DNA from: Thecamonas trahens ATCC 50062
Lineage: Eukaryota; Protista; Apusomonadida
Direction of reading: 5' to 3'
NCBI RefSeq assembly: GCF_000142905.1
Contig: NW_013657659.1
Location: 1-64,000, forward strand
DNA: 64,000 nt
The position numbers and the translations under genes were made by a program. Under the pieces are notes generated by a model. It saw only the letters and a program-made list of their open reading frames with translations. It ran no database searches and was not told where the DNA came from. Position 1 is the stretch's first letter; each line of letters opens with the position of its first letter. Positions 1 to 64,000 of this stretch are shown one piece after another.

Positions 1-2272
1 GTCTGGATTGTCCAAGAACAAGAACGAGGACAAGGACATGGGAGGGGGGAGGTGGTGTTGGTGGTGTCCTCTATCATCCGCAGCATCCCGATGATGTCTG
101 TCTCCCCAGGGGCTGCCGCCCCCCTGGACCCCCCGCTGCGCTGCGCTGGCTCGACGATGGTGTTGCCTTGGGTCTTGTGTGGCGTCGCCTGCCTTGGCCT
201 GGGCCCGTTGATGGTTGGTTGCCTGTCGTCGTCTCTTATCTTCCCTGTCCTCGCTCCGCACTGCTTCTTACGACTCAAGTCAAGTACTCTTTCGACAAGA
301 AACAAACGACGCACATCTCTGCACCCCGCTCCTCCCTGCTGGCTCTCTCTCAACCACAGTTCGTTTCAGCCCCGGTCTTCTTCAAGCGCATCACAGAGCC
401 CGCCGGAGCTTCCTCCGACGCCCCCTGCCCAACGCCCCGGGTCTCCCGGCCTCGCCCAGCACCAGCTTGACCTGGCCACTCCGCTCAACCGGCTCCTTCC
501 TCCACTTGCCCTGTCCTAGCTCGCAAGAGCCATCAGTGCAACTCAACAAGCCCACTCTCCCGCCATGCCGCGCCGTCTTGCTTGCCAAGTCGCCGCGGTC
601 TCTAGCTGGTATCATGCGCTGCCGCTGTTAGCTTCAGCCTGCGCCCGCGCCCTGGCCGTAGAGCCAGAGCCCGGACCCACGCCAGTGCTCGTGAGGGGTT
701 GCCCGCCTCGGTGGGTTGGGAGAAGTTGACTGTTTTCACACATTGTGGTTGCAGTTCTCTCCCCATCACGAGTTTGGCCACAGAAATTGACAACCCTCTG
801 TGTTAGCGTAGGCTGTGGGGATGGTGAGATCGATGGGAGTGATGGGGTGCCGGGGTGGCGCACTTGGTCGGATCTTGTTGGTCGGGGTCTGGGGGGTGAT
901 TATGGTTATTGCACCACACCCGTCCAGCCTCCACACGCTTGCCATCACTCGCCAGCCGTCGCGAGGCCGACCACCAGCATCATCACCATACACATCCCCC
1001 CCCCCCACCCACACACATGCGCATGCATCCACATCCACTTGCTCGCCATACCCACATCCCACCAACCCCAGCCAGCCAGCCATTGATCACAAATTCTCAC
1101 CTGATCACACAACCTCACCACCCACACCCCGCCATCAATCATCACCTACCTACACACCACCCATCCCAGTCCCAGCCCAAACACCCACATGCACTGGCCG
1201 TCGTCCGCGACCTGCCTGCCATCCACACATTGCCAGATGGCGCTGCCTGCGCCCTCCAGCTGCTGAAGATGAGACCCAGATACATGCGCCGAGCACAACT
1301 ATGCCTCGCACATCCGCCACACACAACCGTCATCGCTCTCCTGCAACCACCACGCCCGACCATCCATCCCATCAACCCCCATCACCTGCTGCTGCTCAAC
1401 CATCCTAACCCTAACCCCTACCGTCCTCTGCAATCCAATCACCCCTCATCGCACATCAACACTCTGTCCTCCTTTATCCCGATCTCCCCCACACCTCCCC
1501 ACCGCCTCCGCCAGTCCTCCTTACCGTCCTCGATCAAGCGAGGGCAGCCGGCCAGCTCTGCTTTGCTGGGCGTCGTGCTACCTCTACCTGACAACGACGT
1601 ACCTTGCCAACCCCATCCATGTCCCTCGCTCGTTGTCCTCATCGCCGCCGCCCGCACACGCGCCCTGGCTCACGCCCCGCGTCCGCAATCTGATCTCTGC
1701 CATCGAGGCGTTGCGCATGCCGACTGCCACCGACCGCACCCTCGCTCGCAGCCGAGTGCTGCTGACACCAGCCCCATCGTCCTCCTCGCCGACGTTACCG
1801 CTGGCATGACGACTGCCACGCCGCCGTTCATGGGCTGGGCAAACAACAAGCCGACCACGCTCCGTCCACCGCAGCCGCACGGCAGCCTGGGCACCACCGC
1901 CCTGGCGGTCGATGCAACGTCGTCGTTCTTCCTCGATAACGCGCTACGGTTCCAGCTCGCCATCAAGCTAACAGCGGAAGCAACAAAGCCCTGCCCTGCT
2001 CCGCCCAGACGAATGGGACATCCGGTCGCTCGACGACAGCGAGCACATGCCATCACCCCTCCACAGACTCGTCGTCGCCAGATCGCGGCACAGACCTCGA
2101 TCACAACAGCCGCGCTGGGTCACCGTGCCAATCGACACCATGTGCTCGCAAAGAGGGTCAGGTCGTCGAGCCAGCGGAGCGACCGCCCGCCGGCAACTGA
2201 GAGTGTTTAACCCGCAACTAGACGCGTTGAGTTTGCTGCGGCAGTGTGATCGCGGATGTCGACAGTCGCTGC

Positions 2273-4276
2273 TCACGAGCCTACTCTTGGCACCCGGACT
2301 GGCGCCACGTAGTGCGGCCGTGGAGTAAACTCGGGAGGCGTCGGCGGCCGCGGAATGATCGGGCCTGAGTGGAGGAGCAGGTGCTGCGGCAGCGGCGACG
2401 ACTTGGCGAGTGCGCGCGCCCGCTTGGCCGGTTCGGCAAGAAGATTTGGGTCAACGGGCTCGGCCTCACCGTCCTCAGACGGCTCGGACGGCTGATAGCC
2501 GTCGATCATGCCTCCGCGCGCCCGCTGCATTCGCTGCTCGTTTTTGCGCAGCCCGGCAGCCAACTTCTTGTTGGCCCTGGCAGCGATGGCGTCGAGCGTG
2601 GCCTGGACATCGGGTGCGCGTCCCACCGTCGTGCTAACCTTGCCGGGCCGGCCTGGTCCGCGCGGTGCCGTCATCATCGACGCCGTCCCCACCGCATCTG
2701 TCCGCACGCCCAGGGCCACAAGATGGCGGTGCGTGACAAACTGCAGCCGCTCCTCGGTCTCCTCAATCTCTCCCAACAGTGCCGTTTTCTTGGCCTCAAA
2801 CTCGGCCCGCATAGTGGCCTCCTCGTCGGATACCGCCTCGCGCACCGCCATCAAGGTGTATCGGTGGGTGTGGAGGCGGAACTTGAGGGCGTCGAGCTTG
2901 TGCTTGCGAATCGTGTGCTCGCGCTTGGCCAAGGCCCGCTGTGCAGCCTCACGACGTGCAGCCCGTTCGCGGTTGGCAGCCACAAGCTCTTGCCGGAGCG
3001 CAGCCTTGCCCGCCAGCTCGGCTGCGTACGCCTCGCGCTCCGCTCGCGCTCGCTTTCCGCCGGCCCGCCGGTGCCGCTCCTTCTGGATGAGCGTCAGGAT
3101 CTTAGCCTCGCGCTCGCGCTCTGCCGCAGTATCGGCCAGCGCCTTGCGCTCGCGCACTTTGGCGTTCATCGGCGATGCCTTGGCCACCGCTTGAGCTGCT
3201 CTGCTCTTCTCCTCCTGGAACGCGTTCACCCGCGCAAGCTTGGCTTCCAGTGCCGCCCGCTTGCGCTCGGCCTCTTGCAACGCAAGGGCCTCGGCCCGCT
3301 GGCGTGCTCGTGCCTGGTTCTGCCGCTGTGCAGTTGCTGCCTTGCGCCGCGCCTCAGACTTTTCCATCTCCAGCTGGACTCGCCGCGCTGCTGCCCGCTC
3401 CTCCTTGGAGAGCAACGCCGCCGCGAGTCGTTCCTTGTCGACTCGTGCCTTTTCTGCCGCTGCCTCGGCCCGCCGTTCAAACGCCGCCATCTTGGCCGCG
3501 TTGCGCCGTGAGATCTTCTCCCGCAGTGCATCGTACTTGGACGGTTTGCCCGACGCGAGCGCCATCAGTGCCTTGGATTTTTCGGTCACCTCGGATGAGA
3601 GCAGATCGCGGCGCTTGCGCAGCATCTCCAGCTCGGCATTCATCGACTTCTCCAGCACCGTCAAATGATTCTGTGCCGCTTGCGTTCTCAGCTTGTGTCT
3701 CCGTGCCTCGTCGGTCTCCAGCATCTCAAACCGTGCCCGCGACCGCGAGCTGCTCAACCCGCCGCCGGTCTCCTCCGCCTCCAACTTCCTCTGGATCGCC
3801 TCCGCCCTCTCCAGCACCTCGTCCACGAGTCTCCTCCGCCGACCCTCGCGCAGCTCCGCCTTTTCATGCGCCAATTTGGCTTGCACCTTTTCTTGTACCG
3901 GGCGTGCCCTCGGCGATACCGCCATGACAGCAGCTCGCGCCTCGGCAGCTTCAGCCTCGATGACCACGGCCGGAACCGGTCGCAAGTCGGCCGGCCTCAG
4001 TCCCAGCTCAGCCATGGCGCGACGAACGATAGCATTGTCCAACGAAAACGGCAGGGGAGTGGCCACAACAGCTGATGCACTTGCTTCCTCCGAAATAGTC
4101 CCTGTAGCCCCTGTTGCCTTTGAAGCCTTTGTCCTCGCTTCAGACGCCTTGCCTGTCTCTTGTCCTGCTGTGGCGAGCTGGCTTCGACTCGAAGTCATGC
4201 TCCCACTTCCTCCCCCACCAACACCTCCCTGAGGTGGGGTAGGTACCCGGCGTGTGTCTGTTCCTGCCGTCTCCAT
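2273..4276 (-). CDS. Uncharacterised long coiled-coil protein (A/E/K/R-rich)
   Basis: Single long ORF (2273..4465) with strong helical heptad character. The ATG at 4276 (METAGTDT) is a likely start; the upstream GTG start overlaps the neighbouring stop. No family recognised. Confidence 0.7.
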   Translation of the reverse strand: METAGTDTRRVPTPPQGGVGGGGSGSMTSSRSQLATAGQETGKASEARTKASKATGATGTISEEASASAVVATPLPFSLDNAIVRRAMAELGLRPADLRPVPAVVIEAEAAEARAAVMAVSPRARPVQEKVQAKLAHEKAELREGRRRRLVDEVLERAEAIQRKLEAEETGGGLSSSRSRARFEMLETDEARRHKLRTQAAQNHLTVLEKSMNAELEMLRKRRDLLSSEVTEKSKALMALASGKPSKYDALREKISRRNAAKMAAFERRAEAAAEKARVDKERLAAALLSKEERAAARRVQLEMEKSEARRKAATAQRQNQARARQRAEALALQEAERKRAALEAKLARVNAFQEEKSRAAQAVAKASPMNAKVRERKALADTAAEREREAKILTLIQKERHRRAGGKRARAEREAYAAELAGKAALRQELVAANRERAARREAAQRALAKREHTIRKHKLDALKFRLHTHRYTLMAVREAVSDEEATMRAEFEAKKTALLGEIEETEERLQFVTHRHLVALGVRTDAVGTASMMTAPRGPGRPGKVSTTVGRAPDVQATLDAIAARANKKLAAGLRKNEQRMQRARGGMIDGYQPSEPSEDGEAEPVDPNLLAEPAKRARALAKSSPLPQHLLLHSGPIIPRPPTPPEFTPRPHYVAPVRVPRVGS

Positions 4277-4461
4277 GGTCGCACCCAGTGTGCGCACGCT
4301 GAAGAGTTGGCTGTCTCGTCGCCGTTGTCCTCGTTCTCGCCCAACTCGTCGGACAGCTTCCATTCGCCGTTGCTCGCCCCAACGCCCAAAAACCAATACG
4401 CGCGCCACACCCAGCCCGCGCCAAGCTTCATTCCCACTATCACCATCATCACCCTGGACTG

Positions 4462-7400
4462 TCACTCGTACAAGGCCCGACTACCGCCGTCGTCATAATC
4501 ATAATCATACGAAAACGATGCAGGCTCGGCTTGAGACTGATCGTCGTCCGACGGGAGCGTGGTTCGCCGGCCACCGGCGGACTGCGACGAGGACAACCGC
4601 CGCGCCGCGATGGTGCGGTTGGTCGGCGGCTTACACTGCGTAGCACCGGGAGCAGGTATCGCCACGGTGAGATGCATTGAATGTGCGCCGCGCCGCCCAT
4701 TGACCACTTGCGCATGGGCAGGGCGGGCTGACGTCGCTGTCGAGAGAAGCGTCGAGAGCGCGTCTGGATCGGCGGCGAGGACGAGGACGCGGTCGTCGGC
4801 GCGGATGATGGTGTCGGGTGCCGGGTTGGTGTAGACGTAGCGCGAGTGCGGCGTGCCGGATCCAGCTTCGCTCGTCGTCTTGCGGTAGAGCGCGAGCGGG
4901 ACAACCGACTCGCGCAGGATCAGGAGCTCGAGAAGGGTGACATACGGACGCCCGTTCAAATGGAGCGGGACCGAGATCTGATACGGCGCCGATGAGAGGG
5001 CAGCAAACACCGCGTGGTCCCCGAGCCCGATGCACTGCCGCACAATGTCGACCACGTCCGAGTTGACAAACACCTGGACCATCATCGAGTCGAGAATGGT
5101 CGACGTAAACGTGTGGCCGGCCGCAAACGGGCGCGTAAAGTGGTACGAGCCCGCCGAGAGGTCATCCTCGAGCTCGGCCGTCAGGTAGCGGATCGAGTCC
5201 CCGTACGAGAGCTCGGTAAAGACCAGGTCCGAGCGCGACGGCACAAGCCGCTTGAGCAGCCGCGCAGTAAAAATCGCGTCCGAGTCGGCGACCACGTCCG
5301 GCTCGGACGCCGACTTCTTGGTCGACGCGCCGAGGATGACCACGCGCAGCGCACGCTGCGCCCCGGCTTTGGCGAGATCGGTCACAGACATGTAGTTACC
5401 GCGGAAAAAGTACACGAGGTCCATTCGGCAGATGACGTGCCAAAGCGCCTCGCTCGGCTCGTTCTCGTGAAGGATGAGGATCGGGACCTGCACCACTTGT
5501 TTCCGCGACCGGAGCGTGAGGAGGAACGATGCCATGCCGTCGAGCGTGCCGGCCACAATCACGTGCGACAGCATGGCGTTCGAAGGCACATACATACACT
5601 CACTGCGCGAGCGTGGTGCTGCCGATCGGAGCGAGTACACGTGGTCCCACACGTTGCTCTCCGACGCCTCGTTGCTGCCCACTCGTCCTCCGACCTCGCT
5701 CTTCATCGACGCCCGTGTGAACGACGTCTTGAATCGCCGCCGCAAGTCCGAGCCGGACCCGGTGCTCGTCGGCGAGTCGAGGCCCGTCCTGCTTGCTGTT
5801 GCGCTCGGCGCAAAGTCGAGCCAGAGCGACTCCTCTACCGAATACGGCTGCTCGACGTAGTGGCTGGCGGCGTACGCCCACTCGGGAATGACATTGGATG
5901 AGTACGGCGCTGCCACCGACGACCGCCGCCTGCTCCGCTCAGGTGACTTGTCACTGCTGCCGCCCGCTGCCGTCGAAGCTCGTCGCGCCGGCCGCGTCGT
6001 CGCCGCCGTTGGCAGCGTCACCGTCGGGCCCACCTCGACCGGCGTAAGGAGGATCGAGTGCACAAACTCGACTACCTTGTCCCAGGTCGACTCGGGCGCT
6101 GGGGTGCCGGGCTGTCGGTACTGCGGGTGGCCGGCAAGGACCGGCTCCGAGGCAGGCGTCTTCGCTGTCGGTGGGCGATCGCTCCTCCCGCTTTGCTCGC
6201 TCTCGCCGTCGGTAAAGTACGGCGAGATGAGAGCCTTCGGATCGGGCGCGAGGAGAAACATGATGTCCCCGGGGCGGAGCAAGTACGCGTCGCCGGGGTT
6301 GAGCCACGTCCGTGACTCGCCAAGCACCTCGCACTCGAGGGCAAAAGCGGTGACGCCAAGCTCAGAGAAGAGGAGATACACGGCTTCCGAAAACGTCATG
6401 TCTGCCAGTGCCGATGTGATGCTCTTGCAGTAAATCTCGTTGCCGTAGCCGGCCGCATACTCTTCCTCCCACGAGCCAGGTGGGTAGGTGACGGTCGAGT
6501 CGGAAAACGAGCGAAGGAGGTTGATGAGAAAGGTGGAGAGGCCTGGCGTGATGGCGTTTGACGCCATGATTCCCATCTTGATCTCGTCAAGGCAGAGGAT
6601 GTAGTCGCAGCCTGCTGCAGTAAGATGGGTCATGTTGATCCGACGGAGAAGCTGCGAAATGATGACCACCTCGGAGCTCGCCGCCCGCACCGCCACGCAC
6701 CGCATGATAGTTACAACGTCCTGTGCAAACGCATTTGGCACAGCTTTGGGCGTGAGAATAAAGCATGTCGACGCCTCACTGATCGCTGTCCGGGCCAAGT
6801 CGGCCTTGTCCATGGCCGAACCCTGGAGGAGAACCACCCGGTGGGCAAAGAACGGGTTGGCGACGGCGCGGATGAGATCCTCAGGCGGATAGCAGTCGAG
6901 GAGGATGGCCATCCGCACATCGTGCAGAGCATTGTCTTTGTGGTAGAACTCTTGCAAAAAGCCGTGGATGGCCGGCGCCGAGTCTGGGCCCGAGCCGAGG
7001 ACGACGACGTGGTCGTACCCGCTCCGCACCACAAAGACCGACGACAGGTACACGTTGCGCTTGGCGGCCAGATTGATGAGCTTGCCGGTCTCGGTCGGAA
7101 TGAGCGCCACGCCGAGAAAGACGAGCACAATGACCACAATCCGCCCGAGGTGTGTCGTGGGCGAGATGTCGCCGTAGCCGACCGTGGTCGAGGTGATGAC
7201 TGTGAACCAGAGCGAGTCGTGGAACGGAAAATCGTGGTCCTTGGACGACTCGACCAGCTGGATGAAGCACGTGAAACAAAAGAGAAAGTTAAAGATGGTA
7301 AGAAAAACGATCCACATCTGCCGCTGGAGCGAGCCCGACGAAAAGTCGAGGAGCTTGTGCGAGCGGAGGACTCGGAGAACCCGGAGAGCGGCGATGGCGC

Positions 7401-7872
7401 GGACGCCGATCGACGACGCGCTCGGATCGCGGTCGACGCCCGCAAGGAGCAAGAGAAAGAACGGAAGAATGGTGTAGACGTCGATGAGGGCGAAAAAGTT
7501 GAAAAAGTACGCCAACTTGTGTCGCGCCATGAACAGCCAGAACCCGTAGTCGGCCAGGATGGCGGCAGTGATGGCGCCCTCGGCCCAGAGCGTCCATCCG
7601 TTGGTCTTGGGATCAAGATACAGGCCAAGAACGTAGAAGCCCGCCGAGACAAACGATAGCACTACTTGCAGTAGCTGCCACGCCGCCCCATACTTGCGCA
7701 GCACCGTATCGCGGATCACAGCCTTGACCGCGCGCGACGAGGCCGAGAGGCCAAGACACGCCTGAGGACAACACTGCTTCCGCGTCCACCGCGTCACCCC
7801 AATAGCGGCAGGAATGGTAAGAGGGAGAAAGATGGTAAGCAGTATGAGCCATGTGTCTGAAATGCTGCTCAT
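4462..7872 (-). CDS. Slo/BK-family (KCNMA1-like) potassium channel with two RCK domains
   Basis: Selectivity filter TTVGYGD, S4-like RVLRVLRSHK, an extra N-terminal S0-like TM, RCK1 (HVVVLG...FLQEFYH...LCLDEIKMGIMA...PGLSTFLINL) and RCK2 (HVIVAG...PFAAGHTF...YVYTNP). Start taken at ATG 7872 (MSSISDTW). Confidence 0.93.
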   Translation of the reverse strand: MSSISDTWLILLTIFLPLTIPAAIGVTRWTRKQCCPQACLGLSASSRAVKAVIRDTVLRKYGAAWQLLQVVLSFVSAGFYVLGLYLDPKTNGWTLWAEGAITAAILADYGFWLFMARHKLAYFFNFFALIDVYTILPFFLLLLAGVDRDPSASSIGVRAIAALRVLRVLRSHKLLDFSSGSLQRQMWIVFLTIFNFLFCFTCFIQLVESSKDHDFPFHDSLWFTVITSTTVGYGDISPTTHLGRIVVIVLVFLGVALIPTETGKLINLAAKRNVYLSSVFVVRSGYDHVVVLGSGPDSAPAIHGFLQEFYHKDNALHDVRMAILLDCYPPEDLIRAVANPFFAHRVVLLQGSAMDKADLARTAISEASTCFILTPKAVPNAFAQDVVTIMRCVAVRAASSEVVIISQLLRRINMTHLTAAGCDYILCLDEIKMGIMASNAITPGLSTFLINLLRSFSDSTVTYPPGSWEEEYAAGYGNEIYCKSITSALADMTFSEAVYLLFSELGVTAFALECEVLGESRTWLNPGDAYLLRPGDIMFLLAPDPKALISPYFTDGESEQSGRSDRPPTAKTPASEPVLAGHPQYRQPGTPAPESTWDKVVEFVHSILLTPVEVGPTVTLPTAATTRPARRASTAAGGSSDKSPERSRRRSSVAAPYSSNVIPEWAYAASHYVEQPYSVEESLWLDFAPSATASRTGLDSPTSTGSGSDLRRRFKTSFTRASMKSEVGGRVGSNEASESNVWDHVYSLRSAAPRSRSECMYVPSNAMLSHVIVAGTLDGMASFLLTLRSRKQVVQVPILILHENEPSEALWHVICRMDLVYFFRGNYMSVTDLAKAGAQRALRVVILGASTKKSASEPDVVADSDAIFTARLLKRLVPSRSDLVFTELSYGDSIRYLTAELEDDLSAGSYHFTRPFAAGHTFTSTILDSMMVQVFVNSDVVDIVRQCIGLGDHAVFAALSSAPYQISVPLHLNGRPYVTLLELLILRESVVPLALYRKTTSEAGSGTPHSRYVYTNPAPDTIIRADDRVLVLAADPDALSTLLSTATSARPAHAQVVNGRRGAHSMHLTVAIPAPGATQCKPPTNRTIAARRLSSSQSAGGRRTTLPSDDDQSQAEPASFSYDYDYDDGGSRALYE

Positions 7873-8583
7873 GCTCGCTCTCTCGTCCCTCCGTCGAGCC
7901 CTTGTTCCTCTGCTGTCTCTTGCTCCGGCCGCCCCTCCTGCTCTCCAGTGCAGACAGTTGTTGCTTCGTTGACGACCCAATGCCACCGAAACTGCCCGCC
8001 CTCCTTCGACAGCGATCAAACCTATGAACAAGCACCACATCCCTCTCACACACACGCTGACTATTAAACCATGTGCTTTTCGTGCGCTGTCTCTCCCGTC
8101 TGACAAAGATGGCTCTCACGGCTTGCGATAGCCCGTATCCGCCTCGTGATCCCATCAACAATTACCTACAACAAATAATCGTACACTACTGCCAATGCAC
8201 CCACCCCCCCTCCTCCAGACATCAAGATCAACAGTACCACCCACAAGCCACAACTACTACAGCCACTATCACTGGTCCAACATAGTCCATCGATCGGCAC
8301 ATATGTTGATCGTTCGACAACTCGGTCAGCAACTCGGTCAGCAACTCGGTCAGCCCGTTCCATCTTTTGGTTGGCGCACAGGTGTGGCAGTTCAACGGGC
8401 GGGCGGGCGGGCGGGCGGGCGGGCGGGCGGCACAACGGGTGTCAGCTCCCACCACCACCACCCCCTCCCCGACCCACTGCTCAAAGACTACCACAGCCAG
8501 TCCTCTCCCAACGGGTACACCCACAACCAGTACGGCTACCCACTTCTACCCCTACACCCATTCCTCCTCCACTTTCCATACAC

Positions 8584-8616
<33 letters not shown>

Positions 8617-8701
8617 CTTCCCCCTCCCTCGCCCCCCCCCCCCGCCGCCGCCAACTCCCCCTCTCGGCTCACGTCGCCAACGCGCCGGAGACAGCCGTTA
8701 C

Positions 8702-8737
8702 ATGGCCTCACCGTATCGCGCTTACCTCTCGGGGCCC

Positions 8738-8768
<31 letters not shown>

Positions 8769-10501
8769 GTATGGCTGATAGAGGCAATGGTATGACTCCT
8801 GCCAATGAGCTTGCTCAGATCAACTCGCTCATGGCTGGCTCGGATTCTATGTATGGTGCTGGTGCTGGTGCTGGTGCTGGTCTCGGCTCGCCCTATCGTC
8901 ATCCGTCTGCTGCTGCTGCTGCCATGGCTTCGTCGTCGATGGCATCGCCGCCTCCAGCACCTTCGCCGGCCTCTTTCCTTCGGTCGTCGTTGCGAGGCGA
9001 TGCCCAGTTCCGGTCGTCCGACTACGTCACGCCGCTGGCCTCGTCGGCCGTTCCGCAGTCCAACTCCAAGGCAGTCATCTCGGCGCTCACCGCGCTGCAG
9101 CAGAAGATCAGGCGGCTGGAGCAGGACAAGGCGTACTATGAGGAGAACGCAACGTCGCTGAAGCACGAGAAGGAGACGTACAAGCAGATGCTCGAGCGCG
9201 AGCGCGCCGAGCTGCAGGCCCAGGCTGCCGCCCGCGAGAGCCAGCTCCGCAAGCAGAACCAGTCTGTGGAGACGACCCTCATGACGGCGCAGGAGCAGAT
9301 GGAGGCCATGCGCCGCGACCTCGACCAGCTGCGCTCGCGGGTCAACTCGGCCGAGTCGGAAAAGACCTCGCTCGAGCGCGCGCTCGCCGAGTCGAACGAG
9401 CGTGCCCATCAGATCTCGCAGCAGGCCGCCAACGAGTCGTTCGAGTCGTCGCGCCGCCTGCAGGAGCTCGAGCTCAATCAGGACATCATGCGCGCCGAGA
9501 CCGAGCGTCGCCTGCGCGAGCTGCAGAACTCTATCGTGGAAGAGCGTGAGAAGGCCAAGTCGGTGCTCGAGACTAGCGCCAAGACCAAGCAGACGCTCAA
9601 GCAGGTGCTCGACGTCAACGAGTCGCTCCTGGCGCGGGTGGCTGCGTCGGATGACGACGATGATGATGACGACGGCTCGTACGCCCGACACAGCCGGGTC
9701 CGGACCGGCCGCCGGCGGACGGCCTCGCGCAAGGGCTCGCGGGCAGGCGGCCGCCGGCCGCCGTCGGGCGCGCGCCGCCGCTCCGGCTCACGGTCGGCTT
9801 CGTCGCGGCTGCTGCGCCCGACCGCGGCATCGCGGTCGAAGCGCCGCTCCAAGAAGGGTCCGCGGCCCGAGCTGCCGTTTGTGGTCGGCAAGTCGGCCGG
9901 CAAGTCGTTCTCGGTCACTGCTAACATGCAGCAGGCCATGTCGCTGCTCAACGAGATGGAGCCCGTCGTGTCCGAGATGCGGGTCATCGACGCGTCGCGT
10001 CGCGAAGCCGAGCACCACGCCTCGCACTCGCACTCGCACGACGGCGGCTATGGCGGAGGCGGCGGAGGTCACAACGACGCCACCGGCACCGGCGGCGAGG
10101 CCGCGTCGGCGTCGTCGGCTCTCAACACCTCCACGCACTACTTTTCGCACCGCGGCATCGACGCCACCATCTCCTCCCTCGAGGACGAGTTCCAGGGCCT
10201 CTCCGACCGCTACCACGCCATGCGTGCCAAGCTCGAGGACCTCAACTCGGAGACCCCCATCGATGAGCTCAACACCATGCTCCGCTCCACCATCGACAAG
10301 ATGGAGCTCCGCGGCGACCAGATCAAGGCTCTCAAGCGCTACCGCCGCTCTGTCGCCCGCACCCTCGAGGCCACACACTCGCAGCTCGACTTTTATCGCG
10401 TCCTCCTCGAGCAAGAGTCACGCCACCATGCCACGCCGCTCAAGATCCTCCGCGGCATCCAGCAGCTCCAGCGCCAGCTTCGCGGTGAGGAGGAGATCTA
10501 G
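8702..10501 (+). CDS. CEP57: Centrosomal protein CEP57/translokin-like
   Basis: N-terminal motif AVISALTALQQKIRRLEQDK followed by coiled coil, central LPFVVGKSAGKSFSVTANMQ, and C-terminal LEDEFQGLS...MELRGDQI microtubule-binding motif, all typical of Cep57. The ORF upstream of ATG 8702 is low-complexity UTR-like sequence. Confidence 0.85.
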
Positions 10502-10782
10502 CCATCTGACTGACCTGTAGCCCGACAATGAACCCGCCATCAACACATCCTTCGACCCAACGGCTTTAGCTACGGCATCATGCCATCACGACTGGTCGCT
10601 TCTCACTCGCGTTGGCGCGAGGGTGGTCGGCAGTCGGTGGCCAGAGCGGTCGGCAGTCGGCGGTCGGCGGCTTTCGTCAGCAGGCACAGCCACTTGACGA
10701 CCGACAGCGCCACCTCGTACTCTCAAGCCACACACACACACACACACACACACACAAGGGGTACATCAATAGCGAGCTATTC

Positions 10783-10882
10783 NNNNNNNNNNNNNNNNNN
10801 NNNNNNNNNNNNNNNNNNNNNNNNNNNNNNNNNNNNNNNNNNNNNNNNNNNNNNNNNNNNNNNNNNNNNNNNNNNNNNNNNN
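10783..10882. other. Assembly gap (100 N)
   Basis: Run of exactly 100 N. Confidence 1.
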
Positions 10883-11440
10883 CTCCTCCCTCGAGGACGA
10901 GTTCCAGGGCCTCTCCGACCGCTACCACGCCATGCGTGCCAAGCTCGAGGACCTCAACTCGGAGACCCCCATCGATGAGCTCAACACCATGCTCCGCTCC
11001 ACCATCGACAAGATGGAGCTCCGCGGCGACCAGATCAAGGCTCTCAAGCGCTACCGCCGCTCTGTCGCCCGCACCCTCGAGGCCACACACTCGCAGCTCG
11101 ACTTTTATCGCGTCCTCCTCGAGCAAGAGTCACGCCACCATGCCACGCCGCTCAAGATCCTCCGCGGCATCCAGCAGCTCCAGCGCCAGCTTCGCGGTGA
11201 GGAGGAGATCTAGCCATCTGACTGACCTGTAGCCCGACAATGAACCCGCCATCAACACATCCTTCGACCCAACGGCTTTAGCTACGGCATCATGCCATCA
11301 CGACTGGTCGCTTCTCACTCGCGTTGGCGCGAGGGTGGTCGGCAGTCGGTGGCCAGAGCGGTCGGCAGTCGGTGGTCGGCGGCTTTCGTCAGCAGGCATG
11401 GCCACTTGACGACCGACAGCGCCACCTCGTACCTCTCAAG

Positions 11441-11498
<58 letters not shown>

Positions 11499-11523
11499 GG
11501 GTAACATTAATAGCGAGCTATTC
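10883..11523 (+). repeat. Near-identical duplicate of 10171..10782 (CEP57 3' end and 3' UTR) across the gap
   Basis: Sequence after the gap restarts at CTCCTCCCTCGAGGACGAG (= position 10171). Differences cluster near the contig end and in the (CA)n length. Probably an unmerged contig overlap. Confidence 0.9.
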
Positions 11524-11532
11524 CGGAGCAAT

Positions 11533-14500
11533 ATGCGAGTGTGGGGAGTGGTGTACGGGTGGCTCTGTGTGGCGCTGATTGTCAGCAGCAGCAGCGGTAT
11601 GGCATATGCAAGGTGTACTTCGTCGGAGGAATGCGACAGCGAATCGGTGTGCGTTCCATCGGCTGGAGGATGTATACCATTGGTATCTGTCCACGCCCTG
11701 CCTCAAGCACATGCATACTTTGAACCATGGGCTGGTGTCTTTCTCGCTGTTGCTATTGCGCTTGTTTGCTGTTGTGCTGTTCTTCTTCCTCAACTCTCTT
11801 CCTTTGGTATCAACTCTTGCTGGCCTCATCGATGGGCAAGAGTCCGCACCACGGATGTGGCTTGGTGCGCAACCATGGCTATCGTTGTCGCTACTGCTGC
11901 ATTTACTCTCGCTCTATTGGTCTTCTCTTCTGCCATCGTCGATGATCCGCTACCGCCTCTGGCTACCGCTCAGCATGTGCCAGGAACCAACTGTTCGGTC
12001 CTGGAAGACGAGACGTGCTCCCCGCTCAAGTGCGATACTCGCCTCTCAACCTGTCTCGCCGCCTGCACCGCTGACTCGCATTGTATGGTGCCCACACGAT
12101 GCCACACTCCGACCGGTGAATGCATTATCGACATGCGCTCGCCGTCCGTCCCGGGTGTGCGGAAGCGGCTTGTCTCTCCGTGGGTGGCCGCTTTTGTTGC
12201 CATTGCCGCCGGCGGGCTCATCACCGCGATTGCGCTCGTCGTCATCATTCTATACGCCTACTCGCGGACTCATCCGATTGTCATTCTCGGCCTTGCGCTC
12301 CTCATTGGCCTCACCGTAGCAACCACCATCGGCGTCTCGCTGGGGACCCGGTCGGTGGCGATTACCTACCCGCTGGCACCCAAGTCGATCCGCCCGACAC
12401 CGCGGGCTCCGCCGCCGCCACCTGCACCCGGCCCGCAAGCGCCGCCGCCGCCGCCGCCGCCGCCGCGCCCGCTCCCGGTGCCGTGCAAGGCGTCGCCACC
12501 ATGTGCGCCATACTACTGCGCCATGGGCACCGGCTTTTGCTTTGACTACTGCGCCGAGAACGACCACTGCATTAGCGGATACAAGTGCGAGGGCGATGCC
12601 TGCGTGCCCGAGTCGCACGGAACGACCGGGCTGGAGGAACCATCGGTCCGCCCGCTGGTGGCGATAGTCCTCGGGTGTGTCGTTGCCCTCACCATTTCGT
12701 CGTGCATGTTCTGCATTCTGTACACCTTGTCGCGCCGGCGGCATGGCGGATACGTTCCGCGATCGCGGAGCCGTGGCTTCCGGCTCATTGCCGGCTCGAT
12801 CTGCATGCTGCTGGCGGTGGTGGTGAGTGGGGCGCTTCTGGCGATGACCGTGCCTGTTGAGCCGCCTCTAGCTTTCGACCCGACCAACACGACTGCTGTC
12901 CACGATGGCAGCGGCAATGGGACGCTGGCCGCGGCCCGGCCACCGCTGTGCGAGGTGCTCCGCGCCGACGTGTGTGCGCCATATGTGTGCGACCTGCGGG
13001 TCTCGGGCTGCTTTACCACGTGCGACGTCGACGACCAGTGCGTGGCGGGGACGACGTGCTCGGGTGGGGCGTGCGTGTCGAACACCGAGCCCGGCAAGCT
13101 CTCTGCACGGCGCTACCCGGCGTGGCTGGCCGCGAGCATCGCGGTTTCTGCCGGCGTGGTGTTTGGGCTTGCCGTCCTCGCTGCTGGCTGCGGGCTATGG
13201 CCAGTCTCACTCCGGCGGCCGCTGCATGAGCTGCGGGCCAACGCCGATGTGTTTTTGGCGATTGTGGGGCAGGCGCTTTGCTGCTTTGCCTTTGTGGTGT
13301 TTGTGGTGGGCATCACGCTTGGCGTTCTCGTCACCTCGCACAATCCTCTGCTGGCAACCTCGACCGAGCGGCCCATCGCTGCAGGCGGCCCGGATTTAAC
13401 GCCACGTGCAGTTATCTCCGCGACCCGGCGTGCTCGCGCTTGGGTTATCTGTGCGACGTTCGTGTGGCGGCGTGCTTTCCGTCGTGCGAGTCGTCGCTGG
13501 AGTGTGCGCCGGAGCACGGGTGCGAGCGTGGCGCGTGTGTGCGGATCACGTCGCAGCAAGCGGTCAAACCGCTGCTAGGATCTGCGGTGACGGTGCTGGC
13601 GGTGGTGGCTCTGGTGGTGGTGGTGGTGGTGGCGACGGCGTGGCTCGGCCTCGGCGCCAACTGCGCGCATCGGATCATGTATGGGATTCCGCTGGAAAAG
13701 TCGGCGGCGCTGGTGGTGGTTGGCCTCGCCGCAGGCCTGCTCGGGCTTGTGGTCATCGGGCTGCCGGTCTCGTACGCGCGCAGCAAGGTCGAGCTCCCGC
13801 AGTCGCTTCCGCGATCGCCGCACGCTGTGTGCGGGCCGCGGCCAGACGACTCGCGTTGCTTTCCATACGCGTGCGATCCGCATGCAGAGCGGTGCCTTGT
13901 GGGCTGCCAGACGAACGCCCACTGCGTGACCGGCAACCTCGAGCAGCCGCACCGATGTGCTCGCGATGGGCGATGCGTGGCCGTGTCCGGCTCGACCGCG
14001 ATTGGAACGCCTCAGGATGCGTGGGGTGTGGGCGTGGGTGCCACAGTTCTCACAGCTCTGGTGCTGGTGTTGGTCCTCCTCCCGCGGTGCCGGCGGTTGT
14101 ACCTTGGCTACCGCGCCCAACGCGAGGAGCAGGTTCGGACCGCGCGACAGGAGGCACTGTCAGAGGAGATGGCCAAGTTTGCCGACGTGCCGCCGGCGAT
14201 GCTTGACGTGGTGCCGGGCGGGAGGCGCGCGAGCGAGGAGGGCAGCGAGGATAACGAAGAAGGCGAGGCCGACACTGCCAATGATGTTCCTCTTCAGGTG
14301 CTCGAGTCGATGTCGCGGTCGAGCGCGAGCGACGAGAGCGCAAGCGCGAGCACAACGAGCGACCACAATCTGCAGGTGTGTGTTGCAGCAGAGGCCGGTG
14401 GGGTAGGCCGGCTGTCGGCTGGCACGACCTCGAGCTCTTTGCTCAGCCGCGACGAGGCAAGTGTGGCGCCTGCACCCGAGTGTGTGGTGTGCATGTTTGA

Positions 14501-15758
14501 GGCCGGACAGGTGCAGCTTGTGGGGCCGGGAGTGTGCGAGCACTTGCTCTGCACCGAGTGCGCGGTTGGGACGCTCAAGGCGGTGCTTGATGCGGGCCAG
14601 TTTCCGGCTGTCTGTCCGGGCTGTCTCGCCGAGTCTGGCGCGTCGATGCGGCCCAGAGAGCTGCCGTTGGCGCAGCGCGTAACCGCCGACGCGGTGGAGG
14701 CGCTTGTTGTCGCGGGGGCAGTGGACGAGGACTTTGCGCGGCGGTTCATCATCAACATGGTGCTTGCGGCGCTTCCGTCGACAGAGACGATCTCGTGTCC
14801 CGGATGCTCACTGCTGAGCTTGCGGCCGGGGCGGGAGCAGCCCGAGGTTGCGGCCAAGCTTGCTTCTAGCTCTGCAGCGATGCGCGCGCGGGCGACGGCG
14901 GCCGAGTGCTGGCACTGCAAGGCCGAGTTTTGCGGTGAGTGCGGCATTCTGTGGGCGGGCCATCGTGGTGTCTCGTGCACAGAGGCGGCAAACGGCCGGG
15001 GTGGGCGGATGGAGGATGTGGCGTCGCGGGATCTTGTGGTAGCGACATCCAAGCCGTGTCCCAACTGTGGGGCGCCTGTAGCACACGCGGCGTTCCACGC
15101 CTGCCACCACATTACGTGCGCGTGCGGCTACGGGTTCTGCATCGTGTGCCTGGAGCGGCATCCTTGCCCACGCGAGGGACACGGGCTCTTCTGCACCTCC
15201 GGCTGCGACTGCGTGGTGTGCTACGAGTGTCGCCCAGGCGCGCCGTGCCCAGCCTGCCCGGGACCGCCCAACTGCCCGGCGTGCGATCCGCGCGGGCCCA
15301 ACGCGGCACGGCTGCCCGAGGGTCACCCGTCTCTGCGGATTGTGGAGGAGCAGGAAGCAGCGGCGGCAGCGGCGGCAGAGGAGACCGGAGTGACCGCGGA
15401 CGGCGCGGCGCCGCCGCCGCCGCAAGGCGATGCCAATGACCCGGTGCGACTCTCGTTTGCGCAGATGCTCCTCACACTCCGCGAGCTGGTACAGAACCTG
15501 CAGCGGCCGGATGCGCTGGCCGGCGGTGGCACTGGCGACGAAGAGACCGGCGACGGCAACGCCGGTGAGCCCAATGAGGCTGGGCCGTCGATCCCCCCGA
15601 ACAACGGTGTGACACGTACCGACGAGGAGCAGCTGGCGCTTGATCAGTTCCAGGCCGTCACTGGCGCGCCGCGCATCTCTGCGCTCCGCCTTCTCCGCAT
15701 CCATGGCTGGGACGTGACCGAGGCCGTGGATGGTTGGTTTGAAAGCGGCCGCGGATGA
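11533..15758 (+). CDS. Polytopic membrane protein with repeated extracellular Cys-rich modules, RBR (RING1-IBR-RING2) E3 ligase and C-terminal UBA-like domain; one -1 frame break near 13392
   Basis: ORFs 11533..13578 and 13278..15758 continue the same [8-Cys module + TM hairpin] periodicity across ~13392. RING1 CVVC..CEHLLCTEC..CPGC; IBR CPGC..CWHCKAEFCGEC..H..SC; RING2 KPCPNCG..ACHHITCACGYGFCIVC; UBA-like LDQFQAVTG..ALRLLRIHGWDVTEAVDGWFE. Confidence 0.85.
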
Positions 15759-15926
15759 TGAGCTCAGCTGTCTGCAAAGTAACACGCACGTCTCCCCTCT
15801 CTCACTCTCTTCTGTTGTTTGGCTGCCTGTCTGCTGCCACTGCCCCGTGTGTGGTCGGTCGGCCGACCGAATTGCCACGACCGCTCGCACGCCACGCGAC
15901 TCGACTCGCGCCAGCTGTGGCTGGGC

Positions 15927-17179
15927 ATGGCAGGAGCTGGTACCAACCCATGGACCATAGCCGCGAGCATGGCAGGTATGGGAGATGAGGAAAGGACCGG
16001 GGCATGCCTGTTGCAACGAGCGGCGAGTGGAGACGGTGGTGTCGGTGGCTGTCGTGGCGGTGGGGCAGAAGCTGCCGCTGCTGAGGATCAGGTCGGCCAA
16101 GCTGCCGCTGCTGAGGATCAAAGCACGCAAGGCGCTGTTTCTGTTGATCGCACCATGCAAGGCAACCCTGGGGATCTGATACCGCAACAACAATCCACTT
16201 CCCATCACGCGGTTAGCGGACACGGCACTGAGCCGCCGCAAGACTGCGAGCCAGGACTAGGCGGTGAGCCAGGACTAGGCGGCGAGCCAGGACTAGGCGG
16301 CGAGCCAGGACTAGGCGGCGAGCCAGGACTAGGCGGCGAGCCAGGACTAGGCGGCGAGCCAGGACTAGGCGGCGAGCCAGGACTAGGCGGCGAGCCAGGA
16401 CTAGGCGGCGAGCCAGGACTAGGCGGCGATCCAGGACTAGGCTGCGAGCCAGGACTAGGCGACGAGCCAGGACTAGGCGACGAGCCAGGACTAGGCGGCG
16501 ATCCAGGACTAGGCTGCGAGCCAGGACTAGGCGACGAGCCAGGACTAGGCGACGAGCCAGGACTAGGCGACGAGCCAGGACTAGGCGGCGAGCCAGGACT
16601 GGGGCTGGGGCTCAGACTGATCCCGATCACCACCGAGTGCGCTGACGACGATGAGGTGGTTGCCTTTGTGCTAGAACTGTTTGGCTGCGAGCGCGTGGTG
16701 CGATACTTGCGGATGCAGCCACTGACCCAAGAGTCCGAGGCCACTGCCATGCTCAGGCTGCTAGCGGCAAGGCCCGTGCCGCATGTCGGCGCCTGGATCG
16801 TGGCGGACAGCACAGGCAGGCTCGGCATGGTCCAGCTAGAAAACACTCGCTGAGTCAGGGTCTTGAGGTCGGCATTGCCGTTCTTCCGCAGGCCCAAGGC
16901 CGCGGCGTGGCATCGGCTGCCGTCCACGCCGTCTTGGCTCAGCTGCCAGCAGACAACCCGCCGGCGATCGCTGCCTCGGTCTACGCCGAAAACGCTGGCG
17001 GCCTTGCCCTCATGTCCCGCCTGGGCTTTGAGCAGCTCCCAGTACGCAAGAAGCGCAAGCCATCATGGCACCAGCGCCGCTCCACGACCTCAACCCTCCT
17101 CCACTTTGCACTCCCACAGCGATCATCTCCCCGACGACCGAGCCGCCCAACTGCAACTGCCCCAACAGCGCCTCGCTAA
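15927..17179 (+). CDS. GNAT (RimJ/RimL-like) N-acetyltransferase with N-terminal (GEPGLG)n repeat; -1 frame break at 16840-16843
   Basis: After the break the -1 frame reads LEVGIAVLPQAQGRGVASAAV...VYAENAGGLALMSRLGF (acetyl-CoA-binding QGRG motif and N..LGF motif). The start codon is uncertain. Confidence 0.75.
16245..16604 (+). repeat. 18-bp coding minisatellite (GGCGAGCCAGGACTAGGC), about 20 copies
   Basis: Directly visible. Variant units (GD/C/D/D) repeat as a 72-bp higher-order block. Confidence 0.97.
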
Positions 17180-17441
17180 CTCTCTCCCGGTCGATCAACT
17201 GGAAATCATAACCCTCTCCCCCCCCCCCGCCCCCCCCCCCGCTCCAGCCCTCATGATCAACACCATCAACTCATGCCTCCAACCCCAAGCCCACAAGCTG
17301 TAGAGATCGGGGAAGAGATGGCGGGTGGCAAACTGTTCCTCAACACACCCGCATTCGCTCCTCAGGACGTTTTTGCCTCAACGTGCGCACACTTGAGTCT
17401 CTCTCTCTTACCCTCTCCCCCCCCCCCCTGTCCAATCCTAC

Positions 17442-18717
17442 ATGTCTGACTCTTCTTCTCTTGGTTGCATTCTGGTTGCCGGCGGTAGGTACAACACTTT
17501 GCATAGCTTTCCCTCTTCCCATGACTGTCTGCTCGTCCTTGTTCGTCTCGGTGACGTGGCTGGTAGCACAGGCGCTGTGCTGCTTGCGGATCAGACGAGG
17601 AACAAGGTGGAGTGGATGGCGGGTGGGGGGTGGAGATAGGGGTGGGAAAAATTGTTTCCGTACCCGAATTGTATCCGCCCAAAAACTCACACCGCTATCT
17701 CTCTACCTCCCAGGTGCCGGCTACATCGGCTCGCACACGGTGGTGTGCCTGCTTGAGGCTGGTTACGAGGTGGTGGTTGTGGACAACCTTTCCAACTCGT
17801 CCAAGGTAGCGCTCGACCGGGTGGAGCAGATCACGGGCAAGAGCGTGACGTTCTACAAGGCGGATCTGTGCGACGACGGAGCGCTGGAGCCCATTTTCGA
17901 GGCGCATACCTTTGAGGCTGCCATCCACTTTGCCGGCCTGAAGTCTGTCTCCGAGTCTGTGGCCGATCCGATCCACTACTACCGGACCAACATCGTGTCG
18001 TCGCTCAACCTGGTGACGACCATGGCGAAGCACGGGTGCAAGAAGCTTGTGTTCTCGTCGTCGGCGACGGTCTACGGCGACCCTCAGTACCTCCCGATCG
18101 ACGAGGCTCACCCGCTGGCGATCGATACCGACTCGCCGTACGGTGCGACGAAGCTCATGATCGAGCGCATCCTGCAGGACGTGCACCGCTCGGACCCCGA
18201 GTGGAAGATCATCATGCTGCGGTACTTTAACCCGACCGGCGCCCACGAGTCCGGCCTCATCGGCGAGGACCCGGTCGGCCCGCCGGCCAACCTCCTGCCG
18301 TTTGTCTGCCAGGTTGCCGTCGGCCGCCGCGAGAAGCTCATGGTCTTTGGCTCGGACTACCCGACCGACGACGGCTCGGGCAAGCGCGACTTTATCCACG
18401 TTGTCGACCTCTCCGACGCCCACGTCGCCGCCGTCAAGGCCCTGCCCAACGTCTCCATCGAGGCCGTCAACGTCGGCACCGGCAAGTCCACGTCGGTCCT
18501 CGAGCTCCACGCCGCCATGGAGGCTGTCGTCGGCAAGCCGATCCCCTACGAGATGGCCGCCCGCCGCCCGGGCGACATCTGCGAGTGCTACGCCTCGTGC
18601 GGCAAGGCCAAGGAGGTCCTCGGCGGCTGGGAGGCCAAGTTTGGCATCAGCGACATCTGCGAGTCGGCCTGGCGCTGGCAGTCACAGAACCCGCAGGGCT
18701 ATGCCGACCAGGCTTGA
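17442..18717 (+). CDS. GALE: UDP-glucose 4-epimerase; exons 17442-17484 and 17714-18717
   Basis: Splicing GTAGGT...CCCAG gives ILVAGGAGYIGSH. HFAGLK, FSSSATVYG, PYGATK and LRYFNP motifs are present. Confidence 0.97.
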
Positions 18718-18882
18718 TTCTCATCCCCGCCGCGGATGGCACGCCGGCCAAGTCTCTGCCGTGACATCATCATTAATCGTGAAAAAAACAAACAAGTTCA
18801 ACGAGTGGCTCGACTGCGAATCGCTCTCCCGTCCAGCACCTCACCCACCGCACAGCCAGCAGCGTTTCCAAGGCCACACACC

Positions 18883-19824
18883 ATGTCCTGGCTCGAGGTT
18901 GGCAAGCGTGTGCGGGTCAACGGTGCCTCAGGCACCGTGCGCTTCCTCGGCTACACCCAGTTCTCCAAGGAAAAGGTCGAGTTTGTTGGCGTCGAGCACG
19001 ACGAGGCCATTGTACGTACTAGCCACTGCCTCGCCACCCGACTTGCGCCAACGATCGTGTCGGGCGGACCTGCCCCGGTACAGTGCGCAACAGCATGTGT
19101 AAAATTTTATGTCACACTCACCCCCCCCCCCCACCACACACACACACCACACCCCTTCTTACGCACAGGGCAAGCACAATGGAACGGTCCGTGGCGTGGC
19201 CTACTTTACAACTGCGCCCAACTGCGCCAAGTTCTACCAGCGCTACGGCGGGAGTGCACAGTTTGAGCGGGACTTGCCCAAGATGACGCACTCGTCCAGG
19301 ACGGCGAGGGCGCCGGCGCTAGACAACTCGATTTTTCTCAAGACCTACTCACCCATGGACGACGTAGCTGTCCGGCGAGTCCCGCTTGCGCCAAAGTCTG
19401 CCACACGGCATGCAATGTTCTCGCCGGCCAAACCGCGGCCCGCGTCCGGCGCAGCGTCGGCGCCGGCACTGTCGCCTGCTCAGCGGCGCGCGGCCTACGC
19501 CCGGACCATCCCGCGGCCGGAGCAACAGGGCGTGTTCTCCGGCGAGGCGCCGGCGTCGTCGCCGGCCGCGCTCCGTCGCAAGCTCATTGCCGTTCGAGAG
19601 ATCCTCTCCGCCGATCCGTTCTACACCACCGCCGCCGCAGGCATCGCCAACTCGGAGGTCAAGCGCCGCAAGGCCGCGTCGCGAGCCGCACTCTCCGCCG
19701 AGAACAAGCGCAAGCGCGACGCGGCCCGCGCCCGCGTCCGCACCCGCAAGCGCGTCCGCACTCGTGTCCATCGCGAGCAAGATTCAAAGCCGTCCCACTC
19801 CCGGTCCGAGGCCCAGACTGACCA

Positions 19825-19866
<42 letters not shown>

Positions 19867-21454
19867 ACCGCGGCCGCACAGGTCGTCGGCCTCGCGTCCG
19901 TCTCGCCGCCGGCACACGCCACCACCTCCGTCGTCGAACTCCGACTCGGACGATGGCGATCCGGCTACCGAGGCATCGCCCAAGGCCCACCCTCTGGCGC
20001 CCGGCCCTAATGCTACCGACGAGGCCTCGCCCAAGCGGCGCAAGGTCTACCACATCCACCACCGGACCGGGGAGGTCGAGGTCACGTACTCGAAGCCTGT
20101 TGGCATCAAGTCTGGCTCGCCAGACCACCACCACCACCACCACCACCATCACCACAACTCCGCCCACCCCTCCCACGATGCTCGGTCGACCTCTGACGGC
20201 ACCGCGCCGGTAGCGGAGGCAGAGCCAGCTCCTGCGCCAGCTCCCGCGCCAGCTCCGGCCCCTATCTCACCGAACGCTTCAACTCGCTCGGGCGCCTCAC
20301 ACACCCGCAAGTCCAAGTCGAAGCGGTCGTGGGTCCCGGCCGACCTTGTGGGCAAGTCAAAGGACGAGATGACGCCCGAGGAGCGCAAGCGGTACAACAA
20401 GGCCAAGAAGGCATCAATGACGCCCGAAGAGTGGAAGGCAAAGAAGGCGGCGTCGATGAAGCGGCGCGCGGCGCGTGCGGCCACCTCGGTGTCCGACGCC
20501 GGGCTTTCAGAAGACGTCGCGCCAGGCGGAAGCGCCTCGAGCGTCCAACGGCACGTGCCCGAGCCGGTGGACGTCGACGAGCCGCCTGCGCTCGTCTCGG
20601 CCCCGTCGGTCCAGTTCCACGCACTCAAGAAGGACATCCTCATTCCGTTTGACGACGCCGACTCGGACATCGACTCGGACGACGAGCCGCCCACCGACAC
20701 CTCGACATCGTCCAAGATCCTTCCGCCCAACCCGGCGTTCTCGCTCCACGAGGACCTCTGGATCCCGCCGGAGCTCTCGACAACGCCCAAGACTGAGTTT
20801 ACTGCTGACGAGCGGGCGCACTACGTCCGGGCACGCAACTCGTATCTGGCCGACCACTACGCCGCTTCCGAGCGCTCGCTCATCCGGGCGTGGTACAACG
20901 GCAAGGCGGCGGCGCACAACGCGGCACTTGCGGCGTCTGAGCGGTCCCGACCGCAGTCGCCGGTGGACAACGACACGCCGCAACAGTGTTACGTGTGCGC
21001 CACACGGCCCATCGACCCGGACCGCGATCTCCACTGGCTCCCGTGCAAGCACCACCAGGTCTGCTCCGGCTGCCGGTCGCTGCCGCACCTGCGGTGCGCT
21101 ACATGCAAGCTTGCCGAGGCTGCTGCCCTCGAGGCCCTCGATCGAACGTGCCAGGCGTGCGGCGCGACCGAGAGCAAGCCGGGCGTCCAGCTCTCGCTCC
21201 TTGAGTGCAAGCACGGCTACTTCTGCGCTGGCTGCCACGCCGCCCCGCAGTTTTCTTGCATCCGCTGCGTCCGCCTCATGCGCCAGCGCTCGCTCTCAGT
21301 CATCCGCGAGTGTGCTGTCTGCCAGGCGACGGACCCCAAGCTGCTGCGGCGGACCGAGTGCGGCCACGCGTTCCTCTGCAAGGGCTGCGCCACCCTCCCG
21401 CAGTGGAGCTGCCGCGAGTGTGCCCACAACGTGCCGCCTATTGTTTCTCCGTGA
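18883..21454 (+). CDS. CAP-Gly domain protein with long disordered linker and three C-terminal RING-like zinc fingers; exons 18883-19011 and 19169-21454
   Basis: Splicing GTACGT...CACAG restores CAP-Gly GTVRFLG...FVGVEHDEAI|GKHNGTVRGVAYF. The C-terminus has three CxxC...CxH..CxxC..CxxC units. Confidence 0.85.
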
Positions 21455-21533
21455 TTCTTTCACGATCCATAAAGCAATCCGCCCTGCAGCGTAGTGTGTT
21501 TGTTTTGTTTACCTTTCTTCCGCGCGCTCGCCC

Positions 21534-23364
21534 TCAATCAAAGGGGCTCGCCTCGCTGCCGCCGCGCTTGGACGGCGGGACAAGGTTGGCCGGGAGCGCA
21601 GTCGGGAGCGGCGAGCCAGGCGCGTTCTTCTTCTGCTGGAGGAGGTGCATGCAGACAGCAAACTCGTCCGCGTCGAGATGGCCGTCGCGATCGATGTCGG
21701 CAAGGGTCCAGATGTCGCGGAGAGTGGTCGTGTCGAGCTTGGAGGCGACCATGGCCGGCTTGGCTGACGCGCCAGAGAGCTTGCCGGCGACCGGACCCAT
21801 CTTGACAAAGTAGGAGTCCCACTTTTGCTTCTCCTCCGGCCCGATGGCCCAGTCCGAGTCCGATGCGCCAAACGGGTTGGGCGGCGGCGACGACGGACCG
21901 GCGCCGTCGTCGACAGGCGCAATAAGTTCCAGCAGCTGCGGAATGTCTGCCGCGAGAACGCTGTTCATCGACTCAATCATCGACATGTTGAGCTTGGGGA
22001 ACTTGTTGAACTCGTACTCTGCTGCGCGGGCCTTGAACCGCTCGAGGTCCGGAAAGTCGCCCGGTGGGAGCTGGTGCTGGCGCATGACAGTCTTGAAGAC
22101 CTCCAGCATGCCGTCGAGGAGCGCCTTCTGCTTCTTGCCCTTGCCGAACATCGACGGCATCTCGCCTCGGAGATGCGAGATGAGGAGCGCGTGAACCTTG
22201 ACCAGACGCGCGCGCTTGACAAGCTCATTGATCTTGCGAACGGCGGCGTTGCGCGGGAGGTAGCGGAGGTCAGCCATGAGGTCCTGCTCCTCGGCTTCAA
22301 ACAGCGCCTGGTTCTCCGAGTTGTGTAGCGGCTGGTCCCAGAACGAGCCGATGTAGACCCGGACCACCTCGGGCGTGGCAAAGACCTTGCCAAGCGACCA
22401 CATGAGCGCGCCGTAGACCCGCATCAGCTGCTGGGAGTTGACCATGTCCGACTTGTTGAGCACAACCCGGATCTTGTCGTCATGCCCGCGCAGCGCCTCG
22501 ATCGACCGCTTGAACTCATCAGAGATGTCGAGCTTGTGGGCATCAAAGAGGAGCAGAATGAGGTCCGATCGCTCCGCAAACCACTCGCACGTCTCCACAA
22601 AGTCGTACGTCCGCCCCAGCCGCTGCTTCTCGCCCGAAAGCACACCTGGCGTGTCGATGAACGTCACCTTTTCCAGGATCGGCGACGGGCACTCGGCAAC
22701 CTCAAACTTGGAGAGGAACGAGACGCCAAACTTGTCCAGGCCCTGGAACGGCTTGTCTTTGCGGATCGACGCCGCCGCTCCAGGAACAACCCGATCCTCC
22801 TCGCCGTACATCACCGCCACAAACCGGTCCGTCGTCGGCTCGGGCCCGATCCGCTGCGAAGGGAAGTCACGCTCGAGCATGTACCGGATGAACGACGTCT
22901 TGCCCACCGAGTACTGGCCCAGCAGCATCTGTTCGCTCGCCATCACATCATCCGCCGCATCACATACACACACACACACGCACACCACCCTGTTCATGAG
23001 ACCGCGCCCAAACCCACTCGCTTCCCTTCATCCAACGACCAAAACACATCAAAAAAAAAGGACACAGATCCTCAAGTGCCCAACACCATTCCCACCCCTA
23101 CCCCCCCCCCATCCACCGTCCCCCACCCCTCATCTCATCCACCGCATTGTTCTGATGCGCAGCAAGAGATCAAGTACGTACCACCATGGGAGCGGCTTCA
23201 AAGTCGGCATCTTCGAGAAGCGGCGAGTGAAACTGCTGAAACGAGTAGAGTTCCTCAACTGGGCGGATGCGAGTCTTGTACAACCTCTTCAGCTTCTCAA
23301 TGACTTCAGGATATGTCTCGACAGCATCCGATGACATGGCTGCCTTGTTGGAGATGGCCGCCAT
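21534..23364 (-). CDS. EHD1: EH-domain-containing dynamin-like ATPase (EHD family); exons 23364-23182 and 22928-21534
   Basis: PMV|MLLGQYSVGKT P-loop, IGPEPTTDRF, DTPGVLSGEKQ and C-terminal EH domain (IWTLADIDRDGHLDADEFAVCMHL). Intron is GTACGT...AACAG. Confidence 0.96.
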
Positions 23365-23460
23365 GATGTCGTTGTCGATGTCGATGTCACCGCCGGCACA
23401 ATGTGGTTGGCTATTGACGAATTGCTCAACAAAACAATCGTTGTCACTCGGAGAGGCAAG

Positions 23461-23517
23461 ACCGAGAGACCGAGAGACCGAGAGACCGAGAGACCGAGAG
23501 ACCGAGAGACCGAGAGA
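23461..23517. repeat. 8-bp tandem repeat (ACCGAGAG), about 7 copies, upstream of EHD start
   Basis: Directly visible. Confidence 0.95.
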
Positions 23518-24187
23518 CAGACTAAGAGATAGAGACCAACAAAGACCACCACAGAGTATGTGCCCTTATGTGGTGCTGTTTGTCTATGCGTAGAGAGTGA
23601 GCTGTGTCCCCCCCCCCCCCCCCCCCCCCCCCCCTCCCCCCCCCGCACCCGCGCAGTGCAAACCTGTGCTGTTGATCAGTGGGTCGACCGGCAGTCGCTC
23701 GTTCGTCGATTATCTGACGTGGGATGAATCATTGGGCGGCCAATACTCGCACATGCTACTTGCCCACAACGAGGAGATGGAGGAAAGAGTGCACGCCATG
23801 GGGCAGGCTGTGGGCGTGAAGGGGACGGGCAGAGAAATTGAAGAGGGGAGGGGAGGAGGGGGAGAGGGGGGCGCTGAGCTTGGTTGCCTCGCAGCCTGCC
23901 ATCAATAACCATACTCCGACTACGATCTTAGTAGATCCCCCCTCCCCCCTCCGGTTCTCACATCGATCAGAGATCTCCCATTTTACCCGCTGCACCCAAC
24001 TCGCGCCAACGAACCCACCCCGCCCCCCCCCCCCACCGTCCAACCTCCTCGCCGGCACCCCTCTCCACAGCCACTGTCAGCGGCACGAGGAGGGTGACAA
24101 CTCTGTCAATGTCGTACTCGTCCAACTCTGACTCTGCATGCTCAGCCACAGAAGACCACCTCGCCGGAAGCGCCAGCTTTGTGCGAC

Positions 24188-27100
24188 ATGGAAGCGGTGT
24201 CAGCAGCGGTGTCGGCAGCGGTGGCAGCACTCACCGGAATCAGTCTTCGTAGCTCGCGAGAAGGAAGCAGTCTTCGTAGCTCGCGAGAAGGAAGTAGTCT
24301 CCGCAGCTCGCGAGAAGGGAGCAATCGTCGAGGAAGTGGTCGTGGAAGACATGGTCCTGGTCATGGTGGTGATGGGGGAGTGAGGCAACGACCTCGTCGA
24401 CAAGGAGCGAATGACTCGACCGACAAGCTACTGACACCAAGGACAAAGGAGACTTTGGTCTTCAATATGGATGCTGATGGCAAGATGGTGAAGGGTGTGC
24501 CTATGGCGCTCTCTGGATCGCAAGCCGACATTTCAAAGTCGTTGAGAAAGTTTCGCAGAGAGATGAAGGCCGATCAAGCCGCTCATATGGCCGCTACCTC
24601 GTCGTCTATCGCTTCTATGGACATTGGCTTTCTCTCGCCAGCTGCCATCGCAGCAAGCCCGTCTCCATCTCCGTCTCCGTCTCCGTCTCCGTCTCCGCAC
24701 TCGTCCTCGATCCCGGCTTTGGCGAATACCTCGAACGTACACGTCTCGTCGACGCCAGATGTTGACTCGGTGCACTCAAACGAGTCGATGGACTCGGCTA
24801 TCTCGAGCGCTGGGTCGAGTGGGCTCTCGTCGCTGGTTCCTTCGCGACGGGCGCGAAGTGGACGGAGCGGCGGCTCGCTGCTGCAGTCGGCGGCGCTCAA
24901 CGCGGCCCGGGCGGCGGCGGCCGAGCTTGCGGCCCGGTCCGACTCGGACGACGATGCCGCATGTGGTAGCGAGTCGGACTCGGCGTCAGTCTTTAATGCC
25001 TCGATGTCAAGCGTACTGACCGAGGGATCCGCATCGTTTGCCGGCATGGGCAGTGCCTTCCCGGACCTCTCGTCGTCCAACGAGCCGCTGGCGGCGACGT
25101 CGGCAGAGCCTGGCCAAGCGTCGCGGACCATCAACGGCGTGCGCGCGCGTGCAAATTCCAAGACGAGGGTCACTTCGGGGCCACAGTCTGGCAATGTGAG
25201 CAACTCGCTCAACCAGTCACTAGACGGGGTGGCGTGGCAGCGAGTGGGCCGAAGCGTCAAGCCCGGCCCGCGGACAGAAACTATGGAGCTGACGAACCTC
25301 ATCGCGGACTTTAAGCGCGAGCAAGAGCTGCGGCAGCAGGCCGAGCAGGCACGGCTGACGGCAGCGCGGCTGGCGGCCGAGACTGAGCGGCGCAAGGCAC
25401 TGATGCGCAAGCGCATTGTGTATCACACGCTGCCCGGCGGCGACGCGCCCCACTCGGCGCTGCTCTCGGCCTCCAAGGCCCACGACGGCATCATTCTCTC
25501 GCTGGCGGCCAACACGTTCTTTGTGGACAAGTTTGCCACCGGCTCACACGACGGCAAGGTCAAGGTGTGGACGCTGGTCGAGGACGAGGCCCACCAAAAG
25601 TACCCAAGGAGCAGTACGTGCTCGCCTCGCATGCTGCGCCGGTCCACTCGGTCGGCTGGCACCCAGACGGCATGGTGCTGGCAACAACTGGCAAGGACAA
25701 CAAGGTCCGGCTCTGGGAAGGCTCCGAGTGCAAGGAGGTGCTTGACCTTGACTCGCCGGGCTTCTCGCTCGAGTTTTCGCTGTTTGGCAAGCACGTGGCG
25801 GTGGCCTCGATGCGCAACGTCAAGATCTTTGACACAGAGACGTGCAAGATCATCCAAAAGCTGCCTGCGCACGCGCTCAACGTGTACTCGTGCGCGTACC
25901 ACCCCGGCTCGCTCTCGCTCATGGTTACTGCCGGCGACGACAATATGGTCAAGTTGTGGGACGTCGACTCCGGGAAAGTGGTCCAGACGCTGCGTCACCA
26001 CTCGTCGTGGGTCTACTCGGCGCAGTTTTCGCCCGATGGCCAGTCGCTCATCACTGCGTCGGCGGACGGCACCTCGTTCATCTACAAGCTCGGCCAGGAG
26101 GAACCGCTCCTCCGTATCCGCCCCAGCTTGGGCGCCGTGTACACGGCCTCGCTCTGGGGCGACGTCGCGTACCTGGGCGGGCAGGATCCTATCGTCCGCG
26201 GCTTCTCGCCGCTTACCGGCGAGCCGCTGGTCGAGGTCAAGGGTCACGTCGGCGCTGTCCGCGACATTGCCTACCTCCCGCACTCGTACACGCTGCTCTC
26301 GGTCGGCTCGGACGCGCAGCTCTGCCAATGGAACGTCCGCACCCCGCTTGAGACCGCGCTCGCTGCCGAGTCCAAGGAGCTGGAGCGCAAGCTGTCGCAG
26401 ACCCTCTCGGCGCAGATCCGATCCGAGGACAACGTCACCGCGCCGGCGCCAGAGGCGGTGGCGACGTCCTCGGTCCGCTCGCTCGCGCCGCCGTCGCGTC
26501 GCTCGTCGCGGTCTACCCCGCGCAACCCGCCGCCTTCGTCCGCCAACTCGCCCGGCTCGGACGACCTGGGCACTCCGCGCTCGCTTGCCGACTCGGCCCT
26601 CTCGTACGAGTACGATTACGCCGACGTCTTGGTCCGGGTCGGCGACGACGGCGAGCTCGTCGAGCTTGATCCCGACGACGCCGAGCGAGTCCGCAACGAG
26701 CTCGGTGACGACATTCTTTCCATCTGCGACGTTAGCAACTATGGCGAGTACGACTATGACTACGACTACGACTACGAGTATGCCTACCGCGACGACGCCG
26801 GCAACATCGTGCTTCGCAGCGGTGTGGTCTCATCCGGTGTGGCCTCAACTCCGTCGTCGCGCCGCTCTTCGCGCCGCCCGTCGGCTGCCTCTAGCCGTGC
26901 CACTAGGGAGACGCCGGCACGCCGCTCGTCACGCCGCTCGTCGCGCCGCTCGTCACGTCGGTCGTCGAGGGCCAAGTCGTCAGTGTCGCGGTCGCCGTCA
27001 CTCCCAGGCATCGCCCTCGACGCGCCGTTTGTAGCAGCCGCACGCCGCATGGAGCAGCAGGCGGCGCTGACAACGATGACATCGGCCTCTTTGGGCTCGT

Positions 27101-27747
27101 TTGAGGCACCCAAGCGGATGCGGCTCTCACCGTCGGATGCGTCAATCCCTTCGCTGCCTGACAGTCGCTTCAGGCGCGAGTCGTCCGTCTCGGAGGACTC
27201 TTCTGCCTCCGATGCAACCAACCGCCGGGTTCGGTTCGTCAACTCGTCGCTATTCACAGTCAAGCTCATTCGGTTCCGCGGAGTAAGCACATCAGGTGAG
27301 AAGTTCACGTCGTCGTCGACCGGCCACAAGGCCTCGCTCAGCATCCCAGGCCTCAAGCATCCGTTCTTTGAGATCCTTGTTGGCCGGCAGGTCCGCGACG
27401 TCAGAGACAACTGGAGGGGACACGTCCTCACCTACGCAGACATACTCGCCGACTCGTCGACGCCACATCTGCTCGGCTCGGATCTAGCGCTCGAGGCGTA
27501 TCTGTTTGACGACGCCGACGACGGCGGTAACGTCTCCTCGTACGGCTCCATCGGACTCGGCTTCCTCGGCCTCTCGCCGCTCACATCCGATGGCAACACA
27601 CCCGAGCCGGTACACGTCTGGCTCCCGCTGTATGGCGAGCTCGACATGGAGCTCCTCGTCGAGGTTGGAATCACACCAAACCTCGAGGGCATCACCCGTG
27701 CGCCGCAGTCGCCATCACCATTTCTGTCGCTCGACCCCGACCTATGA
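24188..27747 (+). CDS. WD40-repeat protein with long low-complexity N-terminus and possible C2-like C-terminal domain; -1 frame break near 25596-25605
   Basis: The first WD repeat (AHDGIILSLA..FATGSHDGKVKVW) is in ORF 24179. The remaining repeats (SHAAPVHSVGWHPDG..., AHALNVYSCAYHP..., HHSSWVYSAQFSPDG..., GHVGAVRDI) are in ORF 25567. Confidence 0.82.
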
Positions 27748-28075
27748 CTCCCCGCCCAAGTTGCCGCACACCAGAAAAAGCGCCAACCTGATACCCCTCT
27801 CCCCCCTCCCATCGCTCCCCCCCCGTCCACCGTCATCACCCACATTGCCACCTCACACACCTAACCAACTACATCACAGCATATTCCAACACCCATCCCA
27901 TCCTCCCTAACTCCTCCCAAGCCGTACGCCGACTCTCACTCAGAACCCCCCCCCCCCCCCCCCCAAAAAAAAAAAAAAAAAAAAAAGAGGCGGACACACA
28001 CCCCCCTTGCCCGACCCGCCACGGTCTGCCCCCGGCCACGGCCACGACCAGCCCTGGCCACTTTACTTCCGTCAT

Positions 28076-30876
28076 ATGAGCGACACACGACAGCTTTTGA
28101 TTTCGCTTGACAGCTTGGAGCAAGTGCAAGCACCGCTCTCCACAATAGGCGGCAAGGCAGCTGGGTTGGGCAAACTCTGCGGTGTGGTGGGCGAGGGTAA
28201 GGCAGGGTATGTCCCTCCTGGCTGTGTCCTCACCACAGAGGCATTTCAGGTACAACTGGATTTTTATCGCTGACACCTGCCAGACTCCGGGAGGCGTACA
28301 CATCGAACGGCTCGCTGAATGACATCAGTAATGCCATGACTGCCTCTGGTTTAGCCCCATCTCTTTGGCATGCTATTGATGAGTGTCTGGATGTGGTTCG
28401 TGCTCGCTGGGCGGCTGAGGAAGGTAGCTTGCGCCATGATCGGTTCTTTGCCGTGAGATCGTCGGGAACCAAGGAGGATGCTGTGGACCAGTCGTTTGCG
28501 GGGCAGTACGAGACTGTGCTCAATGTTCCCGCTGAGCGAGGCGCATTAGCTGATGCAGTGCTTGCTTGCTACGCCTCGCAATTTTCGGATCACGCAGCGA
28601 GCTACCTCGGCTCGCTCGCCGACGACGAGCCGCTGCCGGCGATGGCTGTTGTCATGCAGGAGCAAGTCGACCCGGTAGCCGCGGGCGTGCTGTTTACCGT
28701 CAATCCGGGAACCTCAAGTGCCAACGAGATGGTGGTCGAGGGCGTGTGGGGACTTGGCGAGGGGCTCGTGTCCGGAACGCTGACGCCGTCATCAGTGGTA
28801 ATCGACGCCGCAAGCGGTGAGATGGTGCTCGACCGGAACCCAGAAGGCCAGCAGGAGCGCAAGCTGGTGTGTGCAGCAGGGGGTGGGCACGAGTGGACGG
28901 CAACGACTGCCACCGAGGCCGCCTGCTCGCCGCTCACGCCAGAGCTGCTTGCTGCTCTGGCGGCAGCCGGGCAGGCGGTGTCACGGGCGATGGGGCCGGC
29001 CGACATCGAGTGGTGCGCCACGGGCGACGGTCGAGTGGCGCTGGTCCAGGCACGGCCAATCACCTCGCTCAGCTTTGCGCGCGGAACGCCTGTGGCGTAC
29101 ATGATCCAGGCCGACCGCACGTCGCCGCTTGACGAGCTACTTGCGGTCCGCGGCTTTGGCGACGCGCTGCATCACATCGCATCGGTAACGACGTGGTTTG
29201 ACGGCGATCCCGAGTTTGTCCTCCCTCAACCAGCTCAACTAGTCACGTTTTACTTTGGACGTGGCTACGGGTTTGCCGACGTCATGGCCGTCTACCACGG
29301 GCTGAAGGAGCAGTACACGCAAGCCGATCTCGCGGCGCTCGAGCCGTGGTGGCGCGAAGCGCAGGCGCTGGAAGACCGGTTTCTGCTTGAGCTCCACCAG
29401 CGATCTGTGGTCGACGCCGCGCTCGCAAAGCACGGCCTGGCAGCAGCGGACACGGCAGTCGATACGTCCCCGGATCGTGTGGCGCAGCTGATGGCCTTTT
29501 ACTCGGCAGCATGCAAGATGTCGTGGGCGATGGGCTTTATGGCCGAGCTGGCCGAGACGGAGGCTCAGCGGGCGCTGTCGACGGCGCACGGGTCGGGCGA
29601 CATTACCGAGAGCACGCCGCGGTTTGTGCTCGGCAAACTGGTCTCCAACGTGTCTCGGCGACACCACGCCACCGCCAAGCAGCCGATGCTAGACCTGATG
29701 GCGCTCGCGCGGAGCGTGAGCCGCGACAGCGAGGTGCGGCGAGTGGTGCTTGATGCAGCGGCAGCGAGTTCGGGTGGCATCGTCGGCCCGGGCCTGGTGA
29801 GAATGCTGCGGGTCGAGGCTGCGGGGACAGAGATCGCCGGTGCACTCGAGAGCTTTCTCCGGACCTGGTACTGGATGGCAGACGAGGACTGGGACTCGTG
29901 GTGCGTGCACTGGTCGGAGGATCCGTCATTTCCGCTCGCCATGTTCGTGCAGATGGTCAAGGCCGGAGGCGACCGAGGGTCGTCGTCGTCGTCATCGTCG
30001 TCATCGTCAAATGACGAAAGCAGCGGACAACCGCCGTTGCTGCGGCGAATGACGACAGCGTCGCAGATTTACGCGACTGAGATCGAGCGGCTTAAGGCCG
30101 TGCTCGGGAACGACCAGCACGAGGCACTGGTGGCGGTGGCGCGGCTCCGCAAGTACCTCGAATGGAAGGAGCGAGTTCATGTGGTGTATGTTCGGGCCGG
30201 ATTTGAGCTGAAGATGACGCTTCTCGCCATCGAGGCCGAGCTGGTTGCTCGCGACGTGCTCGAGGAGGGGCGGGCGGACCACAGCATGGCGCATGTGACG
30301 CCCGAAGCGTACGCAGCGTACGCGGCCGGGCGCGATAGCGGCGGAGAAGCACTGCGCAAGGTGGTGGAGGACATCGGGTACACAAGCGCGGTGTGGTCGC
30401 ACCTGGAGGCGCCGTACCAGGTCGGACGGACGTTCCAGGCGCAGCGTGCCGGCGACGGGGCCAGCAACGTTGAGCTCGGCATCAGCGAGGCAGAGCTGGC
30501 GGAGCTCCGTGCGCACGGAATGGTCCTGCGTGGGCTGCCGATCTCGCCAGGGCGAAGCGGGGTACCCGTGCGCGGGCGGGCGCGGGTGATCAGCTCGCTG
30601 GCCGAGGCTGGGAGCGTCCAAGGCGGTGATATACTGGTGACGGCGACGACGTCGCCGGCGTGGACGCCGCTCTTTGGCCTCATCGGCGGCCTTGTGCTCG
30701 AGGACGGCGGAATGCTGTCGCACGGCGCAGTGGTGGCGCGCGAGTTTGGACTCCCGGCCGTGTCGGGCATTCGCGGGGCAACAAGCGTGGTGCAGACCGG
30801 CGACGAGCTGGTGGTTGACGGCGAGGACGGCAGTGTGATGGTGTTGGGGCAGGAAGAGAGGAAAGCAAACAAGTGA
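28076..30876 (+). CDS. PEP-synthase-related dikinase with rifampin phosphotransferase/PigC architecture (ATP-grasp, substrate domain, C-terminal His swivel domain); -1 frame break at 28261-28265
   Basis: IGGKAAGLG..VPPGCVLTTEAF, FAVRSSG..ED....SFAGQYET, MAVVMQE, GVWGLGEGLVSG, DIEW, LVQARPIT; C-terminal TSPAWTPLF..GGMLSHGAVVAREFGLPAV. No PEP-binding TIM barrel is present. Confidence 0.9.
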
Positions 30877-30924
30877 CGGGCACGCGCGAGGCGTGGCGAG
30901 CGAGCAAAAAAACTCATTTACTGC

Positions 30925-32431
30925 TTAGGCGCGGTAGCCGACCATCTGGCGGTAGAAGGCACGCTTGGCCCGGGCAGCGGCCTGGGCCTTCTCCTGGGTG
31001 GCGAAGCGCTTCTTCTTCTGCGAGACCTTGCGGCCGGCCTTCTGGGCCTCGGCAGCCTTGATGATCGCGCGCTTGCGGGCGATGACGTACGGGTTGAGGG
31101 CGTACATCTGGGTGTTGTTGACAAGCGGGTTCTTGCGGCGGTGGATGTTGAGCTTGACACCCTGCTTGGCCGGGCGGACAACCGACTGGATCTCCTCGGA
31201 GTTGATGATACGCGAGATGTCGGTCGAGCTGAGGATGGCGCGCGGCAGGTGGTAGTTGTTCTTGAGGGTCGACGGGGCAGTCTGCGAGCCGTAGAGGGCC
31301 TCGAGGTGCTCAAAGGCAGCCTGCGACCAGATGACGAAGCGGCCGATGTGGCCACCCGGGGCAAGCTGGAGGAGGTTGAGGCGCTCGACGGAGCAGGTCT
31401 CGACACCCGGCAGGTTGCGGAAGGCGCGCGAGACACCGTTGTCGTTGAGGTAGATGACAAGCGGGCCGCGGCGCTGGACGTAGCGGCGGTTCCGCATCTT
31501 ACCCTTGCCGGCACGAAGGCGGCGCGAGGCGATGACGCGGTCGACGTCAGCGTGGGCGCCGTGGGCGGCGAGGATGGCAGCAGCCTCCTTGGTCTTCTTC
31601 ACCGACTCGACGTCGTTGGAGAGGACGAGCGGGATCTCGGCGACCTTCTCGACGCGGTGACCACGGGCCATGACCAGCGGGGCGACCGCCGAGGCAGCGA
31701 TGGCCGACACCAGGGCAAAGCGGCGCTGGTTGAGGTTGATCTTGCGGTGCCACTTGCGCCAGGTCTTGGTCGGGGCGAACATCCGACCGCCACGGCACAT
31801 GTTACCGAAGGCACCCTGGCCGGCACGGTGGGTACCACCACCGTTGACACGCGGGATACGCGAGACAGCGCGGCCAGTGCCCCACGAGATGGCGGCAACC
31901 TGGTGACCGGCAGCCGAGTGAACGGCGTAAGCCTGGCGGCGGTTCTTGGCCATGTCGCGGTAGACGTGGTGGACAACGTCAGGGCGGATGGGGGCGGTGA
32001 AGACACCCGGGAGCGGCACGTTGGCCACAACCTCCGAAGCCTTGTTGGCGGCAAAGACCTGAACGACAGCACGAGTCGACTACAATCATACACAGAGCGG
32101 GGGAGGGAAGGGGGGAGGGAGAGCGTGAGGCACGGGCGGGGTGGCGGGGGGGTGGCGGGGTGGCGGGGAGGGGAGGGGATGGAAGGGGATGGTGAAGATT
32201 TGACGGTCGCTTCAAAAAAATCAGACAAAGACGGCGGCGGAAAAGGGCGCAAGCCATGGCGGACTTGGTTGGCGGGGGCGGGGAGGGGGGGGAAGAGGAT
32301 GGAGGATACGGATTTGGGGGGGAAGTGGTGGGCTTGTGCTAGTGGTGGAGATGACACGGGTGGGGAAGTGCTTGTGCTTGTGGTGTTGTTGGTAGGGCTG
32401 GTGTGGGGGGGGGGGTGGGGGTTCGTACCAT
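30925..32431 (-). CDS. RPL4: 60S ribosomal protein L4 (uL4); exon 1 is the ATG only (32431-32429), exon 2 is 32079-30925
   Basis: [38 protein letters not shown] and [10 protein letters not shown] motifs. Intron GTACGA...TGTAG spans 32428-32080. Confidence 0.97.
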
Positions 32432-32984
32432 TGTGTGAATGGGTAAAGTGTTGATTGATGAGGATGAGATGGCGAGCGAGTCGGTGGCGGGCAAGCAACG
32501 AGCGAACAATCGAACGAATGGACGATCAGCCGAGTCAATCAACGAACGAATGAACCATCGAAACGACACAATCGAACAAAAGATGGGAAGGCCAGGTGCG
32601 AACGAATAAATGAACGTCAGTTAATCGATGGTGTGACGGTGGGCAGGAGGAGTGCGAGTGGAAGCGGGAGCAAACCAGCTCGCGCGAATCGGCCTCCGTG
32701 CAAGCCGACGGGGGGGTATGGTACAGCTATCTAAAGTAACACAAGCTTGATACATAAGAACATTGGCCGAGAGAAAGATCCATGCACTTGCATACGGATT
32801 CATCTACTGATGGATCTGTGATGGGCTACGGATGGGCTCGTGCGAGGAGGAGGCGAGTGCGAGAGGCGAGAGCTCAGCTCGTGTGAACGAGGCGGAGCAA
32901 ACGAGCTCGCGTGGTTGATTTGGTCGGAGTTTGTTTTTCACTTTGGGATTGACGACAGACGTCACCAGCTTTCTCTCATTCACC
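32432..32984. promoter_or_regulatory. Probable bidirectional promoter between divergent RPL4 and RPL8
   Basis: About 550 bp separate the two ATGs. An AT-richer core lies at ~32720-32820 and pyrimidine tracts precede both starts. Function is inferred from position. Confidence 0.6.
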
Positions 32985-34128
32985 ATGGGCCGTGTCATCC
33001 GCCAGCAGCGTAAGGGAGCCGGGTCTGTCTTCCGGTCGCATGTCAAGCGCCGCAAGGGTGCTGCCAAGTTCCGCACGCTCGACTACGCCGAGAAGAACGG
33101 TTACCTCAAGGGTACGTAGTGTGTATGGGTGGTGAGGTCAAGGGCGAGCTTGCGTCGACGATGCGAGCAAAATCAGACACTTTGCCTTGTTTGCCCACGC
33201 CTGCGGCACCACCTGCTCCCATCCCTGCCCAAGCCACTTGTGAGCATGACCAACGGGCCTACCACGTAGTGTATGCGGTGTTGTACATGCTTTTGCAAGG
33301 ACTTGGCATTGTGGTCTGCATTGGCTATGGTTGGGGTGGAGGAAGGAGTGGCGGTCTGGCGGTGTCGCCAGTGCCGCCTCCGATTGATGGCCAATTTTGT
33401 GTTTGTGTGCGCTCTGCGTGACGAGCATGTTGGGGCATGGTATGGGGAATGATTGTGACTTACAGCAGAATGGAATGGTCGGTTGTGTAGGTATCGTGAA
33501 GGAGATCATCCACGACCCTGGACGTGGTGCCCCGCTTGCCCGTGTCCAGTTCCGCGACCCGTACAAGTACCGCCTTAACACGGAGACGTTTATCGCTGCC
33601 GAGGGTATGTACACTGGCCAGTTTGTGTACTGCGGTAAGTCGGCGCAGCTGTCTGTCGGTAACGTCATCCCGCTGTCGGAGCTGCCTGAGGGTACCATTG
33701 TGTGCAACGTTGAGGCCAAGAAGGGCGACCGTGGTACCTTTGCCCGGACGTCTGGCAACTACGCCACCATCATCTCGCACAACCGCGACGACAAGGTCAC
33801 CCGCATCCGCCTCCCGTCGGGCTCCAAGAAGGTCATCCCGTCGACCGCCCGTGCTATGGTCGGCATTGTTGCCGGTGGTGGTCGTACCGACAAGCCGCTC
33901 CTCAAGGCTGGCCGTGCCTACCACAAGTACAAGGTCAAGCGCAACTGCTGGCCGCGCACTCGTGGTGTTGCCATGAACCCGGTTGATCATCCCTTCGGTG
34001 GTGGTAACCACCAGCACATCGGTAAGCCGTCGACCAAGGCCCGCGACGCACCGCCCGGCCAGAAGACCGGTCTCATGGCTGCCCGCCGCACTGGTCTCCG
34101 CCGCGGTTCCAAGAAGAAGCGCGAGTAA
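32985..34128 (+). CDS. RPL8: 60S ribosomal protein L8 (uL2); exons 32985-33111 and 33491-34128
   Basis: [49 protein letters not shown]. Intron is GTACGT...TGTAG. Confidence 0.98.
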
Positions 34129-34195
34129 ACTCGAAGCTCACCAACCGCACGGTGAGAGTGATGAGATGGTTTAGTAAGAGGAGGCATGGTGAAGT

Positions 34196-36328
34196 CTACG
34201 AGGAGTACGCCTCGTCGTCGGATGCGTCGCGGTTGTCATCAGACGAAGAGACGACGTCATAGGTGTAGTCATCGTCCGAGTCCTCGTCGTCGGACGAACC
34301 AAAGAACCGCGTCTTGAACTTGGAGCGGCGGGAGGAGGCGGAAGCGGCAGCAGCCTTGGCTTTGGCCTTGGCCTTGGCAGCAGCCTTCTCCTTGCGGGCA
34401 AGCTCTTCAGCCTTTGCGTCGACGTCGATCGACTCCGAGTTGGACGAGCCGCGGAAGCGGCGTGAGATGGCGCGGAGGCGGGCCATTTCGACGTGAGCGG
34501 CGGTGCCCGGGTTCGGGCGTCGTCCGAGTACGACGAGTTGTCCTCCGAGTCGGCGATCTTCTTGGGCTTGACGTACGGCACAGTGGTACCGTGGCGGTTA
34601 TACGCCGTCGGCTGGGCGTGGGTAAGGAACTTGCCCATAAACGGGAGGTTGAAAAAGACAAAGGGGAGCGAGAAGACACCGTAAAAGACCTTGACAAAGT
34701 GGATCGAGGCGCGGAACTTCCACGTGTCCTCCACCGGGCCGTCCTTGCCGCCGTCGCCATCGGCATCCGCGTCGGTCACCGGCGTCGGACCAAAGTAGAG
34801 CGGGATGGCGACCAGGATGAGAGCGATGAGGAGGACAACCATGTCGTAGTAGAGAAAGGCACGGAGCCGGCCACCGCGGCCCGCGTACCAGGTGCAGCAG
34901 CAGCAGGGCGAGCCCGGCGAGCCGATGGCGTGCTCGTCAAACGACTCGTCGCCGTCGCTCGAGTCCGAGTTCTTGGCCTTGCGCTTGGCGGCCTTGGCCT
35001 TGGCCTTGGCCTTGGCCTTTGCGTGTCGCGGCGTCGGAGGTAGGCACGGGCCTCATCAGGTGAGAGCACGCCGTCGTCATCGTAGTCAAACTTGCGCATG
35101 GCCCGACCGCGGACAATGAGCGAGCGGGCGCCCTTCTTGACCGAGTACGGAAGGAGGACAAAGGCGAGCCACACAATGAGGATCTGGCCGAGGAAGAGGC
35201 CGTACGTCCAGAGCGGCTCACCAGGGCCGTCGCGGTCGCACCGCCCGGTGTGTGCGGTGCAGACGTAGAACTGGACAGCGGAGATGAGCGCAGGGAGGAA
35301 GCCGGTCGTCACAAACTGTAGGCCCTTGAACGAGAGGATAAAGTGGACGAGCTGGTACTCGTCACCCCAATCGATGACGAGGAAGACAATAATGTACAGG
35401 ATCTGCGAAATGCCAAAGACCGGGACCAGCGCCAAGAGCGAGAAGAACCACCAGATCGGGTCCTTGAACGAGCCCCACATGGTCTTGTCCGACGGGAACA
35501 TGTGGTAGAGGAAGAAGGCTCGGATCGGGCGGTACGGGTTCGGGCACCACGACGGCGGCGAGCCCTCCACCACAGGCACCTTCTTGTGGACGCCCGACAG
35601 GACCTTGGACTTGGACTCTTCCTTGACGTCGGGCCAGATCTCTCCGACCATGTCGTCGACACCGCGCTGGACCCATTTGGGCATCTCGGGGTCCTGCATC
35701 AGCCGGATTTCGTTGTCGGGGTGAGGGGGGGGGGGGGATCATAGTTGCAGTCGTTGCCGTCGGCGAAATAGTGATAATCATGATGGTGATTGTAGTCGTT
35801 GTCACGTCGTTGGCAGAGGAAAAGGCAGCATGATCGTGGGCATTAGCGTATCGTACCATTGGCGTGTCGTGGCAGAAGACGAGGCCATTGGCGCGTCGCG
35901 ACGGAACAACGAGTCATCGACGAGAGCCGATGGCCATTTACACATTGATCCATTGATTGATTCATTGAAATCGGTTCGAATCGTTCCGTACCATTCCGCG
36001 CCAACGTCGTAGCCGCCCACACATGAGGCCATAACAAGCAGAATATAGGCATTACAGCAATCAAATCAGCATAGTAGGTAGTCAAGAGATAGTTTGAGTT
36101 GTGGTGAGAAAATGAAGGTGTACAAATGGGGATAACGTGCAAGAGAGTGATGCGGGATAGAGGTACCTTGATGGAGTCAGCAACGACCTTGCCAGCGTAG
36201 TCGAGCGTCCTGTCCAGCACATTGTCGACACCGACTTGCATGACACCGACAACTTCATTAGCTCCAGCAGAGACGACAGAGTCAACTCCCTTGTACGTCT
36301 TGCCAGCCGCAGAACGGAGTCGATTCAT
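34196..36328 (-). CDS. Uncharacterised multi-pass membrane protein; exons 36328-36167 and 35693-34196, two -1 frame breaks (~35019, ~34516)
   Basis: Intron GTACCT...TGCAG joins DSIK|DPEMPKWV. TM segments, DEYQLVHFILSFKGLQF and LTHAQPTAYNRHG continue across successive -1 frames, ending in a KAKAKA/acidic tail. Confidence 0.75.
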
Positions 36329-36612
36329 CTTGTCACTCGATCTTCCGAGAGATGTGCGTGCTCTCGGCTGAACACCAACTACCAAGGCTGCCGCGGTAGA
36401 GTTGCAACTCACACGGCCAGACAGTACCTTTGCTCCCACCTGCCTCTGTCTGTAGACTTGGCCGCTGCCTTGATCAGAGGTGCAGAGAAAGGTTGGTGAA
36501 GAGTGCAAGTGCTGTGCTTTCTTTTCGGGAATGCATCGTGGCGCTGCATCGGAGCCTGGGTTGGCGCGCCTGCGACATCGGACTGCGGCGGGAGGTTGAG
36601 TGGGGGGGGGAG

Positions 36613-37389
36613 CTACTGGACAAGCACCATCCAGCCAATGGTGAGGTAGAAGAGGGCGATGGGGTAGATGGCGAGAAGACGCTTGTTCGAGGGAACCGAG
36701 TCGACAAGAAAGGCGCGTGAGGCAAAGGTGGCCCAGAACCAGCAGGCGAGGACAATGCCGATGCGCCAGGCAAGATGAGACCAGATCGAGGTGAGGAGAG
36801 CAGCAATGAGCATGGGGAAGATACAATATCCAAGTACACACACCGACTGCAGAACTGAGAGCTCTCCCCCCAGCAGTTGCGCATTGAGCGTGACCACCAG
36901 AGCACCAACCCAAACCAGAGCAAAGACAAGCGCAAAGACCAGAGCTGACTGATCAGAAGGAGCTGAAGCCGACAAGACGACGGAGAGTACCAAGCACAGG
37001 AGCAGCGGACCCCACAGATCCCAATCCTTAAGCAAGACATTAGCACCTGTCGTACCACCACCACCGCCGCCGACCATAGAGTACGATGATGATGAGGAGG
37101 AGGAGGAGAAGAGCGATGTGATGGGTACCATGACTCTCAACAACTTTGCCCCAATCCGCTTCAAATCCCTAGCCAGAGTCGTCATTACAGGTTCGTTCAA
37201 AGAATCCGGTTGCAGTTCACGATGCAGTTCCCACTCTGCCCATCCTTCATCTCGTCCTTCTCCGCCGACTCCTCCATGACCGCCACCGCCGCCACCGCCA
37301 CCACCGCCACCACCGCCCCCACCGCCAGTACTCGGCCTGTCACTCAGCATGGCTGCCACTTGGTCGTCGGACGCAAGTTGCATGGTCAT
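36613..37389 (-). CDS. YIPF6: Yip1-domain Golgi protein (YIPF6/Yip4-like)
   Basis: SLNEPVMTTLARDLK, KDWDLWGPLLLCL, VVTLNAQLLGG..QSVCVLGYCIFP, LAIYPIALFY. Confidence 0.92.
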   Translation of the reverse strand: MTMQLASDDQVAAMLSDRPSTGGGGGGGGGGGGGGGGHGGVGGEGRDEGWAEWELHRELQPDSLNEPVMTTLARDLKRIGAKLLRVMVPITSLFSSSSSSSSYSMVGGGGGGTTGANVLLKDWDLWGPLLLCLVLSVVLSASAPSDQSALVFALVFALVWVGALVVTLNAQLLGGELSVLQSVCVLGYCIFPMLIAALLTSIWSHLAWRIGIVLACWFWATFASRAFLVDSVPSNKRLLAIYPIALFYLTIGWMVLVQ

Positions 37390-37931
37390 CTTCTGGGATG
37401 TAGTGGAGTGGAGTGGAGTGGCGTGTGTCTGGGTCTGTGCTGGTGCTTGTGCTTGTCGTTCTCGCTGTCTCTGCTCAACGTGGCGAACAAGGGGAAAGTC
37501 GCTGTCTTCGAATGCCGCTTGTGCGAGAAGAGCGCGCGGGCGCGTGGGCGGATGATTGGAGGGAATCGCGGGGCGGGGATAGAGACAATGGCGAATTCAT
37601 CGGGGTTGAGAGGGAGGTGGGGAGGTGGAGGAGGTGGAGGAGGTGGGGGGGGGGGGAGCATCACCCGCACACTTCGAGCCCGATGACATGACGAGGGAAG
37701 ATAAGATGCATCTGCCGCTTGTCTTGCCGGTGGTGGATGACAGCTGCGGTCCCATGGGCGTTGTGGATGGATGGTGATCTCCAACGACGGCAAGGCCAGT
37801 GCCACAAACACATGATCCGATCAGAGTGGTAGCATCGAGCCTTCTGGTCCCCAGCCAGATCTGGTAACCTCGATGTAGTCGCAGTACTTGTCTGGATATC
37901 GAGCTCGTCGTCCGACCCGCACCACGTGGTT

Positions 37932-38411
37932 TCACCAGTCTGCCGCCAGGTCCGCAAGAGATGGCTCCGGCTGCGCAGGTTCAGGCGCCGAGTCGACCAC
38001 AACTGTAGATTTGGGCACCGCGCCAGCGGGTGCAACAGAGCCAGAAGCGAGGTTGACCTTCATCTTCTCCACGTTTGCATTCTCCATCCCGCGCCACGCC
38101 ACCTCTTTGCACACCTTGCACCGCAACAAGCGATCGTTCATCGTCCTTGCATCGGTCTCGGCGTCCTCGATCCGACCGTAAGTCGCCGAAGCAACATTTC
38201 CACATCCTCCGCACACAAGCCTACATACAAGCACCTCTCCCATCTGATGAGTTCGCATTGTTCCCCCATGCACGCCCAAACACTCATCGTCGATCGTCGC
38301 GCGCCGATCTGCGCCACCCCGAGATGCGTCGCACCGAGCCTCGCCAAGAGCATGATCACTCCCATATCGAGCATCACTCGCCCGAGCCACACTGTCTATC
38401 ACTTCCACCAT
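37932..38411 (-). CDS. Small hypothetical protein with two CxxC motifs (putative zinc ribbon)
   Basis: 159-aa ORF with CGGC...CKVC and coding-like composition. No family recognised. Confidence 0.5.
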   Translation of the reverse strand: MVEVIDSVARASDARYGSDHALGEARCDASRGGADRRATIDDECLGVHGGTMRTHQMGEVLVCRLVCGGCGNVASATYGRIEDAETDARTMNDRLLRCKVCKEVAWRGMENANVEKMKVNLASGSVAPAGAVPKSTVVVDSAPEPAQPEPSLADLAADW

Positions 38412-38840
38412 CTTCTCCGACAGTAACCAGCACCGGCAATTGATTATATAGCTATTTTTTGGCTCTCACCACACTCTTCAAACTTGCCCAACTCGCGCGC
38501 TCAACCTCGCTCAACTCGCCCGCCCCTCCCTCTCTTGCTCAAGCACGCACTCACGCTCATTTTCGAGACGTACGAGTTTTTGGAGAGGTCTTTCGTGGCA
38601 ATACCACAAGCACACGACATGGCTATTGGCCTGGTGGGCTTGAGAGTTGAGTGGCTGGCGCAGAGGTCGACAAGTGTCGGCGATGAGTCAGTGAGTCGTG
38701 AGTCTCTGCCTGCGGACGGTGGAGGACACCGATCTGTCCCGCCCCCCCCCCCCACCCCCCACCACACACACACACGTGCACACACCACCACTGTACACCA
38801 TCGCCAGGATAGAGACAATGGATAATCGCCATCACCATCC

Positions 38841-38908
38841 GGCGAGATCGGGCGAGATCGGGCGAGATCGGGCGAGATCGGGCGAGATCGGGCGAGATCG
38901 GGCGAGAT
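38841..38908. repeat. 10-bp tandem repeat (GGCGAGATCG), about 7 copies
   Basis: Directly visible. Confidence 0.97.
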
Positions 38909-39183
38909 GAGCAAAGTTCGGGAGGCCAGCTGGCATAGCTTCTGGCCTGTATCACCGATCTGCCCGCCACCCTCCCTCCGCTCTCCCACACATCACCACC
39001 AATACTCCAGCCCGATCTCCCCATCATCATCCCAAGAACCATTTTCTTTCGTTTTTTCTCTCGGAATTCCCAGCGTCTTTCCCCCGACATGTCGCCGCAC
39101 GCAGGTAAGGCAGGTTCTCTCGCCAGCCACCACAGCCTCCGCCAACACAATAGCCATAGCCACAGTCAACTCTAATATTCAAC

Positions 39184-40058
39184 ATGTTCAAGCTGATTGC
39201 TGTTCTTGCGCTGCTCGCCATTGCCGTCTCGGCACAGACTCCCCAGCCGTGCTGTACGTTCCCAGTCGCTGTCCTCTCTGTCGTCTCCGCTCCCTCCTCC
39301 CTCCCCCTTCCCCCCGCGCATGTCGCTTCCGCTGCCCAAAACCGACCTGCCTGCCTGCTGGCTCATGCGACCTTTTTCTGGATTCGGTGAAAAGTCACGT
39401 GATCACGAACACGATCAAGTGCCGCCCGCGCCCGCCCTTCTTCTCCCTCTTCTTCTTTCTCTCGCTACCATACTCATGCCCAAGCAATTACGTCGTGTAT
39501 ACAACAGCCACTCCGTTCGAGTGGCAGGGTGACATCTTCGTTGTGGACCCGGAGAAGCATGCTGCGGCTATTGCCCAGATCTCGTACGACTCGCTCCACC
39601 AGCGGACCAACACGTACGAGCGTGTCTACGCCAACGGCAAGCACTACGACTTCCAGTTCCTCGCCCTCTACCAGGACAACGTCGGCTACGAGATCAACCT
39701 TGATGACAAGACTTGCAAGGCTGTCCACATTCCCTCGGGCACCTTCCGCCCCTTCGCCCTCCCCTCGAACGCTACCTTTGACACCGAGCTCACCCTCGGC
39801 CTTGCCCTCGATGTCCAGGTTTGGTCCGGCCAGTTTGCCGACCCGCGTGGTGGCCTCATCCGCTGGATGGGTGGCGTCACCGCTGACGGCTGCATCCCGG
39901 TCTTTGAGGACGTCGCCATGGGTGACGGTAACTTCATCCACCAGACTTTCTCCAACATCGTCATCGGCATCCCCAACATCAACATCTGGATCCCGCCCAA
40001 GTACTGCAACACCGCCGAGGTTCACGCCGAGTCGTCGCCCTTCAACTCGCGCTTCTAA
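39184..40058 (+). CDS. EPDR1: Ependymin-related protein (EPDR family), secreted or lysosomal; exons 39184-39253 and 39508-40058
   Basis: Signal peptide MFKLIAVLALLAIAVSA; spliced PQPCSTPFEWQG; ISYD; TCK; VTADGCIPV; GIPNINIWIPPKYC. Cys spacing matches ependymins. Confidence 0.88.
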
Positions 40059-40461
40059 GCGTGAGGCTCTCCTCCTACCACTCATAGGCTGGCTGCTATG
40101 ACCCTGTCCAACCGTCGTGTCCATGTGGTTTTCCCCCTCGCATGGCCGTCTTTCAGAGTCGTAAACCTTCCCGCATCGTCGTCTGCCTGCCGTCGCTCAG
40201 CCCTCGCTGGCGCAAAGGAAGCGAGCTGATATGCAGAATACAGGCACCCACAGGGTACCCACCAGTCCAACACTCGCCTGGCCTTGATGAGAGCCAAAAC
40301 GACTTCATTGTGCCTGACGGTGGTCCCACCGGACACCATTCTGGGCACCATCAGTCTCACCATCACACCCGCGCTCACCATCACACCCACGCAACAACTT
40401 CCCCCGCTCTTCTCTCCTCGCTCCATTACTCTTCCACCTGCCATCATCCAGCCCGGCCACC

Positions 40462-40557
40462 ACGATCACGATCACGATCACGATCACGATCACGATCACG
40501 ATCACGACCAGCATCACGTCCGCGAACGCGATCGCGATCACGATCACGATCACGATC
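40462..40557. repeat. (CACGAT)n hexamer repeat upstream of HPS3 start
   Basis: Directly visible. Confidence 0.9.
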
Positions 40558-40660
40558 AAACCCCTCACCACCCCTCCCCCCCCACCCCCCCCCCCCCCCC
40601 CCACCCCCACCACCACCACCACCACTGCTACCACCCCCTCCCCATCCCACCACCACCACG

Positions 40661-43600
40661 ATGACGACGAAGGTGCTCCTGTTCCCCCTGTTCGAAGCGG
40701 AGCAAGTGTTCGGCCCAGCTACCGAACCTGTGGCTGTCAGCTCTTGCAAGTCATGCTTCCTGGTGGCGTCCAGCACGGGACTGGTCTCACTCTACGCGCC
40801 AGGAGGTAGCACATCATCTGCTCGCATACTCTCTTCCTTTGCAGCTACATCTTCAAGTATTTGGAAGATGGCGTATGTGCCACAAGCTGATGTGGTAGTG
40901 ACTTTGGAAAATACCTCTCAATCGCTCTCGCAATCGCAAGCTGTTCGCATCTACGCCAACTGGCGCATTCTCCCAGATTCTGATGCTGTTCTTCGTCCAT
41001 CGTCCTCCTCCTCGTCATCTCATGCTACCACCGCTGGTCCTGCTTCTAGCTCTGGTGCTATTGCTCCTCCTGCTGCTGCTGCTGCTGCTGTTTCTCCTAG
41101 TTTGCTGCCGGCGGCTGCGCTGGGTCAATCGCCTCCCCGCTCTGGTCATGGTCTCGATGATGACGATGCTGCGCGAGCTGCTGCTCGTCTAGCTCTCGCC
41201 TCGCCAGATGTGGCGGTGCCAGACAATCATCCGCTTCCGGCTGGACTTGTCACCTACACTCTGCCCGCTAGTGAGGAGCATCCGCCGGTGGCCATCGCTG
41301 TCTGCTCCGAGCTACCGCACCTAGCGGTGGCTTCGGCAAAGGCCATCAGCGTGTGGAACGTCGACCCGAGCATCGGCGAGCCGACGCTCATGGCTTCGGT
41401 CGAGCTGCCGGATGGATCGAGTTCGAACCCGCCGGTGGCAGTGGCGCTCCGCGCCGGCGTCCTCGCCTTTGCCACCGCATCGGAGCTCTTTGTCTATCGG
41501 CTGTGGTTCGAGCGGACAGCGCCACGTGGGCCAGGCGCCACTTCGGGCTCGGCAGTCCCTTTGCGCCCACGCCGCTCCCAGTTTGGCCAGCCGCTTGCTG
41601 CCTTTGGCACCGACGTGGACATGCTCTCCAGCTCGGCGCTCATCGGCACCGACGCCGCAGCCACCTTTCGCTTTGACGGCACCAGTGGCAAGCCGTCGTC
41701 GCATGCAGACATGCTCCTCGTCCCTGGCTTGCCTGCCGAGCGAGCCAGCGGCAAGCCGGTCTCTGCCTCGGCAGCCCACCGCGCCGCCCACCCCTCGGCC
41801 GCCGCAGTCTGCGAGCTCACCGCCTCCGCCCCCTCCACGCCTTTCACGTCAACGCCGCCGACGGCTACCAGCTTACACAATGCACGCTCGTGGCTCATAT
41901 CCGCAGCGACACGAGCTGGGGCATCCACTCGCTCCAGGTTCTGCCTGAGCATGCCGGCGGGAGCGTCGAACTCGTCGCCGCCAACGACGACCCGCTGAGC
42001 GAGTTTCAGGCCCCGATCTCCCAGTCCGCGGCTCGGTCGGCCTGCCGCGTCCTCGTCGCTGGCGAGCGGACCGGCATGCTGCTCGCTGTTGGTGCCTCGG
42101 GCGAGTCGGTTACCAAGCTCTGTGACTATGCCTTTACTTCGCCAGCGAGCGCCGTCCTTGCCTCGGACTCGCTTGTCTACGTCGCTACCGCCACCGGCAT
42201 GGAAACCTGGTCGCTCCGCGGGCTCGATGGTGGCTTTGGCGCAAGCTACCCGCCGCCGGCGGTCCTTGGCATGCAGGTCTTTATGGGCGTCCGCTCGTTT
42301 GCGCTCGCGGGCGACGCCCTCGTCGTCCTCTCCAAGATGTACGAGGACGAGACAGCGTACCCACCGACGGCGTGCCGTGGAATGACCCGCCTTCCGGCCG
42401 AGGCCTGGAACATCTACATCCTGCACTCGGCGCCGCTCGGTAGCCTCGTCAACGACATCTCAGCGCGCGCAGCCATGGCCAACGAGCCTGATCCAGGCAC
42501 CTACTTTCTCCTGCTTCTCGAAGCCTACCTCCTCCTGCAGACCCGCCTCGCCAAGCTCGCCCACGAGGCTCGCGAGGCCATCGGTCTGCTCGGTGCACCC
42601 GAAGTCGACCTCGCTGAGAGTGTCACACACACCCTCGAGGCCGCCAACTGCACCGCGCTGCTGCACAAGACCGCGGCGCTCCTTGCCGCCTTTCAGATGA
42701 ACGCGGCGGCGCCGGCCTCAGCCGCACACTTTCTGTGGCAGTCGGACATTCCGCTCACCCGCGGCCTCGCCCTCCTCGCCCGTGCGCCCGGTGAAGCCAA
42801 GATCTACTACCTCGACCGCATGCTCTTTGCGCCTGTGCTCCTGCCGCGCGTTGACGCCAATGCTGACGCCGCCGCCGCCATTGTCGCTCTCTACGCCCGC
42901 CACGCCCCGACCTCGCTCGCCCGCCTCGCCCTCTACTCTTGCCTCCAGGACTACCCGCAAGAGCCGGTCCTCACCGGCCTTGCCGAGCTCGAGACAAGAA
43001 GCCCGTACGACACCCTCGCCTACGCCCTCCTTGCGCTCGACGTTGGCAAGCTCTCAGCAAGTGTCGAGGCCCTCCTCGCCACCCCGCCCGAGCTGCTGAC
43101 CAAATTCGTCTCGGCCTCGCCGGGCATGCTCTACGTGCCGCCGGACCAGGGCAGGTGGACCGGCTCTTCCGACTACGACGACGACTACGATGCTGGCGGC
43201 GGCCCAGGCTCTGATCCTGCACTTCCGGCTGCGCTGCCGTCGTTTGCCGAAGTCCTCGCCGTCGCCCTCCCTTTGTCTTCCTCGACATCATTGTGGCCCA
43301 GGCCCTCGACTCGGCCACCCTTCCGTTCTCGGTTGCCCTTGACCTGCTCGAGTCGGCCTGCGGCAGCCGCCGAGTTGCGGCCAAACCCAACTCGCTCGTC
43401 CCACTTGCCACCCTTGACCCTGACGCTGCTCTCGACGGACCGGCCCAGGCCGCGCTCCTCGCACACATGGCCGCCTCCTCGGGCTTGGCCCGCCTCCCGC
43501 TCGTCGAATGCTTCCTCGAGCGTGCCATCGTGTGCCCCAACTTGGAGACCGACGTCTCTGAGCTGGCTGTCCGCCTCTCACACATGTACCTGGCCCGGAT

Positions 43601-44267
43601 TCTGGATGCCGAGGCCGTCGACGGCGGCGGACCTCAGCTGGTGAGCCTCCCAGCCGTCGCCTCGCTGCCGGCAAGCCACGCAGCTCGCGCCGAGGCCTGG
43701 CTCAGCATGCTGGCCGACGCCGCGCCATTTGGCGAGCCGTACCCGTGGCTGGCGCTGATGCCAGCTCCGGAGCCGATCAGGCCGTACGTGGCCAAGCTCT
43801 CGTCACTCCTCGCCTCGCCGCTCTTCCACTCGGCCGAGTTGCTCCTCGACCAGATCCAAGCAGCGATGCCGTCGCAGACCTCCCCGCCGCTTCATCTCTG
43901 CAGCCTCGAGCTCGCCTGCCTCGCTGCACTCGGGCGGACCGAGACTCTGGTCAAGACCCTCGCCACTGTCGCTGCCGCCGCCCCGGTCGTCCCGCTCGCG
44001 GTCGCCCGCCTCCACTTTGGCAGCGACGCCGAGGCCTGGCGGGCGCTGTTAGACGCGCTCAATGCCTCTTCCGGGCCAGCGGGCGACAGCGCTGACCCGC
44101 CTGTCGCCACCCGCTATGTTCTCGAGCACATGGCCCGGATCCTCCCGCCGGCGACCTTCATGCAGCTGTTGCCGTCCGATGGTGACCTCCGGGTTTACTT
44201 TCCGCTCCTCGCCGCCAGCATCACCGGCGAGCGGTCGCGCAAGGTCCTCGCGTCGATGCCACTATAA
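40661..44267 (+). CDS. HPS3: Hermansky-Pudlak syndrome 3 protein (BLOC-2 subunit); two -1 frame breaks (41829-41833, 43269-43274)
   Basis: N-terminal LFEAEQV..EPV, VVTLE..VRIYANW; middle VYVATATGMETWSLR..PPP..LGMQVFMGV..LVVLSK..WNIYIL..LLLEAYLLL; C-terminal VLEHMARILPPATFMQLLPSDG. These match HPS3 N, mid and C regions. Confidence 0.85.
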
Positions 44268-44300
44268 AGGAGACACGCAACATGGCGCGCCGGGCAGCTA

Positions 44301-46162
44301 CTACTGCGAGTACGAATAGTCGCCGTAGGCGTAGTCGCCGTAGGGCGGGTCCTGTGTGACAAACGATTTGCTCCCGCCTGCCGCCGGTCCGCGGCCGCGG
44401 CTTCGCCGGGCCTGGCCGGCGCCGTCCGAGTACTCGTACGCGTCGTAGCCAGAGTAGTCGAGCTCGTCAACGCCACGATCGTGGGCGTGGTCGTCAGGCT
44501 TGGAGAGCGGGGCCATGTATGCGGAGCGGGAGAAGGAGCGGCCGGTGATGAGCGAGAGCATGCGGGTGTTCTGCCGCGGGACGCAGTCCTCGATGGTCTT
44601 GCCGCCGGTGGTCACGGCAGTCTTGTCCGCGCCGGCGTCGATGAGCCGATGCGCGACCGGGGTGTGGCCAAAGCGGGCCGACCAATGGAGCGGCGTCCAT
44701 CCGGCCTCGTCGGGCTCGTTAAGCGAGGCTCCGGCGTTGACCAGCATGTCGACAATGTTGAGATGCCCACGCCGCGCGGCCCAGTACAGCGGCGTAGCGC
44801 CCTTGGCATCGGCGTTGTCGACCTGCGCGCCGGCATCGAGCAGCGCCGAGCAGACCGAGCTTGCGCCAAGGACCGCCGCCAGATGCAACGGGGACTTGTC
44901 GTCCGAGTCGGCGAGGTTGACGTCGGCGCCAGCGGCAATGAGCTCCTCGGCCGCCGCCCGCGACCCGCTCCGCAGCGCCCATACCAGAGCGGTGGCCCCA
45001 GTCTTGTCTGTTGCGTCCAACTCGAGCTCCTCACCGTAGTCCAGCAGCAGATTGAGCGTCTCCGGATCGTAGTACCGCGCAGCGAGATGGACCACAGTCG
45101 AGCCGACCCGATCAGCGGCGTTAAAGTCGGCCTCGCCGGCCTCGAGCAGGACCTCGGCGCATGCGACATGTTTGTATCGGACGGCGCAGTGGAGCGGTGT
45201 CCCGCCGAGCGAGTCCATCTCGTTGACCGACGTCCCGGCCTCGATGAGCGCAGCGACGCCGTCGGCGAACCCGTAGCCGGCCGCTACATGCAGCGGCGTC
45301 ACTCCCGAGCCGAGCTTGACATTCGGGTTTCGCCGTGGTCAAGCATCACCTGCAGCGCTTCGATGTCGAGCGCCTGGCACGCCTCGAATAGATCCGCCCG
45401 CGGAAGTCCGTCCACCGCCTGGCCATTGTTATACGAGCCAGCGTAACCATCTCTCGGCGTCCGCGACGAGGCCGACCCTCCAGCCCGCCGCCGCCCAGCA
45501 ATCGGCGGCAGCACAGCAGGCGAGCCCTGGAACGCGTTCGCCCGGCTCTTTTTCTTTGGCTGCGACCGCCGCGACCGTCCCGACCGATCAGACCGAGACC
45601 GAGAGTGCGACCGCGAGCGAGACCGTGATCGGGAGCAAGAGCGGGTGTGGCGTGATCGAGAGCGAGAGCATGAGCGAGAACGAGAGCGCGAGCGTGAGTG
45701 TGAGCTGCCGGCTCTCCCGCGAGACCTCCTGCCCGATGAGATGGATGCACGAGAGCGAGCGTTTGCCAGCGAAGCGTTTGAGCGATGACGATTAGATTTT
45801 TTGTCGGAACGACTAGATGCCCGAGAAGCTCTTGAAGGCGAGTCTCTCTGCGAAGACCGTGACGGCGACATTGACGCCTTTGATGTCTTTGACTGTCTCG
45901 TCCGACTTCTATCGTTGCTCTCAAGCTCTTCCTCCGAGTACGGCTGTCCGAGTTGACCACCGCCAGCACCAGCACCAGCACCAGCACCACCACGACCATC
46001 ACCATCACCATACTCTGCATATGGTTCGTATTCTCCATATCCTTCATCTGCATAAGGTCCGTATCCGTCGTACTCGTCGTACCGTCCCTCCGACCCAGAC
46101 ATGTTGGTGGCTACCACCGGCGAGGAGTGCCCTGCCAACCGCGAACTTGCTTCCAACGACAT
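44301..46162 (-). CDS. Ankyrin-repeat protein with RS-rich N-terminus; -1 frame break at 45328-45330
   Basis: About 7-8 ankyrin repeats (TPLHVAA, TPLHCAV, SPLHLAA, TPLYWAA, TPLHWSA). The first repeat (LFEACQ..MLDHGE|NPN..GVTPLH) spans the break. Confidence 0.85.
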
Positions 46163-46249
46163 TCGTTATTGAACAGAGAGAGAGGCCAAACGACGGCCAA
46201 ACGGTCATTGGCGGGGGACCACCCTCTCCACTCTACTTCACCATCGATT

Positions 46250-47282
46250 ATGTCATCAACAAGTAATTGTTAGCTCCACCAAACGATCACCCCAGCAACA
46301 AGTGATTGTACCCTCAAACGAACGATCACCCCAACAACAAGTAATCGTACCCACAACAGAACGATCACCCCAACAACAAGTAATCGTACCCACAACAGAA
46401 CGATCACCCCAACAACAAGTAATCGTACCCACAACTGAACGATCATCCCAACAACAAGTAATCGTACCCGCAACAGAACGATGGGGCATAGCATTCGCCC
46501 TGGTCCTCACAGCCCGTGGCTACACAAAGGGCTCCCTCTCGGCGTCAGGAGCCGTGGCGGCGTTCGTCACCGGATGGGCGACTTGCGCAGCAGGCGGACT
46601 TCTGCCTGCACTGCATCTTGTGGCCTTTTTTATTTCTTCCTCGGCGCTCACACGATACGGCGCAAAGCGCAAGGCCGTGCTCGAGGCAGAATATGCCACA
46701 TCGTCTTCAAGATCGGCTGTTCAAGTTCTCGCAAACTCGCTCACTGCTTCTCTTGCTCTCATCGCCGCTGCTCTGCTCGACAGACATCATCATCTTGCTC
46801 TGCTCGCGTCCTTGGCACACTACGCCGCCTGCGCTGCAGATACTTGGTCATCGGAGCTGGGCATCCTGGCTACCGCCCGTCCGCGGCTCATCACCGCGCC
46901 GTGGCGGCTCGCTCCGCCCGGCACAAACGGAGGCGTGACGCTTGTTGGCACGGTCGCCGGGCTGGCTGGTGGCGCCTTTATTGGCCTCGCCCACGCCCTC
47001 ATGCTCGCATTGCTCGGCTCGGAGCCGCTCGGGACCGCTCTAACCACATGGGTCTTGCTGGGAGCTGCTTCCGGCCTCCTCGGCACCACCATCGACTCGC
47101 TTCTCGGTGCCACCCTACAGTACTCGGGCTGGGACCCGGAGCGCAAAGTTGTCATCGAGTCGCCGTCCGCCGAGCTCGTACACATCACCGGCGCCGATAT
47201 ACTCGACAACCACCAAGTCAATTTTGCGGCCTCGTTCTTTACCGTTGCCATTGTCGTCGGATCCGCCTGGACGTTGGCCTAG
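46250..47282 (+). CDS. TMEM19: TMEM19/DUF92 membrane protein; proposed exons 46250-46262 and 46477-47282
   Basis: GSLSASGA, FFISSSALT, RSAVQVLAN, ADTWSSELG, PPGTNGGVT, IDSLLGATLQ, ILDNHQVNF. Splicing GTAATT...CAACAG gives MSSTKRWGIAF in frame. Confidence 0.88.
46263..46482 (+). repeat. 39-bp minisatellite, about 5.6 copies (GTAATCGTACCCACAACAG-AACGATCACCCCAACAACAA)
   Basis: Units start at 46263, 46302, 46341, 46380, 46419 and 46458. There are no unique spacers. Confidence 0.96.
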
Positions 47283-47299
47283 GCCTGCGCCTGCTCCAC

Positions 47300-50200
47300 T
47301 CAGCTCGGCACAGAGAGCTTCGACTCGCTCACCGACCACAGGAGCAGGTCTGACTCGGCCATCTTGCGCCGCTGCTTGTGCGCCCGCCGCATAAACTTGG
47401 CAAACAGGTCGTCAACAGAGAGGTCGGCCTCGTCCGAGCCCGAGCCCGAGCTCGAACCGGTGGCTGTGCGGAGCTGCGGCGAGCCGGTTGCCGCCCGCAG
47501 CTTGCGCGCCGACCGTGCCATCCGCGGTGTGCCCGGCGCGCCACGCGGCGCCTTGGACGCCGATAGCGGCTTGCGTCGCTTTGAGGCCGGTGGCGTCGCT
47601 ACAGGACTGCCAGCCGCAGACAGCGTAAAGACACCCGAGTTTGTCCGTAGCATCGGTGTCCGCGGCTGCAGCGCAACGTCGACGTCGCCGAGCTCGTCGT
47701 CGAACACGGCAGACCGCTTGCCGAGCACCCCGGGCCCGACCACGGTCGGCGGTATCCGCCGCGGCGTACGCGCCGGCTCGCGGTTGGCCTTGACGTGGGC
47801 CTCCACCAGCGAGCTCGGCAGTGGGCCGAGCGGCGGTCGAAGGTATGTATGATACACCGGGAGTGCACGGACCTCGGCCGGCAGCTGCTCCAGCCGGTGC
47901 TCGACCACCGCCCGCATGAACATGGCCCACAGCGGGCCGAGCTCCACAGACGGCACAAACGTCGAGCGCCCGCTGCCGCTGCCGCCGAGTGCTTGCGGAA
48001 AGTGCGCACGCAGCGCGTGCTGCAATGCTGTCCGCATCGACACCAGCGCCAGTGGGAGGAGCGGTGACTCGTGCTCCCGTGCCGCAAGCGCGCTTGCATA
48101 GTCAGAGAGGAACGCAGAGACAAGGCCCGGCTGCGCGTACGCGAGTCCCTCGAGATGCACAGAGGTGACCTGCATCGTTGACCCGTCTGATGGCACGTAC
48201 GCCGTCCCAACTCGGCCGAGATCCGGAAGCTTGAGCGCGCTCAGTACGCTTCCCAGCGTCGCCAGCGCGCCAGGTGCGTTCCACTCGAGAGGCGGCACCG
48301 CGTCGGGCGCGTACTCGGGCGCCGGCCAGTCGTACGCCCCGAGCCGGTCGTCGGTGAGGAGCGAGGCGAGCGCGTCGAGCACCCCGTTGAACATGCCGAT
48401 GCCGTGCTCAAGCGTGAGTGCAGGACGCGAGAGCACCTCGTCGACGTGGACAGAGACGTAGTGATCGATGAGCTCGCCAAGCGAGAACAGCGCCAGCGGC
48501 GGTGCCGCAGGCCCGTACTCGGCCGCCCACTTGAGCCCGGCCTGGAGCGTGCACACCGAGTACTGACCTTGCTTCGGGTCGCCGGCCTGCAGCTCATTGT
48601 ACGGCTGGATCCGCCACGCCCCGACTTGCGCCTGCGGCAGTGAGCCGAGCTCGAGCACCCGTGCCACCCGCCGCATCTCCGCCTGCACCTCTAGCTCGCG
48701 CGCGCCCGACTCGGCCTGCACCGCGTCAGACGCGTACAACACAAGCAGAGCGGCACCAGCCTGCGGTGCGAGTCCGGCCACCAGCGCGTGGAGCCGCTCG
48801 CGCTCGGCAGTCTCGGTCGCCTCGGCATCGTCGTCTTCGTCCGACGACCCGTCGTCGCCGTCGCCACTGGTGTGGAGGACAAAGACAAGGCATGTCGTCC
48901 CGCGCAACACCTCGGCGAGCGCGCGCTTGGTCTCATGCGTCTCTCCAGCCAGCGTTCCGTATACCCCCGCGCCGCCACTTGCAGCTGTGGCAGAAAGGCC
49001 TGGCCAAACGACTCGATCTCACGCCCGAGCTCGGAGGCCGCCACCCCGTACGCCGTCAGCGGCGCCGTCAGCGTCGCCGAGTTCGGTGAGAGCTGGTCAA
49101 GCTGGTCGGTAAGGAGCGACGCAGACTTGGCGAGCTTGCCCGCCAGCCACGACGAGATATCGGACTCGTGTGGCGACGACCGCGCCGCCACCACCACCTT
49201 GAACCCAAGCGTCACCGTCGCTGGGGCTGCACTAGCCGCGCCCGCAGTCCCGCGCAGCGGCCAGTGCTCCGACATCGAGCCAGCCCGAACGTGGCAGCCG
49301 TCTTCGCCCTGGGCTGACTCGAGCAGCGGCGTCGCCGCTCGCGACCGCTTGACTCCAGCCTCAAACGGTGGCATCGCCGACGCCACATGCGCAAGAAAGG
49401 CCTCGTACAGTGGCTTGGCCACCAGGCTCGGCACGTCCAGGGCGCACCAGAACGCGTGGCTCTCCTCCTCGGCGCGGAGTCGCATCGCCATCAGCACCTG
49501 CTGGCTCGCGCTCGCCGCCTCCCACTCGCGGAACGACGAGCCGGCCGAGAGCTGGCTCCGTGCCAGCCGCACCCCACCGGCGCCCGCGGGCGAGAGCAGC
49601 GAAGTGCCGCTCCGCACCAAGCTCTTTCCCTTGCCGGTCCGGGCTGGCGTTACCGGCGGCGTGGCTTCGTTACCCTCGCTCTCACCCTCGCCCGGCACTT
49701 CGAGCAGCATGCTCATGTGCTCGCCAGCCGAGAACAAGCCCGAGCTCAGCGGTACGCCGGTGAACGACGCCTTGAACTGCTGGTACCGCGCCTCGAGCTC
49801 GGCCCGCCGTGCGGCGCGCTCGCTACGGATCCGCGCGCACGTCTCATACATCGATCGCCAGCGAGTAAACAGCCCGCGCGTGATCCGCTGCTCCCGCGCG
49901 CGGATCAGGTTCGCCTCGCGCGCAGCCTGCCGCCGCGCCGCCGCCTCGCGCTGAGCCACCAGTGCGCGCTCCAGCTCGCGCGCCGCCGCCTCCGCCGCCA
50001 GCCGCTCCTCGCGCGCCAACGCCAGTCGCTGTTCTTCGGCCGCAAGTGCTGCCGCCTCGCGCCGTAGCTTCTCGGCCGACGCCGCCGCCTCAGCTGCCAG
50101 CGCGCGCTCGCGGGCGGCGGCCGCAGCGGTTGCTTCGCGGGCAGCCTTGTCGGCTGCGGCTTTGTTCGCTGCTGCCTGCGCTGCCGCTGCCTGCGCTGCC

Positions 50201-52985
50201 GCCCGCTCGGCCGCCGCTGCCTCGGCCACGCGCTTGGCCTCCGCCGCTGCTGCCACTCGAGCAGCCACCGCCGCTGCTTTGGCGGCCTCAGCGTCAGCTG
50301 CGGCCTTAGCTCTGGCCGCCACCGCCTTGGCCTCCACCGCCTTCGCCTCCGCCTCAGCTGCGGCCTTGGCGCGGGCCACCCGGCGCTCGTTCTCTAGCGC
50401 GAGGGCTGCTGCGCGAGCCTGTTCTTGGCGGACTGCATCCGCCTCTCGCGCAGCTGCAGCAGCAGCAGCTCGACGCTCGGAATTGGCAGCACGGGCGGCG
50501 GCGATCGCGTCCTGATCCTCCTCTCCGGCGCCGCGTCGGGAGAGGAGGCGGACGTGTTTTTGAAGCATTGCCCGATCCAGCGGCGGCTCGCCGTGCCGCG
50601 GCAGGACGCCCGAGATAACCAACGCGTTGGTGGCGCACGGGTCGAGCTTGGACTCGATGAGGACGTGCGAGCACGAGACTGGGAACTTGGATGAGTTGTG
50701 GACCAGCGAGTCGGTGCCAAAGAAAACGCACACCTGGCCGTGGTAGTCGCGGCTCGTCTGGTTCGCCTGAGTCGCCGGCACCTCGGCGGGCGCCAGGCCG
50801 TGGTGCTGCAGAAAGGCGATGGCCTCGGTCTCGGTCTCAAAGCCGAGAACGCCCACGAGGTACTCGACTGGGATTGGATCGACAACCTTGGCACCGGCAA
50901 TTGGGCCGGCAACCGATCGGTACGCCCGGTTCATGGTCCGCAGTGCTACGCTTCGCATCGGATTGAAGAACTTGTGGATGAGGCACGCGTTGAGGTACGT
51001 CGTCGAGCGGACAAGGTTAAAGAACTTGGCGTAGTTGCCAGTCTTGAACGCCTGCACCACGTCGAGCGCAAAGGCGAGGTCTGGCGAGGCCAGCAGCTCG
51101 GCCGGGAGCGTGAGCAGGTCAAGCAGCGCCTCGGGTGAGTCAATGCGAGAGAGGACGCCGTAGGCGCGGAACTCAGCCTCGTTCGGCGGTGTCTCGCCGC
51201 GGTAGCGGAGGACACGGTACATGTGGAAGAGGTCGGTGATGCACTTGGAGAACTGCTCCATGTTCTGCTGCGAGTCGAAGAGCTCGATCGGCTCCTCGCA
51301 GCACCGGTGCTCCGAGAGAATGTGGAACCGCACAATTTGCTCAAGCACCTCGGCAGCCTCGACCGAGGCGATGGCCTGAAAGTTGTAGTCCTGTCGGATT
51401 GACCGGGTCCGGTCGCGGACATAGGCATGGACCTCAGCAAACGACCGCGCCGTCGAGTCGATGACCTGAGCGAGGACGTAGTCCATGGTCCTACGAAGAA
51501 CAGGGTGCGGACGGACCTCTTCCGGGAGCGGGGGCGCGTCGCCGGCTGCTGGCCGGTGGAACTTCTTCATCACCGCCGAGTGGTCGATGGTGTTCGTTCC
51601 GGGAATCTTCTCAAACGAGAGCAGATCATTGCGAATGTACCGCTCCAGCCGCTCGTGCTCTGGGCACATGTCCGGGCAGGTGCCGACAATGGCGGCGGCA
51701 TCGCGGACGTCGGTGCCGTGGACCAGCGCGGCCTTGGCCTCCTCGCGCTTGCGGACAACCTCGACGTTGAGCTTCTTGTACCGCGCTTCGGCCTCGCCGA
51801 CCGAAGCAAACCGCTTTGCGCGCTCCGCCGCCCGCTCCTGGGTCAGCGAGTCATCGTCGCGAATTTTGACCAGCGTAGACGGCGCCGGGACGACGGCCGC
51901 CGGTGGAGTCGCCCGCAGCGCCGCAGACGCTGCCGCAGACGGCCGCTGCGTCGCAAACGGGGCCTCTTCTCGGCTGCTCCGCGCCACATGCTTGCGTTGG
52001 GGCGGCGCGAACAGACTGCGCCCAGAGGTGGGTGTCGGCTTGGGCTGTGCCACGGCGAACGGGTTGGAGCCGGGCGCTGGCGGGGCCGACGGAGCCGATA
52101 GTGCCGATGGTGCCGACGGGACAAAGGCCGGAGCAGTAGCCCGCAGCTTGAACGACGACGGGCCGGTGTCACTCGAGCCCGCGCCGGAGAGGCCGGAGAA
52201 GGCGGACGCGGTGCGGGTCATTGTCGACTGCAAAAAGTGGCTGGCGCTGTCGTTGGTGGCGGTGGCGGAAGTGTCGTCGACTTCGTCGTCTCGGTCGTCA
52301 TCGTCGGGAGAAGCATGGTCGCGGCGGGAGGTGCGGACGACGACGCAGAGTCGAACGACGGCACCGAGCGCGCCTGCGAGACCTTAATGGGTACACCGCC
52401 GATAGAAGTGACCGAGGCGATGGCCTCTCGGGCGGAAGCGGCGGTCTCGAAAACAATGATGGCCGACTTTTTGGACTTGCCAAACTTGGGGAAGATGTCG
52501 ACCACCTTGCCGCACTTGGTCACGGCGCGGACAAGCGCGCCCTTGTAGTTGCTCTCATCAGGGACAACAGGGATAAAGACAGCGCGCTTGGTAGGGTCGT
52601 CATCGTCACCGTCGTTGTTGCGCTGGTACTCTTCGGTCGACGCGCCGCCATCGTCGTTGTTGCCGTCATCGCCGTTGTCATCTTCATCGTGGCCGTCGTC
52701 GTCACCGGCAAAGTGGAACCCCGAAGCTGAGCCGTTGTTGTTCTTGGAGCGCTTAACAAAGACGGTAGTGCCCTTGCCGCCGCGCTGGCCCTTGCGTGGG
52801 TTGCGGGCGGCATTTTCGCCATCACCAGACGATGCGCCCTTGGCTTTGTTGAGGCCGCTCAGGCGGGCAGCAAACTTGTCAGCGAGCGAACCCTTGGTCC
52901 CAGACGGCTTCTTCCGCTTCCGGGCCTGGACCGCCGACTTTTTGCCCTTCTTGCCCGACGACTTGGACGCCTTTTTCCCACGGGT
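47300..52985 (-). CDS. MCM3AP: GANP/MCM3AP (Sac3 family) mRNA export factor with RRM, SAC3/PCI, CID helix and C-terminal domain; two -1 frame breaks (~52325, 48964-48968)
   Basis: IVGTCPDMCPEHER, EVRPHPVLRRTMDY, DRTRSIRQD, NEAEFRAY, YLNACL; RRM-like (AVFIP..CGKVVDI..SAIIVF) upstream. Acceptor CCCCAACAG ends at 52986. The first exon is uncertain (possibly ATG|GTGAGA at 53496-53494). Confidence 0.85.
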
Positions 52986-54201
52986 CTGTTGGGGGGGGGA
53001 GGTGAGTGAGCGCAGTCGTCCGCCTCGACGATCAGAGTGCGAAACAGAGGACGGGAGAGGGGGTAGATGGAGAGTGGCTTCAGATTTGAGCAGCAGTACA
53101 TCAAAGGAGCAGAGGAGGACGGAGTACTTGGGGACCGACGCAGTGGATGGGCAGATTGCCGAGCAGTGCTCGTAGCAGTGGCATAGCAGATTCGGCGTAG
53201 CAGTGGCTGGGCAGCGGCTGGGCAGTAGCGTAGCAGTGCTCGTAGCACTGGCTGTGCATACCCATCACAACCGTCCCCACCGTCCGCCCGCCCCATCAGT
53301 CCCATCCGGTATTTTTTTTCGTCTGTCCGTCCTGCAGCCCATACGTCCGTTTGCCTGTCCCACAGCCCGCCTGCCCGTCCATCTTCTTCGTCCCCACTCG
53401 CGCGCGTCTGTCCGTCCCCTCCTACAGCTCGTCCATCCCGTTCGTCCGCCATTCCGGTCACTCCATCCCAAACACCTTAACACTCACTCTCACCATGGGT
53501 ATGGGCATGGGAATAGCTATGGCTATGGGTATGGCTATGGGTATGGGTATGGGTATGGGTATAGGTGGGAGGCAGGCGGAGGCAAGGGGAGGTAGGTCCT
53601 TGGCGACACGAGCCACCACACCCAACCATAGCCATAGCCATAGCCATAGCCTTAGTCGCCCCCTCCTCCTCCCCCCCCCTCTCCCCCTACCCATACTCAT
53701 TCTTATACAATGGCGTATATGGTCATGGTGGGTTTGCGTACCTTCTTGGGCATGGTCGAGGTGCTTCTGGTCAAGGGGGGCAGAAACACACTCTCGCCGT
53801 GAGGGTCAAGTGCTCACCCCCGCCGACAAGGTGGCCGTCATCGCCGACAAGGTGGCCACCATCGCCGACAAGGTGGCTGTCCGTGGCCGGTAAAACCGTG
53901 ATTTCTCAGCACAAGTCGACGACAGTGGTGGTGGTGGTGGCCCAGCTGACGTATTGAGGGCAGGCAGCAGCGAGTCTTGGCAGGGACGGATCACACGGCA
54001 ATGGGGATGGCTGTGATCGGATGGAAGGAGATCGAGTTGGCCTGGCTGACTGCACAGATAGAAGAGTAGACCAGTAGCTAACATCAGCATCGGCAGATAT
54101 GGGCTGCAGGGGGGAGGGGGGGCTATAGATTGTACAACAAGTAAAGTGTTCAACAGCTCAAGGCTGCGGCCACCCACAGACGACGGAGAAAGTCAACCGT
54201 C

Positions 54202-54858
54202 TCAGAAAAGAGCAGCAATCGCGGCACCCACAGTCGCAACCACCACAATAGCTTCGGCAAGAGGCGCCGACGAGGCAGCGGCAGACGTGCTGCCGCTGCT
54301 ACCAGGCTGCGCGTTGGCAAAACCATGGCCGACCGTGTTGCCGCTGTTCGTCACGGCGCCGCAAGTGGTGCGCGGGTAGATGGTTGCCGCACCCGAGCAC
54401 GTGCCGCAGGCAGCATCCGTGCACTCAATAGCCGAGACCGTTGACGAGCCCAGAGCGAGCGAGTTGGACGTTCCATCATTGTTGTACGCACACGTCGACA
54501 TGGTGGCGATCATCGACGTTGGGTTGCCTGCGCAGGTCGGCGACGACGACCAGAACCGCATGACGTTGTCAAAGCCCGTCGTCGTCGGCTCAGTCGCCGT
54601 ACACACGCGCTGATAGTACCGACCAGAAGTTCCAATTTGAGAGCAAGTGGCACCCACGCAGTTGCTCGTGTACGCAGCAGTAATCCCCAGCGCAGTCGTG
54701 TTGCCCGACACCGTGCATCCAGCGCCCGAATAAACCGTCTCCACCTGCCACTCGGCAGCAACAGCTGCCGGAACCACAGCAGCCACAACAATAGCCACAA
54801 CAAGCGTCCTGTATCTTCCCAAATCCCACGGTCGCACCACATAAAGTACATGCACCAT
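54202..54858 (-). CDS. Small Cys/Thr/Ser-rich secreted, probably GPI-anchored surface protein
   Basis: Hydrophobic N-terminal signal (LVVAIVVAAVVPAAVAA), about 10 Cys, Ser/Gly spacer and hydrophobic C-terminal tail ending AIAALF. Confidence 0.7.
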   Translation of the reverse strand: MVHVLYVVRPWDLGRYRTLVVAIVVAAVVPAAVAAEWQVETVYSGAGCTVSGNTTALGITAAYTSNCVGATCSQIGTSGRYYQRVCTATEPTTTGFDNVMRFWSSSPTCAGNPTSMIATMSTCAYNNDGTSNSLALGSSTVSAIECTDAACGTCSGAATIYPRTTCGAVTNSGNTVGHGFANAQPGSSGSTSAAASSAPLAEAIVVVATVGAAIAALF

Positions 54859-55373
54859 ATAAGGTTGTAGTCAAGAAATATTGTGAGTATCCTGCCCCAT
54901 ACGTCCACACGAGCCGGAGTATGTCCGCATGCAGGCCCCCCCCTTGTTCGCCGTTACGTACCAGTTCATTTTTTTTTTATCCAGACGGGTGTAGTGGTCA
55001 ACGAGTACGACGGTGTGAAACAGCCCACCACTGCCCCCCTAGCGACTACATGTAGTCATATATGGTTGGCTGTTTCACGGTGGATGGCAGCGGGCGTTGA
55101 CTATGCCGCAGTTTAGCATGAACGTAATGCTTGGCGCCATCATTTCCGCGCTCAGCCAAATGCACGCAGGCTCGGTCCCGCTACGGGTGGTGCTCGGCGA
55201 GGCGCATGACGCCGACACCTTTGTCGAGCAACTCGTCGTCGTCATCTCGCTCGACGACGCAGCCAGCCAGCGGATCCCACGATCACTCGAAGCGTGGCAT
55301 CGCTTCGATCAAGAAAAGGCTGGCAATGGAGGCACGAGGCGACAAGCCTTGTCGCGTGGCAATTCTTGCAGCA

Positions 55374-55472
55374 GGCGGGTGATCAGGCGGGTGATCAGGC
55401 GGGTGATCAGGCGGGTGATCAGGCGGGTGATCAGGCGGGTGATCAGGCGGGTGATCAGGCGGGTGATCAGGC
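55374..55472. repeat. 12-bp tandem repeat (GGTGATCAGGCG), about 8 copies
   Basis: Directly visible. Confidence 0.96.
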
Positions 55473-55798
55473 GGCTCGCGAGACCCCCGGGCACATACAC
55501 ACACACACTCTCTCTCTCACACCACTCCTCTCTCGTTCATGGTTGAACAATGAGTGTGAATTTTCTCCAAGACATGTAGGTGCTCGTGTGGCTGGGTGGG
55601 GGGGTGGTTGGGGGTGGGATGGGGGTGGATGGGGGAAGGCAAGGGGTGAGTGGGTCCAGAAAAAGGTCGTAGTTGGCGCGAAGCACCGCGAGGAGACACT
55701 CACCGGCCAGGTCGCGGAAGGATGCATGCAGGGCAAGAAGGGGAGTTGAAACGGCCTACAAGAACTACCACTCTGCCCTGGCGGCGTACGACAGCTGC

Positions 55799-58349
55799 AT
55801 GAGTGAGGGCATAGCCGAGGCCAAGGTGCGCATAGCTGAGGCCAAGGTCGGAGTGGCCGAGGCCAAGGTCGACGAGGCCGAGGCCAAGGTTGACGAGGCC
55901 GAAACCAGGGTTGACAAGGCCGAGGCTATGGTCGGTGTGGCCGAGGCCGAGATCCGGGTGGCCAAGGCCAAGGTCGGGGTGGCCGAGGCTAGGCACGAGG
56001 CAGTGATTGGCGCACGGCATGCTGGAGTCGCAACGGATGCCGACGTGGCCGAGGCCAAGGTCGGGGTGGCCGAGGCCAAGGTCGGGGTGGCCGAGGCTAG
56101 GCACGAGGCAGTGATTGGCGCACGGCATGCTGGAGTCGCAACGGATGCCGACGTGGCCGAGGCCAAGGTTGACGTGGCCGAGGCCAAGATCGGGGTGGCC
56201 GAGGCCAAGGTTGTCGTGCTCGAGGCCAAACTGCGCGAAGCGACTGCGTGTGACGCCAGCGAGGCCGAGATCGAATCAATCACGACACGACTCAAACTCG
56301 CCTCGCAAGAACTGACCCATGCCTCGCCGGCTAACGAGAAGCTCCACCCGCAGATCGGCATTATTCAGCCGCACGGGGCAGCCTCCAAGTCTAGGGCAAA
56401 GGGCTTTGCGTCACACCTATCGCCGGTCTCGGATCCGGCAGCACTCTACCCTCTGCTGGTGACCGGGCACCTGAAGATGGTTGGATGGCCGGAGCAGGAG
56501 AGCCAGTCACCTTCGGCAAGCAGTGGAGCTTTGTCCGTGGCCGATCTTGCCAGTGGGCCGGAAGACCTCGGCAGTGGCGCTGCTGCCTCTCCGCCCACTT
56601 GCCAGTTTGTCGAGCTCGACCACAACGTCGCCCTGGGAATGTTTAGCCGCGTTGGTAACCTGCAGGCTGCTACGCAAAAGGCTGTGCGTGACATCACCCA
56701 ATCTCTCTGGCCTCTGGTCTTCACCTCCAGCTCTAGCCCGTGTGTCGGGCTTGATGCTGACCCAATGCAGACCTTCCATCTCGAACGCACTTTCCTCTCG
56801 GAGCTCACGTCGTCGCTTTACGTCTTTCTTCGCGACGAGATCTCGACTCCTTTCCGAGTGACACGGAGCTGGCCAAGCACACGGCCAGTGCTTTGGATTT
56901 TGCTTGCAGCATCGAGCAGATCTCGACAAGGTCATTGCCAGCGCGACATCAGTCGAGCGCGCAACAACGCGTTTGGCCGCTATCACGTCGGAGCTGGCCC
57001 AGTCCGGATCGTCGTCGTCACGTCCAGACTCAAACCGTCGGGCAACCGAGCTGCTTGCCGCGATGATCGAGGCGGAGGAAGAACTGACCAACCCGCAACT
57101 GGAGCAGATTCCGGTTCGGGTGACGAATGCGCGCGAGAGCCGCGAAGACTCGCATGATCCCAGTTCCTCGGACGCACGCAGTGCTGATGCTGTTGTGTTC
57201 AACCGAAGCCCACTGCGGACGTGGATGTGGGTCGAACACCCGGTACTCCGCAACGCGCAGCCGGACGTACTCTGGGGCCTCCACTCCCAGCAGGTCAAGC
57301 TCGGCTTTGGCATCTTTGAGCCCGGCAGTTCCTCCAAGGGGGGACAAGTCGAGGCGTACGCTTCTGCGTTGGGGCTGGCTGCTGCTGGCTACCCTGCTGT
57401 GATTTCGATCCTCTCACTCTCGGGGTCGTTTCCCACGCCGGAAAACTCCGGCGCCAACATCTCGCTGCAACTTGCAGCTCACCTTGTCGGCGAAAACCAG
57501 GTGCAGCATGTAGCTGTGGGCCTCCTCAAGACCGACTCGCTCACATCGTACGTGGACATTGTGGCCGGCTTTGCAGTTTCGATGTCCGAGGTCACCCAGA
57601 TCATGGTCAAGCGCCTGGCGGACCCAAGCCTTGCGCCGCAGCAGTTTGGGCCCAACGTGGCGGTTGTCGCCGGATTTGTCTTCAAGTGGTTCCGCCCCTC
57701 CTCCTGCCGCTGGCCGAACCTGGATGCGTGGACGATTGCGTCGCCCGAGCTGCGGATGTGCTTGATGGTGGTCGACAAAGCGTTCACCGTTCTCCACGGA
57801 CCCCACAACGAGACGGTCGAGGCGCTACCTGGTCATGTTGCTGTCGTTGTCACCAAGGCTGTGACCGATGTTGAGGTTGACGACACGGGCGTGACTACGG
57901 CCCACTTTGACGACGTGGCGGCCCGGCTGAAGAAGCTCCATGCCGCGGGCATTGTCCATGGCGACGTCCGCCGTAGCAACATTGTCTTTGGCAACAACGG
58001 CAAAGGTTACCTCATTGACTTTGACCTTGCGCGGCCGGTCGGAACCGTGTACCCGGCACGTCTCCGTGTGGTGCGCGACGGGTCACGCGCGCCTGGTTGT
58101 GTCAACTCAACAGCCATCATGGCGGTTGCGCACGACGTATTTGCGTTGGGTGGCGTGATGGAGCTGTACCAAGCCGTCGACAATGGCAGACAGAGCGAGT
58201 GGATCGCTCTCGTCGAATCGTTGAAAGCGGAGGAGTACGGTGCCGCGGTCGGCAAGCTGCCGAGCGAGTGGCCAAGCCCGCCGTTCCTGCTGCAGCGCAC
58301 CAGGTCCGCCCGCAGCAAGTCGTGGTCACGCGGAACTGGGTCGCCGTAA
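55799..58349 (+). CDS. Crinkler-type effector-like protein: heptad coiled coil, REase-like domain and divergent Ser/Thr kinase; two successive -1 breaks (~56851, 56898-56901)
   Basis: (AEAKVGV)n repeats; ADAVV..GIFE..GQVEAY (PD-(D/E)xK-like with QxxxY); LHAAGIVHGDVRRSNIVF..YLIDFDLA..HDVFAL. Start codon is uncertain and it may be a pseudogene. Confidence 0.72.
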
Positions 58350-58605
58350 ACAACTACCATGGCCTCATCCTTGAACGAGCCGTGCCGATCTGCGCGTCGT
58401 CGCTACAGGGCGGATTGCATGGTCAAAGTAAGCAGCGCGTCGACTATGAGTAGCAGCATGTGACATGTGATCCGGAACTTGGCTTGGCTTGGCCAGCGTT
58501 CTCGAACATGATCACTCACAGCGCCCACTTCCCTTCCACCACCGCCAACTAACCGATCAATCTCGATCATGATCTCCCCCTTCCCTCACCCACCCATACC
58601 CATAG

Positions 58606-59589
58606 CCGGCCAAAAACCCTCTCTGACATTGCGCATCAAAACGAAGTTGTTGCTACACTGCAGGGATGTGTGGATAATGACCAGCTCCCACATCTGCTGT
58701 TCTACGGACCGCCTGGCACGGGAAAGACTTCGGCTATTCTGGCCTTTGCTCATCAGCTCTGGGTCCGCTCATGAAGGAGAGGGTCCTTGAGCTCAATGCC
58801 TCGGATGAGCGTGGTATTGCTGCGGTGCGGACTCGTATCAAGAATTTTGCAAAGATTGCGGTGGCTAAGACCACCGTCGAGGGCTTCCCTTGCCCGCCCA
58901 TCAAGCTCATCATTCTCGACGAGGCCGACTCGCTGACGCCTGCAGCTCAGTCGGCGCTCCGCCGGACCATGGAGCTGTACTCCAAGTTTACTCGGTTCTG
59001 CCTCATCGGCAACTACGTCTCTCGCATCATCGACCCCATCACGTCGCGCTGCTCAAAGTTCCGCTTCAAGCCGCTGCCGGCAGACGTCGTCACGGCCCGC
59101 GTCACTCGCATCGCCGCCGACGAAGGTCTCGCCGTCGCCCCGGCCGTCCTCGACGCTATTATGCAGGTCTCCGGCGGTGACATGCGCAAGGCCGTCACTC
59201 TCCTCCAGTCCGGATTCCGCCTCTACGGCGCCGAGCTCGACGCCGACGCCGTCTTTGACCTCTCCGGCGAGCTCCCACCCTCCCGCCTCGACGCCCTTCT
59301 CGATGTCATCCGCTCCAACAAGTTCTCCCAGCTCAAGGCTGCTGTTGAGGACCTGGTCCTCGACGGCTTTTCAGGCGACAAGCTTGTCATTGCTCTCTCC
59401 GACTGGGTCGTCGCCACCGCAGACATCTCAGACCTCCAGAAGGCCTTTATCATGCGTCGCCTGGCCCTTGCCGACAAGGCTCTCCAGGACGGTGCCGACG
59501 AGTACCTGCAGATGCTCGACCTCGCCTCTCACACTATGCGCGTCTACGCCAAGCTCCCGCTCAACCTTGGCGTCCGCGAGTCGCTGTAA
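58606..59589 (+). CDS. RFC4: Replication factor C small subunit (RFC4 / yeast Rfc2); first exon not found, -1 break at 58761-58763
   Basis: RPKTL..HQNEVV..LPHLLFYGPPGTGKTS, VLELNASDERGI, IILDEADSLT..QSALRRTME, SRCSKFRFKPL, LQDGADEYLQ. Branch-point-like ACTAAC at ~58548 and TAG acceptor at 58605. Confidence 0.9.
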
Positions 59590-59606
59590 ACCATTCACCG
59601 CCAGCT

Positions 59607-61790
59607 CTACATCTCGCCGCCACCGCCTCCAGTACTATCCGAGTCCGACCACGCGTCCAGCTCCTCATCTAGCTGGTGCTGTGCAAGCTCGACAGGCACC
59701 GACGAGTAAAACGCCCTGAGATACGCGAGCTGAAACGGTGAGAACGGACCAAACTCGCTGATATCCTTCTTGAGGTCCGAGCACAGCCGCGTCAGGTGCG
59801 GCAGCGCCTCCTGGACCTGCACATGCAGCGCAAACTCGAGCTGGATCATGACGCGGAACTCGGTCCGCATCACGTACCGCATCGAGACCGAAAAAGCCCG
59901 TGAGAGCGCGTCCAGCAGGGCGTTGTACTCGCCCGCCTTACGCCCGTTGAACTTTTCCGCCAGCAGCAGACACGCTGCGCCCAGCAGCTTGAGCGTCGCG
60001 CCCACGGCCTTGCCGGCAATGATGAGCTTCTCAAAGTACACGTACGCCAGTGCAACCGTCGAGAGATCGAGCCCGACCTCCGACGCCACCCCCAGCATCG
60101 TCCGCTTCAGCCCGCGTATCCGGCCCAGCGTCAGCGACGGGTGCAGCTCCTCGTGCCGCTGCCGGAACTGCTCGTTGAGCTGCCGCTTGAGTTCTTTCGG
60201 TGCCACATAAGGAACGACAGAGATCATAAGCCCCGGAAGCTGATACAGCACTCGCTCCGTGCCAGATCGCAGCGACGGATTGTCCAGAAAGTACGGATCG
60301 TAGCCCGACTTGGCTACCCCGCCACCGTCAGCTTCCTCGCCAGCGTCGTCGCCGCCCTCGCTCTCGTGCCCGCTCCCGCCGTCGTCACTGATCCGCCGCT
60401 CGTGCATCTCGCGCTCGTTCCCGCCGCCGCTACCACTGACTCCGCTGGCCGCACTCCAGCCACCGCCGTCATCATCGCCGCAAAGCCGCTCAAACGTCTT
60501 ACCCACCCAGACCGGGCGGAGCAAGTCACGGTGCGACGCCGCTCGCTTTTTGCGGAGAAAGAGCCACGAGTGGTCGACCTCGTCGAGCTCGCCGCCGCCG
60601 GCCAGCCCGCCCGGCCCACTCCCGCTCCCGCCCATGCCAGCCGTCCTCACCCGGAGCTTTGAATCCGACTTGATCACCGAGAACAGCGCAAACGGCGGCG
60701 AGTGCAGGATCGGGCCGATGTACATGCACCATATAAGGTTGTCGCCACCATCCGTTGCACCGCTCGTCTCCTCCGAGAACGGGACCGAGAAGAAGATGCG
60801 GCAGTTGGACATCATCGAGCCGAGCAGCGACACCTGCCGCGACCGTTGCAGCGATCGGATCGAGACCACGTTGTGCGAGTGAACCGCCTGCGACTTGCGA
60901 ACCTCCACTAGGCCATCATCAGCCATCAGCGAGCGGATGCCCGGCTCAGCGCCGGCTCGCCCCTCGCCCTCGCCGCTCCGGCCCTGCGCTAACGTCTCCA
61001 CGTCGCCCCAGTACCGCGTTCCGTGGCTCCGCGTCCCTAGCTTGATCCCCACCAGAAACTTGATCGCTGCTGCCTTGAACACGTTGGCCTGCGACGGCGC
61101 AATCGGTGCAGGCCGCACCTGCCCCGGAAGGCTCTCGCCGCTCCCGCCGCTGCCTCCCGCCCCTGCACTCGCCACCACCGGCCCGCCACTGACGCTGCCG
61201 ACGCCGCCGCCAGGCGGCCCGAACTCGCGATCGCGCGAGGCGGACCGACTCATTCCGGGCGATGCCCGACGTGATGCCAACCGCCGCTGAGCCGGCGACT
61301 GCCGCCGGTGATGGACCGCGCCAAGACCGCGCGCGCCGCGATGCCGATGCGCAGTACCCGGAGGAAGCCCCACACCAGCTGCCGTTCTTTCTCCACTCCC
61401 ACCCGGCGCTAGAGCCACCACATCAACCTCACCATCCGCGTCAACCTCTTGCGTCTCCACCGCAAAGGTGACGATTCTCGGCGTGACCGGACCAGACTCG
61501 AGCTCGCCCTCGACCCCAATGACCGACGCGAGTTCCGGATCATGACCCATGCGATGTCTTCCACCACGACCACCACCTCTATGCCCACCACGATACGCTC
61601 TTCCACCATCATCCTCATCATACCCGCCATCAACGCCCACATACAGCCCAACTCTATCGTCATTGTCATCATCATCGACCTCGCCCAGACCACCTCTCAT
61701 ACCACCGCCATCGCCTTCTCCACTTCCAGTCAACAGCATGGCAACTGAAGTCGGTACAGACCGAGAACGAGGTATAGACATGCTGTACAA
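59607..61790 (-). CDS. CABLES1: CABLES-like protein (Cdk5/Abl substrate family) with C-terminal cyclin box
   Basis: YDPYFLDNPSLRSG..LPGLMISVVPYVAPKELKRQLNEQF..LTLGRIRGLKR..TVALAYVYFEKL..CLLLAEK..EFRVMIQLEFAL; N-terminal AAIKFLVGIKL. Exact start is uncertain. Confidence 0.85.
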   Translation of the reverse strand: MYSMSIPRSRSVPTSVAMLLTGSGEGDGGGMRGGLGEVDDDDNDDRVGLYVGVDGGYDEDDGGRAYRGGHRGGGRGGRHRMGHDPELASVIGVEGELESGPVTPRIVTFAVETQEVDADGEVDVVALAPGGSGERTAAGVGLPPGTAHRHRGARGLGAVHHRRQSPAQRRLASRRASPGMSRSASRDREFGPPGGGVGSVSGGPVVASAGAGGSGGSGESLPGQVRPAPIAPSQANVFKAAAIKFLVGIKLGTRSHGTRYWGDVETLAQGRSGEGEGRAGAEPGIRSLMADDGLVEVRKSQAVHSHNVVSIRSLQRSRQVSLLGSMMSNCRIFFSVPFSEETSGATDGGDNLIWCMYIGPILHSPPFALFSVIKSDSKLRVRTAGMGGSGSGPGGLAGGGELDEVDHSWLFLRKKRAASHRDLLRPVWVGKTFERLCGDDDGGGWSAASGVSGSGGGNEREMHERRISDDGGSGHESEGGDDAGEEADGGGVAKSGYDPYFLDNPSLRSGTERVLYQLPGLMISVVPYVAPKELKRQLNEQFRQRHEELHPSLTLGRIRGLKRTMLGVASEVGLDLSTVALAYVYFEKLIIAGKAVGATLKLLGAACLLLAEKFNGRKAGEYNALLDALSRAFSVSMRYVMRTEFRVMIQLEFALHVQVQEALPHLTRLCSDLKKDISEFGPFSPFQLAYLRAFYSSVPVELAQHQLDEELDAWSDSDSTGGGGGEM

Positions 61791-62289
61791 TACGAGTCAC
61801 CACTCTCAGAGAGCGGTAGCTATAGCCGTAGCCGTCTACCCGTTCACCTCGTCCACCCTCGTCCACAGCTCGGCCACAGCTCGGCCACAGCTCGGCCACA
61901 GCTCACCGCCAACTCGACGAGTCGCTGCCATTGCCTCTCGGCCACCACTCGGCAACTCACCCCGAGAGGCAAGTCAAGTCAACGTGGTGCAAAGGGATCT
62001 GGACCTTGACTGCCGAGAACGGCCACACAACCCATACTCACCAGCAACCTCCACATCACCTTCAACCTCAAGCCGTCGACATCAACCATATCCGGCCACA
62101 ATCTCATCATCATTACCACCAACACTCTGCTTACCCGCGACGAGAATCAAAGAAAACAAAAAGCCACTTCCGATCGATCGCCTGCCGATCGATCAAGATC
62201 ACGACCACGACCACGTTCACCCCCTCCCCACCCACCGCCACCACCCCTTCCCCAACCACCTCTCGCTCCCAAACACCACACCTTCAACC

Positions 62290-64000
62290 ATGTTTGAGGG
62301 AATGGTGGCGGGTCTACTGACCAAGTACTTGGGAGACTTTGTAGACAATATTGACCCCAAGCAGTTGTCCATCTCTATCTGGGGAGGTACGTCATCTCCA
62401 TGTTTTGTTGTCCTGTCACATGCGGTGACGGCGGCGGCTAGTGTTGCTTTTCCCTCTCATCCATCCCCCAAACTTACGACCTTTTTCCGAGCACATGCTA
62501 CCCGCTTGCACCACAGGTGACGTTGTCCTGCACGACCTGAACCTCAAGCCGGACGCTCTGGCTTCCCTAGAGCTCCCGGTTACAGTCATTCGTGGTGTCA
62601 TTGGCTCGCTCGTTCTCAAGGCCGACTGGAAGAACCTCAAGTCCAAGCCGGTCGTCGCCGAGCTCTCGGACGTCTACGTTGTCGCTGGGCCAAAGGCTGC
62701 CGAGCCGTACGACGAAAAGACCGAGAACGCCAAGGCCCAGGCGGCCAAGCAGGCTCAGCTTGTGGCGCTGGAGGATGCCAAGGCCCAGGCTGCGGCGGCC
62801 CGCGCTGGTCAGACGCCTGAAGAGCCGGCAGACACCTTTACCTCGCGGCTCACCGCCAAGGTCGTCGACAACATCCAGGTCTCCATCCGCAACATCCACA
62901 TCCGGTACGAGGACGACGTGACCAACCCAGACGCTCCCTTTGCCTGCGGCATTACGCTCGAGAACCTCTCGGCGTACTCGACCGACGAGAATTGGGAGCG
63001 CAAGTTTCTCGAGGGCGACCATCCGCTCGTCCACAAGGTTGTCGACCTCCGCAACCTCGGTGTGTACTGGAACCCGACGCCGCCGGGCGTCCAGCCACGA
63101 TTTGTGGGTGCTGTTCCGCCTGCGCGATTTGCGCACTCCATGGGCGCCCTTGTCCCGCGCGTCGGTGCGCCAGTCGGCCACCACTACCTCGTCCGCCCCA
63201 TCTCCGGCACCACCCACCTCATTCTCAACAAGCGGACCCGCCCGGACATGGCCGTGCCCAAGATCCAGGTCACCATCGAGCTCGACGCCCTGCAGGTCGA
63301 GATGGAGGAGGACCAGTTTGGCTCGGCCATGGCCCTCTCGCAGGGCTTTTCACTCTACTCGCGCGGCTACAAATACCGCAAACACAAGCCGGCCTCTCGC
63401 CCCACAAACGGCGCAGAGTGGTGGGCCCTGGCTCGCGAGTGCGTCCTTGCAGACGTCCGTGCAAACTCACTCTCGTGGTCGCCGGCCTTCTTCAACCAGC
63501 GCATCTCGGACAAGCGCATGTACGTCAAGCTCTATTCCAAGCACAAGCTCGAGCCGACCAAGATGACCAAGCAGGAGGAGAAGACCCTCGCCATCCTCGA
63601 GTCGCGCCTCCTCTTTGACGACATCCGCTACTTCCGCTCCATTGCAGACGCCCAGATCAAGGACGAGCTCGACGCCCGCGCAGAAGCCAAAAAGGCCTCG
63701 TCTGGTGGCTGGTTCTCCGGCTGGTTCGGCGGCGGAGGGAGTGTCGAGAAGAAGAAGGACAAGGCCAAAGACAAGGCCAAGGCCAAGGGCAAGGGCAAGA
63801 GCAAGGGCGAACCGGCAGCTGCCTCGTCCGACGCCTCGGGCTCGGCCCTCGCCCTCTCCGACGAGCAGCGTGCCTTCCTCTACTCGGCCATCGACTATGA
63901 AGACGGCGAGATGCACGAGACCGAAGTTCCGCCGGGCTATGTCCACACCAAGGCCACCTTTAGCCTCGGCACTTTCTCCATCTCGCTCAAGCAGGACGAG
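62290..64000 (+). CDS. VPS13: VPS13-family lipid transfer protein, N-terminal chorein domain; runs off window end; exons 62290-62386 and 62517 onward
   Basis: MFEGMVAGLLTKYLGDFV..QLSISIWGG|DVVLHDLNLKPDAL..KVVDNIQVSIRNIHIRYED. Intron is GTACGT...CACAG. Confidence 0.95.

Follow-up and report, generated by a model that had tools for sequence, protein, structure and literature searches.

A Thecamonas trahens gene for a probable polytopic, membrane-anchored RBR-type E3 ubiquitin ligase with repeated cysteine modules

The window analyzed here comprises the first 64,000 nucleotides of a contig of Thecamonas trahens ATCC 50062. Within it, the forward-strand stretch 11533-15758 was assigned to the T. 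trahens gene AMSG_04998 by a protein match with 99% identity. Two open frames, 11533-13578 and 13278-15758, jointly encode the whole layout described below. We conclude, with a probability of about 0.7, that this stretch is one intronless gene for a polytopic, membrane-anchored RBR-type E3 ubiquitin ligase of approximately 1,408 residues. The public model of AMSG_04998 begins 201 codons downstream of 11533 and contains a 134-nt intron; both the late start and the intron look like artefacts. The public models of at least two family members, AMSG_04998 and AMSG_04901, appear to be mis-annotated at the start, and one of them also by an invented intron.

The gene opens with a start codon and a signal-peptide-like hydrophobic segment (residues 1–24; 11533-11604), which was recognized by hydropathy and aligns with the signal-like N-termini of relatives. 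A half-module of four cysteines follows at 11614-11673 (C-x5-C-x5-C-x6-C; Cys 28, 34, 40, and 47), and an S-C-T-S...C...C...C element stands after the signal peptide in all family members. Five full 8-Cys modules come next, all on the forward strand. Module 1 (11992-12123; Cys 154–197 of piece A, the part upstream of the frame break) has an NxS/T sequon just before its first cysteine. Module 2 (12484-12603) has a short first loop, as does module 2 of every family member. Module 3 (12949-13074) was placed by cysteine positions and alignment, module 4 (13407-13538) is preceded by an N-A-T sequon, and module 5 (13830-13976) has a longer seventh loop. Cysteine positions thus bear out the series of one half-module and five full modules that an earlier note had read from this DNA. 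NxS/T sequons immediately precede many of the modules, and when 23 modules taken from five family members were aligned, none of the eight cysteines varied.

Membrane helices were called by hydropathy only, with a 19-residue window. The scan revealed one signal-like segment and eleven further hydrophobic helices, the number that the earlier note had estimated to be interleaved with the modules. Helices 1 and 2 (11731-11925; ~11731-11787 and ~11869-11925, with hydropathy peaks of 2.92 and 2.35) are joined by a short basic loop. Helices 3 and 4 lie at 12196-12333, and helices 5 and 6 at 12664-12840, where loop counts gave a 21-residue loop with seven Arg/Lys. Helices 7 and 8 occupy 13126-13353 (helix 8 at ~13276-13332, peak 2.88), and helices 9 and 10 occupy 13584-13763. 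Helix 11 (14025-14081) is followed by a basic stretch and then, by hydropathy and loop counts, an acidic low-complexity linker. Exactly two helices lie between consecutive modules, and one final helix precedes the cytosolic part. No hydrophobic segment was found after residue 238 of piece B, the part downstream of the frame break; all eleven helices precede RING1.

The layout is common, end to end, to three T. trahens paralogues (C19, C46, and C50) and three marine environmental proteins (P0003, P0004, and P0006): a signal peptide, a half-module, five units of a helix pair plus an 8-Cys module, a last helix, the RBR, a Cys cluster, and a UBA-like domain. AMSG_04998 has the same order and counts. 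The family was found by a full HMMER scan, in which piece A matched P0002–P0006 with E values from 1e-22 to 2e-12; AMSG_04998 was searched as its separate pieces. Paralogue–environmental pairs gave colinear alignments from end to end. The earlier note had not recognized the architecture. This stands insofar as the layout was not described in the literature searched; it is, however, not unique to AMSG_04998 and defines a small family. A word-index homologue search returned only the queries themselves for the downstream frame and for the RBR region of P0004, and nothing for the family alignment. A genome-contig scan with P0007 gave no match. Two metagenome loci from an RBR-pattern scan were without helices or modules and hence are not family members.

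Helix parity in six members put every 8-Cys loop on the side of the signal peptide and RING1 on the opposite side. In AMSG_04998, the short loops have 15 Lys or Arg among 93 residues, versus 38 among 524 for the module loops. The predicted topology shows the half-module and the five 8-Cys modules on the extracellular or lumenal face and the RBR part on the other, as the earlier note had placed them. An AlphaFold2 model of the 900-residue membrane and ecto part of P0003 had a pLDDT of 51 and was therefore disregarded.

The two frames meet at a C-run at 13387-13391, where the last base of piece A is 13386 and the first base of piece B is 13389. The assembly reads CCC at this site versus CCCC in an independent contig (run X4), which is colinear with the genome over 13095-13507 and has the extra C behind 13388. 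With this base, the joined frames read Gly-Gly-Pro-Gly-Phe-Asn-Ala-Thr-Cys. The frame change suspected at 13300-13500 is thus present and could be refined to a single-base event in the C-run 13389-13391. It is most likely a one-base undercall or a strain difference, and probably not an intron. The extra C rests on one depth-2 contig, from a run whose kind is not on record, and this contig also disagrees with the assembly at two bases close by. When the two pieces were aligned locally with the stretch of the homologues that spans modules 3 and 4, the repeats confounded the result.

We favor a single gene, as the earlier note did, because the extra C joins the frames, because the annotated intron encodes a strong in-frame hydrophobic helix, because all six homologues have even helix numbers (two or four) between modules and never one, and because the N-terminus from 11533 aligns with the signal peptide and half-module of relatives. 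Moreover, the frames are uninterrupted in the members whose DNA was read, namely the three T. trahens paralogues, P0003, and P0004. Metatranscriptome contigs at least 99% identical to the stretch cover 12525-12901 and 14213-15795, that is, both halves; no transcript spanning 13250-13400 was seen among the contigs matched to 11533-15758. The matched contigs differ from the assembly at nine single bases, of which three are synonymous and six change a residue, and therefore purifying selection is not shown by them.

The public model would require a real 134-nt intron at 13251-13384 and an internal Met near 12136; the resulting protein would have 1,163 residues and a single helix separating module 3 from module 4. 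Introns do occur in T. trahens genes, and this one stands in the public record, has GT and AG boundaries, restores the frame, and is crossed by no RNA read among the data examined. Nevertheless, we regard it as very unlikely. The interval stays open in the frame of the upstream exon and codes for strongly hydrophobic residues, and helix 8 falls inside it. Loss of helix 8 would flip the downstream part, with modules 4 and 5 becoming cytosolic and the RBR ending up outside, which contradicts the topology of all six homologues. Neither the paralogues nor the environmental relatives with DNA read are interrupted there, and the one-base variant accounts for the frame change without splicing. In addition, the public start loses the conserved signal peptide, the half-module, two helices, and module 1.

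Somewhat less improbable, but still unlikely, is that the frameshift is real in the reference strain and that the gene is broken there, as a recent pseudogene or a strain polymorphism, with a product of at most a 681-residue membrane protein without the ligase. Downstream of the break, AMSG_04998 retains all 35 family-invariant Cys/His and 60 of the 68 family-invariant cytosolic residues, no further stop occurs in 789 codons, and this half is matched by contigs from RNA libraries, all of which argues against decay. The neighborhood is also of draft quality: approximately 2.5 kb upstream there is an N gap with a 100%-identical duplication on its flanks. On the other side, the assembly does have CCC, and the CCCC contig, with its other base differences, may stem from another strain or from error. 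AMSG_04998 is also the fastest-evolving family member, its branch in the family tree being the longest (3.84 changes per column), and neither the HMMER scan nor pairwise comparison with the environmental proteins found an environmental orthologue for it.

Programmed -1 ribosomal frameshifting at or near 13387-13398 could also join the frames, as a -1 slip after the Gly codon 13387-13389 would make the same protein as the extra C. We consider this extremely improbable: C_GGC_CCG and G_GAT_TTA (13392-13398) both depart from the X_XXY_YYZ pattern that tandem slippage requires, the paralogues and relatives all do without a programmed shift, and a DNA-level variant is seen at the exact site.

In the intact gene that we favor, the cytosolic part begins with a C3HC4 RING1 at 14481-14624 (C-x2-C-x14-C-x-H-x2-C-x2-C-x17-C-x2-C). 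All eight ligands are invariant in the family, and the family profile aligns the domain with RING1 of ARIH1 and ARIH2. The IBR (14796-14978), whose ligands are likewise invariant, aligns with those of ARIH1 and RNF216. RING2/Rcat (15057-15149) contains a putative catalytic Cys at 15102-15104 followed by His-His (15102-15110). This Cys-His-His is invariant in the family, and the profile aligns it with C-N-H of ARIH1, such that the putative catalytic Cys falls on ARIH1 Cys357 and the His two residues later is also aligned. From RING1 to RING2, the family profile matches ARIH1 with an E value of 4.4e-9, and it also matches ARIH2, HOIP, parkin, and RNF216. As a single sequence, AMSG_04998 matched RNF216 (E 2e-4) and parkin RING2 (E 7.5e-4) among solved structures. 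Pfam detected no RING or IBR in AMSG_04998 itself at E ≤ 1. The RBR assignment depends on the family profile; in the homologue P0004, the Pfam IBR was over threshold (33.8 versus 24.3 bits). The invariant ligands and the ARIH1 match support the RBR-type catalytic unit that had been proposed.

Directly 3' of RING2 lies a Cys/His cluster (15165-15284) that is conserved in the family, and a UBA-like domain (Pfam UBA_4, PF14555) lies at 15636-15749, with an E value of 1.5e-9 and 38 bits against a cut-off of 21.8. Both elements had been anticipated in the earlier note. The UBA_4 match corresponds to residues 787–824 of the downstream frame, the stop codon being at 15756-15758. The domain was also found in P0002, P0003, and P0004, and the family profile matches the FAF2/ETEA UBA structure 2dam.

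RBR ligases have been studied mainly as soluble, autoinhibited enzymes activated by cytosolic signals, and the few that are bound to membranes are held there by a simple tail anchor. ARIH1/HHARI and ARIH2 are the best profile match of the family across RING1-IBR-RING2. However, Ariadnes are soluble, and they carry an acidic or UBA-like region at the N terminus and an autoinhibitory Ariadne domain at the C terminus; none of these features was found in AMSG_04998. The animal ligases RNF144A/B, RNF19A/B, and RNF217 resemble AMSG_04998 in that the RBR is tethered to the membrane. In all three groups, one or two helices lie C-terminal to the RBR and there is no known ectodomain, whereas in AMSG_04998 eleven helices and five and a half modules precede the RBR. 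RNF144A/B consist of the RBR core and a transmembrane domain (PMC7458406).

Among solved structures, RNF216/TRIAD3 gave the strongest match to the single sequence, in an alignment that spans the IBR and RING2 and extends into the Cys cluster, but unlike AMSG_04998 it is soluble. Its RING2 zinc-binding extension recruits the acceptor ubiquitin, and the role of the post-RING2 zinc insertions in RNF216 and HOIP has been covered in the same study (PMC9834252). The alignment with RNF216 covers most of the Cys/His cluster and ends at residue 266 of a query of 280 residues, but it is interrupted by a central gap and pairs few residues; because the match is short and gapped, a common origin of the two is not shown.

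On the reading of AMSG_04998 as a membrane-anchored ligase, the chain would cross the membrane eleven times after a signal-like start, with the RBR and the UBA-like domain in the cytosol. By analogy with RBR biochemistry, RING1 would recruit a charged E2, and ubiquitin would form a thioester with the RING2 Cys before passing to a substrate held near the membrane, which could be a neighboring membrane protein or the enzyme itself. The zinc cluster after RING2 may serve to position the acceptor, as in RNF216 and HOIP, and the UBA-like domain may be a ubiquitin binder. A conserved family in which eleven helices and a disulfide-rich outer face precede the RBR would wire a thioester-forming E3 to the membrane differently. 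It could link such an enzyme to the outside and would allow ectodomain control of an RBR to be put to the test. In RNF43/ZNRF3 and the PA-TM-RING proteins, a ligand-binding ectodomain is linked across the membrane to a cytosolic E3, which ubiquitylates neighboring membrane proteins. Their likeness to AMSG_04998 is one of concept only: no sequence relationship exists, and they are single-pass proteins with one folded ectodomain and a plain RING without a thioester step.

The 8-Cys module matches no named family; every Pfam match was below its gathering score. DUF7107 gave sub-threshold matches for 10 of the 23 modules, with a best E value of 0.0058; module 3 of AMSG_04998 scored 12.8 bits versus the gathering score of 24.6. 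An AlphaFold2 model of module 3 had a mean pLDDT of 85, indicating a confident fold. In fold searches with this model, the Foldseek E values were 1 or above, and VIA-align found nothing at Z ≥ 2. Draxin, Dkk4, and knottin inhibitors and toxins were the top Foldseek rows, none significant; the rows had E values of 1–10 and probabilities of at most 0.41, with only 19–29 residues covered. The module profile also matched knottin toxins weakly (E 0.016). A myxobacterial likeness, which had been a guess in the earlier note, was found: the module core (C-x-P-[YF]-x-C-[DN] ... C-x3-C-x5-C-x5-6-C-x4-C) recurs in tandem in secreted or surface proteins, namely Polyangia Cys-rich repeat lipoproteins and a membrane-anchored GH18 ecto-protein. 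The ecto-module seems to be shared with myxobacterial surface proteins. Unlike AMSG_04998, the proteins that carry the core have neither helix pairs between the repeats nor a ligase, and they themselves are without a name in Pfam and NCBIfam.

The same protein may instead be a ligase of an internal membrane (ER, Golgi, or endolysosome) that serves membrane-protein quality control or turnover, its lumenal Cys modules being structural or chaperone-contact elements rather than ligand sensors; we hold this to be a realistic, if tentative, alternative. The topology is identical either way, and the sequence does not tell the plasma membrane from a lumen. Polytopic E3s such as Hrd1, Doa10/MARCH6, and the MARCH family act on internal membranes. 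The secreted or surface-exposed nature of the proteins with related modules (a bacterial secreted protein, the Polyangia lipoproteins, and the GH18 ecto-protein) speaks weakly against it, as do the four diverged paralogues and the faster evolution of the ecto parts, a pattern more usual for surface receptors.

We also considered, as a doubtful proposal, that the family is a new receptor class in which the ecto-modules bind an external ligand and rearrangement of the helix bundle switches on the cytosolic RBR. Here the helix pairs would hold five and a half modules in a ring or a row, and the putative ligand might be a bacterial surface glycan or a prey cue. If true, this would be transmembrane signaling with ubiquitylation as its direct output, and the four paralogues of this bacterivorous flagellate would be tuned to different ligands. 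The surface location, ligand sensing, and recognition of prey or pathogens that the earlier note had envisaged are likewise speculative.

Whatever its membrane, the protein provides a worked example of a polytopic protein made from a repeated unit of a helix pair and an ecto-module, the construction suggested earlier for AMSG_04998. For sixteen of the 23 modules, the best match was the module of the same ordinal number in another member of the family, and the five-unit layout therefore predates the divergence of the family.

Thecamonas trahens is an apusomonad flagellate, and the window has a G+C content of 60–67% with CA repeats. Two long frames overlap on its forward strand (11533–13578 and 13278–15758), the downstream one being 99% identical to AMSG_04998 of T. 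trahens ATCC 50062. The gene was analyzed as piece A (11533–13386, 618 residues) and piece B (13389–15755, 789 residues), each submitted separately to database searches; for loop numbering only, the two were counted together locally with an X placed at the break.

The earlier note had read an RBR-type catalytic unit, an extra Cys cluster and a UBA-like domain from the sequence, and these assignments held up. A Pfam search of the AMSG_04998 protein detected UBA_4 (38 bits) and no other domain. Compared with solved structures, the RBR stretch on its own matched RNF216 (E 2e-4), in an alignment that starts at the IBR and extends past RING2, and parkin RING2 (E 7.5e-4). A family profile matched ARIH1 across RING1-IBR-RING2 (E 4.4e-9), further matched ARIH2, HOIP, parkin and RNF216, and met the UBA domain of FAF2 with its C-terminus. 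The A-C-H-H of the family lies opposite G-C-N-H of ARIH1, which contains the catalytic Cys and its His, and all RBR ligands are invariant in five members. AMSG_04998 retains 60 of the 68 residues invariant in the other members (35 of 35 for Cys/His), which argues against decay downstream of the frame break. Every sequence feature checked places the catalytic part in the RBR family. The Cys/His cluster after RING2 is likewise conserved. Zinc insertions at the corresponding place in RNF216 and HOIP recruit acceptor ubiquitin and set the chain type (PMC9834252); a similar role for the cluster here is inferred, as is any function beyond that of a membrane-anchored RBR ligase.

Helices were called by a hydropathy scan with a 19-residue window, which gave a signal-like segment at residues 6–24 of piece A, eight hydrophobic helices in piece A and three in piece B, with none beyond residue 238 of piece B. 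From cysteine positions, a 4-Cys half-module was placed at A28–47 and 8-Cys modules 1 to 5 at A154–197, A318–357, A473–514, B7–50 and B148–196, all on the forward strand. The module formula proposed earlier was borne out: 8 of 8 Cys are invariant in a 23-module alignment from five family members, and Pro-Tyr/Phe ahead of the third Cys is common. Many helix pairs close their second helix with small-x-x-x-small motifs of the G-L-x-L-G-L type (window 12277–12333 and 13276–13332, and the paralogues' even-numbered helices; L-A-L-G-L-S-L-G-L is an example in relatives), suggestive of close packing of the helices or of self-association.

When loops were counted from the signal peptide in six members, all 8-Cys loops were assigned to the exposed face (outer or lumenal) and RING1 to the opposite one; the count for the environmental protein P0006 was shifted for the sole reason that its signal segment scored under threshold. 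The separation of modules and RBR by the membrane, as first proposed, is predicted by loop parity from hydropathy-level calls. The distribution of Lys+Arg in the window protein, 15 of 93 residues in the five short loops versus 38 of 524 in the six module loops, is consistent with the positive-inside rule. Many modules, among them numbers 1 and 4 of AMSG_04998, have an NxS/T sequon immediately ahead of their first Cys.

When the upstream frame was used as query, a full HMMER scan found AMSG_04901, a paralogue in T. trahens (E 1e-22), and three long environmental proteins: P0003 (1,489 aa), P0004 (1,333 aa, with seven near-identical members) and P0006 (1,172 aa), which ends at its contig end inside RING2 and is visible only to that point. 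P0003 and P0004 are uninterrupted genes on Tara Oceans metagenome contigs from one sample. A six-frame genome search placed paralogues on contigs 19, 46 and 50 as single open frames of 1,383–1,906 codons without stops. All members share one order of parts: a signal-like start, an S-C-T-S half-module, 8-Cys loops, the last helix, the RBR, the Cys/His cluster and a UBA-like end (P0006 only into RING2). Two helices separate the 8-Cys loops, or four plus a short loop in the contig 19 paralogue and P0006. Judged by sequence, the layout of AMSG_04998 is a family trait, not a one-off. Colinear end-to-end alignments pair the contig 46 paralogue with P0004 (36%), that on contig 19 with P0006 (33%) and that on contig 50 with P0003 (38%). 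Two of these three pairs are well supported in the family tree. The paralogues are therefore older than the split from the environmental organism; AMSG_04998 stands alone on the longest branch. The public model of AMSG_04901 (P0002, 1,718 aa; L014:2084-7801, contig 19) begins 188 codons into its open frame, downstream of the family's signal-like segment and half-module, and its start looks mis-annotated, as in AMSG_04998.

Because its helices precede the RBR and its outer face is large, the membrane part of AMSG_04998 does not belong to the RNF144/RNF19/RNF217 type. With RNF43/ZNRF3, receptor-like RING ligases, it shares the idea, but enzyme class and build differ. Literature searches found no description of the layout, in line with the earlier remark that the architecture was not recognised, and the layout extends through three paralogues and three environmental proteins.

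The frame switch sits in GGC GGC CCG GAT (13384–13395). A contig from an independent public run (X4), colinear with the genome over 13095–13507, carries one additional C behind 13388, which fuses A to B as Gly-Gly-Pro-Gly-Phe-Asn-Ala-Thr-Cys, the beginning of module 4. The extra C supports the join but does not prove it, since the contig has a depth of 2 and two further mismatches to the assembly close by, and no record states what kind of run X4 is. The public model of AMSG_04998 gains the same downstream frame by excising 13251–13384 (134 nt, GT..AG). Read in frame, this segment is a helix among the protein's most hydrophobic (peak 2.88 in the hydropathy scan), and its removal would make modules 4–5 and the RBR change membrane side. 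The assembly near the break is of draft quality. About 2.5 kb upstream of it, within 10171–11523, a 300-nt stretch that repeats the 3' end of the coiled-coil gene lying upstream occurs at 10171–10470 and 10883–11182 (100% identical, 712 nt spacing), each copy followed by a (CA)n run; this duplication around an N gap (about 10783–10882) looks like an assembly artefact.

Metatranscriptome contigs from three marine runs in two studies match 12525–12901 and 14213–15795 at ≥99% and represent candidate expression of both halves, with DNA carry-over possible. Neither these nor any other RNA contig from the public runs matched to the window crosses the frame break. One metatranscriptome contig, from run X2, has nine gapped positions over 15276–15482, in the Ala-run and low-complexity linker that joins the Cys cluster to the UBA-like domain; strains probably differ here in repeat length.

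The module is a confidently predicted small fold: an AlphaFold2 model from the 23-row alignment (pLDDT 85, core >90) shows a short helix and a C-terminal hairpin. With this model, Foldseek returned only weak rows (E≥1; draxin, Dkk4, knottin inhibitors and toxins) and VIA-align no match. Pfam gave DUF7107 below threshold in 10 of the 23 modules, and the module profile matched knottin toxins weakly. By sequence, the module core recurs in P0007/P0027, a secreted protein with two modules encoded on a bacterial contig (E 9e-6), in P0008/P0022, a GH18 protein that carries three or four copies in tandem and is anchored at its C-terminus, and in four Cys-rich, lipoprotein-like frames of ~1,140 residues (L022–L025) from MAGs labelled Polyangia bacterium (two) and uncultured proteobacterium (two). 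These relatives are all extracytoplasmic, which fits the predicted topology. For 16 of the 23 modules, the best match is the module that occupies the corresponding place in the series of another protein; the five-unit build is therefore old within the family. The L022–L025 frames consist, after their lipoprotein-like start, almost entirely of Cys-rich repeats of several kinds, for which Pfam and NCBIfam gave no name beyond a single sub-threshold DUF7107 match. At L020/L021:6001-7488, a GH18 gene whose product has three modules in tandem and is anchored at its C-terminus adjoins a second GH18 gene, on contigs of short, tightly packed genes with alternating strands. In T. trahens, a 540-codon open frame on contig 22 (L015:1875-3494) has one 8-Cys module, then one hydrophobic helix and no RBR pattern, and may encode a single-pass protein with the same module.
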